A stretch of DNA of 64,000 nucleotides, taken from NCBI GenBank assembly GCA_037440105.1, contig JBBIUS010000001.1, positions 28,945 to 92,944 of the forward strand, given 5' to 3'. Positions 1 to 64,000 of this stretch are shown one piece after another. The translations under genes were made by a program, and so were the position numbers. The notes under the pieces were generated by a model. The model saw only the letters and a program-made list of their open reading frames with translations, was not told the DNA's origin and searched no databases. The number at the start of each line of letters is the position of its first letter. Positions within the stretch are counted from its first letter, which is position 1. Source of the stretch: Candidatus Falkowbacteria bacterium. Its GTDB lineage: Bacteria > Patescibacteriota > Patescibacteriia > XYB2-FULL-38-15.

Positions 1-2263
1 TCCAAGTAGTTGTTGAAGCAGTTTTATCCTGCCAAAATTTGACCAATCCAGCTGCTCCTAATCTTTCGCCATAAAGATTAACTTGCAAATTTTCTGGACC
101 ATTGTCTGGTTCTAACAAACAAAGGCCTGGCTTTGGCGAGCCGGCGGTTATTTCAAACTGCGATGGACTTAAATCAGAAGTATCATCGCTTAAACCAACT
201 GAAGTTACCAATTTCAAAACCCCGCTTATTGCTCCGGTTGGAACCTTAACAACTACTGAGTCATTCTTCCACCAATTTGCCCTGCAAAGGGCTGGAAAAT
301 CTGTGGCTGCTAAAATATCTCTGCCTTCTGCATCTTTAAAAAAGACCTGCCCTATTGCTGTGCCAAAATTTGAACCATAGATTGTCACATATTCTCCAGG
401 CGGCCCTGACTCTGGCTCAAAACGCAAAATTTTTGGTCCTTCGGCAACCGGCGTTACTTGAAAATTAACTGGATTGCTTGTTTCGCCTGCTTTTGAAACT
501 TGAAGAGAAACAAGGCCAGGAACAATGTTTGGCACGGTTGATAAAATTGAAGTATTCGTCCAATTTATAATTCGTTCGGCTCTTGTTCCGCCAAAGGTTA
601 CTTCGCCGTCGCCTCGTTCAGAACCAAAATTTATACCAGTCAAAGTAACTTCAGCCTTAAAGGGAGCGCTTGCTGGCTCTGCAGAACAAAGACCAGGTCT
701 AACTGTTTCATTGACATTAAAATCTGGCAAAAATGGTCCGCGACCGTCGTTTGTTTGGTCAGTGTAATGATTTTGCGTTGTTCCCTCTTCAATTTTAATT
801 GGCCCGCTGACCGCGCCTTCTGGAACAGCAACAACAATTTGATTGTCTTGCCATGGCAGTCGACAGCTGGCAAGCGGAGCAACTTTGTCATCTCCTTCGC
901 CTTCACCGCCTAAAAAAACAACCTTTCCAGGGTTGCTCCCAAAATATTGACCAAAAATTGTAATATAATTTCCTGGCGCACCATTATCTGGCTGGACGCT
1001 TGTAATGACCGGCAAATTTGTGCAAACACCGTTCTCGCAGTGACCGCCGGCGCAATCAAAATCAGAAGTGCAACTTGCTCCTTGGCAGGCGCCGCAGTCA
1101 GCTCCGCCGCAGTCGCGGCCAGTTTCATCAGCATCCTGCAAATTATTAAAACAATGAGCTGCCCGAACTACTACTTCTACGCCAGATGAAGTAGCGCTGT
1201 TTGCGTCAACATCGTATGCTTTCACTGCCAGGGTATGCCGCGAACCAAGCGTTATGCCGGTTGTATCCCAGTCGGCTTTTCCGCTGAATTCGCGGGGTGA
1301 ACCAGTTGGCGAATCAGTGGCAAACCGATTTCCATCAACCATAAACTCTAAATAAGAAATACCTGCATCATCAGTTGCTCGCCCTCCAACTTCAACGACT
1401 GCATCAGCACTGACCGATTGACCAGAATCAGGTTGAGTAATTTCAACTTCAGGTCCTCTGACATCAACCAAACTGCCGGTTGTAAAAGAAGTCTGGCAGG
1501 AAGGCGCCAAGCCGCCACAAACTAAAGCTCGACCGTCGGAGCTTCGTACCTCAGTAGTTAGTTCAACAATATATTCTGTATTTTCTTCAAAACATTTTTT
1601 ATCATCATTTGGCGGCGGACAGAGAGCAACTGGAGAAAACTCTGCAACATTGTCTGAAACAGAAATTAAACCATCGACCAAACTTTGGTCAGCAGATTTT
1701 TTAACTGTGAAATTGCCAGGCGCTTCTAAACTTGCTAAATCAACATTTCGATTAAAAACAACTCTAACTGTAACATTGCGAATTGGAAGGCTGCCAGACG
1801 GACTAATGCTCCTGACAACAAAAGCCTCAACCGGCAGGCCTGGCTCACCTCCTGGAGGAATCCCTGGGCCGACCTCACCTCCGGGCGACGCGCCAGTCGC
1901 CTCCATTAATCTATTTAAAACAAATTGAGTAATACTAAAAGCAAAAATAATAATTACAAGACCAATTACTGCGCTTGTTAAAACCTTTTTAGCTTTTGCG
2001 ATTCGTTCTTCATTGCCGGCGGCTGTCATCCAAACAAAACCGCCGTACAAAACAATGGCAAAAGCAACAATTCCTAAAAATCCTAAAGCAACCCGGATAA
2101 TTCGGGCAGCAACAATCCTTGGATCTTGAGTCGGCAGAGCAATTTCCTCGCCAATTTCGTTAATACCAAGTTCTTGAGCAAAAACGGATTGGACAAATAC
2201 AAAACCAACCGCAGATAAAAACAGCACCAAGAGAATTTTTAAAATTTTCTTTTTCTTCTCCAT
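1..2263 (-). CDS. Large surface/secreted protein, partial (C-terminus lies beyond window start): signal/TM, TrbC/VirB2-like pilin membrane hairpin, Ig-like region, Cys-rich module, at least 4 IPT/TIG-like repeats
   Basis: Own translation of the minus strand from ATG (complement of 2261-2263): MEKKKKILKILLVLFLSAVGF...LYGGFVWMTAAGNEERIAKAKKVL... The frame stays open down to position 2. It is missing from the ORF track only because there is no in-window stop. Recurrent GxPGxY[IV]TIxGxxFG modules are present. The small plus-strand ORFs at 102-1928 are shadows of this gene. Confidence 0.8.
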   Translation of the reverse strand, partial: MEKKKKILKILLVLFLSAVGFVFVQSVFAQELGINEIGEEIALPTQDPRIVAARIIRVALGFLGIVAFAIVLYGGFVWMTAAGNEERIAKAKKVLTSAVIGLVIIIFAFSITQFVLNRLMEATGASPGGEVGPGIPPGGEPGLPVEAFVVRSISPSGSLPIRNVTVRVVFNRNVDLASLEAPGNFTVKKSADQSLVDGLISVSDNVAEFSPVALCPPPNDDKKCFEENTEYIVELTTEVRSSDGRALVCGGLAPSCQTSFTTGSLVDVRGPEVEITQPDSGQSVSADAVVEVGGRATDDAGISYLEFMVDGNRFATDSPTGSPREFSGKADWDTTGITLGSRHTLAVKAYDVDANSATSSGVEVVVRAAHCFNNLQDADETGRDCGGADCGACQGASCTSDFDCAGGHCENGVCTNLPVITSVQPDNGAPGNYITIFGQYFGSNPGKVVFLGGEGEGDDKVAPLASCRLPWQDNQIVVAVPEGAVSGPIKIEEGTTQNHYTDQTNDGRGPFLPDFNVNETVRPGLCSAEPASAPFKAEVTLTGINFGSERGDGEVTFGGTRAERIINWTNTSILSTVPNIVPGLVSLQVSKAGETSNPVNFQVTPVAEGPKILRFEPESGPPGEYVTIYGSNFGTAIGQVFFKDAEGRDILAATDFPALCRANWWKNDSVVVKVPTGAISGVLKLVTSVGLSDDTSDLSPSQFEITAGSPKPGLCLLEPDNGPENLQVNLYGERLGAAGLVKFWQDKTASTTTW

Positions 2264-2273
2264 GGATAATTTT

Positions 2274-2346
2274 GAATCAGGAATTATGAATCATGAATCA
2301 GGATTTTCAAAAATTACCCTGATTCCAAATTCCAGATTCATAATTC
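2274..2346. repeat. Word-hairpin spacer, family A (GAATTATGAAT / ATTCATAATTC words), copy 1
   Basis: Left arm gaatcaggaattatgaatcatgaatcagg, AT loop, right arm cctgattccaaattccagattcataattc. It lies between the stop of the 2354-4156 gene and the start of the 1-2263 gene. Confidence 0.7.
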
Positions 2347-2353
2347 AATAACT

Positions 2354-4156
2354 TTATTTCCACGGCTCGCATCCCGGCGGAAGATTCCCATCTGGTCCAA
2401 CAATACACTTTTTTCCCCCTCCTGGCCCTTCCGGCTCAAAAAAACAGTTTTGATAAACATCTTTTACGCCATGGGTAACGCGAGGATAATACATGACTGT
2501 TTCTGGACTAACCAAATTACCATCAGCACAAGTTCCGCCGGTTGGAATAAAATTCCCATGATAAATCGCGGCCTTTGTTTTGGCTGCCACATCGTCAGGA
2601 GAATCTACCGGCGTACCATCTTCTTTCAAATTTATTCCACCTAAATAAAACCAAACAGCGCATTCGTCCCTTTGATTATCCTCCAAAATTATGTTTTCTG
2701 AATTAAAACTACCAATGCTCATTATCTTCGAAAAAAACATTTCAACCGGCACATTAAAGGCCGCACCTGATGTGTTTGGAGAAGGACTGACATTTTCAAT
2801 TTCTGGCGGGGCTAAATCAATTGTGTTGTTAGTGCTAAAAGAAAGGCCAAAGTTATCAACTCCTGAAATTTCATCCAAATCTGACCCTTGCGCTGTACCA
2901 TCTTTGTTGCCGTCCAAAGAATTGCCAGCTGCATCAGTAACCCCATCATAAGGCCAAAGAGCCTCTGGCGGCGACTCACTCAAGGTTGCGGCCAAAATCA
3001 AAACGTCAATTCTTTCATCACCCGGCAAACAAAAAACATCTCCACCGCATGAATTTGTTCCGCATTTATCATTAGTTATAAATTCCACTGTCTTGTATTG
3101 ATTAGCGATTGACCATCGCCCAGAAATTGGACTGCCATCGGCTTTTTTAACTTCAATCTTATCAAAAAATGTTGGCCATTCTCCGGTAACTGTTGTCGGG
3201 TCCATTGCCTCGTCAAAATTAATTTGAATTAGGGCATTTCGCGCCACTGTATCTCCTTCATTTGGCCAGACGCTCTCAACTTGCGGCGGGGTTGTGTCAA
3301 CAAAAGTGCTTACTTCAAAATCCCAAAGGTAACCGCCGCGAAAAGCGCCGACAAAGGCGTCAGAACCATCGGATTTCCGAATACCTGGCTTCAGAGCCAC
3401 TGTATACCAAATGTTTTCTGAAGGACTGCCTAAAAGATCGTCTGGATCAAAAACAAAAGTTTTCAAGTCAGAAGTAAACATCACTTTAACTTGGTTATCT
3501 GCCAATGCGTTGATTTCTCCGTCAATTGATTTATAAATTTTTACATTCTCGCTGTTCAAACCACCCCAATCATCAGCCAAATTATCAGGTGTGCCGTTAT
3601 CATTATAATTGGTTATGATGCTTTCGCGCGTTACTGATTCTCTAAAAGTAACAATAATTTTTGTATTTCTGCTAACGCCAGTCGCGCCGCGGGCTGGCCA
3701 ATGACTTTCAATTATTCCATTACCTAAAGAACTAGAAAGTTGCTCAACAACTGATGGACCGCCGGGAATGCCGGGCCCAAGCACGCCTGTTACTTCTATT
3801 AGTTTATTTAAAACAAACTGAGTAATACCAAAAGAAAAGACAATAATAATTAAACCAATTAAACCATTAGTTAAAATCTTTTTCGCTTTTGCAATCCGTT
3901 CTTCATTGCCGGCTGAGGTCATCCAGGCAAAACCGCCGTACAAAACAATTATTAAGGCAATAATTCCTAAAAAACCTAAAGCTGCCCTAATAATTCGGGC
4001 AGCAATAATCCGCGGGTCCTCTCCGGGCAAAGTGATTTCTTCACCAACTGCATTAATACCAAGTTCTTGAGCGAAAATGGTTTGAATAAATAAAAAACTG
4101 GCCGTGAATAAAAACAGTACCAAGAAAATTTTCAAAATTTTCTTTTTCTTCTCCAT
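2354..4156 (-). CDS. Surface protein paralog: signal/TM + TrbC/VirB2-like pilin hairpin + Ig-like (SbsA/Big-like) domains, 600 aa
   Basis: ORF track. The first ~125 aa are about 75% identical to the neighbouring 1-2263 protein (DPRIIAARIIRAALGFLGIIALIIVLYGGFAWMTSAGNEERIAKAKKIL). The rest is beta-rich extracellular-type sequence. Confidence 0.85.
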   Translation of the reverse strand: MEKKKKILKIFLVLFLFTASFLFIQTIFAQELGINAVGEEITLPGEDPRIIAARIIRAALGFLGIIALIIVLYGGFAWMTSAGNEERIAKAKKILTNGLIGLIIIVFSFGITQFVLNKLIEVTGVLGPGIPGGPSVVEQLSSSLGNGIIESHWPARGATGVSRNTKIIVTFRESVTRESIITNYNDNGTPDNLADDWGGLNSENVKIYKSIDGEINALADNQVKVMFTSDLKTFVFDPDDLLGSPSENIWYTVALKPGIRKSDGSDAFVGAFRGGYLWDFEVSTFVDTTPPQVESVWPNEGDTVARNALIQINFDEAMDPTTVTGEWPTFFDKIEVKKADGSPISGRWSIANQYKTVEFITNDKCGTNSCGGDVFCLPGDERIDVLILAATLSESPPEALWPYDGVTDAAGNSLDGNKDGTAQGSDLDEISGVDNFGLSFSTNNTIDLAPPEIENVSPSPNTSGAAFNVPVEMFFSKIMSIGSFNSENIILEDNQRDECAVWFYLGGINLKEDGTPVDSPDDVAAKTKAAIYHGNFIPTGGTCADGNLVSPETVMYYPRVTHGVKDVYQNCFFEPEGPGGGKKCIVGPDGNLPPGCEPWK

Positions 4157-4166
4157 GGATAATTTT

Positions 4167-4240
4167 GAATCAGGAATTATGAATTAAGAATTATGGAAAT
4201 AATTTTAAAACCATAATTCCTAATTCCTGTTTCATGATTC
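4167..4240. repeat. Word-hairpin spacer, family A, copy 2
   Basis: gaatcaggaattatgaattaagaattatgg / loop / ccataattcctaattcctgtttcatgattc. The first ~30 nt upstream of the ATG are identical to copy 1 (catggataattttgaatcaggaattatgaat). Confidence 0.7.
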
Positions 4241-4248
4241 CACAAATT

Positions 4249-4695
4249 TTATTTCTTCAATATTTCTCTCACAATCTTCCCAACCACTGCTCCTCCTGCC
4301 CTTCGAGCCACTTCTTTCATCACCGCGCCCATCACTTTTCCAAAATCTTCGGGACCAGTCGCGCCTAATTCTTTTACCTTTTTTTCAACAATCATTTTAA
4401 TTTCTTCTTCGCTCAATTCTTTTGGCAGATATCTTTTTAAAATTTCGAGTTCAGCCTCCTCCCTTGCCACTAAATCTTCTCGCTTGCCTTTTTTATACTC
4501 CTCAATTGAATCTTTACGCTTTTTGACTTCTTGAGAGATAACTTTTAAAACATCTTCATCAGTGAACTCTTTTCGCATCGCGGCAATCTCTGCGTTTAAA
4601 ATAGCAGCATTAAGCAGCCGTAAAGTAGAAATTACGGCTTGGTTTTTCTCTTTCAAGGCTTGCTTTAAATCGCTTTCAATTTTTTCTTTGAGCAT
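4249..4695 (-). CDS. yqeY: GatB/YqeY-domain protein
   Basis: 148 aa. Typical YqeY pattern: DLKQALKEKNQ...LRLL.AAI.N..I, EI.ILK.YLP..LSEEEI, G..DFGKVMGAVMKE..RA.G..V. Confidence 0.85.
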   Translation of the reverse strand: MLKEKIESDLKQALKEKNQAVISTLRLLNAAILNAEIAAMRKEFTDEDVLKVISQEVKKRKDSIEEYKKGKREDLVAREEAELEILKRYLPKELSEEEIKMIVEKKVKELGATGPEDFGKVMGAVMKEVARRAGGAVVGKIVREILKK

Positions 4696-4728
4696 TAAAT
4701 TGCTTATGATTTGAATTTTAAATTTTGA

Positions 4729-4962
4729 TTATTCTTCTTTTAATTTGCCGATTTTCTTTAAATATTCTCTCTTGGCTCTTACTTTCAGCCGCCGCAGAGC
4801 ACTCTCGCGACACAAATTGCGGCTTTTTTGGCGTTCATGAAATCTTACTTTCTTGGCTTGGATTAGCCTGCCGCTTTTTAAAACCTTTCTCGAAAACCGG
4901 CGAAGCAAACTCTCAAAAGTTTCTCCTTGTTTTCGTTTAACTTCTTGTCCCAAGGTGGTCAC
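4729..4962 (-). CDS. rpsU: 30S ribosomal protein S21
   Basis: GETFESLLRRFSRKVLKSGRL...RFHERQKSRN...LRR.K. The start is uncertain: GTG at 4962, or TTG at 4953 preceded by GAGGTG. Confidence 0.85.
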   Translation of the reverse strand: MTTLGQEVKRKQGETFESLLRRFSRKVLKSGRLIQAKKVRFHERQKSRNLCRESALRRLKVRAKREYLKKIGKLKEE

Positions 4963-5094
4963 CTCACTTTCAAATTTTAAATTGAAAATTAATTATAATT
5001 ATAAAATTTTAACCTTTTTAAACGGCTCGGTCAACCTCATCACAACAGCGCAAGATGCTGTCATTTTGTTACACTCACCGCCTCGTGTGTTAAA

Positions 5095-6456
5095 TTAAAC
5101 ATTCGCTAACTTCTTTTTAATCTCAAAAGCCGCCTTTTTGAAATTAACAACCTCTTGCGCTCCGCTTTCCATATCTTTTATTATAGCAGTTCCATCAGTC
5201 ACTTCTTTTTGCCCCAAAAGCAGAACAAATTTTACTCCCAATTTGTTAGCAAATTCCAATTGCGGTTTAAGCCCATCTTTAGAAAGATTAGAAGCAGGAT
5301 AAATACCCTCTTTTCTTAACTCTTCAAAAAGCGTTAAAATTTTTCGCCGAGCGGCCTCCCCCAACTGAGCTAAAAAAACCATTGGTTTCTCAAGTTCAGG
5401 TATTGGCAAATTTTTTTTCTTTATTACTTGAAGTATTCTTTCTGCCCCAAAAGCAAATCCGCAAGCAGGGGTCGGCCTGCCCCCTAAAAATTTTATCAAA
5501 TCATCATAACGCCCTCCGCCGCCTAAAGAATCCTGTTTTTCCTCTTCTCTTTCTTCAGAAATAATTTCAAAAACAGTTCGAGTGTAATAATCAAGACCGC
5601 GGACCAAGTAAGGGTTTAAATTATAAGGAATGCCAATTTCATCTAAATATTCTAAAACCTTAACAAAATGGCTTTTGCATTCTTCGCACAGCCAATCAAC
5701 TATTTGAGGAGCCTCTTCTTTTACACTTTGGCACTTTTCTTCTTTACAGTCCAAAAGCCGTAAAGGATTTTTAGTCAATCTTTTTTTACAACTATCACAA
5801 ATTAACTTTTTCTTTGTCTGATAATAATCTATTAGTTCGGCAGTGTATTTAGACCGGCAGGAAGAACAGCCGATACTATTTATTGAGACAGAGGTATTTA
5901 GTCCCAATTCCTTACAAAAATTAAAAGCCAAAATAATTGTTTCTGCGTCAACCGCAGGATGGCCGTCGCCTAAAATTTCAAAACCTAACTGCCAAAATTG
6001 GCGAAGTCTGCCGGCCTGAGGCCGTTCGTGTCTAAACATTGGCCCATAGTAATAAAGTTTTACTGGCTGAGGCAAATTAATCATTCCGTGCTGAATGTAA
6101 GCCCGAGCAATAGAAGCAGTCGCTTCAGGTCTTAAGCAAACTTCTTCACCTCCTAAATCAACAAAAGAAAACATCTCTTTTTCCACAATGTCGGTATGGG
6201 TACCAACAGCCCTAACAAAAAGATTTTTTGCTTCTAAAATAGGGACATCAATTTTAGAAAAACCGCTCCCTATAAAAAATTTTTCGGCTTTTCTTTGGAG
6301 AAAGAACCAATATTTTTGCTCTCCAGGTAAAATATCTTTCATCCCGCGCAAAGTCTGGAGTTCTTTTTGAACAACTGGTTTTTTTGAAATTAAAGCTTTT
6401 GTTTTTTTTGCCTTTTTAACTTCCTTTGCTTTTTTAATTTTTGGTTTCCTTGCCAT
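5095..6456 (-). CDS. hisS: Histidine--tRNA ligase
   Basis: Class II HisRS signatures LRGMKDILP, CLRPEATASIARAY, GGGGRYD, and an anticodon-binding C-terminus. Lys-rich ~35-aa N-terminal extension. Confidence 0.95.
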   Translation of the reverse strand: MARKPKIKKAKEVKKAKKTKALISKKPVVQKELQTLRGMKDILPGEQKYWFFLQRKAEKFFIGSGFSKIDVPILEAKNLFVRAVGTHTDIVEKEMFSFVDLGGEEVCLRPEATASIARAYIQHGMINLPQPVKLYYYGPMFRHERPQAGRLRQFWQLGFEILGDGHPAVDAETIILAFNFCKELGLNTSVSINSIGCSSCRSKYTAELIDYYQTKKKLICDSCKKRLTKNPLRLLDCKEEKCQSVKEEAPQIVDWLCEECKSHFVKVLEYLDEIGIPYNLNPYLVRGLDYYTRTVFEIISEEREEEKQDSLGGGGRYDDLIKFLGGRPTPACGFAFGAERILQVIKKKNLPIPELEKPMVFLAQLGEAARRKILTLFEELRKEGIYPASNLSKDGLKPQLEFANKLGVKFVLLLGQKEVTDGTAIIKDMESGAQEVVNFKKAAFEIKKKLANV

Positions 6457-6524
6457 ATAAGATTAAGTAAAGTTTGTAGGGTTCGTGTCGTCTTATCAAA
6501 ATATAATTTACCTCATTACACACC

Positions 6525-7145
6525 TTAAAAATTATACTGCGGCGCCTCAAAAACCTTAATTTTATTAAATGGCCATCCCCTAATCCAAACCTTACCAACA
6601 ATTAATTTGCGCTGGATCGGACCAAAACTCCGCGAATCATAACTTGAGAGTCGATTGTCGCCCAAAACAAAATATTCCTCAGGGCCTAAATTAACTGTTT
6701 GATTCCCCAGCGTTTTTAAACCTTCTTCTAAGTAAGGTTCATCTATCACCATGCCTTTTGGATTTTCTTCATTGTAAATTATTATCTTTTCGTTTGAAAT
6801 TTCAATTTTTTCGTTTGGAAGTCCTATTATCCTTTTAATAAAATATTGGCTTTTATCTTTTGGATATTTGAAAACAATAATGTCTCCGCGCTTAGGCTCA
6901 TTAAATCGATAACTTATCTCGTCAATAATCAAATATTCATGGTCATAAAAATTTGGCTCCATAGAAGCGCCTTTAACATAAAACGGCTGGATCAAAAAAT
7001 AACGAATTGGAACAATGATTGCCAGAGAGACTAAAATAACCTTAACTATTTCTATAATATACGAAATAATTTTCTTTAATCGGTTTTCGCTTGTTAGTTC
7101 AAAACCAATTTGTCCTTTTTTGTCTTGAGAAAAAAATTTAGACAT
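6525..7145 (-). CDS. lepB: Signal peptidase I
   Basis: N-terminal TM, then S26 boxes GASMEPN, GDIIVFKYP, FIKRIIGLP, VLGDNRLSSYDSR. Confidence 0.93.
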   Translation of the reverse strand: MSKFFSQDKKGQIGFELTSENRLKKIISYIIEIVKVILVSLAIIVPIRYFLIQPFYVKGASMEPNFYDHEYLIIDEISYRFNEPKRGDIIVFKYPKDKSQYFIKRIIGLPNEKIEISNEKIIIYNEENPKGMVIDEPYLEEGLKTLGNQTVNLGPEEYFVLGDNRLSSYDSRSFGPIQRKLIVGKVWIRGWPFNKIKVFEAPQYNF

Positions 7146-7168
7146 AATTTAAAAAATTTTCTAATCAA

Positions 7169-7229
7169 TGGACAATGCTGGATTTGAACCAGCGACCCCT
7201 GCAATGCCCATGCCCCGCACCTTTTATCA
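7169..7229 (-). other. tRNA-like 3' half module (T arm + acceptor 3' strand) preceded by the helix strand TGATAAAAGGTGCGG
   Basis: Minus strand: TGATAAAAGGTGCGG GGCATGGGCATTGCAGGGGTC GCTGG-TTCAAAT-CCAGC ATTGTCC A. ATTGTCC pairs with GGACGAT of the 7304-7351 module. Confidence 0.45.
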
Positions 7230-7303
7230 TGGACGCGGTCCGATTCGAACGGACGACCTTTCGGATGTGAACCGAATGCTCTAACCAACTGAGCTACGCG
7301 TCC
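7230..7303 (-). tRNA. tRNA-Val (anticodon CAC)
   Basis: Hand-folded cloverleaf: GGACGCG TA GCTC AGTTGGTTA GAGC A TTCGG TTCACAT CCGAA AGGTC GTCCG TTCGAAT CGGAC CGCGTCC A. No encoded CCA. Confidence 0.92.
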
Positions 7304-7351
7304 TAATAAAAGGTGCGGAGTAAAAGTGCTCTTCCGCTGAGCTAATCGTCC
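7304..7351 (-). other. tRNA-like 5' half module (acceptor 5' strand + canonical D arm) followed by the helix strand CCGCACCTTTTATTA
   Basis: Minus strand: GGACGAT TA GCTC AGCGGAA GAGC A CTTTTACT CCGCACCTTTTATTA. The D loop has A14, G18G19 and A21. No anticodon arm could be assigned. Confidence 0.45.
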
Positions 7352-7774
7352 AATTGTAATATAAACAACGCGGCTAAAACAATTTTTATTATAATTTATT
7401 ATAACATAAAAAAATTATAAAATGCAACCTTTTATTCTAAAATAATCCGAGACACAAAATAGGGCGTCAAAAACAGAAAAACTAAAGAACCAAAAATCAA
7501 AAATAGAAAACTTGGATTACGCTCACCCTTTATGACTTTAAAACAATTTTGCGGACATATTTTATTTTAAAATAATGCGCCCTTATTTTTGAGTAATTTT
7601 TATTTTTGTTGTACAATTAAAAAATTAATGGATGATAATTGAATCAAAACCAAAAATCAAAAAATCGTTTGGTATTAAATATTAAAATTTTAATATCTGC
7701 CCATTTCGCATTTTCGTAATTTCGTAGGATTATTAATAATCTCATAAAACTAAACAGTTAAGGTCTAATCATTA

Positions 7775-9223
7775 ATGAAAATCAATCTTTTAGAGGAAAA
7801 AGAAAAGATAGAAAAACCAAGAAGAAAATTTTACGGCAGCGGATTTATTGCCGTGTTTTCTATTTTAACTCTTTTATTTTTCTATAATTTAATTTTTGCA
7901 AAAAGCTTTTTCAAAATTGGTGTCCCAACCTCAGGAGAAGAACTTACGCAATGGGTTGAGAAAAAAATAAATTTTTTTGGGAAAATCGGCCTCCTGATAA
8001 GAAGTTCTGACAAAGAAATCAGGGGCGAAAAAGAAGGACGCATAAATATTCTGCTTTTAGGAATGGGCGGCGTTGGGCATGAGGGTACTTACTTAACTGA
8101 CACCATCATTTTAGTCAGCGTCAAACCAAAAGAAAAAATAGCCATGCTTTCTATCCCCCGCGACATGGTTGTCCCTATCCCGGGCTATGGCTGGCGAAAA
8201 ATTAATAATGCAAACGTTTTTGGAGAGCTGGCAAACCGCGGCAGCGGCGGAGAATTTACTAAAAATATCATTAGCCAAGTTTTTGAGATTCCCATACATT
8301 ATTATGTCAGAGTTGATTTTGACGGATTTAAAAAACTCATCGATGATTTAGGAGGCGTAGGAATTTATGTCGAAAGAAGTTTTACTGATTATAGTTATCC
8401 AACTTCTGATTTTAAATATCAGACTGTTTCATTTCAAAAAGGCTGGCAAATTATGGACGGGGAAACTGCCTTAAAATTTGTCCGCTCAAGACACGGAACC
8501 AACGGCGAAAGTTCTGATTTCGCGAGAAGCAAAAGGCAGCAAAAAGTTATCTTGGCTTTAAAAGAAAAAATTTTGTCTTTAAGCACCTTAGCAAACCCGC
8601 AAAAAATTTACAAAATATATTCAGGATACCAAGAAAATGTAAAAACCGATTTTGAAATCTGGGAAGCGCTTCGCTTTGCCAAAATCATTAAAGATATTGA
8701 AAACAAAGAAATCATTAATCAGGTCTTAGATGACAGTCCTAACTCCCCTCTCTACGCAACCAATATTGACGGCGCTTATGTCCTTGTCACGCGAACTGGG
8801 GATTTTAGCGAACTTCAGTCTCTTGCCCAAAATATTTTTGAACTTAAAAACCAAACCGCTCTGCCTGAAGCAAAACCCCTTATAAGAGTAGAAATTCAAA
8901 ACGGAACAAAGAAAAATGGTCTTGCGGCAAATACTGCTAAAGAACTTGAAAAAATAGGTTATGAAGTTGTTAAAATCGGCAACGCCCAAAAACAAAACTA
9001 TCAAAAAACTCTAATCTACGACTTAACAAAAGGTCAGCGCCTTGACGAACTTACTTTTTTGAAGGAAAAGCTTGGTGCTGATATCTCAGTAAGTATTCCA
9101 ACTTGGCTTTTAAGTTCATTCACCCCTTCTGAAATAACTATTTTAGATAAAACAAATTTTATAGATTCAAAAACTAAAATTGATTTTCTCATTATTCTTG
9201 GAGAAAATGCCAATTATTTCTAA
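7775..9223 (+). CDS. LCP family (LytR/CpsA/Psr) cell-envelope phosphotransferase with LytR_C-like tail
   Basis: TM anchor, then NILLLGMGG, TDTIILVS, LSIPRD, VDFDGFKKLID, ALKFVRSRHG, SDFARSKRQQ. Confidence 0.9.
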   Translation: MKINLLEEKEKIEKPRRKFYGSGFIAVFSILTLLFFYNLIFAKSFFKIGVPTSGEELTQWVEKKINFFGKIGLLIRSSDKEIRGEKEGRINILLLGMGGVGHEGTYLTDTIILVSVKPKEKIAMLSIPRDMVVPIPGYGWRKINNANVFGELANRGSGGEFTKNIISQVFEIPIHYYVRVDFDGFKKLIDDLGGVGIYVERSFTDYSYPTSDFKYQTVSFQKGWQIMDGETALKFVRSRHGTNGESSDFARSKRQQKVILALKEKILSLSTLANPQKIYKIYSGYQENVKTDFEIWEALRFAKIIKDIENKEIINQVLDDSPNSPLYATNIDGAYVLVTRTGDFSELQSLAQNIFELKNQTALPEAKPLIRVEIQNGTKKNGLAANTAKELEKIGYEVVKIGNAQKQNYQKTLIYDLTKGQRLDELTFLKEKLGADISVSIPTWLLSSFTPSEITILDKTNFIDSKTKIDFLIILGENANYF

Positions 9224-10574
9224 AAAAACACCTTCTATTGCGATTGTCGGCAGAGCTAATGTAGGAAAATCTACCCTTTTTAACTGTTTGATTGAAAAAC
9301 CAAAAGCTTTGGTTTCCCCTATAGCTGGGACAACAAGGGATAGAAATTATGGCCACGCCATCTGGCGCGGCCAAGATTTAATTTTGGTTGACACCGGCGG
9401 CTTAGAAGACATCGCTATTGGAAAAATTATAGCCAGAGAAGTTAAAAAGCAAGTTGATATTGCTGTAGCAAAAGCGGATTTAATATTCTTTTTAGTTGAT
9501 TTAAAAGCCGGGCTTCTCCCAGACGATATAAAAATTTCTAAATTTTTAAAAAAATTGAAAAAACCAGTAATTTTAGTCGGCAATAAAGCAGACAACGCCG
9601 TCCTCCAAATAAAGGCAGAAGAGAAACAATGGCTTAGACTGAATTTTGGAAAACCGTTGCCGGTTTCGGCAGTAACCGGAGCCGGCGCAGGAGACCTCCT
9701 TGACCAAGCCACGGCTATTTTAAAAACGATTGAGATAAAAAAAACACCGCCTACCATCTCACGCCCGCCAATAAAAGTTGCGATTATCGGCAAACCAAAT
9801 GTTGGCAAGTCTTCTTTACTAAATTCGCTTTTGGGCGAAGAAAGAGTTTTGGTTAGCGAAATTCCTTTTACCACCCGCGAACCGCAAGACACATTGTTTA
9901 TATATAAAGATCAGCCGCTTCTTTTAATTGACACAGTCGGCATCAGAAAAAAAGCCAAGATAAAACCGGGTTTAGAAAAAATGGGTGTTAAAAGAAGCAT
10001 CGCAGCTATTGAACGTTCAGACATTGTTCTTTTTGTTACCGAAACGCAAGAACCGCTCACAGCCCAAGATAAACATTTGGCTGAATTAATTTTAAAAACA
10101 AATGCCAGTTTGATTATCCTGGCTAATAAATGGGATCTTGTTTCGCAAAAAGAATCTGCCACCATAAACAGATTCACATTGTACTATCGCCGTTTTTTCC
10201 CATTTCTTGACTGGGCGCCGATTTTATTCATTTCAGCCAAAACCGGAGAAAAAGTAAAAAAAATTTTAGATTTAATTTTAGAAATAAATAAAGAACGAAA
10301 TAAACTTTTAAAGCCAGAAGAATTAGAAAAATTTTTAAAAATAACTCTTGTCAAACACTGGGCTATTGTTCACCGCAAAAAGAAAATCAGCGAAAGACCA
10401 AAAATTATTGATTTAACACAAACTGCGACTGCTCCGCCAAAATTCCAATTAATCACCACATCTAAAGAAGCCATTCCAGATGCTTTTATAAAATTTATTG
10501 AAAAAAGATTGCGCGAACAGTTTGACTTTCTCGGCACGCCGATTAAGGTCGAAGTAAGACAGATTAAAAAATAG
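9207..10574 (+). CDS. der: Ribosome-associated GTPase Der/EngA
   Basis: Two G domains (GRANVGKST..DTGG..NKAD and GKPNVGKSS..DTVG..NKWD) plus a KH-like C-terminus. The start is moved to ATG 9207 (GGAG upstream); the ORF-track start at 9180 overlaps the LCP gene. Confidence 0.93.
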   Translation: MPIISKKTPSIAIVGRANVGKSTLFNCLIEKPKALVSPIAGTTRDRNYGHAIWRGQDLILVDTGGLEDIAIGKIIAREVKKQVDIAVAKADLIFFLVDLKAGLLPDDIKISKFLKKLKKPVILVGNKADNAVLQIKAEEKQWLRLNFGKPLPVSAVTGAGAGDLLDQATAILKTIEIKKTPPTISRPPIKVAIIGKPNVGKSSLLNSLLGEERVLVSEIPFTTREPQDTLFIYKDQPLLLIDTVGIRKKAKIKPGLEKMGVKRSIAAIERSDIVLFVTETQEPLTAQDKHLAELILKTNASLIILANKWDLVSQKESATINRFTLYYRRFFPFLDWAPILFISAKTGEKVKKILDLILEINKERNKLLKPEELEKFLKITLVKHWAIVHRKKKISERPKIIDLTQTATAPPKFQLITTSKEAIPDAFIKFIEKRLREQFDFLGTPIKVEVRQIKK

Positions 10575-10656
10575 GGTTGAGCAAGGTTTAGCAGGGTTCG
10601 GCAGGGGTTAAATCCCTTGCTATACTATGCTAATCCCTGCTACACCCTGCTATACC
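10574..10656. repeat. Word-hairpin spacer, family C (GCAAGG/GCAGGG vs CCTTGC/CCCTGC words), intergenic copy
   Basis: gggttgagcaaggtttagcagggttcggcagggg / ttaaat / cccttgctatactatgctaatccctgctacaccctgctatacc. Confidence 0.7.
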
Positions 10657-10664
10657 ATACAAAC

Positions 10665-11240
10665 ATGCGACTCATCGCCGGTCTCGGAAATCCAGGAAAA
10701 AAATATGAAAAAACGCGACATAATGCCGGTTTTTTAACTATTAACTATTTACAATTAACAATTAACAATTTTTCTGATTGGAAGTTTAATAAAAAATTCA
10801 ATGCTGAAATAGCAGAAGGAACAATAAATGATGAAAAAATTATTCTAGCAAAACCGCAAACATTTATGAACGATTCGGGCCAGGCTGTTAAAAAAATAAT
10901 CGGAAATCGGAAATTGGAAATTGGAAATTTAATTGTCATTCACGACGACATCGACCTTCCGCTCGGGAAAATCAGAATAAAAAAAGACGGCTCTTCCGGC
11001 GGCCATCAAGGCGTGCAGTCTATTATCACCGCGCTTGGCACACAAAATTTTGTTCGTTTGAAAATCGGTGTTGGACCGAAAACACGGCCGCCGCATTTTG
11101 ACGCGGCAAAGTACGTTTTGCAAAAATTTACCAAAAGCGAAGAAAAAATTCTAGCCGAGACAATAAAAAAAGCAACCGATGCGGTTGCCGTGATCCTGGA
11201 AGAAAGTGTGGAAAAAGCGATGAACCAGTTCAATCGATAG
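10665..11240 (+). CDS. pth: Peptidyl-tRNA hydrolase
   Basis: MRLIAGLGNPGKKYEKTRHNAGF, FMNDSG, IHDDIDLPLGKIR, GGHQGV. The start is set at ATG 10665; the longer ORF-track N-terminus is encoded by repeat C. Confidence 0.93.
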   Translation: MRLIAGLGNPGKKYEKTRHNAGFLTINYLQLTINNFSDWKFNKKFNAEIAEGTINDEKIILAKPQTFMNDSGQAVKKIIGNRKLEIGNLIVIHDDIDLPLGKIRIKKDGSSGGHQGVQSIITALGTQNFVRLKIGVGPKTRPPHFDAAKYVLQKFTKSEEKILAETIKKATDAVAVILEESVEKAMNQFNR

Positions 11241-11637
11241 AGTTTCTCAGTTTCTCAATTTTTCAGTTTATTGGTTTTTAAGTTTGTATTTTTGGTTTTT
11301 GGTTTTTAATTTTTGGTTTATGCCCATATCACTGCCCGCCAGCGTAAAGTCCGTTCCGAAAACGGAAAAAACTTTAACTTGTGGTTACTTACTAGGTCAG
11401 GAGGGGTGACCATCGTTTTCACCGCTGGCGAGCAGAGGCACGAACACAATCGTTGTTTTCTTAATACTACATCTTAACAAATTTAATTATCATCGTCAAG
11501 AATAATTTTCTCGGATGCCCGACTCCTAACTTCTTTTGACATTTAATCTATTAGAAATAGAAATTTGACATCAGGTGTTGTATTGCTTTATTCGCACCTT
11601 AATTTATTTCTTTTATCTTGATAACTTCTCTAAAAGT

Positions 11638-12738
11638 ATGGCAACTCAAAATGGTTTAAAATATTGGATAGCTTTTTCTCGGTTTCCTAAAATTGGCTCA
11701 GTAAGGCTTTTAAAACTTTTAAATTATTTCTCTTCAATGGAAGAAGCCTGGCAGGCTTCTTCCATTGATTTAATTAAAGCTGGTCTGGAAGAAAACGTAA
11801 TCCAGGAATTTTTTATCAAAAAGCAAGAAATTAATCCGGACCGAGAGTTAGAAGAATTAAAAAAAGAAAACATTAAAGTTGTCACAATAAAAGATGAAAA
11901 CTACCCCTCCCTACTCAAAGAAATTTGGAATCCGCCAGCCCTTCTTTATTATAAAGGGACTTTAGAAAAAGAAGAAAAATTTTCCATTGCCATAGTTGGG
12001 ACTCGAAAAATTACAAATTACGGCAAGCAAGTTACAGAAGACCTAGTGCGAGAACTCGCTTTAAATGGAATTACAATTGTAAGCGGTATGGCTTTGGGTA
12101 TTGATACAGTCGCCCATCAAACAGCTCTTGCCTCTGGTGCAAAAACAATCGCTGTTTTGGGCTCTGGTATTGATACAGCAAGTATTTACCCTTCTCAAAA
12201 TCGATATTTAGCTTCAAAAATCGCTGAAAATGGAGGAGCTATTATTTCAGAATATCCAATTGGCACTCTTGCCATGCCTCAATATTTCCCTCACCGCAAC
12301 AGAATCATTTCTGGGCTTTCACTTGGGACTTTAGTCGTTGAAGCAGCAGAAGAATCAGGCGCTTTAATTACCGCTAAATACGCCCTTGACCAAAACCGCG
12401 AAGTTTTTGCCGTTCCAGGCAGCATCTATAGCCCTGCCTCAATTGGTCCAAATAATTTAATAAAAATGGGAGCCAAACCGGTGACAAAAGCGACTGATAT
12501 TTTAGAAACTTTAAATCTTACTCAAGTAACAAATTTTATTCAATCTCAAAAAATTGTTCCAGAAAGCCAAGAAGAAGCAAAACTTCTACAATTTCTTTCT
12601 TTTGAGCCTGTCCATATTGACAAACTCATTGCCCTTTCAGGACTTGACGTCCAAAAAACAAATAGTACACTTACGATTATGGAAATGAAAGGGAAAGTAA
12701 AGAATCTTGGAGGGATGAACTATGTGCTAGCGAAGTAA
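11638..12738 (+). CDS. dprA: DNA-processing protein DprA
   Basis: VGTRKITNYG, SGMALGIDTVAHQ, GSGID, FPHRNRIISGLS, VVEAAEESGALITA, VFAVPG, C-terminal wHTH. Start ATG 11638. Confidence 0.92.
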   Translation: MATQNGLKYWIAFSRFPKIGSVRLLKLLNYFSSMEEAWQASSIDLIKAGLEENVIQEFFIKKQEINPDRELEELKKENIKVVTIKDENYPSLLKEIWNPPALLYYKGTLEKEEKFSIAIVGTRKITNYGKQVTEDLVRELALNGITIVSGMALGIDTVAHQTALASGAKTIAVLGSGIDTASIYPSQNRYLASKIAENGGAIISEYPIGTLAMPQYFPHRNRIISGLSLGTLVVEAAEESGALITAKYALDQNREVFAVPGSIYSPASIGPNNLIKMGAKPVTKATDILETLNLTQVTNFIQSQKIVPESQEEAKLLQFLSFEPVHIDKLIALSGLDVQKTNSTLTIMEMKGKVKNLGGMNYVLAK

Positions 12739-12808
12739 CCAGTAACGGGTAACGAGTAACGCGTACAATTTTAAAATTACGGGTTACTGGTTACGGGTTA
12801 CGCGTTAC
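12735..12808. repeat. Word-hairpin spacer, family B (GTAACG / CGTTAC words), copy 1
   Basis: gtaaccagtaacgggtaacgagtaacgcgtac / aattttaaaatta / cgggttactggttacgggttacgcgttac. The dprA stop TAA (12736-12738) lies in the first word. Confidence 0.75.
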
Positions 12809-12815
12809 TATATTT

Positions 12816-15122
12816 ATGAACCTCGTTATCGTCGAATCCCCTACAAAAGCAAAAACAATTTCAAAATTTTTAACAAAAGACTTTAAGGTTGAGTCTTCTT
12901 TTGGCCATGTCCGTGACCTGCCGGAGTATGAGATGGGGATTGATATTGAACATGATTTTAAGCCGCATTATGTCGTCCCGCGCAAAAATCAAAAAATCGT
13001 AAACAACCTTAAAAAAGCGTCTCAAAAAGCAAAAAATGTTTATTTTGCCACTGACGAAGACAGAGAGGGCGAAGCAATTGCCTGGCACCTTGCTCAAATT
13101 TTAAAACCAAAAGCAGAGCAAATCAAACGAATCGCCTTTCATGAGATCACGCGCGAAGCAGTCCTTGAAGCAATAAAAAATCCGCGCTCTATTGATTTAA
13201 ATTTAGTCAATGCTCAGCAAGCAAGGCGGATTTTGGATCGCTTGGTTGGTTATGAACTTTCCCCTTTTCTCTGGCGAAAAGTTGCTAAAGGCCTTTCAGC
13301 AGGGCGCGTTCAATCAGTGGCCGTCCGATTGATTGTCGAAAGGGAAAGAGAAATCCAAAATTTTAAACCGCAGGAATATTGGACTATTGAAGCAAGGTTA
13401 AGCAAGGTTAGGCAAGGAATGGCAAGGAGTAGCAATGGTGAAAAAACAACCCTGCTCAACCCCGCTAAACCCTACTCAACCCCACTAAACTCTGATACAT
13501 TCATTGCCAAGCTTTATAAAATTGATGGCGCGGTTTTGGATAAATTTGATATTGCCACCAAAGAAAAAGCAGAAAGAATTCTCAAGGACCTCGAGGGCCG
13601 AAGTTATACAGTAGTTGATGTCCAAAAAAAAGAAAAAAAGAGGACGCCATTGCCTCCTTTCACAACCTCTACTCTGCAGCAAGAAGCAAACCGTCAATTT
13701 GGCTTTTCTGCCAAGCAAACAATGGTAATTGCCCAACAGTTGTATGAAGGAATAAATCTCGGTCCAGAAGGTTCAATTGGCTTAATTACTTATATGCGAA
13801 CTGATTCAGTCAATCTGGCAGAAAAGTTTTTAAACGAAACGCGCAAGTTTATTTCGGTGTCCTTCGGCGATAAATATTTGCCCGCATCTAGTCGGCGTTT
13901 TGCCACAAAATCAAAATTAGCTCAAGAAGCCCATGAAGCAATCCGGCCAACCGATCCAAATCGAAAACCGGACGATATCAAACAACACTTAGACGATAGT
14001 CAATATAAACTTTATAATTTAATTTGGCAGCGGGCTATTGCTTCTCAAATGGCAGAAGCTTTGCTCATTAGCACAACTGCAGATATTGAAGCAAAAAAAA
14101 TGGAAATCAGTAATCAAAAATCTAAAATATCCTCCTATATTTTTCGAACCACCGGCTTAACAATTAAATTCGACGGCTTTTTAAAAGTTTACGGTTCAAG
14201 CCAGGAATTAATCCTCCCACCGCTCGAGGTCAATGAACCGTTGGACTTAATCAAATTAACTCCTATCCAACACTTTACTCAACCGCCAGCCAGGTATTCT
14301 GACGCATCACTAGTTAAGGCGCTTGAAGAACACGGCATTGGCCGCCCGTCAACCTACGCACCGACTATTTCAAATATTATTGAACGTGGCTATGTTGAAA
14401 GAATCGAAGGCCGCCGCCTGAAGCCAAAAGAAATTGCTTTTTTAGTAAACGATCTTTTAGTCCAGCACTTCCCGCAGATCGTTGACTATAAATTCACGGC
14501 TCGAATGGAGGACGATTTAGACGAAATTGCTCAAAGAAAAAAAGAATGGGTTCCAATAATTCGAGAATTTTATATTCCCTTTAAGGAAAATCTTAATAAA
14601 AAATATCAAGAAATCAGCAAAAAAGAACTTACTGAAGAAAAAACAGAAGAGATTTGCGAAAAATGCGGCGCTCCAATGGTTATAAAAACTGGACGCTACG
14701 GAAAGTTTTTAGCCTGCAGCGCTTTCCCAAAATGCAAAAATGTCAAACCGCTCGAAAAACCCACACCATCTGAGGCAGAAACCACTGACGAAAAATGCGA
14801 AAAATGCGGCGCTCCAATGGTTATAAAAACTGGACGCTACGGAAAGTTTTTAGCCTGCTCAAAATATCCGGAATGTAAAAATGTTAAACCGCTTATAAAA
14901 TCAACCGGGCTAACCTGCCCTCAGTGCGGCAAGGGAGAAATAGTTGAACGCCGTTCAAAACGCGGCCGCACCTTTTATTCCTGCAGCCGATACCCTAACT
15001 GCAAATTTGCCCTTTGGTCGCGCCCAACCGGCGAAAAATGCCCAAAATGCAATAGCCTTTTGGTCCACGGAAAAAAAGACATGGTTGTTTGTTCAAATAA
15101 AGAATGTGATTATAAAGAGTAA
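12816..15122 (+). CDS. topA: DNA topoisomerase I
   Basis: TOPRIM (LVIVESPTKAKTI, DEDREGEAIAWH), catalytic Tyr region TYMRTDS, four C-terminal Cys4 zinc ribbons. Confidence 0.96.
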   Translation: MNLVIVESPTKAKTISKFLTKDFKVESSFGHVRDLPEYEMGIDIEHDFKPHYVVPRKNQKIVNNLKKASQKAKNVYFATDEDREGEAIAWHLAQILKPKAEQIKRIAFHEITREAVLEAIKNPRSIDLNLVNAQQARRILDRLVGYELSPFLWRKVAKGLSAGRVQSVAVRLIVEREREIQNFKPQEYWTIEARLSKVRQGMARSSNGEKTTLLNPAKPYSTPLNSDTFIAKLYKIDGAVLDKFDIATKEKAERILKDLEGRSYTVVDVQKKEKKRTPLPPFTTSTLQQEANRQFGFSAKQTMVIAQQLYEGINLGPEGSIGLITYMRTDSVNLAEKFLNETRKFISVSFGDKYLPASSRRFATKSKLAQEAHEAIRPTDPNRKPDDIKQHLDDSQYKLYNLIWQRAIASQMAEALLISTTADIEAKKMEISNQKSKISSYIFRTTGLTIKFDGFLKVYGSSQELILPPLEVNEPLDLIKLTPIQHFTQPPARYSDASLVKALEEHGIGRPSTYAPTISNIIERGYVERIEGRRLKPKEIAFLVNDLLVQHFPQIVDYKFTARMEDDLDEIAQRKKEWVPIIREFYIPFKENLNKKYQEISKKELTEEKTEEICEKCGAPMVIKTGRYGKFLACSAFPKCKNVKPLEKPTPSEAETTDEKCEKCGAPMVIKTGRYGKFLACSKYPECKNVKPLIKSTGLTCPQCGKGEIVERRSKRGRTFYSCSRYPNCKFALWSRPTGEKCPKCNSLLVHGKKDMVVCSNKECDYKE
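13391..13490. repeat. Family-C-like word-hairpin element lying in frame inside topA
   Basis: agcaaggttaagcaaggttaggcaaggaatggcaaggagtagc ... ccctgctcaaccccgctaaaccctactcaaccccactaaac. It encodes ARLSKVRQGMARSSNGEKTTLLNPAKPYSTPLN. Confidence 0.65.
14655..14858 (+). repeat. Tandem duplication (141-nt period) of a topA zinc-ribbon module; 63 nt are identical
   Basis: tgcgaaaaatgcggcgctccaatggttataaaaactggacgctacggaaagtttttagcctgc occurs at 14655-14717 and again at 14796-14858. Confidence 0.9.
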
Positions 15123-15158
15123 AAACGCTGTACATCACTGTTACATGTTATAAAATGA

Positions 15159-15190
15159 CTGCCTCGCATCTTTGCGTAAGGCAGTTTTTA
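15159..15190 (+). terminator. Intrinsic terminator after topA
   Basis: ctgcctcgca-tctt-tgcgtaaggcag followed by TTTTT. Confidence 0.7.
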
Positions 15191-15327
15191 AAAATAATCG
15201 CATTTTAAAAAGTTGGACAATTATGCTATGGCATTTTGTACACTTTTTATTTTAACATTATTATTCATCGCAATTGATTCTTAAATTCTTTACAAAATAC
15301 CTTATTTGTTTTACACTTTTTAAGTGT

Positions 15328-16848
15328 ATGACAATCGACGAACTGCTTCAAAAAATCAAGTCTTACAATCCAAACGCTGATTTAGATTTAATCAGGTTGG
15401 CCTATGAATACGCTAAAAAAGCACACGGCGCCCAAAAGAGACTTTCTGGGAAACCATACATCGCTCACCCTCTAGCAACAGCTTTTAATCTGGCGGAAAT
15501 GAAATTAGATCAAGATGTTATTATTGCCGGACTTTTGCATGATGTTCCAGAAGAGACAAGCCCTCAAAATCCTGAATTGTCATTAAAAGATATCAAGCAC
15601 AACTTTGGCGAAGAGGTGGCTTTTTTAGTCCGCGGCATTACCAAACTCGGCAAGATTAAATACCGCGGTATGGAGCGCTACCTTGAAAACCTTCGTAAAA
15701 TGTTTATTGCCATGGCTGAGGACATTAGAGTAATTCTAATAAAATTTGCCGACCGGCTGCATAACCTTGAAACTTTAGAATTTTTACCGCCCAAAAAACA
15801 AAAACGCATTGCCCTTGAAACGCTTGAAATTTATGCTCCGATTGCCAACCGCTTAGGCATGGGAGAAATTAAAGGACGCCTTGAAGATGAATCTTTCAAG
15901 TATCTCTATCCAAAAGAATATGAATGGCTAAAAAAAGAAGTAACGCCAAAATATAAAGAAAAAGAAGAGTATTTAAAAAAAATAAAAGTAAAACTTTTAA
16001 AAACAATCACTCGGTCTCCTTTGGGCTACGACCTTTCAAGTCAGCCTCTTTCAAATGAAGGGTCAAGGGGAATAAAAATATATTCAATCCATGGTCGGAC
16101 AAAACGTCTTTGGAGCATTTACAAAAAATTAAAACAGCGCGGGAATAAGGATCTATCAAAAATTTATGATCTAGTCGCTCTTCGCGTTATTACTGAAACA
16201 GTTGCTGAATGCTACGCGATTTTAGGAATTATTCATCAACTCTGGAAACCGCTCAAAGGGAGAATTAAAGACTATATTGCTCAACCAAAACCAAATGGCT
16301 ATCAATCACTGCATACTACTGTCTTCTGCGATGACGGAGAAATTATTGAATTCCAAATCAGAACAAAAAAAATGCACGAAAAAGCAGAATACGGTATCGC
16401 CGCCCATTGGTATTACGAAGAACGCGGCTCAACAAAACCGGTAGATAAAAATTTAAAATGGGTAAACGAACTAACCAAATGGAAAAAAGAATTTGAAGAA
16501 AATAGACAATACCTCGAAACATTAAAAATTGATGTTTTTCAAAACAGGATATTTGTTTTTACCCCAAAAGGCGATGTCATTGACCTGCCGGAAAACTCAA
16601 CAGCCATTGATTTTGCTTATGCAGTACATACTGATCTCGGCAATAAATGTGTTGGCGCCAAAATTAACGATCAAATGGCCAGTTTAGACACAAAACTTTT
16701 AAACGGGGACATGGTTGAAATTTTGACTGACAAAAACCGAAAAGCGCCGTCTGTTGACTGGCTAAAATTTGCTAAAACAAGCAACGCTCGCCACAAAATA
16801 AGAAGTTGTCTTAGGAAATCAAAAATACAAATCGGCAATAAAAAATGA
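15328..16848 (+). CDS. RelA/SpoT homolog (HD hydrolase + synthetase + TGS; no ACT/RRM domain)
   Basis: HPLATA, LLHDVPEET, RTKRLWSIYKK, YDLVALRVI, YIAQPKPNGYQSLHTTV, EFQIRT, VFTPKGDVIDLP. Start ATG 15328. Confidence 0.93.
   Translation: MTIDELLQKIKSYNPNADLDLIRLAYEYAKKAHGAQKRLSGKPYIAHPLATAFNLAEMKLDQDVIIAGLLHDVPEETSPQNPELSLKDIKHNFGEEVAFLVRGITKLGKIKYRGMERYLENLRKMFIAMAEDIRVILIKFADRLHNLETLEFLPPKKQKRIALETLEIYAPIANRLGMGEIKGRLEDESFKYLYPKEYEWLKKEVTPKYKEKEEYLKKIKVKLLKTITRSPLGYDLSSQPLSNEGSRGIKIYSIHGRTKRLWSIYKKLKQRGNKDLSKIYDLVALRVITETVAECYAILGIIHQLWKPLKGRIKDYIAQPKPNGYQSLHTTVFCDDGEIIEFQIRTKKMHEKAEYGIAAHWYYEERGSTKPVDKNLKWVNELTKWKKEFEENRQYLETLKIDVFQNRIFVFTPKGDVIDLPENSTAIDFAYAVHTDLGNKCVGAKINDQMASLDTKLLNGDMVEILTDKNRKAPSVDWLKFAKTSNARHKIRSCLRKSKIQIGNKK
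16011..16072. repeat. GC-richer imperfect palindrome lying in frame inside the RelA/SpoT gene
   Basis: GACCTTTCA (16030-16038) pairs with TGAAGGGTC (16056-16064) over 9 bp including one G-U. It encodes TRSPLGYDLSSQPLSNEGSRG, at a spot where homologs I recall have only a short linker. Confidence 0.5.
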
Positions 16849-16986
16849 CGCAAAGCGTCAATAAATGAAAATAAACAACAAAATTTTAACTCGCTTCCTG
16901 GCGCAGTTAATAACAAATCGTTCTCCACTGTTACGGCATCACTTTTTTAAATTAATAAACGAAACCTAATTATCCTCAGCCAAAAA

Positions 16987-17862
16987 TTATCTTTTTAAAA
17001 TCTTCTTAATTATTCCATTAAATTCCTCTTCGCTAAAAAAATTGATTATAATTTTGCCGCAGCCGGCTCTTTTTTTTATTTCAACTTTAGTCCCTAAATG
17101 TTCGCGGAGAGCTTCTTCTTTCGACAAAATCAATGGGTCTGTTTTTATTTTGCCATGCCTTTCTTTTATTTTCTTGACCCCTCTTTCTATCTCTCTTACT
17201 GATAAATAATTACTTAAAATCTTTTTCAAGAATTTGAGTTGCGCTCTTTCATCTTTTAGGCCTAAAATGGCCCGCGCCTGCCCTTCATTAATCTCACGAT
17301 TTAGCAGCGCTTTTTTAACTTCTCCAGGCAGATTCTGTAAACGCAAAATATTTGAAACAGAAGATCGGCTCAGGCCTATTTTTTGCGCGATCTGTTCCTG
17401 CGTCAAATTAAACTCGTCGATTAATTTTTGAAAAGCGTAAGCTTTTTCCAAAGGATTCAAATCTTCTCGCTGAATATTTTCGATCAAAGCCATTTCTAAT
17501 TTTTCTTGTTCTCTTGCTTTTCTCACAATAACAGGAACGGTTCTCAAATTTAAAAGTCGAGCCGCCCTTAGCCGCCTTTCTCCAGCAATAAGTTCATAAT
17601 CATCTTCCCCTACTTTAGTAACTATCAAAGGTTGAATAATTCCGTACTCTCGGATTGATTTAACTAATTCTTCAAGGTTTTGAGCATTAAAATTTTGTCT
17701 AGGTTGTTTTGGATTTGACCGAATTCTGCCGGTTGGGAGATTAATGACTTTTTCAATAAAACTGTCGCCTAATCCTAAACCTCGCTCAATTTTTTGAGGA
17801 GAATCTTTTGAAATTTTTGACGGAATAAGAGAATTTAATCCCCGACCTAAACCAAAAGGCAT
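16987..17862 (-). CDS. parB: Chromosome partitioning protein ParB
   Basis: GIIQPLIV, YELIAGERRLRAA, HTH LTQEQIAQKIGLSRSSVSN. Confidence 0.93.
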   Translation of the reverse strand: MPFGLGRGLNSLIPSKISKDSPQKIERGLGLGDSFIEKVINLPTGRIRSNPKQPRQNFNAQNLEELVKSIREYGIIQPLIVTKVGEDDYELIAGERRLRAARLLNLRTVPVIVRKAREQEKLEMALIENIQREDLNPLEKAYAFQKLIDEFNLTQEQIAQKIGLSRSSVSNILRLQNLPGEVKKALLNREINEGQARAILGLKDERAQLKFLKKILSNYLSVREIERGVKKIKERHGKIKTDPLILSKEEALREHLGTKVEIKKRAGCGKIIINFFSEEEFNGIIKKILKR

Positions 17863-17880
17863 AAAATTACAAATTACAAA

Positions 17881-18648
17881 TTACAAATTTCCAGATTCTA
17901 ATATCTCCCAAGCTAATCTTTCGTAGGCTTTTGCCCCTTTGCTTTTCGCGTCATAATCCAAAATTGTTTTCCCAAAAGAAGGAGCCTCAGCCAGCCGAAC
18001 ATTTCGCGGAATAACTGAACGAAAGATTTTATTTGGGAAATATTGATATAGATCTTTGAAAACTGCTTCTGAAAGTCCTACTCGACCATCGTACATAGTT
18101 ACTACTGCTCCTAAAATTTTTAAATCCGCTTTTAAGTTTTCCTGAACTAAATTAATTGTGTTTAAAAGTTGCCCTAATCCCTCGAGCGCGTAATACTCTG
18201 CCTGAACAGGGATAATAACAAAATCAGCAGCCACTAAACCATTGATTGTCAAAAGACCAAGCGATGGAGGACAATCAATAATAATATAATCATAATCATT
18301 GCGAACCTCAAGCAATGCGTCATAAAGTTTGAATTCCCTTCTTTCTAAATTGACAAATTCAATGTTTGCTCCGGCAAGCGAGATTGTAGCAGGGGCAACT
18401 TTATAACCTTGGATTGACGTATTTTTAATTATACTCTTAAAAGGAACACTGCCGTTTAAGGCTTCATATATGCCTGCTTCAAGATTTTGATGGTCAATTC
18501 CAAAACCTGATGTTGCATTTGCTTGGGGGTCTAAATCAACTAAAAGAACAAATTTTCCTAAAAACGCTAAATAAGCGCCAAGATTTATGGCTGTTGTTGT
18601 TTTCCCTACCCCTCCCTTCTGATTTACTACTGCTATTATTTGCGCCAT
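17881..18648 (-). CDS. parA: Chromosome partitioning ATPase ParA/Soj
   Basis: Deviant Walker A NQKGGVGKTTT, DLDPQANAT, IIDCPPSLG. The stop and spacer consist of TTTGTAA repeated three times. Confidence 0.94.
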   Translation of the reverse strand: MAQIIAVVNQKGGVGKTTTAINLGAYLAFLGKFVLLVDLDPQANATSGFGIDHQNLEAGIYEALNGSVPFKSIIKNTSIQGYKVAPATISLAGANIEFVNLERREFKLYDALLEVRNDYDYIIIDCPPSLGLLTINGLVAADFVIIPVQAEYYALEGLGQLLNTINLVQENLKADLKILGAVVTMYDGRVGLSEAVFKDLYQYFPNKIFRSVIPRNVRLAEAPSFGKTILDYDAKSKGAKAYERLAWEILESGNL

Positions 18649-18685
18649 AAATTATAGAAATTCTTCAAATCAAGAGTAAAAAAAT

Positions 18686-18785
18686 TAGTTTCTATAAATT
18701 TCTATAAATTTCTATGAGTTTCAGAAACTCGTAAAAACTCGCTTCGCCACGCTTAGCGTGGTTTCGCGAAACTGATAGAAACTTA
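18686..18785. repeat. Word-hairpin spacer (GTTTC / GAAAC words) upstream of parA, with two short palindromes
   Basis: agtttctataaatttctataaatttctat ... GAGTTTCaGAAACTC (18716-18730) ... ccacgcttagcgtgg ... GTTTCGCGAAAC (18761-18772) ... atagaaact. Confidence 0.65.
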
Positions 18786-18870
18786 TTGCCCACTAAAAAG
18801 GTTAATTTATTGTATCAAAATATTGATTTTTTGACAATAATGTATTAAAATATAATTGAATTAAAATTAT

Positions 18871-18954
18871 GCCGCGGTGGCGGAATTGGTAGACGCGCAC
18901 GACTCAAAATCGTGTGGGGGAAACTCCATGAGAGTTCGATTCTCTCCCGCGGCA
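18871..18954 (+). tRNA. tRNA-Leu (anticodon CAA), class II with long variable arm
   Basis: GCCGCGG..CACGA CTCAAAA TCGTG, variable arm, GAGAG TTCGATT CTCTC CCGCGGC A. Confidence 0.9.
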
Positions 18955-18970
18955 TTTAAAAGAAGTTCAT

Positions 18971-19042
18971 CGCGGGGTGGAGAAGTAGCATCTCGCCTGG
19001 CTCATAACCAGGAGATCGCCGGTGCAAATCCGGCCCCCGCAA
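18971..19042 (+). tRNA. tRNA-Met, initiator-like (anticodon CAT), with atypical D and T loops
   Basis: CGCGGGG / CCCCGCA gives a C1xA72 mismatch, and A11:U24 is present; both are bacterial initiator marks. The D loop AGTAGCA lacks GG and the T loop is TGCAAAT (G at position 55). Confidence 0.75.
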
Positions 19043-19206
19043 TTAGTTGAACCTCGATCTTTAATGGTTTTGTTTTAACGCCGATTAACGCCGAGGCCTC
19101 CTGTACCGCAGTGGTAATAGCACAATTAACTTGTCGGCCTGACGCTGAAAAACGCAGACGATAGAAAGTGCCATTTCAGCATAATGCGTCGAGAACGTCG
19201 GGACGA

Positions 19207-19226
19207 CAAATCCGGCCCCCACAATT
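19207..19226 (+). repeat. Direct repeat of the initiator tRNA 3' end (19/20 identical to 19025-19044)
   Basis: caaatccggcccccRcaatt occurs at 19025-19044 and at 19207-19226. Weaker similarity extends ~15 nt further upstream. Confidence 0.8.
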
Positions 19227-19258
19227 TAACAAATCCGAATTCCGAAATCCGAAATAGA

Positions 19259-19332
19259 GCCTGGGTAGCTCAGTTGGTTAGAGCATGGGATTCATAAACC
19301 CAAGGTCGTCGGTTCGATCCCGACCCCAGGCA
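19259..19332 (+). tRNA. tRNA with CAT anticodon (elongator Met or lysidine-modified Ile2; not distinguishable by eye)
   Basis: GCCTGGG TA GCTC AGTTGGTTA GAGC A TGGGA TTCATAA ACCCA AGGTC GTCGG TTCGATC CCGAC CCCAGGC A. Confidence 0.85.
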
Positions 19333-19464
19333 TTTTAGCATGACTGCGAAACAGGTTATATAATTTGCAGCAAAAAGCAGAATATTTTAAAAATTTGATA
19401 ACAAACGGTTTTATTCTAAAAAACAAACTTTACATTACCGTTACATAACAAACAAATTTAAATT

Positions 19465-19926
19465 ATGCTTCTTACTGTCCATGCCGCGGCTGGCATTCTT
19501 ATAAGCCAACAAATTAATAATCCTCTAATAACCTTTCTCGCTGCTTTTGGTTCACATTTTCTTTTAGACATTATCCCCCATGGAGATAGTGATTGGATGG
19601 AAGAATATCAAAGCAAAAATAAAACATCCAAAATAAAAAGGATAATTACTATTATCATTGTTGATGTTTTTGCTTTGATGGCCTTGTTTTTTATAGCTTA
19701 TTTTCACTACAAAAAAATGGGCTCAGGTTTAAATGTTTTTGTCGGCATTTTAGGAGCTGTTCTGCCAGACATGATTGTCGGCCTTTACGAATCTACAAAA
19801 ACCATTGGCAAACGTTTTTGTCGACTTCATTTTCTTTTTCATGACCTTTTAAGATTCCATTTACCCTTGAACCAAGGGCTCTTTTTGCAAGTCGTTATTC
19901 TTGCTATTTTACTTTTATCTTTATAG
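19465..19926 (+). CDS. Small multi-pass membrane protein, possibly DUF457/YdjM-like metal-dependent hydrolase
   Basis: 153 aa, 4-5 hydrophobic helices, N-terminal H..G....SHFLLDIIPHGD pattern. The family assignment is tentative. Confidence 0.6.
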   Translation: MLLTVHAAAGILISQQINNPLITFLAAFGSHFLLDIIPHGDSDWMEEYQSKNKTSKIKRIITIIIVDVFALMALFFIAYFHYKKMGSGLNVFVGILGAVLPDMIVGLYESTKTIGKRFCRLHFLFHDLLRFHLPLNQGLFLQVVILAILLLSL

Positions 19927-19934
19927 AACTCAAA

Positions 19935-19970
19935 ATAAAAATACCCGGCAATTGCCGGGTATTTTTATTT
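19935..19970. terminator. Bidirectional intrinsic terminator between convergent genes
   Basis: Perfect palindrome atacccggcaattgccgggtat (19941-19962), flanked by an A run and a T run. Confidence 0.8.
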
Positions 19971-19983
19971 TAAAAAATTGTTA

Positions 19984-21180
19984 TTATAAAACTGATTCGT
20001 AAACTTTTATTGTTTCTTTTGCGCATTTCTCCCAACTAAACTTTTTAGCCTGCGCTAATCCCTTTTTGCTTAACTCCTTTCTTAAATTTTGGTCAGCCAA
20101 AACTTTTTTCAATGCTTTAGAAATTTCATCAATTTTATTAGGATTTATTAAAATCGCCGCTTCTCCTGCCACTTCAGGCAAAGAAGAAACATTTGAAGTA
20201 ATAGTTGGTACCCCTAAACTCAAAGCCTCGAGGACTGGCAAACCAAAACCTTCATAAAATGAGGGGAAAACAAAACAAGTCGCAAATCTTATTAGAGAAA
20301 ATTTATCTTTGGCTGGGACATAGCCAATATATTTTACAATTTCTTTAGATATTTTTTTAGTTCGGTTAATTTCTGCAAAAATATTTTCATATTTCCATCC
20401 TTTTGCTCCCGCAATAACTAATTGATAATTCTGTTTTATCTTTTTATCGCTCTTGGCTAAATCCAAAAAAGCCTTAATTAATGCGAGAATATTTTTTCGA
20501 GGTTCAATTGTCCCTAAAAATAAAATATAATCATCTCTTAACCCATATTTTGATTTTAAATCTATTTCACAAATTTGATTCTCGACACCGCATGTTTCCT
20601 CACCTCTTTGGGGAAAAATTCTTTTTTCCACGCCTTCATAAATAACCTTAATTTTTTCTCCAGGAATCTTAAAAATTTCTTGAATGTCTTTTTTTGTATT
20701 TTCCGAGACAGCAATGATTTTATTTGCCTTTTTTAAACTTTGCGGCACTGAAATTTTTGTTGAAAAAAATTGACTAACAAATTTCTTAGGAAACCATTCA
20801 GGATGTTTAAAAATTGCCAGGTCATGAACAGTTACCACAGTTTTGCCAGAATACATTAAAGGAAAAGAGTAAGCAGGAGAATGATAGACATCGAGTTTTT
20901 CTCTGCCAATCGCCGCAGCGACTAATATATGAGAATACCAAAATGGTAAATAATGTTTATAAAGATGAAATGGGAAAAATTTGACTGAGGCATTTTTATT
21001 TTCTTCAATCAATTTTTCTGCCGCTTCTTTTGAAATTAAATTATCAAAAAATAACACATACTCATTTTCTTTATCAACTTTTAATAAATTTTTAATTAAA
21101 AAATAAGTATAGTGGCCTATACCTGCTTGTTCTCCATAACCCGGATTTAAAATTGTCCGACAGTCAATTCCCACGCGCAT
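19984..21180 (-). CDS. Glycosyltransferase, GT-B fold (GT4-like)
   Basis: 398 aa. C-terminal EPRKN and FPSFYEGFGLPVLEALSLGVP motifs. Confidence 0.88.
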   Translation of the reverse strand: MRVGIDCRTILNPGYGEQAGIGHYTYFLIKNLLKVDKENEYVLFFDNLISKEAAEKLIEENKNASVKFFPFHLYKHYLPFWYSHILVAAAIGREKLDVYHSPAYSFPLMYSGKTVVTVHDLAIFKHPEWFPKKFVSQFFSTKISVPQSLKKANKIIAVSENTKKDIQEIFKIPGEKIKVIYEGVEKRIFPQRGEETCGVENQICEIDLKSKYGLRDDYILFLGTIEPRKNILALIKAFLDLAKSDKKIKQNYQLVIAGAKGWKYENIFAEINRTKKISKEIVKYIGYVPAKDKFSLIRFATCFVFPSFYEGFGLPVLEALSLGVPTITSNVSSLPEVAGEAAILINPNKIDEISKALKKVLADQNLRKELSKKGLAQAKKFSWEKCAKETIKVYESVL

Positions 21181-21186
21181 ATAAAT

Positions 21187-22146
21187 CTACCATTTATAAT
21201 TCTCAAACGTCCAAAATGTTAGACCCTTTGCTTCTTGAAACCTATCTTCTATTGTATTGCTTCCCAAAACTACAACAATTATTCTATGACCATTATTTTG
21301 AACCTCTATGGCTAAATTATATTTTGCTTCTTCTAAATAGCCAGTTTTGCCTCCAATAATTTTATACGGCGGCTCATTTAAAAAACTCCAAAGTAATTCA
21401 TTAGTATTTTTAACATAATATTTTTTTTCAATATTTTGTGGACTAAAAACATATTTCCTTTTAACAGTCGCCTCTCTAATCTCATCTTTATCTAATGCAA
21501 GAGAAAGTAACTTTGCTACTTCAAGAGCAGTAGAAACATTGGCAGGTTCTAAACCGGCTGGATCAACAAAAAAAGTATTTTTTAAACCTAATGCCTGCGC
21601 TTTTTGATTCATTTTTGCAACAAATTCTTCCTGGCTTAAACCAGTTGAACGAGCTAAAGCCAAAGCAGCATTATTTACTGAACCAACTAGCATCATATTG
21701 AATAAATCTTTTATTGTTAATTCTTCGCCAGCCCGCGCGTAAAAAATACCGCCTTCCTTTTCATCTTCCTTCAAGAGTTTAATCTTCTTTTCCCAGTTTG
21801 GATTTGTATCTAAAAAAACCAAGGCTGTCATTAATTTTGTTATACTGGCAATAGGAAGTTCATTCTCTATTTTTTTTTCGAATAAAACAGTGCCTGTTTC
21901 TTTGTCAAGCACAACCGCTGCTCTGGCAGTAGTTTCTATCCCTAAACTTCTGTTGCCTTCTATTTTCTCCGGCTCCTTTGCAGCCCCTCTAAGGGGGTCA
22001 GAAAAAATCTTGTCTCCTTCTATTTGCAAATCGACTTTCGCAATTTTTTCATTTTCTGAAAATAAATGCCACGCCGCAGTCTCCGGCGCCGAAACTATTT
22101 GCGGAATGATAAATATAATTAGGCTTAAAAATAATGAAAATATCAT
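21187..22146 (-). CDS. D-alanyl-D-alanine carboxypeptidase (peptidase S11 / low-MW PBP)
   Basis: Signal anchor, SxxK (ASITKLM), SxN (SVNNAA), KTG (GGKTGY). Confidence 0.88.
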   Translation of the reverse strand: MIFSLFLSLIIFIIPQIVSAPETAAWHLFSENEKIAKVDLQIEGDKIFSDPLRGAAKEPEKIEGNRSLGIETTARAAVVLDKETGTVLFEKKIENELPIASITKLMTALVFLDTNPNWEKKIKLLKEDEKEGGIFYARAGEELTIKDLFNMMLVGSVNNAALALARSTGLSQEEFVAKMNQKAQALGLKNTFFVDPAGLEPANVSTALEVAKLLSLALDKDEIREATVKRKYVFSPQNIEKKYYVKNTNELLWSFLNEPPYKIIGGKTGYLEEAKYNLAIEVQNNGHRIIVVVLGSNTIEDRFQEAKGLTFWTFENYKW

Positions 22147-22148
22147 AA

Positions 22149-22736
22149 TTAAATTTCATCCTTTTTTGATTCATTAGAAGAAGAGTTTTCTAAAATTTTT
22201 CTAAAGACATCGCTTTGAGAAAGTTTTTCATAGTCAGGCAATTCGCGGACATCTTTTATTCCTAGATAGCGCATAAAATTGAAAGTAATAATATAGCGCG
22301 GATTTTCATTATTTTTCTCTTCCACTTCCTCAATCAAACCTTTAATCATCAAATTTCTTAAAATTAAACTACAATTAACGCCACGGATCTGTTCGAGTTC
22401 TGGTTTAGAAATAGGCCCGCGGTAAGCAATGATTGTCAGCGTTTCAAGAGCAGGATGCGTTAATTCCCCTGTCATTTCGTCTTTTAGAAAAGACCGAACT
22501 AATTCAGCATTGCTCGGCGAAGTTGACATTTGGAAATTATTTGCTATTCTCATAATTTGAATTCCACCGCTTCTATTATCATACTCATCAATTAGTTCCT
22601 TAATAGCCTTCTCTACCTCATCAACTTTTTTACCAATAATTTGACTAATGTTTTTAAGGCTCAGCGGCCTTGAAGTAATAAAAAGTAAACTTTCAATTTG
22701 TGATTTTAGACTACGCATAGATAAAACCAAAGCCAA
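22149..22736 (-). CDS. scpB: Segregation and condensation protein B
   Basis: IESLLFITSRPLSL, LETLTIIAYRGPISKPELEQIRGV, tandem wHTH length. Confidence 0.9.
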   Translation of the reverse strand: MALVLSMRSLKSQIESLLFITSRPLSLKNISQIIGKKVDEVEKAIKELIDEYDNRSGGIQIMRIANNFQMSTSPSNAELVRSFLKDEMTGELTHPALETLTIIAYRGPISKPELEQIRGVNCSLILRNLMIKGLIEEVEEKNNENPRYIITFNFMRYLGIKDVRELPDYEKLSQSDVFRKILENSSSNESKKDEI

Positions 22737-22771
22737 AAAATAATTGGATTTTTTATTTTTGGTTTTAATTT

Positions 22772-23473
22772 TTAATTTAATTGCTCTCTCCTTTGTATAT
22801 TAATGTCTTTAAATACCCCGTCTTGTTGAACAGCAATGACTCTCTGTTTAACTAATTCTAATAATGCTAAAAAATTTACAATAACTTCAATTTTATCTTT
22901 TGCATTTTTAATTATTGAACTAAAACTCACCTCTATTTGCTTTTGAATCAAATTTTTAATTTGAGTAATACTTTCTTGGATTGAAATTGTTTTTTTCAAA
23001 ACCGCCTTAGGCAAATTAACGATCGGCTCTAAACTGACTAAAATTTCTCTTAAAGTCTTTTCAAGTTTGAATTTATTAAGCCATTTCGGCGGATTAAAAA
23101 TAATTTCTTTTCTTTGTATTGGCAGCCGATCATGAACATGGGTAAAATTTCTTTTCAAAATTATTTTATGAATTCTAGAAGAGGCCTCAAGATATTCTTT
23201 ATAAATTTTAAGCTGAGACTCAAGGTCACATCCTTCTCCCTCTTCTGGTCCAAGCATCGGTAAAAGTAATTTAGATTTAATCCATAAAAGTTTTGCCGCA
23301 ACTACTAAAAAATCAGCTAACTCGCCAGGGTCTTGAATTTCTTTTAAATGCTCAATATATTGATCGGTAACGCGGGCAAGAGAAATTTCTGAAATGTCAA
23401 GTTTTTGCTCCTCGATTAACCGAAGGAGCAAATCAAGGGGTCCTTCAAATTTTTCGAGTTTGACGGTGTACAT
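22772..23473 (-). CDS. scpA: Segregation and condensation protein A (kleisin)
   Basis: FEGPLDLLLRLIEEQKLDI. Start reassigned to ATG 23473, because the ORF-track start at 23623 overlaps the upstream gene. Confidence 0.88.
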   Translation of the reverse strand: MYTVKLEKFEGPLDLLLRLIEEQKLDISEISLARVTDQYIEHLKEIQDPGELADFLVVAAKLLWIKSKLLLPMLGPEEGEGCDLESQLKIYKEYLEASSRIHKIILKRNFTHVHDRLPIQRKEIIFNPPKWLNKFKLEKTLREILVSLEPIVNLPKAVLKKTISIQESITQIKNLIQKQIEVSFSSIIKNAKDKIEVIVNFLALLELVKQRVIAVQQDGVFKDINIQRREQLN

Positions 23474-23591
23474 TATTAGAGTAATTAGTGGGGCGAGCAT
23501 AGCGAGCCCATTGGTGAAATCCAAACCATGGATAGCGCTAATGGGCTTTGCACCGCGAATAACGCAAATGCCATAGAATACACGCTCTTTG

Positions 23592-24056
23592 CTATTTCTT
23601 TTTCCCAAAATCACCCAGCACACCCTTCACAGCCTTCAAAAAATTCTTTGCCGTCATTATTACTGAGTCTTCGTATGTCCCAGCATTGGCAATAATCTTC
23701 TTTGCCTTAAGAAGCGCCTTATCTATATAAACCGGCGTTTTATACAATTCGCCAAAAGGAGTAATAGCCCCCGGTTTAATTTTAAAAATTTTCTGCATCA
23801 CGTTTTCTTTAGCAATTTCTATTTTTTTAACTTTTAAAACTTTTTTCAATTTCCCTAAATCAAGTTTACGCGAGGCCGGTAAAATCACCAAAACATAAAT
23901 CTTATCAGCTTTTACTACTAATGTTTTAGCAACTTCGTTTAATTTTACTTTCAAAGTCTGCGCCAAATCGTAAGCAGTATAAACGGTTTTGTGCTTTATT
24001 GTTTTGTAGCCAACCTTTGCTTTGTCTAAATAGTTGAGAAGTTTTTTAGGAATCAT
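23592..24056 (-). CDS. YbaK/ProX-like aminoacyl-tRNA deacylase domain protein
   Basis: KTLVVKAD.IYVLVILPA..KLDL.KLKK, PGAITPFG. Start set at ATG 24056; the upstream ORF-track residues are encoded by repeat D. Confidence 0.8.
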   Translation of the reverse strand: MIPKKLLNYLDKAKVGYKTIKHKTVYTAYDLAQTLKVKLNEVAKTLVVKADKIYVLVILPASRKLDLGKLKKVLKVKKIEIAKENVMQKIFKIKPGAITPFGELYKTPVYIDKALLKAKKIIANAGTYEDSVIMTAKNFLKAVKGVLGDFGKKK

Positions 24057-24067
24057 ATTTATGTGAT

Positions 24068-24147
24068 ACGAATCAACGAATGAAATGCGAATCAACAAAT
24101 TCGCGAATTCGCATATTCGTAGATTCGTCTAAAATTATAGATTCGTA
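24068..24147. repeat. Word-hairpin spacer, family D (ACGAAT / ATTCGT words)
   Basis: acgaatcaacgaatgaaatgcgaatc / aacaa / attcgcgaattcgcatattcgtagattcgt. Confidence 0.7.
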
Positions 24148-25692
24148 TTATTTACTTTTTCTTTTAATTTGATAAAAAATCTGCCAGATCATGATGCCGA
24201 CCATACCTAGCAAGAGTAAAATCCAAGCCGTAAGTCCTGCAGCAAAAATACTCTTCCCATAAGTTACCTGCCCACCGTAAGGTGCCATGGAAACCCAGTA
24301 ATCAAAAACATGCTCGCGCGCCACTAACCACAAAATTCCTAAACCAAATGTTAGTAAAAATATTAAGCTCTGAAAAACCCAAGCAATAACACGAGTCACT
24401 TTTAACTTTGTGAAAAACTGTAAAATGGTGCAAATAATGAAGATCGCGCCCCCCGGTGAAATTAAACCAATAACCAAGAAAATACTAAACATTACAAGAA
24501 AAATCAGTACGGCAGCGAGCGCATTTGGCCATTCAAATCTTTTTACTCCAACTGATTTATTATCAGAAGCGTCTCGAGGATAAAGATCGTAAGTCATTTC
24601 TGACGGCTGCATATAGCGCGTAAGCTTTGTCAGGTAATATTTTCTAGCCGCGGTCTTAATCCACGGCTCGCCATTTGATTCTACAGCTAATTTTTCAATA
24701 TCTTTTGATTTTACCCAATTTGCCCATTCAGTGTTAAAGCCGGGCAAATCTTTTTTGTGGTCAGAAAAAATATAAAGCATAATTCCGATGCTTGGTCGCC
24801 AATAAGGCCTTGGCGGGATAGGGTAAATTTCGGGAGGCATAGGCGGAACTGTCGCGCGGCAATCGGATGGACCGCAAACGCATTTGCCGCCAATACAGCA
24901 TGGCGTGTCTTGACCAACTACCTGGGTACAAAAAAGTCCAGCGCATTCATCATGGCTTGTGCAGTAAATTGGGGTTGCGATACTTTCTTCTACCTCGTTC
25001 CATTTCCCCCTTTTTGGCTCTGACAAGGACTCAGGCTGCTTAAAATATTCTGCCATGCCAGAAATTTTTAGGGGATAAATAATCTTTGATGAGGTGAACG
25101 TAAATTTTAAAGGCACAGCATGACCTTCACGCAATTGAGATTCAATTCCTTCAGTTAAAACTTTTGTATCAATTTTTACAGCTGTAAAAAACCATTTGTT
25201 ATTTATATAATCGTCTAACAAATATTTTCCTTCCTCTGGAAATTGATATTTATTTTCTTTTAGCCATTTTATCAGCGCTTCTGGGTCATCTGCTTCTAAA
25301 ACAGCAATATCATAATATTCAACTTTTTTTGTTTCAATAATCGTAACACCCTTTTCGGTTGTAGTTTCTTCCACCATTCCAACCGAAAGTGGCATGGGGC
25401 GAGAAATAAATTTTGGCTGAGTCAATTTTTCTAAAGCAGTAAAAATTTCATCGGTTGACTTTTCCACCTCTGGTCTTGACGGTGTCGGAATAACCCAACT
25501 AAAATCCTCGGCATCACCGCGAAAAGCAATAGAAAGCACTAATGTTTCAACATTTTTTTCATGAAAAATCACTGCCTTTTGATCTGTCTCGTACATCCAA
25601 TAATCTGGCGGCGGGAAAATAACACCATCAGCCTTTGCTATAATCGGCGTAATCAACAAAATTAAACTGACCAATAAAAAGAGTTTTTTCAT
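24148..25692 (-). CDS. Secreted/membrane protein with DUF2330-like N-domain, Cys-rich insert, Pro-rich linker and C-terminal multi-TM region
   Basis: Signal peptide, then DGVIFPPP...ETDQKAVIFHEKNVETLVLSIAFRG...FSWVIPTPS.PEV....IF.AL..LT.P. Next comes CTSHDECAGLFCTQVVGQDTPCCIGGKCVCGPSDC, followed by 4-5 TM helices. The DUF2330 call is from memory. Confidence 0.7.
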   Translation of the reverse strand: MKKLFLLVSLILLITPIIAKADGVIFPPPDYWMYETDQKAVIFHEKNVETLVLSIAFRGDAEDFSWVIPTPSRPEVEKSTDEIFTALEKLTQPKFISRPMPLSVGMVEETTTEKGVTIIETKKVEYYDIAVLEADDPEALIKWLKENKYQFPEEGKYLLDDYINNKWFFTAVKIDTKVLTEGIESQLREGHAVPLKFTFTSSKIIYPLKISGMAEYFKQPESLSEPKRGKWNEVEESIATPIYCTSHDECAGLFCTQVVGQDTPCCIGGKCVCGPSDCRATVPPMPPEIYPIPPRPYWRPSIGIMLYIFSDHKKDLPGFNTEWANWVKSKDIEKLAVESNGEPWIKTAARKYYLTKLTRYMQPSEMTYDLYPRDASDNKSVGVKRFEWPNALAAVLIFLVMFSIFLVIGLISPGGAIFIICTILQFFTKLKVTRVIAWVFQSLIFLLTFGLGILWLVAREHVFDYWVSMAPYGGQVTYGKSIFAAGLTAWILLLLGMVGIMIWQIFYQIKRKSK

Positions 25693-25704
25693 GTTTTTGC
25701 ATCT

Positions 25705-25764
25705 CGTATTTGGTATTTAGTATTTAAAAATTTATACCAGATACCAGATACTATAACTAGATAC
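25705..25764. repeat. Word-hairpin spacer (TATTTGGTA / TACCAGATA words)
   Basis: cgtatttggtatttagtattt / aaaaattt / ataccagataccagatactataactagatac, between the lon stop and the start of the 24148-25692 gene. Confidence 0.65.
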
Positions 25765-28133
25765 TATTTTATACTATTTTTCCCTAGCGCCACTTTTAAC
25801 ACCTCATCCATATGCTCCACAAAAACAAACTTCAAATCTTTTCGCACATTTTTTGGGATATCTTCTAAATCTTTTTCATTGTCTTTTGGCAAAATTACTG
25901 TTTTAATTTCTGCACGATGGGCAGCTAAAACCTTTTCCTTGACCCCGCCAATTTCAAGAACTCGACCACGCAGAGTAATTTCGCCAGTCATGCCAACATC
26001 CTTTTTAACCGGTCGCCCAGTTAATACTGAAACAATAGCAGTTGCTATAGCAATACCGGCCGAAGGGCCGTCCTTTGGAATCGCCCCAGCTGGCACATGA
26101 ACATGCAAATCAGATTCTTTATAAAATTTTTCTTTGATGCCCAAAGTTTTTGCTTTTGCTCTGGCATAAGAAAAAGCAGCTTGAGCAGATTCCTGCATTA
26201 CTTTTCCAAGATGGCCGGTCATAATCAAAAGTCCTTTGCCAGGCATTTTAGTTGCTTCAATTAAAAGTATTTCTCCGCCGACCTGTGTCCAGGCAAGGCC
26301 AGTGGCAACACCGACTTCATCCCTTTTTTCGGCCATAGTTAAGCGATATTTTACTGGCCCTAAAAATTGATGAAGATCGGAAATGCCAATTTTATAAATT
26401 CTTTTATCCCCTTCTTCAGCAACTCGCCGAGCTACTTTTCGACAGATGGTAGCAATGCTCCGTTCTAATTCCCTGACGCCCGCTTCGCGCGTATACTCTC
26501 TAATGACCGCCCGAACAGCCGGCTCGGTAATAACTAATTTTTTTTCACTCAAACCATTATTTTTTAGCTGCTTTGGAATCAAAAATTTCAAAGCAATGTG
26601 AAATTTTTCTTCTTCTATATAACCAGGAAACTCAATCACTTCCATCCGATCCCGCAAAGCTGGCGGCACAGTATCTAAAATGTTCGCCGTGGTAATAAAC
26701 ATAACATCCGAAAGATCAAAAGGCACCTCTAAATAATGGTCTGAAAAAGCATAATTTTGCTCTGGATCCAAGGCCTCAAGAAGAGCGGCTGAAGGATCGC
26801 CGCGAAAATCTGCTCCAACTTTATCAATTTCATCGAGCATGAAGACAGGATTTTTTGTTCCAACGGTATTAATCCCTTGGATAATCCGACCGGGCAGAGC
26901 GCCAACATAAGTCCGCCGGTGCCCTCTAATTTCTGCTTCATCGCGAATCCCGCCAAGTGACATGCGAAAAAATTTTCGCCCTAAAGCCCGAGCAATAGAT
27001 TTACCGATCGAGGTTTTGCCTGTCCCTGGGGGTCCAACAAAACACAAAATAGGACCTTTAATTTTTCCTACCAATTTTTGTACTGCCAAATATTCCAGCA
27101 CCCTTTCTTTTGCTTTTTCTAAACCGTAGTGGTCTTCATCAAGAATCTTTTTTGCTTTACGAATGTCGACTTTCTCTTTAGTCTTTTTCGCCCATGGTAA
27201 AGAAATAAGCCAATCAAGGTAGGTTCTAATCCAACTAATCTCTGGGCTAAAGGAAGGCATCTTCTCTAATCGACCAAGCTCTTTTAGAGCCTGACTTTTG
27301 ACCTCTTTTGGCATGCCTGCTTTTTCAATTTTGTCTTTTAATTCTTCAATCTCTGTTCTGCCGCCAACAATCCCTAACTCTTTTTCAATAGATTTAAGCT
27401 GTTCTCTTAAAAAAACCTCCTTCTCCATTTTTCCTAACTCTTTGCCGGTTTCAACTTGAATTTTTTGCGCCATCTTTAAAACTTTAATTTGCCTGCCAAG
27501 CGCTTCGCCTACTTTTTGCAGTTTATCTTCAAGGCTGGTTGCTTCTAAAATTTTTTGTTTTTCTTCAACTTTAAAATCTAAATTTAGAGTAATCAAATCT
27601 GCCAGACTCCATGCGTCGCCAATATTTCGAGTATTTAAAATGATAAAAAGTACATCAAAAGGCACCGTCGTCCCTAAATTTATACATTCCTTAAATTGAT
27701 TAATAACACTGTACATCAATGCTTCGATGCGTTCAGTTTTGACAGGTTTTGGTTCGAGAAATGGTTCTGCTTTCACTCTCACAAATGCTTCGGTCTGCAT
27801 AAATCTAACAATTTTCACGCGCATTAGACCTTCAATTAAAATTCTAACTGAGCCATCTGGTTGCTTTACAACTTCTTTAACTTTTGAAACAACGCCGACA
27901 GAATAAACACCCTCTGGAATTTTTATTTTCTCTTCTTCCTCTCTTTTCTGAGTGACGAATACGGCTAAACGGTCATGATGCATAGCATAATCAAGGGCTT
28001 TCAAAGATTGCTGACGTTGGATAACCAAATGAATTGCAATGCGCGGAAAAACAACTACATCCCTTAAAACAATTAAAGGTAAATCTTTTTTAAATTTACC
28101 GCCAAAAAAACCAAACATTTTTTCTTCGTTCAT
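25764..28133 (-). CDS. lon: ATP-dependent Lon protease
   Basis: LON N-domain, Walker [10 protein letters not shown], catalytic Ser in [10 protein letters not shown], 789 aa. Confidence 0.97.
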
Positions 28134-28144
28134 AGATTGGAAAT

Positions 28145-28227
28145 GAATTATGAATCAAGAATCAAGAATCATGGATTCAAGAATATTTAATCTCTATTCC
28201 ATAATTCATAATTCATACCTCATAATT
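28145..28227. repeat. Word-hairpin spacer, family A, copy 3
   Basis: gaattatgaatcaagaatcaagaatcatgg ... ccataattcataattcatacctcataattc, immediately upstream of the lon start. Confidence 0.7.
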
Positions 28228-28524
28228 CTACTTCAATGGCAGCGCCTGCTGTTCGCCTAAAAGTTTTTTCGCCACTTGTCTCCCTTTAATCGTTAACTTT
28301 ATTTCTTTAATAAACCATTTATGCGGCGTTCTTACCCCATACCCAATTAATAATTCTTCGTCAATCAATCGTTCAAGAGATTTTGTGATTATCTTAACCT
28401 GATCTTCAGTTTTCGGCTTTTTCTTCTGCTTATCATAAAATTTTAATAATTTGTCACGATTAAATTTACCTTTTTCTTCATGACTAGAAAGCAAAATATA
28501 TTTCTGCAAATTAGATAACTTCAT
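28228..28524 (-). CDS. Small basic protein, probable winged-helix DNA-binding fold
   Basis: 98 aa from ATG 28524: MKLSNLQKYILLSS...ITKSLERLIDEELLIGYG. The fold call rests only on sequence pattern. Confidence 0.55.
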   Translation of the reverse strand: MKLSNLQKYILLSSHEEKGKFNRDKLLKFYDKQKKKPKTEDQVKIITKSLERLIDEELLIGYGVRTPHKWFIKEIKLTIKGRQVAKKLLGEQQALPLK

Positions 28525-28817
28525 AAATTTATGATAACAAAAAAATATCGTTTTGTAAATAAAAAAACGCCGATCTCTGAAAACAAAGTTCGACAACTAA
28601 AAATAATTAAAATAACCACTAAAACTTATTAAAAAATTACTCGGGCTAATTAAAGGCCTTGTTCTCATTTTTGGACGGCCGCACAAAAGTGAGGAAAGAA
28701 TTTTACAAAATCCGCAAAATTAAAAAATGTATTATCTTCGCCAAATTCACTATAAAACTAGATTTAAAAACCGCAACTCACAAAATACCAGTATCTTTAA
28801 GCGGTTCAACAATCTGT

Positions 28818-30212
28818 TTAACTATCTTGAACCTTAATATGGACTTCATTTAGCTGCTTAGATGGAAGCTCTGAAGGGGCGCCCATCATAAGATCTCTGG
28901 CATCAGAAGTTTTAGGGAAAGCAATGACTTCGCGGATATTTGGTTCGCCCGCCAAAATCATTAATAACCGATCAAACCCTAGAGCAATTCCGCCATGAGG
29001 CGGGGTACCGTAAGTAAAAGCCTCAAGCATGTGACCAAATCGCGCCTCCACCTCTTCTTTTTTCAAACCAAGAATCTCAAAAATCTTTGTCTGCAAAGCA
29101 CAATCATGAATTCTGATGCTCCCGCCGCCAATCTCATAACCATTTAAAACAAGGTCATAAGCATAGGCTCTAACATCAAGAGGTTTTTTTTCTAAATTTT
29201 TGATGTCATCTTTGTTAGGCATGGTAAAAGGATGATGCGCAGAAACTAACTTTTTTTCTACCTCTGACCACTCGAAAAGCGGGAAATCAATCACCCAACA
29301 AAAAGCTAATTCGTTCTGATCATTTTTATCCCTCCGCAAATCCGGCTTATCAGTTTTATATTTTTCCATTACTTCTTTATATTTTAGAACCGGGAAAGGT
29401 ATTTTTTGAATTTTCTTCTCCGGTGCAATGGCCTTTATCAAGTGAATCATCAATTCTTCTATTAACTTCATCACATCTTCTTGTTCAACAAAAGACATCT
29501 CTACATCAATTTGAGTAAATTCAGGCTGACGATCGCCACGCTGGTCTTCATCACGAAAACACCTAGCGATTTGAAAATATTTCTCTAGACCAGCAGCCAT
29601 TAACAATTGTTTAAACTGTTGGGGCGATTGCGGCAAAACATAAAATTTTCCTGGATAAAGTCTTGATGGAATAATGTACTCTCTTGCTCCTTCTGGCGTG
29701 CCTTTTGTAATATAAGGTGTTTCAACTTCAACAAAATCGTGGCCATAAAAAAATTTCCTTGTTTCGCCAGACACCTTGCTACGTAATAAAATATTTTCTT
29801 TCATCCGCTCACTCCGCAAATCTAAATAACGATATTTCATACGTAGTTCTTCGCTGATATTGCGCGTATCTTTATCAATCTCAAAAGGTAAAGTTTTGGC
29901 CTCATTTAAAATTTCTAATTTTTTCGCCTCAATTTCAACTGCCCCAGTAACAAGCTTTGGATTAATCATTTTTTCCGGCCTTGGTTTCACCGTGCCCAAT
30001 ATTGCCACAACAAACTCTGGCCGCAATTTATCGGCCATAGCCATAAATTCTTTATCTTTTGAAGCAAAGACCACTTGAATCAACCCAGTCCTATCGCGCA
30101 AATCAATAAAAATGATTTTGCCCATATCGCGGCGAACATGAACCCAACCCTTGAGGAGCACATCCTCGCCTATTTTGTTAGCAGTGTCTTTAATTAAAGT
30201 ACGTGCCATCAT
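28818..30212 (-). CDS. aspS: Aspartate--tRNA ligase, bacterial type but lacking the GAD insertion domain
   Basis: OB N-domain, FRDEDQRGDRQPEFTQID, GGIALGFDRL, bacterial-type tail IAFPKTSDARDLMMGAPSE. Only 464 aa: DKPDLR runs almost directly into WVIDFPLFEW. Confidence 0.93.
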   Translation of the reverse strand: MMARTLIKDTANKIGEDVLLKGWVHVRRDMGKIIFIDLRDRTGLIQVVFASKDKEFMAMADKLRPEFVVAILGTVKPRPEKMINPKLVTGAVEIEAKKLEILNEAKTLPFEIDKDTRNISEELRMKYRYLDLRSERMKENILLRSKVSGETRKFFYGHDFVEVETPYITKGTPEGAREYIIPSRLYPGKFYVLPQSPQQFKQLLMAAGLEKYFQIARCFRDEDQRGDRQPEFTQIDVEMSFVEQEDVMKLIEELMIHLIKAIAPEKKIQKIPFPVLKYKEVMEKYKTDKPDLRRDKNDQNELAFCWVIDFPLFEWSEVEKKLVSAHHPFTMPNKDDIKNLEKKPLDVRAYAYDLVLNGYEIGGGSIRIHDCALQTKIFEILGLKKEEVEARFGHMLEAFTYGTPPHGGIALGFDRLLMILAGEPNIREVIAFPKTSDARDLMMGAPSELPSKQLNEVHIKVQDS

Positions 30213-30220
30213 AAAAATTA

Positions 30221-30288
30221 ATCATGAATTATGAATCATAAATCAGGATTATCCAAAATTCCTAATTCATAATTCCTAATTCCTAATT
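30221..30288. repeat. Word-hairpin spacer, family A, copy 4
   Basis: atcatgaattatgaatcataaatcagg ... cctaattcataattcctaattcctaattc, between the asnS stop and the aspS start. Confidence 0.7.
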
Positions 30289-31578
30289 CTACGGTCTCAA
30301 CCGGTTAATCATTCTCGGGAAAGGAATCGTCTCTCTGACATGATGAACGCCACAAATCCAGCCGACAAGTCGTTCAAGACCATAGCCAAAACCGGAATGT
30401 GGTACTGAACCGTATCTTCTTAAATCTAAATACCATTCAAAATCTTGAAGAGGTAATTTTTCTTCTTTGATCCGTCTCAACAAAATCTCATAATCGTCCT
30501 CTCTTTCTGAACCGCCGATTATTTCTCCGTGCCCCTCCGGAGCAATTAAATCAGAGCCCAAAACCAAATCAGGGTTTTTCGGATCGCATTTCATATAAAA
30601 TGCCTTGATTTTCTTTGGCCACTTTTCTACGAAAATTGGTACATCAGAGTCTTGCGTCAATAAAGTCTCATCATCTGCACCCAAGTCATCTCCGTCTTTA
30701 ATGTTTGAACCCAGGGCTTTTAGTTTTTTAATCGCTTCATGATAAGTCATCCGACCAAACGGTTTATTGGCTTTTTCAAGTTTACCAATGTCGCGCTGCA
30801 AAATTTCTAATTCTTTTTTATTTTTTTCTAAAACTTCTTTAATAATGTAACGCATTAAATCTTCTTGAATCTTCATATTTTCTTCATGACCAACGAAAGC
30901 TGTTTCCGCATCCATCATCCAAAATTCGGTTAAATGGCGCCTGGTTTTTGATTTTTCGGCTCGAAAAACCGGACCAAAATCAAAACAACGCCCAAAACTA
31001 AAGACAGCCGCTTCAAGATAAAGTTGGCCGCTTTGTGAAAGATAAGCCTTACCCAAATCAAAATAGGGTACTTCAAACAATGTCGTTGTTCCCTCGCAAG
31101 AGGTTGGCGTCAAAATCGGCGTGTCAATTTTAATATAGCCGTTTTGATTAAAATAATTGAAAGTTGCATTAATGATTGAATTTCTTATTCGCTGGATTGC
31201 CCATTGTTTTGGAGAACGAAGCCAAAGATGCCGATTGTCTAACAAAAAATCAGGCCCGTGTTCTTTCTTTCCGATCGGATAATCTTTAGCAATTTGAACA
31301 AACTCTAAATTCTTAACTTGCAATTCATATTCTTCTTTTTTCGGATGTTTGCTTACTGTGCCAAAAATTTTTACTGAGGTCTCTATCGCAATTTTTTGAC
31401 ATGCCTGCCAAACTTCTGTTGCCACTTGATCTTTAGAAACAATTGCCTGAATAAATCCTGTTCCATCGCGCACTTGCAAAAAATAAATACTGCCTGATGA
31501 ACGCAGATTATAAACCCAGCCGCAAATGGCGACTTCCTTGCCTAAATATTTCCCAATATCTTTAAGTAGGATGTTCAT
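30289..31578 (-). CDS. asnS: Asparagine--tRNA ligase
   Basis: 429 aa class IIb enzyme: OB N-domain, FRAEKS.TRRHL.EFWM, GFGYGLERL, tail IPFPRMINRLRP. Confidence 0.88.
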   Translation of the reverse strand: MNILLKDIGKYLGKEVAICGWVYNLRSSGSIYFLQVRDGTGFIQAIVSKDQVATEVWQACQKIAIETSVKIFGTVSKHPKKEEYELQVKNLEFVQIAKDYPIGKKEHGPDFLLDNRHLWLRSPKQWAIQRIRNSIINATFNYFNQNGYIKIDTPILTPTSCEGTTTLFEVPYFDLGKAYLSQSGQLYLEAAVFSFGRCFDFGPVFRAEKSKTRRHLTEFWMMDAETAFVGHEENMKIQEDLMRYIIKEVLEKNKKELEILQRDIGKLEKANKPFGRMTYHEAIKKLKALGSNIKDGDDLGADDETLLTQDSDVPIFVEKWPKKIKAFYMKCDPKNPDLVLGSDLIAPEGHGEIIGGSEREDDYEILLRRIKEEKLPLQDFEWYLDLRRYGSVPHSGFGYGLERLVGWICGVHHVRETIPFPRMINRLRP

Positions 31579-31770
31579 AATTTTAATAATTATAGTTTAT
31601 TTTATTATTTTAGACAAATCCAAACCAAACCATGGCAAGAATTAAAAAAGTAAAAAATACCTTCTTTTGCCGTCCCTAGATAAAGGAACTGTTGACAAAT
31701 TATAGTTTTTTTGTAACTATAAAAGATTAACTGGCTCTTTAAAAAATAAAGAAATATAAGGAGGATAAAG

Positions 31771-32844
31771 ATGGAAAAAATAGGCTTAATCCCAAAAGAC
31801 TGCCGAGTTTTCCAACTCATGATTTGTGATAAAAAGCCTCTTTTCATCGCCCTGCAGGAGGGAAAATTTTTCGTTGTATACGGTACTGAAAAAGGAAAAC
31901 GATACGATGGTATTGAATCACTCTCTTTTGCCGACGGAAAACCGCTTTATATTGCCAAACGAGTAAACAGTAGTTTTATTGTTTACGGGGAAGAAGAAGG
32001 TAAAAAATACGAAGGAATCTGGTCTCTTTCTTTCTTTAACGGCAAACCAGCCTATGTTGCAAAACAAGGCACCAGCTGGTTTATAGTCTACGGGGAAGAA
32101 AAAGGGCCAAGGTGTGAAGGTATTTATTACTTCTCTCTCATTGACGGCAAACCGCTTTATGCAGCTATTCTCCGAGAAAAATGGTTTGTTGTTTACGAAG
32201 GAAAAACAGGGGCTCCCTATGACAGGATAGAATCTCTTTCTTTGGCAGCAGGCAAACCGCTCTACATTGCAAAAAAAGGACAAGGTTGGCACATTGTTTA
32301 CGGAAAAGAAGAAAGTCCTGCCCAAGAGGGAATTATTCTATATCCTTCATTAATAGGCGGAGAACTGCTTTATGCGCTCAAATTGAAAAATAACAAATGG
32401 TTTGTTGTCCACGGCAATAAAGGAGGAAAAGCTTATGACAACATTACAAAGCTTTCCTCTGCCGAGGGCAAACCGCTTTATGTCGCCAAACAAGATGGCC
32501 AACAGTTTGTTGTCTGGGGCGATGAAGAAGGGAAGAAATACAATGACATTGGAAATCTTCTTTTTGCCGACGGAAAACCGCTTTACACAGCCATACGCGA
32601 CGGAAAATGCTTTATTGTCCATGGTAACAAAGAAAAACGAAGACATGAGCACATCCGCGAATTCTTCTTAGCAAACGAAATGCCTCTTTATGTCGCTAGA
32701 AAAAAGAAAAAATGGTTCGTTGTTTTTGGGGGAAAAAAGAGCAAAAAGTTCGAGGAAGTTTTTGACCTCAAATTTGATCCAGATTCTAAACAGGCTATCT
32801 TCGGCGGACGAAATGGTCGGAAACTTTACTTAGTAACTATCTAG
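31771..32844 (+). CDS. Cytoplasmic repeat protein, ~9 copies of a ~37-aa WG-like unit (GKPLY.AK....WF.VYG.E.G..Y..I..L)
   Basis: ORF track. Strong SD (AAGGAGG) 6 nt before the ATG, no signal peptide, own terminator. Confidence 0.85.
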   Translation: MEKIGLIPKDCRVFQLMICDKKPLFIALQEGKFFVVYGTEKGKRYDGIESLSFADGKPLYIAKRVNSSFIVYGEEEGKKYEGIWSLSFFNGKPAYVAKQGTSWFIVYGEEKGPRCEGIYYFSLIDGKPLYAAILREKWFVVYEGKTGAPYDRIESLSLAAGKPLYIAKKGQGWHIVYGKEESPAQEGIILYPSLIGGELLYALKLKNNKWFVVHGNKGGKAYDNITKLSSAEGKPLYVAKQDGQQFVVWGDEEGKKYNDIGNLLFADGKPLYTAIRDGKCFIVHGNKEKRRHEHIREFFLANEMPLYVARKKKKWFVVFGGKKSKKFEEVFDLKFDPDSKQAIFGGRNGRKLYLVTI

Positions 32845-32849
32845 GTCTA

Positions 32850-32884
32850 CCCGGCATTTGCAAAATAGCATGCCGGGTTTTTAT
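32850..32884 (+). terminator. Intrinsic terminator after the repeat-protein gene
   Basis: cccggcat-n12-atgccggg followed by TTTTT. Confidence 0.8.
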
Positions 32885-33028
32885 TTATTTCTTCGCCTAT
32901 TTTTAATAAAATTTATCAGAAAATTGACAAATTATAAAAAATAAATCAATATTTTAAAATACTCTTGTTTGTTCTTTCCAATTTAGATTCAGACTGTGCA
33001 TTAACACAAGCAAAACAGGAGGTGCGCC

Positions 33029-34234
33029 TTGAAAAAACAGGTTCTTACTGCTTATGGCCAAGTATTGATTGAGGTCAGGTCGCTTGAGGAATCCAAAATT
33101 TACGCAGTCCGCGAACGTTACCTTTTTCCGGCCGGAACAAAAACTCAAAATGGAGAAATTCTAAAGAAAACGTTCGTCATTCCGCGTGGCGCAATTCTTA
33201 TTCCTCATTGGAATGACTTTGAGGGAAAAAATAAAAAAAAATTCCACCATATCTTTCCAGCCGGCGTCTATGAAGCAATGCGATCAATCTCACATGCCCT
33301 TTTTGGGTATGGTCTCAAGGGCCACTTTGGAGAAACGCAATTTCTCCGAGATATCTCTGACCGGCTTGCTAAAGACCTTGCCATTTTAATGGAGGGAAAA
33401 GCAGTTCAAAGTCACAAACTTGCCGAAGTCCGTACAGACCTCGCGGAAATTGCCGAAGAACTCAGCCAATCAATAAACAAATTAAAATCTGAAGCCGCAG
33501 AAAAACTGCACATGGCTGCAACACTAAAAGTAAAACACCATTCAGGCAAGGAAAGTCAGAATATTCCAGCAACTTGCCAGCGCGTCTTTGCTGGCAAGCG
33601 GCGGATTGACAAACGTCGTGACCAAATCTGCCGAATCGGACCGCGAATAAATTTTTTTGGTGAAATAATCGCCCAAACAATAGGCCGCATCTTTGATGAG
33701 CTGACGTCGCTTCGCCAAATACTTCTTAGCGAGCGTCGCCAAATCGAATGGGGTCTATCGCCTGAAGTCAAACGCATTCTTTGCCGACGGATTGATCTTG
33801 CCTTGGAACGAATTTTGCCGCGGCTCGATGTCTTGCCATTCTTAAAAACAGCTGATCTAATCCACCGCGACCTCACTTTAGCTAAACAAGCAAAAGGAAA
33901 AAAATTTGCTCTAGAAGCAATCGATCGAATTCTTGCCTCAATCCGTCTCAAAGAAGCGCAACGGGCTTTTGAAAATTTAATTATCTTGCCTCTCGCTATA
34001 AAAGATAATATGGACATCATAGAGCAAACCGACCTCAGCCACACTAAACAACGTCTCCAAAACTTTATGTATCGCTTCGAGCAAGAAATCGATGACACTG
34101 GATTCATTCAACCGGTCAAAAAGCGTGTTTTAAATGAACTTAGTATTATCTTAAAGGAGGAATTTGAGGCGAAGGCCAAAATTGATACTGACTCATTAAA
34201 AGAGCGCCTTAAAATGGTTTCGCGCATGCTCTAA
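33029..34234 (+). CDS. Hypothetical 401-aa protein: small beta-rich N-domain plus a long helical, Arg/Leu/Glu-rich region; no family recognised
   Basis: TTG start 7 nt after AGGAGG, locally higher GC, own terminator. The antisense Arg-rich ORF at 33556-34107 is treated as a shadow. Confidence 0.75.
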   Translation: MKKQVLTAYGQVLIEVRSLEESKIYAVRERYLFPAGTKTQNGEILKKTFVIPRGAILIPHWNDFEGKNKKKFHHIFPAGVYEAMRSISHALFGYGLKGHFGETQFLRDISDRLAKDLAILMEGKAVQSHKLAEVRTDLAEIAEELSQSINKLKSEAAEKLHMAATLKVKHHSGKESQNIPATCQRVFAGKRRIDKRRDQICRIGPRINFFGEIIAQTIGRIFDELTSLRQILLSERRQIEWGLSPEVKRILCRRIDLALERILPRLDVLPFLKTADLIHRDLTLAKQAKGKKFALEAIDRILASIRLKEAQRAFENLIILPLAIKDNMDIIEQTDLSHTKQRLQNFMYRFEQEIDDTGFIQPVKKRVLNELSIILKEEFEAKAKIDTDSLKERLKMVSRML

Positions 34235-34241
34235 CTAAACT

Positions 34242-34278
34242 GCGGCTAATTTTATTAGGTAAATTAGCCGCGTTTTTA
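34242..34278 (+). terminator. Intrinsic terminator after the 401-aa gene
   Basis: gcggctaattt-n8-aaattagccgc followed by GTTTTT. Confidence 0.8.
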
Positions 34279-34340
34279 TTTACAAAATTCATTTTTAATT
34301 TCTTAAAATCTACCTCTAATTCTATCTAGGGCGTTATTTA

Positions 34341-35099
34341 TTAAAGAATTAACTGCCTCAAATAATTTATCCATACCGCGCTTTTTAACTCCTTATCTTG
34401 ATGAAATGCTAAAAAATAATTAATAATTTTTACTACTTCATTAAACTGAGCTCTGTTTATTTTAAGCGCTAACAAACTTCTCAAATCTTTTTGTAAAGCA
34501 AAACGTAAAATTTTAAGCGCGGCTGATGAAACAGGAATGCCTCCGAAACCGCAGGCACCGCAAGTAAGGCTGCCTTTTGATACATTAAAATAATTCCCGC
34601 CCGATGTGATTTTCTTTTTGCATTTTATGCAAATGTAAAGTTCAGGGGCCCAGCCTAAAAGAGCAAGAAATTTTAAAATAAAAAATTGAGGAATCTCATA
34701 TAATTTTAAATAATTTTTTATTTTTTTGTCATTTAATAATGACATCGACTCTTTAACTAATTCATAAACTCGAACGTCAGGATATTCTGCCTTAGTAAAA
34801 TTGTCAGTCACTTCTAGAATATGACTGCCCAAAATTATCCTCTCCAAACTAGATTTCAAATTTGAAAAATTTTTTGCAATCTCAACACCGGCAACTTGAT
34901 AATAATTTTTTCCTGTAGCGATTAAAAAATCAATAACAGAAAAAAAATCAAGATGACCAGCCATCTTGCTCTGAATTTTCTTTACTCCACGAGCTACAGC
35001 TTCAATCTTGCCTAATTTATCAGTATAAATTACAAAAAGGCGATCGCTTTCGCGAAGGTCAACTTTCTTTAAAATTATTCCTTGCACTCTTTTGGTCAT
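34341..35099 (-). CDS. recO: DNA repair protein RecO
   Basis: OB N-domain (GIILKKVDLRESDRLFVIYT..GKIEAVARG), Cys4 CIKCKKK...CGACG. Confidence 0.9.
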   Translation of the reverse strand: MTKRVQGIILKKVDLRESDRLFVIYTDKLGKIEAVARGVKKIQSKMAGHLDFFSVIDFLIATGKNYYQVAGVEIAKNFSNLKSSLERIILGSHILEVTDNFTKAEYPDVRVYELVKESMSLLNDKKIKNYLKLYEIPQFFILKFLALLGWAPELYICIKCKKKITSGGNYFNVSKGSLTCGACGFGGIPVSSAALKILRFALQKDLRSLLALKINRAQFNEVVKIINYFLAFHQDKELKSAVWINYLRQLIL

Positions 35100-35177
35100 T
35101 GAAATTTACAAAAAATAGCATATAACATTCTAGTGCGGCCGCGCTAGAATGTTATTTGTGCTTCTCTCCCCTGTCTT

Positions 35178-35567
35178 TCAATTTAATTTATCTAAATGAC
35201 TCTGAAGGATCAGCATGGCTGCCACAGCATCGCGTTCAACTTTTTGTTCCTTAGCAAGTTTATCAACCATTGCGCTTGTCAATCGCTCATCCTCGGTCTT
35301 TACAGGAATTTTTAATTTTTCTTTTAGCAGTCTAACAAACTGAAGAACTTTTTCTGCCTGAGGTCCCAATTGACCACCAAGTGAAATAGGCAGGCCAACT
35401 ATAATTCTACCAATCTTTTCCGCCTTACAAACTTTCTTAATCTCATTAATTACGGCCTCAGTGCCTTTATTTTCTAAAACTTTATACGGCGTGGCAATTT
35501 TAGTTTCACAATTAGCTACTGCTAAACCGATTCTTTTTTCTCCGTAATCAATACCTAATAAGATCAT
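35178..35567 (-). CDS. ruvX: Holliday-junction resolvase-like nuclease RuvX/YqgF
   Basis: ILGIDYGEKRIGLAV, IVGLP, DERLTS. Confidence 0.9.
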   Translation of the reverse strand: MILLGIDYGEKRIGLAVANCETKIATPYKVLENKGTEAVINEIKKVCKAEKIGRIIVGLPISLGGQLGPQAEKVLQFVRLLKEKLKIPVKTEDERLTSAMVDKLAKEQKVERDAVAAMLILQSHLDKLN

Positions 35568-35621
35568 AAAAACATCAAAAAATAAATACTGCCGTATTTA
35601 TTTTTCTACTTAATATATTAA

Positions 35622-36410
35622 TTATAATCCTGTTAATATTTCACAGCCAACTTTTGTAACTGCTACTGTATGCTCAAAATGTGCTGAAAATTTACCATCT
35701 GCGGTAACAACTGTCCAGCCGTCTGAAAGTGTTTTTACCTGCCATGTTCCAACCGCAACCATTGGCTCAATGCAAATAGTCATCCCTTCTCTTAATCTTA
35801 TTCTCCCGAATTTGGGGTCAAAAAAATTTGGCACGCGCGGCGGTTCATGAACCTTGTGTCCTACCCCATGACCAACCAAATCACGGATAACAAAAAAACC
35901 CTGCCCTTCAACATATTCCTGAACGGCTTTACTAATATGATGAATGTAATTTCCTGGTTTAACTCTACTGATGCCAATATCCAGCGCTTTTTTTGTTACC
36001 GCAATTAGTTTTTCTAATCCTTTATTTATTTTTCCGACAGGAACAGTAACAGCTGCGTCTGTAAACAACCCATCCTTGCCAGCTGGATATTTTAAACCTA
36101 AATCTAAACAAATAATATCTCCTTCTCTTAAAATTCGTGAAGGCAAAGCCGGCGCATGCACAACTTCTTCATTAATTGAAGTGCAAAGTGTGGTTGGGAA
36201 AGGACGATCTTCTGGGCTAGAACGGTAATTTTTAAACGACGGCTCACCGCCGTATTCGGCAATTAGCTTTTCTGCCATCTCATTCAACTCACCTGTATTT
36301 ACGCCTGGCTTCACAGCGCGAGCTAACAAAGATAAAACAGCGGCCAGAATCTTACCGCCTCGCCGCATTATGTCTATTTCTTTTTGAGTCTTAATAATAA
36401 TCTGTTCCAT
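35622..36410 (-). CDS. map: Methionine aminopeptidase type I
   Basis: Metal-ligand context: ICLDLG, HGVGH.VHE, ICIEPM, FEHTV. Confidence 0.95.
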   Translation of the reverse strand: MEQIIIKTQKEIDIMRRGGKILAAVLSLLARAVKPGVNTGELNEMAEKLIAEYGGEPSFKNYRSSPEDRPFPTTLCTSINEEVVHAPALPSRILREGDIICLDLGLKYPAGKDGLFTDAAVTVPVGKINKGLEKLIAVTKKALDIGISRVKPGNYIHHISKAVQEYVEGQGFFVIRDLVGHGVGHKVHEPPRVPNFFDPKFGRIRLREGMTICIEPMVAVGTWQVKTLSDGWTVVTADGKFSAHFEHTVAVTKVGCEILTGL

Positions 36411-36479
36411 AATACAAAACTAACACGAAAATCGAGATTAAAGTTAGTTAGTTTATTAAATATCTTTCATTAAATAATA

Positions 36480-37148
36480 TTATTCCGTATTTTTCGTAGA
36501 TTTTTCGTAATTTCGTAGGCTACCCACAATATCCGTAAAAACTTTTTCAATCGGCTGTTCGCCATTTATTTTAATCAAAATTCCCTTTGTAAAATAATAA
36601 TCTAAAAGTGGTTCAGTCTCCTGATGATAAATCTCTAATCTTTTTCTTATCGCTTCTGGTTTGTCATCATCTCGGACAGATAATTTTTCACCACAAAAAT
36701 CACAAATCTCGTCCAATTTCGGCGGTTTGCTTTTTATGTGATAAATCGCGCCGCATTTTAAACAAATTAATCTACCGCTAAGACGCGAAATAACTTCTTT
36801 ATCACTGACTATTAATTCAAAAACATGGGTGATTTTTACTGATTTTTCTAAAATTTTAAGTTGGGCCAAATTTCTCGGATAGCCATCCAAAATAAAGCCG
36901 CCACTATATTTCTTACTCCTAAGTTCTCTAATAATAATTTTATTAACGATTTCATTGGGCACTAACTTACCCTGTTTAATATATGGTTCAACTAATTTTC
37001 CTACCTCAGTTTGATTTTTTACTTCTTTTCGAAAAATATCGCCAACTGCTAAAACTGGCAAATTATACTTTTGGGAAAGCATTTTAGCCTGTGTCCCCTT
37101 ACCTGAACCATGCGGACCAAATAAAATAATTTTAAAACTTTTAGACAT
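36480..37148 (-). CDS. adk: Adenylate kinase (Zn-lid type)
   Basis: GPHGSGKGTQ, LID Cys4 CLKCG...CDFCG. The last ~12 codons are encoded by TACGAAA-type words. Confidence 0.94.
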   Translation of the reverse strand: MSKSFKIILFGPHGSGKGTQAKMLSQKYNLPVLAVGDIFRKEVKNQTEVGKLVEPYIKQGKLVPNEIVNKIIIRELRSKKYSGGFILDGYPRNLAQLKILEKSVKITHVFELIVSDKEVISRLSGRLICLKCGAIYHIKSKPPKLDEICDFCGEKLSVRDDDKPEAIRKRLEIYHQETEPLLDYYFTKGILIKINGEQPIEKVFTDIVGSLRNYEKSTKNTE

Positions 37149-37212
37149 TTTATTTAACCAATAGACGCACTCAAAATTTCACGATTGCGCAATGCGAGTG
37201 CTATTGACATGC

Positions 37213-38142
37213 TTAAAACAAATTAAATAACTTAGCGACAAAAACAATGTAAATTAGCAAAAAAATGGCTCCTTCCCAATTGTGAATTTTCTTTGAAATA
37301 CCTGAAAAAATCATTAAAAGAGTGCTCGCAATCAGAAAAGGAATAGCAATTAACAAAACATCTTGTGCAATATCCAGCGGTTTTATTAAAACGCTCGCAC
37401 CCATAATAAAAGAACCATTAAAAATATTTGAGCCAATAATGTTTCCTAAAGAAATTTCAAATTTTTTCTTTAAAGCAGCTTGCAGAGAAACAGCTAACTC
37501 AGGTAAAGAAGTGCCTAAAGCAACAACTGTTGAGGCAATGGCTGATGTACCAATTTTAGTAATCTCTGAAATTTTAACCACGCTTTCAATCGTAAATTTA
37601 GCGCCAAGATAAAGAAATAATAAACTAAAAGTGAGGCCAAAAATAAGAGAAAATCTAACTTTTTCTTTTGGAGGCAGTTCATCAATTTCCCTTTCTCTAT
37701 CAACAATAGAATAATGAATGTAAACTAAAAAAGCAATTAAAGAAATTATTCCTTCAGCCAAAGTAAATTTACCATCAAAACAAGTAACAACCAAAAGGCC
37801 AGTGAAAGAAGCCAAAAGAGGCAAATCAATATTAATAAGGTCCCTTTCTAATTCTATTCTGCGAGAAAAAACTGCTGCTAGGCCAACAATTAATAAAATA
37901 TTAGCAATATTAGAGCCAACTATATTGCCGGCGACAATGTCCGTTGCCCCTTTCAAAACAGCAATAATTGAAGTAACTAATTCTGGCAGTGAAGTGCCAA
38001 CAGAGACAATGATAACCCCAACAATAAAAGCTGGTATTTTAAGAGCCAAACCTAATTTTTCACTGCAACTTGTGAAATAATCAGCTGACTTTATTAGAAC
38101 AACCAGACTAACTATAAAAATTAAAAACCAAAACAATAACAT
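37213..38142 (-). CDS. CaCA-family cation/Ca2+ exchanger (YrbG-like)
   Basis: ~10 TM, two alpha repeats GNIVGSNIANIL and GNIIGSNIFN. Confidence 0.88.
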   Translation of the reverse strand: MLLFWFLIFIVSLVVLIKSADYFTSCSEKLGLALKIPAFIVGVIIVSVGTSLPELVTSIIAVLKGATDIVAGNIVGSNIANILLIVGLAAVFSRRIELERDLINIDLPLLASFTGLLVVTCFDGKFTLAEGIISLIAFLVYIHYSIVDREREIDELPPKEKVRFSLIFGLTFSLLFLYLGAKFTIESVVKISEITKIGTSAIASTVVALGTSLPELAVSLQAALKKKFEISLGNIIGSNIFNGSFIMGASVLIKPLDIAQDVLLIAIPFLIASTLLMIFSGISKKIHNWEGAIFLLIYIVFVAKLFNLF

Positions 38143-38143
38143 T

Positions 38144-39145
38144 TTATTTCAAAAACATTGTTAAAAAAATTAAATAAATAAAATAAATAATTATTAAAAC
38201 AACGCCCTCATACCTCTCCAACTGATCCTTGCTTTTCAAAAAGATTGTCAAACATAAAGTGGTGAAAGCTAAAGCAATACCGATGAATAAAACCGGAAAC
38301 CAGTTGACCACAGAAAAAGGGGCTAAAATTCCAAGAACGCCAATAATGAAAATATTGCTCATTGCGCTGCCGAAAACATTGCCAACGGCAAAATCCCCAT
38401 AACTATGCCGGGCTCTTAAAGCAACGGTTATTTCAGGTAAGTTAGTGCCAAAAGAAAGAAGAATCATCCCAAAAATGATTGGGGTAATATTTATTGCGCT
38501 AATAATTTGATATGAAAACCAAACAATGAGTTGCGATAAACTAAAAAGACCAAACAGTCCAAAAATAATAAAAAAAATATTTTTTGCCCATCGGCTTTTT
38601 TCCAAAGAATCGTCTTTACTCATGCCAGTTCTCTCTACGCGAAGCGAGTGAACAACATAAAACAAGTAGGTTAAGATTGAAATTAATCCGTCAACCCGTG
38701 AAAATTTTTGATCGATTACTAAAATGAAAGGAACAAGAATTATAATAAATATTAAAATTAAATCATAGAACAAAAATTGCCGACGAAAAGGTAAACGCGC
38801 TGGCAGCAATTTTAAAATTGTAAAAATATCACGCTTATGGAAAATATCGCCAGTAAAAATTTTACCGCGAAAAACGGCTTGAAGGCCAATAATAAATGAA
38901 AAAAGAACAATAATCCCACCGAGAAGATTGCCGAAAGAAAGCTCTGGAATGCCTTGCATTGAAGAAGAAATGGCTATAAATAACTCAGGCGAAGAAGTCG
39001 CAAAACCCAAAATAATGAAGCCTAAAATAAATTTACTCAAACCTAGACGATCGCCTAATTGCGCCAAACCTTTAAGCAAAATATCAGCTGATTTTCCTAA
39101 CAAATAAAAAACAGGTATTAAAGCAAGGGCGTAAAGAAAAATCAT
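38144..39145 (-). CDS. CaCA-family cation/Ca2+ exchanger, divergent tandem paralog
   Basis: ~10 TM, alpha repeats GNLLGGIIV and GNVFGSAMSNIF. Confidence 0.82.
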   Translation of the reverse strand: MIFLYALALIPVFYLLGKSADILLKGLAQLGDRLGLSKFILGFIILGFATSSPELFIAISSSMQGIPELSFGNLLGGIIVLFSFIIGLQAVFRGKIFTGDIFHKRDIFTILKLLPARLPFRRQFLFYDLILIFIIILVPFILVIDQKFSRVDGLISILTYLFYVVHSLRVERTGMSKDDSLEKSRWAKNIFFIIFGLFGLFSLSQLIVWFSYQIISAINITPIIFGMILLSFGTNLPEITVALRARHSYGDFAVGNVFGSAMSNIFIIGVLGILAPFSVVNWFPVLFIGIALAFTTLCLTIFLKSKDQLERYEGVVLIIIYFIYLIFLTMFLK

Positions 39146-39241
39146 ACCATGGCAAATTTAAAACATTTCTTGTTAATAAATAAGAGACTAAGCCCGCTCT
39201 TTAATTGTCTAAATTTAAAAATAGAGAACTATTTAACGTTC

Positions 39242-39514
39242 TCAAATTATTTTTTTCAATTTTTGGTAATCAACAGAAGATATTTTTCCTTCTTTCACCA
39301 ATTTATAAAGTTCTGGCAAAACTCGCTTTTTGAATTCTTCTATACTGACTCCTCCTGACCCCATGTATTTAGCAATTACACTTTTAACTATCTCTCTTTG
39401 CGCTTGATTTAGTGTACCCAACTGAAATAACGCGCGCTCAATTTCGCGGGAGGTAATAAAAATTTTTCCCTGCCCCTTTTTACCCCGATTAAAAATTATG
39501 TCTAAAAAACCCAT
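39242..39514 (-). CDS. Hypothetical 90-aa protein
   Basis: ORF track only; no recognisable motif. It lies directly downstream of secY. Confidence 0.5.
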   Translation of the reverse strand: MGFLDIIFNRGKKGQGKIFITSREIERALFQLGTLNQAQREIVKSVIAKYMGSGGVSIEEFKKRVLPELYKLVKEGKISSVDYQKLKKII

Positions 39515-39545
39515 ACCAAAATTTTTACTTTTTACTTTTTAATTT

Positions 39546-40817
39546 TTAAAGTCCTTCGTACTCACGCATTGTTAACTGGGAATCGATTTGCCTAATCGTT
39601 TCGATTACAACTGAAACAACGATTAAGATGCTTGTTCCCCCAATAACCAAAGTCTGAAGCCCGGTAATCCATCTTACGCCCAAAGGAAGAACGGCGATAA
39701 CCGCTAGAAAAAGAGCTCCGATCAAAATAATTCTTGTGACTGTATATTGAAGATACTCGGCTGTTGGTCGGCCAGGCCTAATCCCTGGGATAAATCCTCC
39801 TTGCTTCTGCAAATTTTCAGCGATTTGATTTGGATGAAAAATAACCGCCGTGTAAAAATAAGTAAAACCGAACACTAAAAGAAAATAAGTTACAGCGTAA
39901 AAAATTTGATTTTGAAAAATTTGAATCACCCAGGTCGCGGCAGACGCAATCCAAGCTGTTTTAGCTTGAACAAAAAATTGAGCGATCATGGGCGGGAATA
40001 ATATAATAGAGATAGCAAAGATAATTGGAATAACACCTGCCATGTTTACTCTAAGAGGTAAATGGGTTGACATTCCGCCGTACATTCTCATTCCGCGGAC
40101 TCTTTTTGCATAAGAAACCGGGATATTTCGCTGGCCTTCAGTGATGATAACAATACCAACAATTGTAACTAAGGCAAGAACCGCGAATAAAATAAGATTA
40201 AATATTTGCGAAGGATCAAAAACAGCTAATGTGTGCTGAATAGTGCCAGGAATGCCTGCCACAATGCCGGCAAAAATCAAAAGAGAAATACCATTGCCAA
40301 TTTTCTTTTCTGAAATTAATTCCCCAAGCCACATTAAAAAAATCGTTCCAGCTGTAATTGTAATAATAGTGGTAAAAAGCCGAAAGGGAGAAACATCAGT
40401 AATAATTGGCTGAGCTGACTGGCGGAGCATTGCAATCATGCCATATGATTGCAGAACGGCTAAAGGAACTGTCAAAATCCGTGTGTACTGATTAATCTTT
40501 TGGCGACCATACTCTTCTTTGGAGAGTTCTTCCAAGCGCGGAATAATCATGATGAGCAATTGAAAAATAATTGAAGCAGTAATGTAAGGAGCCACGCCTA
40601 ACATGACAACAGAAAAATTTTCCATACTCCCGCCGGAAAAGATATTCAATAAACCTAAAATTTGATTTGATTCGAAAAATGCTTTTAAATTTTCAATATT
40701 AATGCCAGGAATTGGGATATGAGCCCCGAGCCTAAAAATAACAAGAACTCCCAAAACAAAAATAATACTTTTTCTTAAATCAGGGGTTTTCCAAATTTGA
40801 ATAATTTTTTGAAGCAT
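39546..40817 (-). CDS. secY: Preprotein translocase subunit SecY
   Basis: 423 aa, 10 TM, GVAPYITASIIFQLL, end of the spc cluster. Confidence 0.96.
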   Translation of the reverse strand: MLQKIIQIWKTPDLRKSIIFVLGVLVIFRLGAHIPIPGINIENLKAFFESNQILGLLNIFSGGSMENFSVVMLGVAPYITASIIFQLLIMIIPRLEELSKEEYGRQKINQYTRILTVPLAVLQSYGMIAMLRQSAQPIITDVSPFRLFTTIITITAGTIFLMWLGELISEKKIGNGISLLIFAGIVAGIPGTIQHTLAVFDPSQIFNLILFAVLALVTIVGIVIITEGQRNIPVSYAKRVRGMRMYGGMSTHLPLRVNMAGVIPIIFAISIILFPPMIAQFFVQAKTAWIASAATWVIQIFQNQIFYAVTYFLLVFGFTYFYTAVIFHPNQIAENLQKQGGFIPGIRPGRPTAEYLQYTVTRIILIGALFLAVIAVLPLGVRWITGLQTLVIGGTSILIVVSVVIETIRQIDSQLTMREYEGL

Positions 40818-40852
40818 AATAAATATAAGACTTATGCGACCTATTATTGGTC

Positions 40853-41293
40853 TTATTTTACTGTTCCACCTGCCTTTTCGATCTTCTCTTTAGCACTCTT
40901 TGAAACAGCACATCCTTTGATTACCAATTTCTTAGATATCTCCCCATCACCTAAAATTTTCACTCCCTCTTTAATTCTATCAACTAATTTCATTTTTAAC
41001 AAAGCCTGAGGATTAATAATGTCGCCCTCTTTAAATTTTTTATCCAGGTCTCCAACATTTACAACTTCCATTTTAGGATAATGGCTATGGAAACCTCGCA
41101 TTTTAGGAATGCCTAAAAGCATTCTCTTAACTCCCTTCAGTTTCAATCCCTTTTTCCCGCCTGATCTCGCTCTTTGGCCCTTTTGCCCCCGGCCGCTGTA
41201 GGTGCCATGACAACCAAAACCACGTCCAACTCTTTTGCGAGCTTTTTTAGAACCGCGAAATGACTTAATGGTATGTAATGTTAATTGCCCCAT
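40853..41293 (-). CDS. rplO: 50S ribosomal protein L15
   Basis: GRGFGCHGTYSGRGQKGQRARSG, cluster position. Confidence 0.95.
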   Translation of the reverse strand: MGQLTLHTIKSFRGSKKARKRVGRGFGCHGTYSGRGQKGQRARSGGKKGLKLKGVKRMLLGIPKMRGFHSHYPKMEVVNVGDLDKKFKEGDIINPQALLKMKLVDRIKEGVKILGDGEISKKLVIKGCAVSKSAKEKIEKAGGTVK

Positions 41294-41305
41294 AGCTTAA
41301 AACTA

Positions 41306-41788
41306 CTATTTTTTAATTTCTAATTTTTGCAGCGCATTAAAAACTGCTTTAACATTGTTTATTTTATTCTTTGAACCCAAAATTTTACTAACAACATTAG
41401 GAATACCGGCTAATTCAAAAACAATCCGTGGAGCGCCCCCCGCTTTAATTCCAGTCCCCTTTGGAGCGGGTTTGATTAAAACACAAGCCGCCCCAAATTT
41501 CTCCTTGATTTCGTGAGGAATTGTTTCGTTTGTTAACGGAACTTTTATTAATTTCTTTTTTGCTTTAGTCACTGCCTTTGCAACTGCTAGTGTTACATCA
41601 GCGCCTTTGCCAATCCCATAGCCAACCATTCCGTTTTTGTCTCCCAAAACAACGCAAGCACGAAATCTCATTCGCTTCCCGCCGGCCGTTACCCGAGTGA
41701 CACGAGCAATATCAACAATCTTCTGTTCGTATTCCTTTTCTTGTATAATTTCTCTTTCTTTTAATTTACCATGCTCTTTTTTCGCCAT
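41306..41788 (-). CDS. rpsE: 30S ribosomal protein S5
   Basis: RVTRVTAGGKRMRFRACVVLGDKNGMVGYGIGKG. It is directly followed by rplO with only a 12-nt spacer, so there is no L30 gene. Confidence 0.96.
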   Translation of the reverse strand: MAKKEHGKLKEREIIQEKEYEQKIVDIARVTRVTAGGKRMRFRACVVLGDKNGMVGYGIGKGADVTLAVAKAVTKAKKKLIKVPLTNETIPHEIKEKFGAACVLIKPAPKGTGIKAGGAPRIVFELAGIPNVVSKILGSKNKINNVKAVFNALQKLEIKK

Positions 41789-41830
41789 ATTTTATTTCAA
41801 AATTTTAAATTTTGTCTTTCAAATTAAAAA

Positions 41831-42247
41831 TTAAAATTCTAATCCTCCATCCCTCGCTCCTTTTGCGACTGCTTTTATCCGGCCGTGATATTTATAACCA
41901 GCTCTGTCAAAAACTATCTTGTTAATTCCGATTTCTTTAACCTTTTTTGCTATTAATTTGCCAACCTCGTAGGCCACGGCTTCTTTATTGCCTCTCTCTT
42001 TGGTCTCTTTTGGTATCTTAGAAACTACTCTTTTTCTTTTACCAACTCTTTTTATTAAACCTAATTCAATATCAGAAGCAGAAGTTAAAGTATGACCAGT
42101 TTCATCATTTATAAGTTGAACATAAAGATGTTTGATGCTCTTTGAAACACAAAGACGCGGGCGCTCGGCTGTCCCTTTTATTTTTGCCCTCAATCGCTTA
42201 ATTCTTTGCTCTCTAATCTTTTGTTTTCTTTTCTGCAAATTCCTCAT
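41831..42247 (-). CDS. rplR: 50S ribosomal protein L18
   Basis: RPRLCVSKSIKHLYVQLIND, FDRAGYKYHGRIKAVAKGARDGGLEF, with an internal basic insertion. Confidence 0.94.
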   Translation of the reverse strand: MRNLQKRKQKIREQRIKRLRAKIKGTAERPRLCVSKSIKHLYVQLINDETGHTLTSASDIELGLIKRVGKRKRVVSKIPKETKERGNKEAVAYEVGKLIAKKVKEIGINKIVFDRAGYKYHGRIKAVAKGARDGGLEF

Positions 42248-42265
42248 ATTTTAAAATTTTTTAAA

Positions 42266-42817
42266 CTATGCTTTGGCTGCTACCTTGGCAGCTTTGCCTG
42301 CCTTTTTTCTAATTATTTCATCAGTATATTTTATCCCGGTTCCTTTATACGGTTCCGGCGGTTTCACTTTTCTAATTCTTGCAGAGACTTCCCCAACTAA
42401 CTGCTTATCAGGTCCAACGACTGTAAGAACATTTTTATCAATATTAACAGAAATATCTTTTGGCAAATTAAATTCAACTGAATGAGAAAAACCAACATCT
42501 AAAATTAATTTATTTCCTGATAGAGAGGCTTTGTATCCTACGCCAATAATTTCTAATTTCTTTTCAAAACCTTTTGTTACCCCAACAATCATATTTTTAA
42601 TTAAACTTCCATAAAGCCCCCAAAGTGCTTTATCCTTTTTCAATTCTGGATTCTCAACCGTTATAAAAATCTGGCCGTTTTCTATTTTAATATTAACATG
42701 AGGGTGAATTTTTTGGCTTAATTCGCCCTTTGGACCTTTGATTTTTATCAACCCGTCTTGAATTTTTGCTTCAATTCCGCTGGGGATTGTTATTGGTTTT
42801 TTGCCTATCCTTGGCAT
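42266..42817 (-). CDS. rplF: 50S ribosomal protein L6
   Basis: PRIGKKPITIP, two-domain length, cluster position. Confidence 0.95.
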   Translation of the reverse strand: MPRIGKKPITIPSGIEAKIQDGLIKIKGPKGELSQKIHPHVNIKIENGQIFITVENPELKKDKALWGLYGSLIKNMIVGVTKGFEKKLEIIGVGYKASLSGNKLILDVGFSHSVEFNLPKDISVNIDKNVLTVVGPDKQLVGEVSARIRKVKPPEPYKGTGIKYTDEIIRKKAGKAAKVAAKA

Positions 42818-42931
42818 GTTTGTTTAATTTACTAATTTAATTTTACCGTTTTGTTTTGCTAATTTATCAGTTTTGAAAATTTTATTTGAATTATGCTCTT
42901 TTCATTTAAAGAAAAAGTATTCCATTTTAAA

Positions 42932-43318
42932 TCAATAAACTTCACAGATTACTTCACCGCCTAAGCCTCTTTTTCTTGCTTCCTTATTAGTCATTAAACC
43001 TTGGGAGGTCGAAATGATTGCAATGCCAAAATCACCTAAAACTTTTGGCAATTTATCTTTCGAAACGTAGATTCGACAACCCGGTTTGCTTATTCTTTTC
43101 AAATTTGAAATAACAGGCTCTTTATTTTCTTTATATTTTAAACTCACATTTATCTCGCCGTGATTTTTCCCAATTTTTTCTACATCATCTATGAATCCTT
43201 TCTCTTTTAAAATTTTTGCTATGTCAAATTTAATTTTTGAATAAGGAAAAACAACGTTAGGTTTTTTAACTTTTATCGCATTTCTTATTCTTGTTAGCAT
43301 ATCAGCTATTGGATCCAT
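42932..43318 (-). CDS. rpsH: 30S ribosomal protein S8
   Basis: [13 protein letters not shown]. Confidence 0.96.
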
Positions 43319-43359
43319 ATTGGTAAACTTTAAAACTTAAAAAATTTAAAAATTGTTAA

Positions 43360-43545
43360 CTACCAGCTTGATTTCATAACGCCAGGAATTTCACCTTTAT
43401 TTGCTAGTTCCCTAAAACAAATCCTACATAAATCAAATTGACGCATGTAGCCTCTTTTTCTTCCGCAGCGCCAACATCTCCTTACGATCCTAGTGCTGAA
43501 TTTTGGTTTTTTCTTTGATTTTGCTATTTGAGCTTCGGTTGCCAT
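43360..43545 (-). CDS. rpsN: 30S ribosomal protein S14, short zinc-binding type
   Basis: 61 aa, CWRCGR...CRIC. Confidence 0.95.
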
Positions 43546-43583
43546 CTCTTTTTAGTGTTAAATTTTTATTAAATAAAATAACT

Positions 43584-44126
43584 CTATTTTTGTCTAAAGG
43601 GAAATCCTAATAATCTCAGTAACTCAAGGCCCTCTTCTTTTGATTTAGCCGTTGTCTTGACAATTACTTGCAAACCATGAATTTTTTCGACCTCATCGGG
43701 TTTAATTTCAGGAAAACAAATATTCTCTCTAAAGCCAATGGACAAGTTACCATTTTGATCCATGGCTTTTTGCGAAAGCCCTCGAAAATCTCTTACTCGC
43801 GGCAAAGCAACATTTATTAACTTGTCAACGAAATCATACATTCTGTCTCCGCGAAGGGTAGCCATCATTCCAACAACCATCCCCTTTCTAATTTTAAAAT
43901 TAGAAATAGATTTTTTAGCCTTTGTTTTCAATGGGTATTGGCCAGTAATTTTTAAAACAGTCTCTTCTGCGATTTCTATAAATTTTGGATCCTTTAAATT
44001 TTGACTTAGGCCAATGTGAACAACTACCTTTTCCAACTTTGGCACAGCTAAATTATTTTTGTAGCCAAATTTTTCTTTTAAGGCAGGAACAATTTCTTTT
44101 AGATATTTTTCTTTTAAGCGAGACAT
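43584..44126 (-). CDS. rplE: 50S ribosomal protein L5
   Basis: RLKEKYLKEIVPALKEKFGYKN...VPKLEKVV. Confidence 0.96.
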   Translation of the reverse strand: MSRLKEKYLKEIVPALKEKFGYKNNLAVPKLEKVVVHIGLSQNLKDPKFIEIAEETVLKITGQYPLKTKAKKSISNFKIRKGMVVGMMATLRGDRMYDFVDKLINVALPRVRDFRGLSQKAMDQNGNLSIGFRENICFPEIKPDEVEKIHGLQVIVKTTAKSKEEGLELLRLLGFPFRQK

Positions 44127-44166
44127 GTATTTTAACTATTAACTATTAACAATTGACTATTGACTA

Positions 44167-44478
44167 TTAACTTATTATTTCTTTGCATTTTTTACAGAGA
44201 CGAACTTTTTTCTTGTTTTCTAAAATTTTATAACCAACCCTTGTTTGTTTGTTACATTTAGGACAAACTAACATTATGTTAGAAATATCCAAAGGAGCAG
44301 GAAATTGGATTCTTTGGCCTTTTTCTCCGGCTCGGCGGGGTTTTACGTGTTTTATCAAAAGATTTAGCCCTTCAACAACAACTTTATTCTTTTCTGGCAT
44401 AACTTGCAAAACTTTTCCCCCTTTTCCTTTGTCTTTTCCGGCAATTATTTTTACTTTGTCTCCTTTTTTAATTTTCAT
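44167..44478 (-). CDS. rplX: 50S ribosomal protein L24 (KOW plus CxxC..CxxC ribbon)
   Basis: KIKKGDKVKIIAGKDKGK, CPKC...CKKC. Confidence 0.94.
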   Translation of the reverse strand: MKIKKGDKVKIIAGKDKGKGGKVLQVMPEKNKVVVEGLNLLIKHVKPRRAGEKGQRIQFPAPLDISNIMLVCPKCNKQTRVGYKILENKKKVRLCKKCKEIIS

Positions 44479-44624
44479 ATAACACGAATTATTGTGAATT
44501 TTTGCTGCTTGTAAACAATTTTAAATTATTTTCATTACAATTAATCAATTACTGTTCCTCCAGCGCGCCCTCGCGAATTAAGGCGAATTTACTTTTATTC
44601 GTTTAAACGCTCATTGATTCGCGG

Positions 44625-44996
44625 TTACAGTACTTCTGGCGCTAAAGAAATTATTTTTGTAAAATTTTTATTTCGAAGCTCTCGAGCCACTGGTCCAAAA
44701 ATACGGCTTCCTTTTGGTTCTTTGCTTTTTTTATCAATAATTACTGCTGCATTATCATCAAATCGAATATATGTGCCATCCGGCCGCCGTAACTCCTTTT
44801 TGGTTCTAATAATAACAGCAGAGACAATATCACTTTTCTTAACTAAGCCGTGCGGGACAGCTTCTTTGACAACGCAAGTTATAATATCTCCGATTTTAGC
44901 ATATCTTTTCTTATAACCGCCTAAAACTCTAATACATTGGAGTTTTTTTGCTCCTGTATTATCTGCCACTTTTAACATTGTTCGATGTTGTATCAT
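44625..44996 (-). CDS. rplN: 50S ribosomal protein L14
   Basis: [17 protein letters not shown]. Confidence 0.97.
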
Positions 44997-45033
44997 ACTA
45001 GTCTTATTTACTTTGATAATCTCATCATTCTAT

Positions 45034-45291
45034 TTAAGCTTGTTTAACTATTTTAAGCAATCTCCATCTTTTAGTACGCGATAATGGTCTACATTCTTCA
45101 AAAAGCACGATATCGCCGACCTTACATTCGTTTTTCTCGTCGTGTATTTTATATCGTTTACTTACTTTATATCGTTTTTTATATTTTGGATGCGCCTTCA
45201 ACCGCTCAACTAATACCACAGCAGTTTTCTGAGGTTTATCAGACACCACTCTCCCTTTAAAAGTTCTTCTTATTTTAGATTCTTTTTCCAT
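45034..45291 (-). CDS. rpsQ: 30S ribosomal protein S17
   Basis: GRVVSDKPQKTAVVLVER. Confidence 0.95.
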   Translation of the reverse strand: MEKESKIRRTFKGRVVSDKPQKTAVVLVERLKAHPKYKKRYKVSKRYKIHDEKNECKVGDIVLFEECRPLSRTKRWRLLKIVKQA

Positions 45292-45293
45292 AA

Positions 45294-45488
45294 TTATTTT
45301 TTATTTTTAGACTCTTTTAAAACAGTTAAAATTTGGGCAATTAATCTTTTAATTTTGCGGACTTCTCTTACATTTTTAACTTGCTTTGCAAAAATTTTAA
45401 ATCTTAAATCTCTGAGCTTTTCACGAGAAGTGAAAAGAAGTCTATTTAATTCTTTTTCTGATTTTCCGCGCAGTTCTTTAATTTCCAT
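45294..45488 (-). CDS. rpmC: 50S ribosomal protein L29
   Basis: 64 aa, ELRGKSEKELNRLL..REKL..LRF, cluster position. Confidence 0.92.
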   Translation of the reverse strand: MEIKELRGKSEKELNRLLFTSREKLRDLRFKIFAKQVKNVREVRKIKRLIAQILTVLKESKNKK

Positions 45489-45494
45489 AATCGA

Positions 45495-45905
45495 TTATTT
45501 AATCACAAAAGTAGTTTTAACTGACAACTTATGCCCAGCTAACCTCATCGCCTCTCTTGCCGTCTCTTCGGAAACACCATCCATTTCAAATAAAATCATG
45601 CCAGGTTTTACAACGGCCACATAATGATCAACAGAACCTTTACCGCCACCCATTGGAACTTCAGCCCCCTTAGTGGTCACGGGTTTATCTGGAAAAATTC
45701 TAATCCAAATTTTCCCCCCTTTTTTAAGGAATTTTGTAATTGAACGTCTTGCTGCTTCTATCTGGCGAGAAGTAATCCAACCGTGCTCTTTTGATTTCAA
45801 ACCAAAACTGCCAAAACTAATTTCAATCTTCCCTGAGGCTTTTCCTAAACCCCGACGGCGCCCTTTAAACATTTTTCTATATTTAACTTTTTTCGGCATC
45901 AACAT
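45495..45905 (-). CDS. rplP: 50S ribosomal protein L16
   Basis: [19 protein letters not shown]. Confidence 0.97.
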
Positions 45906-45925
45906 AAAGTTTTATTTTACTTTTT

Positions 45926-46573
45926 TCACTTTTTAAAAATCTCTCCGCGATAAATCCAAATCTTTAAACCAACTGAACCATAAACAGTTTGTGCGGCTCC
46001 TCGGGCATAATCAATGTCAGCCCTTAAAGTATGAAGTGGAATTTTACCCCAAGAAAGCGTTTCTTCTCTCGCAATTTCAGCTCCGTCAAGCCTACCAGAA
46101 ATAGTCACTTTCACCCCCTGCGCCCCGGCTTTTTCAACGCGGCTTATAGCTTGCTTAATTACTCTTCGGAAAGGAACTCTTTTTTCAATATCAGCAATCA
46201 TATTTTGCAAAACTATCTCTGCGTTAAGACTTGGATTAGGCACTTCTAAAATATTTAAATTGAAATTTATTTTTTTATTTAAAAATTTTTGCTTAAGCTT
46301 CTTTTTTAATTCCTCTGCGCCAGCTCCTGCGCGACCAATAATAATACCTGGTTTTGAAGAATGAATAATTACCGTAAGGGAATTTCTAGATCGCTCAATT
46401 TCAACCTTAGCAACACCGCAATCCTTAAGTTCTCTTTTTATGAAATTTCTGATCTGAATATCCTGCTTTAGGTATTCCTTGAATTCTTTTTTAGTTGAAA
46501 ACCACTTCGAATTCCAGGTATAAATCTGGCTTTCCCCTGTTCTGAAAATTTTTGGATTAACTTTTTGTCCCAT
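45926..46573 (-). CDS. rpsC: 30S ribosomal protein S3
   Basis: MGQKVNPKIFR, KH domain, GRLDGAEIAR. Confidence 0.97.
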   Translation of the reverse strand: MGQKVNPKIFRTGESQIYTWNSKWFSTKKEFKEYLKQDIQIRNFIKRELKDCGVAKVEIERSRNSLTVIIHSSKPGIIIGRAGAGAEELKKKLKQKFLNKKINFNLNILEVPNPSLNAEIVLQNMIADIEKRVPFRRVIKQAISRVEKAGAQGVKVTISGRLDGAEIAREETLSWGKIPLHTLRADIDYARGAAQTVYGSVGLKIWIYRGEIFKK

Positions 46574-46619
46574 GTTACTTACAACCTATAATGGTTGAGA
46601 TTAATTGTTAATATTTTAT

Positions 46620-47159
46620 TTATCCTGTTTTCCGACTGAAAATTTTCTTAAAAAACCCTCTTGCTTTATATTGCTTTGGAATTTCCTTTTCTTCCGGCCT
46701 TTTAGCTTCTTCTAATTTTTCTAAAATTTTCTTTTCCTTTGCAAAAGATTTAAAAGTTGAAACAACCGGCAATTTTTCTTTTTCTTCACTTTTTGGCAAT
46801 TCACCTTTAAAAGAAACTTTGCTTTTCTTTCTCTCATCCAAAACTACAGCGATGTGAGACGATCTCTTACGAATAGGCGTCGCTCTCCCAAAGGCCTTTG
46901 GTTGCCATCGTTTCAAAGTTGGCCCACCATTTACTTGAATCTCTTTTATATATAAATTTTCTTTTTTTAACTTAAAATTATTTAAAGCATTAGCCACTGC
47001 TGATTTAAGCAACTTTAAAACAGGCTCCGCAGCAATTTTATTCATAAACCTTAATTGATTTTCAGCTTCTTCAACATCTAAACCGCGAATTAAATCCGCA
47101 ACCAATCTTACTTTCCTCGGCGACATTCGAATATATTTTACTTGCGCTTTTATTGCCAT
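46620..47159 (-). CDS. rplV: 50S ribosomal protein L22 with a ~60-aa Lys/Glu-rich C-terminal extension
   Basis: RMSPRKVRLVADLIRG. Confidence 0.94.
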   Translation of the reverse strand: MAIKAQVKYIRMSPRKVRLVADLIRGLDVEEAENQLRFMNKIAAEPVLKLLKSAVANALNNFKLKKENLYIKEIQVNGGPTLKRWQPKAFGRATPIRKRSSHIAVVLDERKKSKVSFKGELPKSEEKEKLPVVSTFKSFAKEKKILEKLEEAKRPEEKEIPKQYKARGFFKKIFSRKTG

Positions 47160-47179
47160 AAAAATTTTAGTTTAAATCA

Positions 47180-47518
47180 TTACTTCTTTTCAGTTGAAGT
47201 TTTTTCAGCACTGGCAGCGGCTTTAGCAGCTTCAGCCTGCTTTTGTTCGAGATCTCTTTGCATGCGACCTCCGTGTTTTATAAACTTTCGCGTAGGGGCA
47301 AACTCACCCAATTTATGTCCAATCATATCTTCGATAATAAATACGGGGACATGAATCTTTCCGTTGTGCACGCCAATTGTAAAACCAACCATTTCTGGCG
47401 TTATTGTCGAAGCCCGAGACCACGTCTTTATCACTGTCTTGTCTCCCGGTTTCAACTTTAAAATTTTTGCAAGTAATTTTTGGTCAACAAACGGACCTTT
47501 TTTAAGACTTCTTGGCAT
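47180..47518 (-). CDS. rpsS: 30S ribosomal protein S19 with an Ala/Lys-rich C-terminal extension
   Basis: [22 protein letters not shown]. Confidence 0.96.
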
Positions 47519-47548
47519 AAATTTTATAATCTGTCAATTTTATACTTT

Positions 47549-48376
47549 TTATTTTCTCCTTTTTAAAATAAGTTTATCGCTCCATTTATCTTTTTTTCTG
47601 GTCCTAACGCCAAGAGCATGTTTGCCCCAGAGAGTCTTAGGAAATTTAAGACCTATCGGAGAAACCCCTTCGCCTCCTCCGTGCGGATGATCTACCGGAT
47701 TCATTGCCTTCCCGCGCACAGACGGCCTTATACCCCTTAAGCGCATTCGACCAGCCTTTCCCCACCTTATCAAGCGCCTATCAGAAGCACTAACCTGACC
47801 AATCGTTGCCGCACAATTTTTAGGGACCAATCTGATTTCTCCAGAAGGAAGTTTTAGCTGAGCATAATTATTCTCAACCGCTATTAATTGTACTCCTAAA
47901 CCCGCTCCTCGAGCTATTTTTCCCCCTTCGCCTGGCTGAATTTCAACGTTGCAAACCATTGTCCCAATCGGAATGTGCTCTAAGGGCATTCTATTTCCTA
48001 ATTTGTATTCTATTTTAGATTTTGAAGAAATGATTTCGTCGCCTACCTTTAACCCAAGCGGCGCTAAAACATATCGTTTTTCCTCGTCAGGATACTGAAC
48101 TAAGGCAATACGAGCGCTGCGATTTGGATCATATTCTATGGCAACAACTTTAGCGGGCAAATCAAACTTGTCTTGTTTGAAATCAACAATTCTAATATAT
48201 CTTTTTACCCCGCCGCCTCGGTGGCGAACTGTAATTTTACCGCCTGATCGACCGGCTTTGTTTTTTTTAATAAAAATCAAATTTTTCTCAGGTTCAAATT
48301 TAGTAATATCTTCAAAATCATCAACTGATGATTTCCGGCGGCCGGCGCTTGTTGGCTTGTAAATTTTAATCGGCAT
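47549..48376 (-). CDS. rplB: 50S ribosomal protein L2
   Basis: [17 protein letters not shown]. Confidence 0.97.
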
Positions 48377-48422
48377 ACTTTTAAAATCTTTTGCGAAACG
48401 ATTTTAACAAGATTCGCAAAAA

Positions 48423-48836
48423 TTAGATCTTTTCTTTAACCCCCTCATAAACCTCAATTTTTTCTCCCGGCTTTAAGGTAATTATTGCTTTTTTCCAATT
48501 TTTAGTTCTGCCAGAAGACCTTCCATATCTAACTTTTTTACCTTTCACTTTTATAATATTGATACTTGCTGGCTTTATTTTATAAACACTCTCAAAGGCT
48601 TTAGCAACCTCGATCTTATTTGCTTTTTTAGCTATCTCAAAAATATATTGATTATATTGGCCAAGAAAAGAAGCTTTTTCAGTAATCAAAGGTTTAAGTA
48701 AAATATTTTGGACTCCCTTGAACTCTTTTCTTTCATAAACTTTTACTTTCTTAGCCTCCTCTTTCTTAACCTCTGCTTTTTCTTTTTTGGGCGTTAAAAT
48801 AACTTTTCTTTTTTTAAAAATATCAAACACTTTCAT
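48423..48836 (-). CDS. rplW: 50S ribosomal protein L23 with a ~40-aa Lys-rich N-terminal extension
   Basis: LLKPLITEKASF, cluster position. Confidence 0.92.
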   Translation of the reverse strand: MKVFDIFKKRKVILTPKKEKAEVKKEEAKKVKVYERKEFKGVQNILLKPLITEKASFLGQYNQYIFEIAKKANKIEVAKAFESVYKIKPASINIIKVKGKKVRYGRSSGRTKNWKKAIITLKPGEKIEVYEGVKEKI

Positions 48837-48850
48837 ATCTTAATAAATTC

Positions 48851-49486
48851 TTAATAACTTTTTAGTTTGGTTTCTATTGCTTTAACAACTTCAGGCGTTG
48901 TGAGAAGATAATCGTAATTTAACAAATCATAAATATTCAAATTCCTTGCCTCAATGGTAAAAACTTTGGGCAAATTCGCAGCTGATTTTATAATTTTAAA
49001 ATCCCTGTCTGTAATAGCGATCATCACTGATTTCTCTTTGCAAGGTAAGTTCTCTAAAATTTTTACTAACAGCTTGGTTTTTATTTGGGGCAACTTTAAC
49101 TGATCAAGGAGTAACAATTTCTCATTTGCCACTTTATCAGAAAGGCACATGATTAAAGCTTTCCTTTTCATTTTTTTATTTATTTTTTTCTTAAAATTTC
49201 TTTCCTTTGTCGGACCAAAAGTTACTCCGCCTCCGCGCCAAAGAGGAGAACGAATAGAGCCATGGCGAGCCCGGCCGGTTCCTTTCTGCCGCCATGGTTT
49301 CTTCCCCCCGCCTCTTACCTCACCTCGGTCTTTAGTATGAGCTAAAACCTGTCGTACATTCGCTTTATCTGTAACCAACACTTGATGGACTAAACCTGGC
49401 TTAATTTCAACGCCAAACACAGCTGGATCAAGATTTTCTTCTCCAACCACCTCCCCTTTCATATTGTAAACTTTCACTTTTAGCAT
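48851..49486 (-). CDS. rplD: 50S ribosomal protein L4
   Basis: [37 protein letters not shown]. Confidence 0.96.
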
Positions 49487-49508
49487 AATTAATTACATCT
49501 TTAAAATT

Positions 49509-50111
49509 TTACTGGACGATCAAAACTAAAGCGCCTTTTGCACCAGGGACTGCTCCTTTTAAAGCCAAAATATTTTTTCCCGCATCCACTTCAATCACTT
49601 CTAAATTTTTGACAGTCACGCGCTCACCGCCCATTCTTCCTGCCATCTTTAATCCTTTAAAAACGCGCTGAATTCCGCCTGAACCAATTGAGCCGGGCAT
49701 TCTTTCTGCATCTTTGTGTCCGTGACTCGGCGGATGGCCATGGAAACCGTGGCGTTTTACAACTCCAGCGAATCCCTTCCCCTTTGAAGTGCCAATAATT
49801 TTTACTTTATCGCCGGGCGAAAAAATATTTACCCCGATTTCTTGACCTTTTTTATATTCTCCCAATTCTTCCATCCTAATTTCTCTCAAATAACGAAAAT
49901 TGCCTAATTCTTTTAAATGCCCAGCAAGTGGTTTATTAACTTTACGTTTTAAACCAAAGCCTATTTGAACAGCATTATAGCCGTCTTTTTCTTTGGTTTT
50001 TATTTGGGTTATTTTACATGGCCCAGCTGCAACTAAAGTCACAGGAATAACTGTGCCGTTCTCCTTGAATCTTTGCGACATTTCTAATTTTTCTCCTAAA
50101 ATAAATTTCAT
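49509..50111 (-). CDS. rplC: 50S ribosomal protein L3
   Basis: GKGFAGVVKRHGF. Confidence 0.96.
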   Translation of the reverse strand: MKFILGEKLEMSQRFKENGTVIPVTLVAAGPCKITQIKTKEKDGYNAVQIGFGLKRKVNKPLAGHLKELGNFRYLREIRMEELGEYKKGQEIGVNIFSPGDKVKIIGTSKGKGFAGVVKRHGFHGHPPSHGHKDAERMPGSIGSGGIQRVFKGLKMAGRMGGERVTVKNLEVIEVDAGKNILALKGAVPGAKGALVLIVQ

Positions 50112-50179
50112 AGATAATAGAAATTTGAATTTGAGAGAAGGCTAAAACTGATTCTACCACTATCTACTCACTTCTGCAT

Positions 50180-50225
50180 TCTAAAAATAAAAACCAGAAG
50201 TTAAATTTTTTTTAAATTTAACTTC
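50180..50225 (-). terminator. Terminator-like AT-rich hairpin inside the rpsJ-rplC spacer
   Basis: gaagttaaattt-n5-aaatttaacttc (12 bp), followed on the minus strand by TGGTTTTTATTTTT. Confidence 0.45.
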
Positions 50226-50416
50226 CAGCCTTTAATTTTAATATTCAAATTAAGGCAGTTTAATCGTAATTAATTGTTAAATCTCCTCTGCAACTTTGGA
50301 AATCATAGAGGTTTTGTCCCCTTCCATCGCTTTTTTCGCTTAAAAAATCAACAACTCAATTATCTCTTTTTAAGAAAAGGAACATCTTTCTCTATTTTTC
50401 TTCAGTTGCTTTTATT

Positions 50417-50764
50417 TTACATTTTTATCTCTACATCAACCCCAGAAGGCAAACTTAAATTTGTCAGAGCATCAATAGTCTTTGCCGTAGGCTCTAAGAT
50501 ATCAACCAATCTCTTATGTATTCTGGTTTCGTACTGTTCGCGCGAATCTTTATGAACAAAAGTTGACCGGTTTACTGTATATTTCTTAATCTCAGTTGGC
50601 AAAGGGATCGGCCCAGAAATTTGAGCCCCAGTTCGTTCAGCAGTTTCAATAATCAGCCTTGTCGATTGGTCAATAATCTTATGGTCAAAGGCCTTGATTT
50701 TGATTCTGACCTTCTGCTTAACTTCCACCTGGCTTTCTTTTTCAGTCTTTTTAGAGTTTTCCAT
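50417..50764 (-). CDS. rpsJ: 30S ribosomal protein S10
   Basis: [31 protein letters not shown] at 50764 is preferred over TTG at 50770. Confidence 0.95.
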
Positions 50765-50785
50765 TTTCAATAAACGTTATTCATT

Positions 50786-51976
50786 TTATTTTATAATTTT
50801 AGTAACCACGCCTGCGCCAACTGTTTTCCCACCCTCTCTTATAGCGAATCTTTGTTTTTCCTCTAAAGCAACTGGGGTAATAAGTTTAATTTTCAGATTA
50901 ACTGTGTCACCTGGCATAACCATTTCTGTGCCGGCTGGCAATTCTATTTCACCAGTAACATCAGTGGTTCTGATATAAAATTGAGGTTTATAACCTTTGA
51001 AAAATGGTTTGTGGCGCCCCCCTTCTTCTTTTGTCAAAGCATAAACTTCTGCTTCAAATTCTTCATGGGGAGTCACTGTCCCTGGTTTTGCTAAAACTTG
51101 CCCGCGCTCAACATCTTCTTTTTTGGTGCCGCGTAAAAGAATTCCAGCATTATCGCCAGCCCTACCTTCGTCTAAGGCTTTATTAAACATTTCAATACCT
51201 GTTACTACTGTTTTTTGAGTCTGGCGCAATCCGACTATTTCTACTTCATCGTTCAATTTTACAACACCTCTTTCAATTCTCCCTGTAACAACAGTCCCCC
51301 TTCCTTCAATTGAAAAAATATCTTCGATTGGCATTAAGAATGGCTTATCGGTTTCGCGGGCCGGTTCTGGAATATATTCATCCAAAGTCTTTACTAATTC
51401 TAAAATCGGCTTGGCTGCCTCTTCATCAGAAGGATTTTGAACTGCCTTTAAGGCAGAGCCGCGAATGATTGGCGTTGTATCACCAGGAAATTGATATTTT
51501 TTAAGCAAATCTCTTATTTCTTCTTCTACCAAATCAATTAATTCTTTATCCTCAACCATGTCAACTTTATTTAGAAAAACAACAATATAAGGTACACCAA
51601 CCTGACGGGCTAAAAGAATATGCTCTCTAGTTTGAGGCATTGGGCCATCGGTTGCTGAGACAACCAAAATCGCTCCGTCCATCTGGGCCGCGCCAGTAAT
51701 CATATTTTTGATATAGTCAGCATGCCCTGGACAATCAACATGAGCATAGTGTCTTTTTTCTGACTCATACTCAACGTGAGCCGTGGCAATAGTAATGCCT
51801 CTTGCTTTTTCTTCAGGCGCATTGTCAATCTGATCAACATTTTTATCTTGGGCTTTCATACCTTTAGCCCGAAGAACCTGAAGAATCGCCGCAGTTAAAG
51901 TTGTTTTTCCATGGTCAACATGGCCAATTGTTCCCACATTAACATGTGGTTTAACTCTTTCAAATTTTTCTGCCAT
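50786..51976 (-). CDS. tuf: Elongation factor Tu
   Basis: [21 protein letters not shown], 396 aa. Confidence 0.98.
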
Positions 51977-52086
51977 AATATTTTTACTCCTTTTGCGATT
52001 TGTGTTTTATTTTTCACAATCGCTTTTTAACTAATTATTATTAATTTATTATTATAACACATTATTTATTTAAAAAACAATAATCT

Positions 52087-52419
52087 TTATTCTACTGGTT
52101 CAAAATAGAATTTTTCCCCACTTTCTTTGCCAGCATCTTCAACGGTTTCTTCTGGAATCTGCTCTAATAACTCTTTTTGATAAAACTCATCTTTTTCAAG
52201 CGCTTTTTCCTTAGAAACATTTAAAGCAATGTCACGATTTATTGTATCTATAAACTTATTTTCTGTCAATAACTTCTCAGATTTACTGAATTTATTTTCT
52301 AATAGTTCACCATATTCCTCAAAAGGCAAAATAACAAATACATCTTCGCTGTCTGGATTTATTATAATGACTTTTTCCTTTGTTTTTTTAATTAAATTTA
52401 TAATTTTTTCTAAAGACAT
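52087..52419 (-). CDS. Hypothetical 110-aa acidic protein; the N-terminal ~45 aa resemble a Phd/YefM-type antitoxin fold
   Basis: ORF track. KEKVIIINPDSEDVFVILPFEEYGELLE, then an acidic tail. It starts 8 nt after the fusA stop. The resemblance is pattern-level only. Confidence 0.55.
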   Translation of the reverse strand: MSLEKIINLIKKTKEKVIIINPDSEDVFVILPFEEYGELLENKFSKSEKLLTENKFIDTINRDIALNVSKEKALEKDEFYQKELLEQIPEETVEDAGKESGEKFYFEPVE

Positions 52420-52426
52420 AAATTTA

Positions 52427-54505
52427 TTATTTCGCTTTTCCTTCTATTATTGTTTGAGCAACATGGCTCGGCACCTCCGCGTAATGAGTAAACTCCATAT
52501 TATAGCTTGCCCTGCCTTGAGTCATAGACCGAAGAGATGTCGTATAGCCAAACATTTCTGCTAAAGGAACTTCAGCAGAAATAACTTTCATATTTCCGCG
52601 GTCATCCATTTCTTGAATTTTACCCCTCTTAGCATTTAAATCGCCGATTACTTCTCCCATAAATTCTTGGGGTGTAACTACCTCTACTTTCATTATCGGT
52701 TCAAGCAAAACTAAGCCGGCTTTTTTGGCTGCTTCCTGGAACGCTAATGAACCAGCGATTTTAAAAGCAGCCTCTGAAGAATCAACTTCATGATATGAAC
52801 CATCGTAAACCGTCACTTTAACATCAATAACCGGATAACCTGCCAAGATTCCCTTTTCTTTTGCTTCTTTCACGCCTTTTTGAATCGCCGGAATATACTC
52901 TTTTGGAATAATGCCACCCTTTATTTCATCAAAGAATTCAAAACCTCCACTGCGGGAAAGCGGTTCAACTCGAAGCCAACAGTGGCCGTATTGGCCGCGT
53001 CCGCCTGATTGACGAATATATTTCCCTTCTCCTTCAGCCGTTTTCTTAATTGTTTCTTTATAGGCGACTTGCGGCTTGCCCACATTTGCCTCGACTTTAA
53101 ACTCTCGCTTCATCCGATCAACAATAATTTCGAGATGAAGTTCCCCCATGCCAGAAATCAAAGTTTGAAGTGTTTCTTCATCGGTTTTTATCTTAAAAGT
53201 CGGGTCTTCCTCAGCCAATTTAGAAAGAGCGATACCCATTTTTTCCTGGTCAGCTTTTGTTTTCGGCTCAATGGCAACAGAGATAACCGGCTCTGGGAAA
53301 GTAATTGATTCTAAAACTATTGGATTTTCAACACTACAAAGCGTATGACCAGTAAAGGTATTTTTCAAACCAACGGCAGCAGCAATTTCACCTGCATAAA
53401 TTTCATCAACATCCTCCCGATGATTAGCATGTAATCTTACAATCCGACCAATTCTCTCTTTTTCCCCTGTTGATGTATTTAAAACATAAGAGCCGGCCTT
53501 CAGAACACCTGAATAAACTCTGAAAAAACAAAGTTTGCCAACATATGGATCAGTTGCGACTTTAAAAGCTAGAGCGGTAAATGGCTCTTCATCAGAAGCA
53601 GTTCGAAGAATCTTTTTTTCTTTCTCTTTAGGGTCAAAACCTTCAACAGGAGGAATATCAACTGGTGAAGGCAGATAATCATTAACAGCATCAAGTAAAA
53701 ATTGGACTCCTTTATTTTTTAATGCGCTACCGCACAAGACAGGGACTATGACAAAACTACAAGTGGCTTTTCGCAACACTTTTTTTAAATCGGCTACCTC
53801 TATTTTTTCTCCTGACAAATACTTGTTCATTAACTCTTCGTCATTTTCAACAATGGCTTCTACTAATTTTGAACGGTATTCTTTTACCTTTTCTTTCATA
53901 TCTTCCGGTATAGGTTCTTCTTTAATTTCTTTCCCCATTTCATCCATGTAAATAAAAGCTTTTTCTTCTAAAAGATCAACAACCCCACGGAAATTTTCTT
54001 CAATTCCGATTGGCAATTGAATCGGATAAGCTTTTGGCGTAAGACGGTTATGAATTGATTTTAAATCAGCATAAAAGTCTGCCCCAGTCCGGTCTAATTT
54101 ATTTATAAAACAAAGCCGAGGAACTTTAAATTTATCTGCTTGGTGCCAAACTGTTTCTGACTGAGGTTCAACGCCAGCCACACCATCAAAAACCACAATC
54201 CCGCCATCTAAAACTCGGAGTGACCTTTGTACTTCAGCGGTAAAATCAATATGCCCTGGCGTGTCAATAATATTAATACGGTTTCCCTTCCAAAAACAAG
54301 TTGTAGCTGCTGCAGTAATGGTTATACCTCTTTCGCGCTCTTGTTCCATCCAATCCATTTCTGCTTCGCCGTCATGGACTTCTCCGATTTTATGTTTTTT
54401 CCCAGTGTAATACAAAATCCGCTCAGAGACCGTTGTCTTACCCGCGTCAATGTGAGCGATGATTCCAATATTTCTTGTTTTTTCTAATGAATATTCTCTT
54501 GGCAT
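52427..54505 (-). CDS. fusA: Elongation factor G
   Basis: [21 protein letters not shown], 692 aa. Confidence 0.98.
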
Positions 54506-54591
54506 AAAATGTTTTTCTCTTGGTCGAATAAATATTTACTTAGGAACCGCATCAAGACCATAAGTCAGGATTCTTAATTCCTGATTTTAAA

Positions 54592-55062
54592 TCAATATCT
54601 CGCAAAATGAGCAAATGCACGATTTGCTTCTGCCATTCGATGCATATCTTGTTTCTTTTTAATTGCGTCACCTTCGTTATTATAAGCGGATAAAATTTCA
54701 GTTGCTAATTTTTCTTCCATTGGCTTGCCTTTTTTATTTCTTGATGCTTCTATAATCCAACGATAAGCTAAGGCTAACTTTCTTTCGCCACGAACCTGAA
54801 AAGGAATCTGATAATTTGCGCCACCGATTCGACGAGATTTAACTTCAAGCAATGGCGAAACATTTTTAACGGCTTGATTAAATATATCTAAAGGTTCTTG
54901 TTTGGTCTTTTCTTTCAAAATATCAAAAGCCCTATAGACAATTTTTTGAGCTACAGACTTTTTACCTTTCCGCATTATATAATTAATAAATTTAGCAATA
55001 TTAACATTTTTATACTTTGGATCAGGCAATATTTTTCTTTTTGAAGCTTTTTTCCCACGCAT
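54592..55062 (-). CDS. rpsG: 30S ribosomal protein S7
   Basis: 156 aa, [29 protein letters not shown]-type tail. Confidence 0.96.
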
Positions 55063-55112
55063 GATTTTAGTTGATTAGCAAAATAACTTGCTAATTCGAT
55101 TATTTTACTAAA

Positions 55113-55529
55113 TTACTTAGGTGCTTTTACGCCGTAAAGCGATCTGCCGCGCTTTCTTCCTTCAACCCCTTGTGTGTCATAAACACCCCGGACAATGTGA
55201 TATCTTACGCCTGGCAAATCTTTTACCCTCCCACCTCTGATTAAAACTATTGAATGTTCTTGCAAATTATGACCAACCCCAGGAATATAGGCCGTGATTT
55301 CTGTGCCATTGGAAAGTCTGACTCTAGCAATTTTTCGCAAAGCTGAATTCGGTTTCTTTGGAGTGGTTGTGGTTACTTTTAAACAAACCCCCCTCTTAAA
55401 AGAAGAGCCTTTGGGGATTTCTGTTTCTTTTCTTTGGAGAGTATTCAAAACAAATCTCAAAGCCGGGGCCTTGGTCTTCTTAACTGTCGGTTTTCTTTTT
55501 CTTTTTATTAATTGGTTAGTTGTTGGCAT
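55113..55529 (-). CDS. rpsL: 30S ribosomal protein S12
   Basis: [27 protein letters not shown]. Confidence 0.97.
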
Positions 55530-55711
55530 TTTATTTATTTAAATAAAAAATTTTAATTATAAAAAAACCTTATTAAGGTTCATTTTAAAGTATACATCTC
55601 TTAATTAAAATATCAAAGATGAGATATAAACAAGATATAAACAATACAATTTTATATGTTAAGATTATATTAAAATAAATTTATCGTCAAGTCAAGGTTT
55701 CCATATTAAAT

Positions 55712-56326
55712 TCAAAATAAAACATAACCAGTAATTAATTTGAATAATCCAGCAATAATCGGCGCAATTAATCTAAAGGCAAAAAAAATAAATAAAAATA
55801 AAATCACCAAACCATAACGTTCTAAGAAAATTCTAACATGATCCATTGATGATGGAATAAAGGCAAAGAAAATTTTTGAACCGTCAAGAGGAGGAATGGG
55901 GACTAAATTGAACACGGCTAAAAGTATATTAGCATAAACAATAATACTGAGCAGAAAAGTAAAATTGCTAAAAGGCAAAAAGCGCAAAGCTAATCCTAAA
56001 ACTAAAGCGATAAGTATATTGGCAGCTGGCCCAGCAAATCCAACTAGGGCAGGCCCATATTTTTGGTTACGGAGATTATATGGATTATAAGGAACTGGCT
56101 TAGCATAAGCGAAAATAAAACTTCCCCCAGAAAACAAAAACAAAAAAAGCGGCATCAAAATTGTCCCCCACATATCTATGTGAGCCAAAGGATTTAAAGT
56201 CAGCCTACCTGCATATTTTGCTGTTGGATCTCCTAAATAATTTGCCATCCATCCATGACAATATTCATGAATAATAGCCGAAGGAATAATGATTATAAAA
56301 AAGAATAATAGTTGAATCAAATCCAT
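55712..56326 (-). CDS. Peptidase M50 family (site-2 protease-like) membrane metalloprotease
   Basis: HEYCHGW (HExxH) in TM1, LNPLAHID, multi-TM, 204 aa. Confidence 0.88.
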   Translation of the reverse strand: MDLIQLLFFFIIIIPSAIIHEYCHGWMANYLGDPTAKYAGRLTLNPLAHIDMWGTILMPLFLFLFSGGSFIFAYAKPVPYNPYNLRNQKYGPALVGFAGPAANILIALVLGLALRFLPFSNFTFLLSIIVYANILLAVFNLVPIPPLDGSKIFFAFIPSSMDHVRIFLERYGLVILFLFIFFAFRLIAPIIAGLFKLITGYVLF

Positions 56327-56552
56327 ATATTTAAAAACAATTTACGCCGCTATTTGGCGCCAAGGCCTTGTAGAATTGATAACACGTATTTATTTTTTAC
56401 TTTGCATTTTTTTAATTTCATTTGTTTCATTGAAAGACTCAAAAGTGTTGTTGATGTACTCATCTTGGACAAGTGCTTGCCAATTTAAAATTAATTTGCT
56501 AATCTAATTAAATTAAAACTTGAAATCTTTAATCTTAAATCTCTAATCTAAT

Positions 56553-56726
56553 ATGTCAAGAAGATGCAGTATCTGCGATAAAGGACCACTTAAATCAGCT
56601 TCGCGAAGCCACTCTAATATTAAAACAAAGAGGCGGCTTTATTTGAATTTACAAACTAAAAAAATTGATGGAAAAAAAATAAAAATTTGTGCTAAATGCC
56701 TTAAAACAATGAATAAGAAAAAATAA
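56553..56726 (+). CDS. rpmB: 50S ribosomal protein L28
   Basis: 57-codon ORF below the track cutoff, translated by hand: MSRRCSICDKGPLKSASRSHSNIKTKRRLYLNLQTKKIDGKKIKICAKCLKTMNKKK. Confidence 0.85.
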   Translation: MSRRCSICDKGPLKSASRSHSNIKTKRRLYLNLQTKKIDGKKIKICAKCLKTMNKKK

Positions 56727-56758
56727 GCGCCTTTACTTATTATATTTCAAAAAACGCA

Positions 56759-56786
56759 TCCCGCCAAATGGCGGGGTTTTTTGTTT
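56759..56786 (+). terminator. Intrinsic terminator after rpmB
   Basis: cccgcc-aaat-ggcggg followed by GTTTTTTGTTTT. Confidence 0.8.
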
Positions 56787-56827
56787 TAAAAATTCAACGC
56801 AAAAAGCAACTTGACCCCGCACTTTTT

Positions 56828-56899
56828 TCGGGGTACGGAGAATCGAACTCCGGACTCACCCACCCCAAGGGTGTGCGTTACCATTACGCTATACCCCGA
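56828..56899 (-). tRNA. tRNA-Pro (anticodon GGG)
   Basis: Minus strand: TCGGGGT..CACCC TTGGGGT GGGTG..CGGAG TTCGATT CTCCG TACCCCGA. Confidence 0.85.
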
Positions 56900-57140
56900 A
56901 AAAAATGCGGGCTAAAAAGAATGTCAACCTTCTACCGCGTCTTGGAAAAAACAGATTCGAAATATTTCTTCCTCCTAAATTATGGCTAATAAAAGATTTT
57001 AAAATATTATTTCTACAAACATCAAAAACTACTATCACGCTTCTTTTAATTAATTATCAGTTTGACTATTATAATCAAAAATTTATAAAGAAGCAATTGC
57101 TAAAAATATCTAGAATGTACTAGAAAGTGCCATTTTTTAA

Positions 57141-57176
57141 TAATAAAAGGGTCTAAACAAAATGCGTTTAGACCCC
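57141..57176 (-). terminator. Intrinsic terminator after the 56-aa sORF
   Basis: gggtctaaac-n7-gtttagaccc followed on the minus strand by TTTTATTATT. Confidence 0.75.
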
Positions 57177-57198
57177 TGCCGGGTTAGTGGCATTGGAA

Positions 57199-57369
57199 TT
57201 AGCAGCCAATTTTTCCTACGAAGCAGAAAAGAAAATGCGCTTCTTTTTCTTTTTCTCTTGGCTCTGGTAAAAATGAACCGCCGTTTTCATTCGTCTTAGA
57301 TGTTTTTCTGATTTTTTCTTCGCTCTCATGAGGCTGCTGTCCATTGTTTCCTCGGTCCTCCTTCTTCAT
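57199..57369 (-). CDS. Unannotated 56-aa hydrophilic sORF
   Basis: Hand translation: MKKEDRGNNGQQPHESEEKIRKTSKTNENGGSFLPEPREKEKEAHFLFCFVGKIGC. GGAAGGAGGG lies 5 nt before the ATG. It falls below the 60-aa ORF-track cutoff. Confidence 0.55.
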   Translation of the reverse strand: MKKEDRGNNGQQPHESEEKIRKTSKTNENGGSFLPEPREKEKEAHFLFCFVGKIGC

Positions 57370-57398
57370 TTTTCCCTCCTTCCAATAAAAAATGGCCT

Positions 57399-57434
57399 AA
57401 AAAACAAGACCGCTCCGGATTTCGTCGGAGCGGT
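57399..57434 (-). promoter_or_regulatory. Leader terminator hairpin with an upstream antiterminator partner (57468-57477)
   Basis: ACCGCTCCG-n8-CGGAGCGGT + CTTGTTTTTT. TCGGAACGGT upstream pairs 9/10 with the 5' arm. Confidence 0.6.
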
Positions 57435-57542
57435 TTTAAAATTTCAATTTATTTTATAAACTTAAAAACCGTTCCGACAATTTCGGAGCAAAAAAGAAAA
57501 ATAAAAAATATTGTTTTTTAATTTCCTGCATATTGCATCTCT

Positions 57543-57570
57543 ATAATAACAAAACTAATCTTTTTGTCAA
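57543..57570 (-). promoter_or_regulatory. Sigma-70-like promoter TTGACA-16-TATTAT
   Basis: The minus strand reads cTTGACAaaaagattagttttgtTATTATag. Confidence 0.6.
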
Positions 57571-57624
57571 GCACATTCAAATTTGCTGCTAAACCAAAAA
57601 ATCGTAAACCAAAAATCCTCTCTG

Positions 57625-58239
57625 CTATTCTTTTATCCCGTCTAAATTAACATCGTATAAAATCTGATCATGAATTAGTCTGTAACTTAAAATTTCTTCT
57701 TTTTTAAACCAAATAGCAATTTCTTTTTCTGCTTCCTCAACACTGCCTGAGGCATGAATTAAATTGCGGATTGCCCGACCATCTAAATCACTCATATCGT
57801 ATGAATCAATCGTAAAATCCCCTCGAATTGTCCCAACGTCAGAAGTTAATGGTTCTGTACCGCCAGTAATTTTTCGAACAATGCCAACTGCTTTATTCCC
57901 TTGCCAAATCATTGCTACTACTGGACCAGTAGTCATATATTTTTTAAGCCGCGCTAAAACTGCCCGACCACATTCTTCAGGTTTCTCAAAAGGCGGCTTT
58001 AATCCTTTGCTTTCATAAGAAGCAATCGACTTCTCACCAACTTTTCTTATCCACTCAGGATCAACTGTATAGTGTTTTTCTATCGTCCCTTCTGAGGGAA
58101 TAAGCATTTTTAGAGCCGTAAGCTTTAAACCCGTTCTTTCATACCGGCGAATAATCTCCCCAATTAAGGCGCGCTGCACGCCGTCTGGTTTTATAATAAC
58201 CAATGTTCTTTCCTTTTTTGGATGATTTGGATTGTTCAT
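57625..58239 (-). CDS. ndk: Nucleoside diphosphate kinase (long form, 204 aa)
   Basis: ERTLVIIKPDGVQR, active-site NLIHASGS. Confidence 0.92.
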   Translation of the reverse strand: MNNPNHPKKERTLVIIKPDGVQRALIGEIIRRYERTGLKLTALKMLIPSEGTIEKHYTVDPEWIRKVGEKSIASYESKGLKPPFEKPEECGRAVLARLKKYMTTGPVVAMIWQGNKAVGIVRKITGGTEPLTSDVGTIRGDFTIDSYDMSDLDGRAIRNLIHASGSVEEAEKEIAIWFKKEEILSYRLIHDQILYDVNLDGIKE

Positions 58240-58305
58240 AAAAAATTTATTAATTTTTAAAAATTATAACAAAATTGATGGAAAAAGGCAAAGAATAAAA
58301 AAATA

Positions 58306-58335
58306 AAATAAAAAACTGCGCATATTTGCGCAGTC
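58306..58335 (-). terminator. Intrinsic terminator after the 63-aa sORF
   Basis: ctgcgca-n4-tgcgcag followed on the minus strand by a T run. Confidence 0.75.
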
Positions 58336-58353
58336 CATTTTTTCTGGTGCACC

Positions 58354-58545
58354 CTACCTTATCTTTCTGATAATTCCCAAAATTCTTGCTGGTTCGCCAA
58401 AAGGATTAGTAAGAAATTCCTCATCATAATCATCCTGACTGACGGCCCTCTGATGCTTAAAATCAGGTTCTTCATGTTCTTCGCAGTGCCATTCTCCTCT
58501 CTCCCATTCTGGTCTTCCGCGAGGCGCACCTAATTTTTTCTCCAT
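58354..58545 (-). CDS. 63-aa acidic sORF
   Basis: ORF track: MEKKLGAPRGRPEWERGEWHCEEHEEPDFKHQRAVSQDDYDEEFLTNPFGEPARILGIIRKIR. AAAGGAGGG lies 5 nt before the ATG. Confidence 0.6.
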   Translation of the reverse strand: MEKKLGAPRGRPEWERGEWHCEEHEEPDFKHQRAVSQDDYDEEFLTNPFGEPARILGIIRKIR

Positions 58546-58579
58546 GATTCCCTCCTTTCAAAAAATTTTTCTTCTTAAA

Positions 58580-58608
58580 ACAAAAACTGACCGTTTTATA
58601 GCGGTCAG
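58580..58608 (-). promoter_or_regulatory. Leader terminator hairpin with an upstream antiterminator partner (58630-58641)
   Basis: CTGACCG-n8-CGGTCAG + TTTTTGTTTT. AGCGGTTAGTTC upstream pairs 12/12 (one G-U) with GAACTGACCGCT, which contains the terminator 5' arm. Confidence 0.6.
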
Positions 58609-58706
58609 TTCAATCATTAAAATAAAAATGAACTAACCGCTTTGGTCAGCAATAATGCAAATTAAAACTATGCTGTCTCTTTTTACTGTGGAAAACATAC
58701 GCTAGA

Positions 58707-58735
58707 ATAATAGCAAAAAATATTTTTAAAGTCAA
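58707..58735 (-). promoter_or_regulatory. Sigma-70-like promoter TTGACT-17-TATTAT
   Basis: The minus strand reads TTGACTttaaaaatattttttgcTATTAT. Confidence 0.6.
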
Positions 58736-58781
58736 ATCACTCAACCGAAATACCAAGAAAACCAAAAATTGGCTCCACTTA

Positions 58782-59717
58782 CTAATTGTTAATTATCAAT
58801 TTTTCTCCATTGCTTAAAATTTTTATATCGCCATTTTTATCTGTGCGCAAAATCTTTACTCCCATTTTTTCTAGCCGATTCACAACCGTCTGGCTCGGGT
58901 GACCGAACTTGTTTTTTGCCCCCACCATAATAACTGTGATTTTTGGCTGGACTTTATCCAAAAATTTATAGCTGGTTGCGTCTTTGCTCCCATGATGCGC
59001 CACTTTCAAAACATCAACTTTTAAATCAACGCCCTCGCTAATTAATTTTTCCTCCACCTCACTTTCAGCATCGCCGACAAATAAAAATGAGGTTCTGCCA
59101 AAAATTAATTTACTGACAATTGAGGTATTATTTAAATTTTCTACTCTTCTCTCTGCTAAATTTTCCAATGGGTAGAGAATTTCTAATTTTAAATTTTCAT
59201 CAAAATTAATAACCTGGCCAGCCTGAGCAATTTCAATTGGCATATTCTGCTTACTAATTTCTCTTAACCATTCCAAATATTCTGGCGTTGTATGTATCAC
59301 ACCGGTTGTTAAGATTTTTTTTACTTTATATCTTTTTAAGACCTCAACCAATCCGGTCAGATGATCAGCGTGAGGATGAGTTAGAATTACAAGATCGATT
59401 TCTCTTTCAAAAAATGGAAGGTTTCGGCCGAGTTTATAAATTATTTTATTATCCGGACCACCGTCAATCAAAATCTTTTGCTGCTTCGGCGTTTTAATCA
59501 AAATTGCGTCTCCCTGCCCAACGTTAAAAAAATTTACTTCTAAATTGCTCGCCTCTCCCCACGAATAAAAAAACGCTATACCAAATAAAAATAAAACAAC
59601 TGCAAATAAACTGCCTACCCTTAAGAAAAATTTACTAGTTTTGAATTTTGAATTATAATTTTGCATTTTGTATCTTGAATTTTGAATTTTTCCTCTGCCA
59701 CCAAATGAATCCGCCAA
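58782..59717 (-). CDS. comEC: ComEC C-terminal part: TM anchor + metallo-beta-lactamase domain (separate ORF)
   Basis: VGQGDAILI, HPHADHLTG, VAHHGS. The likely start is ATG 59666 (MQNYNSKF...) rather than 59717. Confidence 0.85.
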   Translation of the reverse strand: MADSFGGRGKIQNSRYKMQNYNSKFKTSKFFLRVGSLFAVVLFLFGIAFFYSWGEASNLEVNFFNVGQGDAILIKTPKQQKILIDGGPDNKIIYKLGRNLPFFEREIDLVILTHPHADHLTGLVEVLKRYKVKKILTTGVIHTTPEYLEWLREISKQNMPIEIAQAGQVINFDENLKLEILYPLENLAERRVENLNNTSIVSKLIFGRTSFLFVGDAESEVEEKLISEGVDLKVDVLKVAHHGSKDATSYKFLDKVQPKITVIMVGAKNKFGHPSQTVVNRLEKMGVKILRTDKNGDIKILSNGEKLIINN

Positions 59718-61188
59718 TAATTAAATAGGCTATTGTAAGTAATACCCAATGAATCTTTCCTATTTGAACAGAGGCCCAAGGAATTTTTGAAAAAAACTCT
59801 GCTACTTTAATAATATAACTTAAAAGAAACCATGCCAACCAACCTAAAATTTGACCTAGACCAAGAGAAAGCATGCCGCAAAATACAGCGATAAATCCCA
59901 CAGCCATAGTAGTTGGGATAATAAATAAAATCAAAACATTAGCCAAGGGCGCAACAAAAGAAAGCCGGCCAAAATTATACAAAATCAAAGGCAAGGTTAA
60001 GATAATGGCAGACATCGTCGTAATAAAAGAATCTTTAATGCCAAGCGTTTGCGGCAATTTTCTAAAATATCTCTCAAAAATAGGCGATAAAAATATCAAA
60101 CCAATTGTTGCAGCAAAAGATAGTTGGAAAGCAATATCAAAAACTAAAATCTTTGAATTAAAAATAAGCATTGAGGCTCCGGCAAAAAGCAAAGCATTTG
60201 TTACTCGGCTTAGTCGACCTTCTCGTTCAGCCAAAAGAACTAAACCACCCATGATTGCAGCCCGTACTACTGATGGCTGCGCGCCGGCGATAATAACAAA
60301 AAACAAAATGCCTAAAAGGGAAATCCAAAAAGATTTTTTACGAGCAATTCCAAAACCGCAAGTAAGTTTGGAAATCAGAAGGGCGAGAATCGTAATATTA
60401 TATCCGGAAATAGCAATAATGTGGGTTGTTCCAGTGGCATTAAATTTATCCATTAAATCTTGAGGGATGCCGCGCCTTGCTCCGTAAAGCAAGCCGCCTA
60501 AAAATGATGCTTGGGGTTCTGGTAAAATTCTCCCTACCACTGAAACAAATTTAGTTTTAGCAGATAAAAGCACGCTGATTAATTTATTCCCCAATCCGCT
60601 GCTTAAAAATTTAATCTCTGGCCAATAACACAAAGAGTAAATATTTTCTTTGGCTAAATATTTATCGTAAGCAAAATCGTTTACCGGCTCAGGTTTTTTA
60701 AGCTTACATTTTATTTTCAATTCATCGCCGTAACGGTACTCTGGATATAATTTAGTAATAACCAAAACATTGCCACTTACTTTGCTCCAATTATCCCCAA
60801 TTTTTAATTTTTCATTTTTAATTTTTAATTTAACGTGGTCTGCCCTTATGTCTGGTTCAGCATTTATTATTCCAATAAAAGTTACTTCACTTTCGTTATA
60901 AAAATGAATCTCGCTTTGATCGCCAGCAGGCAAATCAAAGTCGTACCTTAAAATTCCCAAAAATAAAAAAATCCCTCCCAGCCCAGCAATTACCCAAATT
61001 TTTTTAGACCAACCGAACAAAAGTGCTGCACAACCTCCCAAAAAAATTAAAAAACTTACAAAAAGTGGAAGAGAAAAATATGAACCTGCTCCCACGCCTA
61101 AAATAAAAAAGAGACAGGAGTAGAAAAATATTTTGGACTTTGTCACGAAAGGAAGTAACGCGTAACGGGTAACGCGTAACGCGTACAA
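59653..61188 (-). CDS. comEC: ComEC N-terminal part: DUF4131-like + competence channel domain (separate ORF)
   Basis: Multi-TM. ISGYNITIL, AGAQPSVVRAAIMG. The ORF-track N-terminus MYALRVTRYALLPF is encoded by repeat B, so the true start may be GTG 61146. Confidence 0.85.
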   Translation of the reverse strand: MYALRVTRYALLPFVTKSKIFFYSCLFFILGVGAGSYFSLPLFVSFLIFLGGCAALLFGWSKKIWVIAGLGGIFLFLGILRYDFDLPAGDQSEIHFYNESEVTFIGIINAEPDIRADHVKLKIKNEKLKIGDNWSKVSGNVLVITKLYPEYRYGDELKIKCKLKKPEPVNDFAYDKYLAKENIYSLCYWPEIKFLSSGLGNKLISVLLSAKTKFVSVVGRILPEPQASFLGGLLYGARRGIPQDLMDKFNATGTTHIIAISGYNITILALLISKLTCGFGIARKKSFWISLLGILFFVIIAGAQPSVVRAAIMGGLVLLAEREGRLSRVTNALLFAGASMLIFNSKILVFDIAFQLSFAATIGLIFLSPIFERYFRKLPQTLGIKDSFITTMSAIILTLPLILYNFGRLSFVAPLANVLILFIIPTTMAVGFIAVFCGMLSLGLGQILGWLAWFLLSYIIKVAEFFSKIPWASVQIGKIHWVLLTIAYLIIGGFIWWQRKNSKFKIQNAKL

Positions 61189-61240
61189 TTGATTTCAGAA
61201 ATTACTAGTTACTGGTTACTCGTTACTGGTTACTCGTTAC
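61155..61240. repeat. Word-hairpin spacer, family B, copy 2
   Basis: gtaacgcgtaacgggtaacgcgtaacgcgtac / aattgatttcagaaatta / ctagttactggttactcgttactggttactcgttac. It overlaps the last 6 codons of leuS (IVTSNQ*). Confidence 0.75.
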
Positions 61241-63736
61241 TATATTTATCAACCTCCCCTTTACAAAAATAACCTTCTTAATTTCCTTACCCTCAATCCA
61301 TTTTTTAACCTTCTTGCTCTCCATTGCAACTTTTTTCGCTTCCTCTTCGCTAATATCTGCTTTTACTCTAATTGTATCCCTCAACTTACCATTCACTTGC
61401 ACTACTAAATCAATTTCTTCTTCCGCAATCAATAACGGGTCATAAACCGGCCATTTTTCCAAAATAATACTTCCCTTGCGCCCTAATTTTTCCCACAGCT
61501 CTTCAGCAATATGCGGCGCAAAAGGTGAAAGAAGTTTTAAAAATGTTTCAAACTGCCCTATTGTAAATGCCTGCACACTCATTTCATTGGCTAAAATCAT
61601 CAAGGCAGAAATCGCAGTATTAAATTTAAAATTTTCAATGTCTTCTGTGACTTTCTTAATGGTCTTATGAAGCAGTCTATCTAATTTTGAATTTTTAATT
61701 GTAGTTTTTAATTTCTCTAATCCCCAAACACGCTCCAAGAATCTTCTCACACCAACAATCCCCTTCGTGCTCCAGGGTTTTACATCTTCAAAAGGTCCCA
61801 TAAACATTTCATAGAGCCTCATTGTGTCTGCACCATAAGTTTTAATCACGTCATCAGGATTAATAACGTTACCTCGCGACTTTGACATTTTTTGCCCATC
61901 TTCGCCTAAAATGATTCCTTGATTTCTTAATTTTATGAACGGCTCTTTAGTTGATACCAAACCTTCGTCATGCAAAACTTTATGCCAAAAACGAGCGTAA
62001 AGAAGGTGAAGCACAGCGTGCTCTGCTCCGCCAACATAGAAATCAACCGGCATCCAATATTTTTCTTTTTTCTTATCAAAAATTTCTTTCTTGTTTTTTG
62101 AGTCAAGATAGCGCAGATAATACCAGCACGAGCCAGCCCATTGCGGCATGGTGTTTGTCTCGCGTTTTGCTGGTCCGCCACAAGCAGGGCACTTTGTATT
62201 TACCCATTTTGAAATGGCCGCGAGAGGTGATTCACCTGTGCCAGTTGGTTTATATTCTTTAATATCGGGCAACCTCACTGGCAAATCTTTTTCCGGCACT
62301 GGCACCCAACCACACTTATCACATTTTGCAAGCGGAATGGGTTCGCCCCAATATCTTTGTCTTGAAAAAACCCAGTCACGCAGTTTATAATTTACTGCCT
62401 TTTTCGCTAATCCTTTTTTTGCCAGCCGTTCAGTAATTTTTTCTCTTGCTTCACTGCTCGACATGCCATTAAATTGACCAGAGTTAATTAAAATTCCTTC
62501 TCCTTCGTACGCCTTCTCTAATTCTAAATCTTTAATTTTTAATTTGTGTTTTTGGTTTTTGGTTTTTGGTTTTTGATTTTGTTCTGCCGGCTGTATAACT
62601 TCCACTACTGGCAAGCCATACTTTACAGCAAAATCGTAGTCTCTTTGATCATGAGCTGGAACAGCCATAATTGCACCTGTACCATAGTGGGGTAAAACAT
62701 AATCCGCAACCCAAATCGGAATTTCCGAACCATTGACTGGATTTACTGCTTTAATACCTTTCAGCTCTACGCCAGTTTTTTCTTTTGTTAATTCCGCTCT
62801 TTCCAAATCACTTTTCTCTTTTGCTTGTTCCACATACTTTTTCACTTCTTCTAAATTCTTAATTCTAGATTCTAGATTCTGCAATATGGGGTGTTCCGGC
62901 GCCACAACCATATAAGTCGCACCAAAAAGTGTGTCAGGCCGAGTGGTGAACACTTCCAGAATTGTCATCCCCGACTTGAGCCCCGTTTTCACGAGGCCGG
63001 ATCCAGTTTTCTGGATTCCCGCTTCCGCGGGAATGACATTAAAACGCACTAGCGCCCCCTCTGATCTTCCAATCCAATTCCTCTGCATTTCTTTAATCTG
63101 CTCCGGCCAATCCAAATCTTTTAAATCTTCTAACAATCTATCCGCATAAGCCGTGATTTTTAGCATCCACTGCCTCATGTCTTTTTTTGTCACTTTTGTT
63201 TTGCATCGCTCGCATTTGCCGTCCACCACTTCTTCATTTGCCAAGCCAGTTTTGCAGGAGGGACACCAATTGATTGGCACTACCGCTTCATATGCCAAAC
63301 CTCGTTTGAATAATTTCAAAAAAATCCACTGAGTCCATTTGTAATAATTTGGATCAGTGGTATTAACTTCGCGCGACCAGTCATAAGAAAAACCCAAACT
63401 TTTTATTTGTTGCCTTATTCTTTTAATATTTTTAGCGGTACTTATAGCCGGATGAACACCGGTTTTAATGGCATAATTCTCTGCTGGTAAACCAAAAGCG
63501 TCAAAACCCATTGGGTGTAAGACATTCCACCCTTCCATCCGCCGTTTTCTGGCAATAATATCAGTGGCTGTGTATCCTTCAGGGTGTCCAACATGTAGTC
63601 CTTCAGCAGATGGATAAGGAAACATATCTAAGACATAAAACTTTCTCTTTTTTGGGTCTTCTTTAACTTCAAAAAGTTTTTCCCGCTCCCAGTACCCCTG
63701 CCACTTTTTCTCTATAATTTTATGATTATAAGTCAT
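61223..63736 (-). CDS. leuS: Leucine--tRNA ligase
   Basis: HVGHPEGY (HIGH), CP1 editing domain ([20 protein letters not shown]), KMSKS, 837 aa. Confidence 0.97.
62964..63037. mobile_element. 74-nt GC-rich palindromic (MITE/REP-like) element inside leuS, read through in frame
   Basis: Terminal inverted repeats GTCATCCCCGAC / GCGGGAATGAC. Internal hairpins ttcccgc-ggaa-gcgggaa, ccag-aaaa-ctgg, cctcg-tgaaaa-cgggg. It encodes [23 protein letters not shown]. Confidence 0.6.
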
Positions 63737-63858
63737 ATTTTCTGCTTACCCCATACAAAGCCTCTGTTTGAACTTTCATTAAACACCAACGAGAGCCGAA
63801 GGCGCTTCCGCGAGATGATGTTTTGTTAACTGCTAATGTTGTCGGGCTTTGTGTGGGG

Positions 63859-63894
63859 CTACTTAGATTCAATTTTTTTATGATCGTATGTCAT
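63859..63894 (-). other. 11-codon uORF that copies the leuS N-terminus (MTYDHKKIESK*)
   Basis: atgacatacgatcataaaaaaattgaatctaagtag versus the leuS start atgacttataatcataaaattatagagaaaaagtgg, 26/36 identical by my position-by-position count. GGAAGGA lies upstream. Confidence 0.4.
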
Positions 63895-64000
63895 ATTACT
63901 CAATCCTTCCTAGATTAGGGTCTCGCGCTTTTTCCTCATCTTAGATTAAGGGGAGGTAAGGAGTAGTTACAATTACAAACCTAACTTTTATACCTCCTAA

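Follow-up and report, generated by a model that had tools for sequence, protein, structure and literature searches.

The window, i.e., the whole stretch of 64,000 nt of Candidatus Falkowbacteria DNA that was analysed, carries two similarly built units on its minus strand, one on each side of ndk. The unit in the spacer between comEC(MBL) and ndk, referred to as module 2, consists of the following features, given in the order of transcription, with the promoter-like site of ndk added at the end:

58707–58735 (−), promoter of the sigma-70 type: TTGACT (58735–58730), 17-nt spacer, TATTAT (58712–58707)
58633–58698 (−), putative leader-peptide ORF of 21 codons, MFSTVKRDSIVLICIIADQSG and stop, with its ATG 8 nt after the −10 hexamer
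58651–58671 (−), putative regulatory codon run ATA GTT TTA ATT TGC ATT ATT (I V L I C I I)
58644–58650 (−), region 1, GCTGACC, pairing with region 2 and complementary to region 4 too
58629–58641 (−), region 2, 5′ strand of the antiterminator, AGCGGTTAGTTCA
58600–58612 (−), region 3, TGAACTGACCGCT, common to the antiterminator (2:3) and the 5′ arm of the terminator
58577–58593 (−), region 4 and U run, CGGTCAG and onward with TTTTTGTTTT, an intrinsic terminator together with region 3
58577–58608 (−), terminator arms CTGACCG (58608–58602), 8 nt, CGGTCAG (58593–58587), then TTTTTGTTTT (58586–58577)
58550–58558 (−), Shine-Dalgarno (SD) sequence AAAGGAGGG, 4 nt before the ATG of sORF2
58354–58545 (−), sORF2, encoding a 63-aa acidic orphan, ATG at 58545
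58297–58336 (−), closing intrinsic terminator, GGACTGCGCAAATATGCGCAGTTT plus T run, hairpin 58336–58313
58263–58291 (−), separate promoter-like site of ndk: TTGCCT, 17 nt, TATAAT, with TG

The promoter, the terminator, the SD sequence, the 63-aa ORF and the closing terminator had all been named in an initial annotation of this DNA and are all present, and its description of the unit as a promoter, a switchable terminator, an SD, a small ORF and a terminator is borne out by the sequence and by the scans. In the promoter scan, the module 2 promoter matched the consensus at 10 of 12 positions and displayed an extended −10 TG at 58715–58714; in L055, the closest relative, ndk is immediately preceded by the same 36-nt promoter sequence at 92% identity. 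The terminator scan scored the attenuator terminator as 58611–58584 with 10 pairs, and terminator-like sites as a whole numbered 14 in 4 kb versus 3.0 ± 2.2 expected. On the plus strand of 58306–58735, neither a convergent promoter nor an ORF of at least 40 aa was found.

The 21-codon ORF at 58698–58633, which had been overlooked in the initial annotation, is the sole ATG-started ORF spanning hairpin 1. Since its ATG lies 8 nt past the −10 hexamer, the predicted transcript is leaderless or nearly so; an ATG 6–11 nt downstream accompanies only 3 of the 17 promoter-like sites in the window, and two of these three belong to the leader ORFs of module 1 and module 2. The last base of the codon run is 58651, immediately 5′ of region 1, which begins at 58650, and the stop codon TAG (58635–58633) falls inside region 2 (58641–58629), the antiterminator strand. 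Four Ile and six branched-chain residues are packed into the seven codons of the run. Among the stop-free seven-codon windows of the analysed sequence, 0.17% contain at least four Ile and 0.20% at least six I/L/V. Module 2 thus displays the putative short 5′ ORF and the clustered codons of a leader-peptide attenuator, and also its register, with the run 5′ of region 1 and a stop codon placed such that region 2 would be masked (ribosome footprint sizes being taken from general knowledge). Note that Ile and Phe codons arise easily in AT-rich sequence, which counts against an attenuator reading.

The pairing of AGCGGTTAGTTC (58641–58630) with GAACTGACCGCT (58611–58600), previously proposed as an antiterminator, was confirmed by reading the sequence, with 12 of 12 pairs including one G-U, and a 13th pair, A58629–T58612, can be added to it. 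The predicted energies are −8.2 kcal/mol for 1:2, −20.4 kcal/mol for 2:3 (13 bp) and −14.5 kcal/mol for the 3:4 terminator (10 bp); the module 2 leader folds with z = −5.4, and none of 200 shuffled sequences folded as well. An antiterminator and an intrinsic terminator that share one strand and exclude each other are therefore found here. As to the switch claimed earlier, the competition between antiterminator and terminator stands, whereas a simple two-state arrangement does not, because region 1 is complementary to both region 2 and region 4. The predicted fold of the free RNA is a nested structure, 1:4 plus 2:3, at −28.4 kcal/mol, in which a hairpin still abuts the U run. Directly after region 2 lies a U-rich tract (58628–58619), which is likely a pause site.

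No credible promoter was found by the promoter scan in the 39 nt between the terminator and the SD, so that sORF2 would be expressed by read-through only. The motif AAGGAGGG occurs just twice in 64 kb, counting both strands, at the start sites of the two sORFs, and an SD-like motif precedes only 4 of 47 long ORFs. Taken together, the listed features of module 2 exceed what is expected by chance. For most of its length the sORF2 protein is predicted to be disordered, with ARILGIIRKIR forming a short helix at the C-terminus, and its single-sequence AlphaFold model (pLDDT 63, pTM 0.15) was too poor for a fold search. Only sORF2 itself was retrieved in a word-indexed search of 5.8 billion proteins and in a full phmmer search over 1.84 billion representatives; Pfam, PHROGs, PADLOC and NCBIfam gave no family match, and viral contigs and phage genomes gave no match either. 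A structured noncoding RNA in the sORF2 region was considered and rejected (fold z = −0.43).

Module 1 (57570–57147, minus strand) displays the same layout as module 2 with different helix nucleotides:

57543–57570 (−), promoter
57454–57531 (−), putative leader-peptide ORF, MQEIKKQYFLFFFFAPKLSERFLSL and stop, beginning MQEIKKQYFLFFFFAP, with a Y F L F F F F run at 57510–57490
57399–57487 (−), putative attenuator: region 1, TCCGA (57487–57483); region 2, TCGGAACGGTTTT (57477–57465); region 3, AAAACCGCTCCGA (57437–57425); region 4, CGGAGCGGT (57417–57409); U run (57408–57399)
57147–57383 (−), cargo: SD GGAAGGAGGG (57383–57374); sORF1 (57369–57199), 56 aa; terminator (57177–57147)

The earlier proposal of a second unit of the same architecture built from other helix nucleotides is therefore upheld, and we regard module 1 as the putative Phe/aromatic counterpart of the module 2 attenuator. 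At the same time, a profile common to the two small proteins, as had been envisaged, is not detectable: homology of sORF1 and sORF2 was rejected in BLASTP (E = 2.6), and so was homology with the ORF-A family of the relatives in hhalign (E = 0.47 for sORF2 and 0.21 for sORF1).

The initial annotation could not assign the two units to any described class. This view is not supported, since both leaders contain a putative leader-peptide ORF with a codon run at the place where classical attenuation needs it. We consider it fairly probable that module 2 acts as a transcription attenuator of the ribosome-mediated, leader-peptide kind and reports on the supply of charged tRNA-Ile, and probably on tRNA-Val and tRNA-Leu too. 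Transcription would start about 7 nt past the −10 hexamer, at the AUG or 1–2 nt before it, and a ribosome would load on the leaderless 21-codon ORF, while hairpin 1:2 followed by the U tract would probably pause RNA polymerase until the ribosome arrives. When Ile-tRNA is scarce, the ribosome would stall in I-V-L-I-C-I-I and cover region 1, leaving region 2 free; regions 2 and 3 would then pair over 13 bp, region 4 would stay single-stranded, and transcription would read through into the SD-led sORF2. When Ile is plentiful, the ribosome would reach the stop codon in region 2 and mask this region, such that the 3:4 terminator forms. With no ribosome on the RNA, either 1:2 plus 3:4 or the nested 1:4 plus 2:3 would form, and since both folds place a hairpin against the U run, termination would be the default. 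The output would be the 63-aa acidic orphan, and leakage through the terminator of sORF2 itself would raise ndk expression as well.

The gene regulated in this scheme does not serve the sensed amino acid, the cargo of module 2 being a 63-aa orphan without a family match; as the usual hallmark is missing, this counts against an Ile attenuator. The link between cargo and metabolism is the usual correlate of the attenuator class and not a mechanistic requirement.

Comparative data were obtained for module 1. Its leader ORF is conserved in nine related Patescibacteria loci (L001, L002, L003, L056, L059, L060, L061, L063 and L065), and the N-terminal frame is retained wherever an ATG stands at the conserved position, the corresponding codon in L065 being ACG. 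Codon 12 is aromatic (TTC, TAT, TAC or TGG) in 9 of 10 leaders and TGC in L063, and the L059 leader displays synonymous TAC and TTC changes. The N-terminus MKI[VI]S[RK]NYF is conserved; past the codon run the frame is not conserved, whereas the hairpins are. Terminator cells are paired in 97.5% of cases and those of the antiterminator in 83%, with two double-sided changes; as the helices hardly vary, the covariation statistics are weak and not decisive. Conservation of ORF and helices was found for module 1 (nine loci), and also for the Leu type and the second aromatic type described below.

The conservation of MKI[VI]S[RK]NYF goes beyond what a bare codon run would need and would suit a leader whose RNA or peptide is itself the product (a trans-acting sRNA or peptide, a nascent-chain arrest peptide or a small hydrophobic toxin), with control of sORF2 being secondary; attenuator RNAs can indeed act in trans (PMC6614838, PMC7298713). 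We regard this as quite improbable, since the hydrophobic stretch of the module 2 leader is too short, at only 8 residues, to form a membrane helix, the module 1 peptides lack a conserved C-terminal frame, and there is no known target. A type I toxin-antitoxin assignment was rejected separately, the stretch IVLICIIA having 8 residues versus the about 18 or more needed, and the plus strand opposite the unit offering no convergent promoter for the antisense or overlapping RNA of such a system.

For module 2, no ortholog was found among 185,579 species genomes, the JGI metagenomes and 134 fetched loci (ndk neighbourhoods and blastn), and its leader ORF, as a singleton, has no comparative support of its own. 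From these comparisons module 2 is a lineage-specific addition of ~480 nt to the comEC(MBL)-ndk spacer. A mobile insertion with flanking direct repeats was looked for and rejected, none of the repeats being convincing and only a 28-nt SD/start block being common to module 1.

The alternative terminator and antiterminator helices, and the position of the unit next to ndk, would also be expected of a switch that does not depend on translation, i.e., a riboswitch or an RNA-binding-protein antiterminator sensing a nucleotide, (p)ppGpp or another small molecule. At gathering cut-offs Rfam returned tRNAs only, with no match to any riboswitch or to the Phe, Leu, Thr, His, Trp and ilvB-OMG leader families, and a scan with permissive E-values added only noise; the best sub-threshold matches were lysM-TM7 for module 2 (20 bits vs a gathering score of 61.5) and Phe_leader RF01859 for module 1 (30.9 bits vs 55), the latter score excluding membership in that family. 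Only the promoter, the ATG, the T runs and the SD can be aligned between the two modules, and the second aromatic type offered no alignable core. The helices amount to plain hairpins with A/U-rich linkers, no unpaired element is conserved across the two modules and the remaining types, and what is conserved is the ORF start and the codon run, all of which makes a translation-independent switch very unlikely. The earlier suggestion that both leaders respond to the same ligand of the nucleotide or (p)ppGpp type is likewise not supported, as there is no common unpaired core and no Rfam family at threshold; the differing codon runs (Ile/Val/Leu vs Phe/aromatic) rather imply different signals for the two leaders. 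A covariance model of the module 1 type gave module 2 a score of 24.3 bits (E ~0.04, by rough calibration), higher than any other non-self match in the window and with the register correct, the next match, due to chance, scoring 21.9 bits. The notion of one RNA class thus holds for mechanism and architecture and is only marginal at the level of sequence and covariance model.

Further leader types were found in the relatives downstream of ndk: a second aromatic type (seven loci), a Leu-run leader LLGLLLLL (three loci) and a Val-run leader VSVVVVVILVVVV (one locus), each followed by a strong SD and unrelated ORFs of 50–100 aa. No meaningful alignment could be obtained between module 2 and the second aromatic type, which has a CTGACC stem, and a shared origin of the two was rejected.

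These types bear on a rival explanation, in which the hairpins are constitutive tandem terminators of comEC(MBL) (in module 1, of ndk), the 2:3 pairing is a by-product of near-repeat hairpins, the short ORF arose by chance in DNA rich in AT, and sORF2 either stays silent or owes a low constitutive expression to leak-through. No other terminator follows the MBL stop (58782) before the hairpins are reached, each hairpin precedes a T run and was found by the terminator scan, the free RNA is predicted to terminate in either fold, and sORF2 is an orphan. However, a good promoter separates the MBL stop from the hairpins, a strong SD, rare in this genome, comes right after the terminator, and the positions of the leader ORF, of its run and of its stop are specific and recur in module 1 and four other leader types, while relatives conserve the leader-peptide codons at the amino-acid level. 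Tandem terminators alone are, on this evidence, an unlikely explanation, and the leader-peptide attenuator is preferred.

If the attenuator reading is extended to the whole clade, interchangeable cassettes (leaderless leader peptide, attenuator, SD and small protein, with Ile, Val, Leu or aromatic runs), concentrated around ndk and tRNA-Pro, might form a ribosome-read amino-acid-starvation regulon with fast-evolving small-protein cargo in organisms that are unable to make amino acids and depend on a host for them; we put this forward only tentatively. The cassette cargos, which are among the few SD-led genes of an SD-poor genome, may be effectors of a starvation or host-interaction response.

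To our knowledge, leader-peptide attenuation is known almost exclusively from phyla that synthesize amino acids themselves, where it precedes genes for the biosynthesis, charging or transport of amino acids, and no report on it in CPR/Patescibacteria was found in the literature. If the proposed mechanism is true, ultra-small host-dependent bacteria still use the ribosome to monitor individual charged tRNAs, with this sensing coupled to small proteins of obscure role instead of biosynthesis, and a testable handle on the sensing of host nutrient supply becomes available. A set of sensory short ORFs that have escaped annotation, and of small genes that depend on an SD, is flagged for study, and in the annotation of AT-rich genomes, terminator/antiterminator pairs that look like a novel riboswitch call first for a search for leaderless leader ORFs.

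The mechanism itself is already known; what would be new here are the phylum, the predicted leaderless start and the non-biosynthetic orphan cargo. Classical examples are the enterobacterial ilvGMEDA and ilvBN attenuators (IlvL, IvbL) and, likewise, the trp, his, leu, thr and pheA leader-peptide attenuators. Module 2 resembles ilvGMEDA/ilvBN in its short leader ORF with clustered Ile/Val/Leu codons, its overlapping 1:2, 2:3 and 3:4 helices, the placement of an intrinsic terminator immediately before the regulated ORF and, presumably, the masking of region 1 by a stalled ribosome and of region 2 by a ribosome at the stop codon. Unlike in ilvGMEDA/ilvBN, an acidic orphan of 63 aa takes the place of a biosynthetic operon as cargo, the leader ORF lacks an SD and is predicted to be leaderless, region 1 is complementary to region 4 as well, and the host belongs to CPR/Patescibacteria, with no similarity at threshold to the Rfam leader families. 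CPR/Patescibacteria generally lack amino-acid biosynthesis. Module 1, the best match in the region to the Rfam Phe_leader model RF01859, resembles the pheA/pheST attenuators (PheL, PheM) in its aromatic/Phe-run leader, which ends in ...FF[TA]P just before the hairpins, and differs from them in its cargo and in its predicted leaderless start. The Phe_leader match, although below threshold, counts in favour of the leader-peptide attenuator.

In Sinorhizobium meliloti, rnTrpL is an attenuator-derived sRNA and peTrpL a leader peptide (PMC6614838, PMC7298713); the modules share with them a self-contained unit of promoter, leader ORF and terminator, which is predicted here to give a short terminated RNA; a role in trans, as for rnTrpL/peTrpL, found no support in the modules. 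Leaderless sensory short ORFs have been described in Actinobacteria as the trpE, leuA, ilvB and aroF leader peptides of C. glutamicum (PMC3890552, PMC11857589) and as mycobacterial poly-Cys leaderless sORFs, in which a codon run serves as a sensor (bioRxiv 10.1101/834739). The likeness extends to the leader peptide with a 5′-AUG, to the run of codons for a single amino acid and to the several loci per genome or lineage (the 'ribulon' idea). The mycobacterial Cys sORFs unmask a ribosome-binding site, whereas the modules described here would target an intrinsic terminator, and the genes controlled in Actinobacteria are metabolic ones for the amino acid being sensed, in place of which unrelated small proteins are found here.

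Module 2, the minus-strand unit of promoter, probable attenuator and small ORF upstream of ndk, lies in an AT-rich window (GC = 36.7%) that the ndk relatives place in the Patescibacteria/CPR (Parcubacteria-like MAGs). The minus-strand gene order is leuS, the N-terminal part of comEC, its metallo-beta-lactamase (MBL) part, module 2, ndk, the parallel module 1 and tRNA-Pro; beyond these come the gene of an M50-family peptidase, rpsL, rpsG and fusA, and also rpmB, which is encoded on the other strand. The two comEC parts are overlapping ORFs, 59653-61188 (DUF4131 and Competence domains) and 58782-59717 (MBL domain); in the relatives L002 and L003, too, the MBL part stands as an ORF apart, with a start of its own. 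All of the elements listed for module 2 in the initial annotation were recovered at the coordinates given there, and the sequence itself bears out that 58641-58630 pairs 12/12 with 58611-58600. In module 1 (57570-57147), the parts indeed follow one another in the same order, with other helix nucleotides.

58782-59717, minus strand, metallo-beta-lactamase part of comEC
58735-58707, minus strand, module 2 promoter TTGACT-17-TATTAT with an extended -10 TG
58698 (ATG) to 58635-58633 (stop TAG), minus strand, module 2 leader ORF MFSTVKRDSIVLICIIADQSG, ATG 8 nt past the -10 hexamer
58671-58651, minus strand, module 2 codon run ATA GTT TTA ATT TGC ATT ATT
58650-58644, minus strand, region 1 (GCTGACC) of module 2
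58641-58629, minus strand, region 2 of module 2
58611-58584, minus strand, module 2 attenuator terminator, followed by TTTTTGTTTT (terminator scan)
58558-58550, minus strand, SD AAAGGAGGG of sORF2
58545-58354, minus strand, sORF2, 63 aa
58336-58313, minus strand, module 2 closing terminator
58291-58263, minus strand, second promoter-like site, for ndk
58239-57625, minus strand, ndk
57531-57454, minus strand, module 1 leader ORF MQEIKKQYFLFFFFAPKLSERFLSL
56899-56827, minus strand, tRNA-Pro

Both leaders contain a short ORF that had been overlooked. The seven-codon run of module 2 stops at the base preceding region 1, and the leader stop codon falls within region 2; the Y-F-L-F-F-F-F run of module 1, whose ATG lies 11 nt after the -10 hexamer, likewise stops at the base preceding the GCTCCGA arm. 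Among the stop-free 7-codon windows in six frames of the window, at least four Ile occur in 0.17%, at least six Ile/Leu/Val in 0.20% and at least six aromatic residues in 0.027%. When the 64 kb were scanned generically for a terminator, antiterminator, anti-antiterminator and short ORF, a leader-sized ORF came up only at modules 1 and 2, the third ATG-ORF match being a 42-aa alternative frame inside sORF1 (the 56-aa cargo of module 1), beside the module 1 closing terminator. An ATG is located 6-11 nt downstream of 3 of the 17 TTGAC-N17-19-TAnnnT sites in the window, and two of these three are the leader ORFs. At the third site, 12679 (+), the ATG 7 nt past the -10 hexamer opens a 19-codon ORF, MEMKGKVKNLGGMNYVLAK, just upstream of a 768-aa ORF at 12816; neither a codon run nor an attenuator structure was found there.

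The module 2 leader folds far better than its shuffled versions (z = -5.4), and the surrounding 4-kb stretch carries 14 terminator-like sites against 3.0 +/- 2.2 expected, an approximately five-fold excess. According to the predicted folds, four RNA segments of this leader act like the classical attenuator regions 1-4. Pairing of 1 with 2 gives a 7-bp hairpin (1:2, -8.2 kcal/mol) with a U tract behind it, pairing of 2 with 3 a 13-bp antiterminator (2:3, -20.4 kcal/mol) and pairing of 3 with 4 the terminator (3:4, -14.5 kcal/mol). Region 1 nearly repeats region 3 and is therefore able to pair with region 4 as well; the ribosome-free RNA is accordingly predicted to adopt a nested 1:4 + 2:3 fold (-28.4 kcal/mol), in which a hairpin again abuts the U run. 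By inference, region 4 would be left unpaired only with a ribosome parked on region 1. At low levels of charged tRNA-Ile, the leader ribosome would stall on the codon run and mask region 1, 2:3 would form, and the polymerase would continue into sORF2; with sufficient Ile, the ribosome would run on to the region 2 stop codon and transcription would end at 3:4; termination would also occur with no ribosome present. The promoter scan found no credible promoter in the 39 nt that separate the attenuator terminator from the sORF2 ATG, so sORF2 expression requires read-through.

Known leader-peptide attenuation is thus probably the mechanism of module 2, and we hold the same reading of module 1 with greater confidence. 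The signal read by module 1 would be Phe or aromatic amino acids, and the two leaders therefore probably sense different signals, contrary to the earlier suggestion of a common one. A riboswitch or sensor of nucleotides, for which nucleotides or (p)ppGpp had been proposed from the ndk context, is unlikely because there is neither a conserved unpaired core nor an Rfam match.

A module 1 ortholog was found just downstream of ndk in nine loci of the genome and metagenome collections (L001, L002, L003, L056, L059, L060, L061, L063 and L065); in eight of the nine, a TAnnnT hexamer precedes the leader ATG by 7-9 nt. In the metagenome contig L065, ACG stands at position 592 where the ATG is expected, which may reflect decay, initiation at a non-canonical codon or an error in sequencing; 4 nt further upstream, an ATG in a different frame opens another Phe-rich ORF. 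The peptides follow the pattern MKI[VI]S[RKQ][ND]YF[AST]F[WYFC]FF[TAV]P. Codon 12 is aromatic (TTC, TAT, TAC or TGG) in 9 of 10 leaders, L063 having TGC (Cys), and the L059 leader shows synonymous TAC and TTC changes. The hairpins are kept while the frame past the codon run is lost through 1-nt indels located within hairpin 1 and immediately ahead of it. Together, these features form the pattern that a sensory leader peptide should show. In this family, 97.5% of the terminator cells and 83% of the antiterminator are paired, the latter with two double-sided changes in sequences too alike for strong covariation statistics. The Rfam Phe_leader model matched module 1 below threshold (30.9 bits vs 55), which we read as convergence on the same design rather than family membership. 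After the aromatic attenuator, L001-L003, L059-L061, L063 and L065 (e.g., L063 1975-2470) carry a long second conserved hairpin, GTTTGGCGGTTGAGG...CCCAGCTGCCAAAC, and then two small GC-rich (about 60%) ORFs, A (motif GREMTxEEQRxFLAWLF..IG) and B (MCENDG...RSEPPP...SWGERIGYGF), with a further SD-like AAGGAGGGA ahead of the terminator; neither ORF matched Pfam, and their third-position excess was weak.

No module 2 ortholog was found by blastn or in the genome and metagenome ndk neighbourhoods, and module 2 is thus a singleton. Since the comEC(MBL)-ndk spacer is about 60-70 nt in L001 and L056 versus about 540 nt in the window, and the stretch directly ahead of ndk in L055 matches the module 2 promoter with 92% identity, module 2 looks like a lineage-specific addition of roughly 480 nt placed between ndk and its ancestral promoter. 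The best-matching stretch of the two modules, a block of 28 nt with 82% identity, spans the SD and start codon. Nine full-length module-1-type leaders (alignment A6, the window's own and eight relatives; L056 is truncated) were used for a covariance model, which returned module 2 as the top non-self match in the window, in the correct register, with a marginal score of 24.3 bits (E about 0.04) against 21.9 bits for the best chance match.

For sORF2, no homolog was found in either large protein search, in the family libraries searched or in viral data. No profile shared by the two small proteins was detectable, and sORF2 has no detectable similarity to sORF1 or the ORF A family. Its GC (0.37-0.46) falls in the usual range for coding sequence here (ndk, 0.38-0.44), and its single-sequence AlphaFold model is a low-confidence one with a C-terminal helix only. 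A structured ncRNA in this region is argued against by the mRNA fold (z = -0.43). SD-like motifs (GGAG/GAGG/AGGA) precede only 4 of the 47 long ORFs of the window, and AAGGAGGG occurs just twice in 64 kb (58557 and 57381), at the sORF2 and sORF1 starts, which suggests that these genes depend on an initiation mode unusual for this genome. In a few anecdotal examples (window 58354-58545 and 57199-57369; L014 3772-3957; L082 4215-4409), cargo C-termini seem rich in whichever amino acid makes up the run of the leader ahead of them: ARILGIIRKIR goes with the Ile leader, and HFLFCFVGKIGC, SYFFVRHP and HYFFVRRPGL go with aromatic ones.

When all 134 fetched loci were scanned with relaxed criteria, more units of this design emerged downstream of ndk in relatives: a second aromatic type, ...NFWFSLYFTD... 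(L014, L078, L082, L083, L085, L094 and L095), a Leu type, MTTTKALQLQKIDVRTNLLGLLLLLSYFLVVRLFR (L117, L118 and L121), and a Val type, MINNFKTTQILNVSVVVVVILVVVVLLPGCLNI (L106). Where a promoter-like -10 hexamer is recognisable upstream, it precedes the leader ATG by about 6-11 nt, clearly in L117 and less so in the second aromatic type. Each unit has behind it a strong SD and then one or two small ORFs, about 50-100 aa long. These cargo ORFs are unrelated in sequence, acidic or CxxC...CxxC zinc-ribbon-like, and none matched Pfam at threshold. A conserved element, TTCATAnGAAAnTCTTGGCAGAGAGnGCC, lies upstream of second aromatic-type leaders (L014 3520-3545, L082 3932-3960 and L094 1160-1185). Wherever a fetched locus yielded a tRNA, this was a nearby tRNA-Pro, and the ndk-tRNA-Pro interval of the closest relative, L055 (1540-1830; window 57625-56827), has no cassette. 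This interval looks like a variable slot for aromatic, Leu or Val cassettes with unrelated cargo.

The initial annotation regarded the class as unassignable; given the leader ORFs and regions 1-4, it most likely overlooked a known mechanism. The enterobacterial ilv, leu and phe attenuators have the same design as module 2. Full-text literature searches returned nothing on leader-peptide attenuation in CPR/Patescibacteria.

In its 5'-AUG start, module 2 resembles the mycobacterial leaderless poly-Cys sensory sORFs (10.1101/834739) and the C. glutamicum trpE/leuA/ilvB/aroF leader peptides (PMC3890552). Phylum, the extra 1:4 complementarity and cargo set it apart from both the ilv/leu/phe attenuators and the actinobacterial leaderless sORFs; the cargo here consists of orphan small proteins, whereas those systems control genes of the sensed pathway. 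As judged from sequence, the novelty relative to known attenuators is the host, the leaderless start and the cargo.
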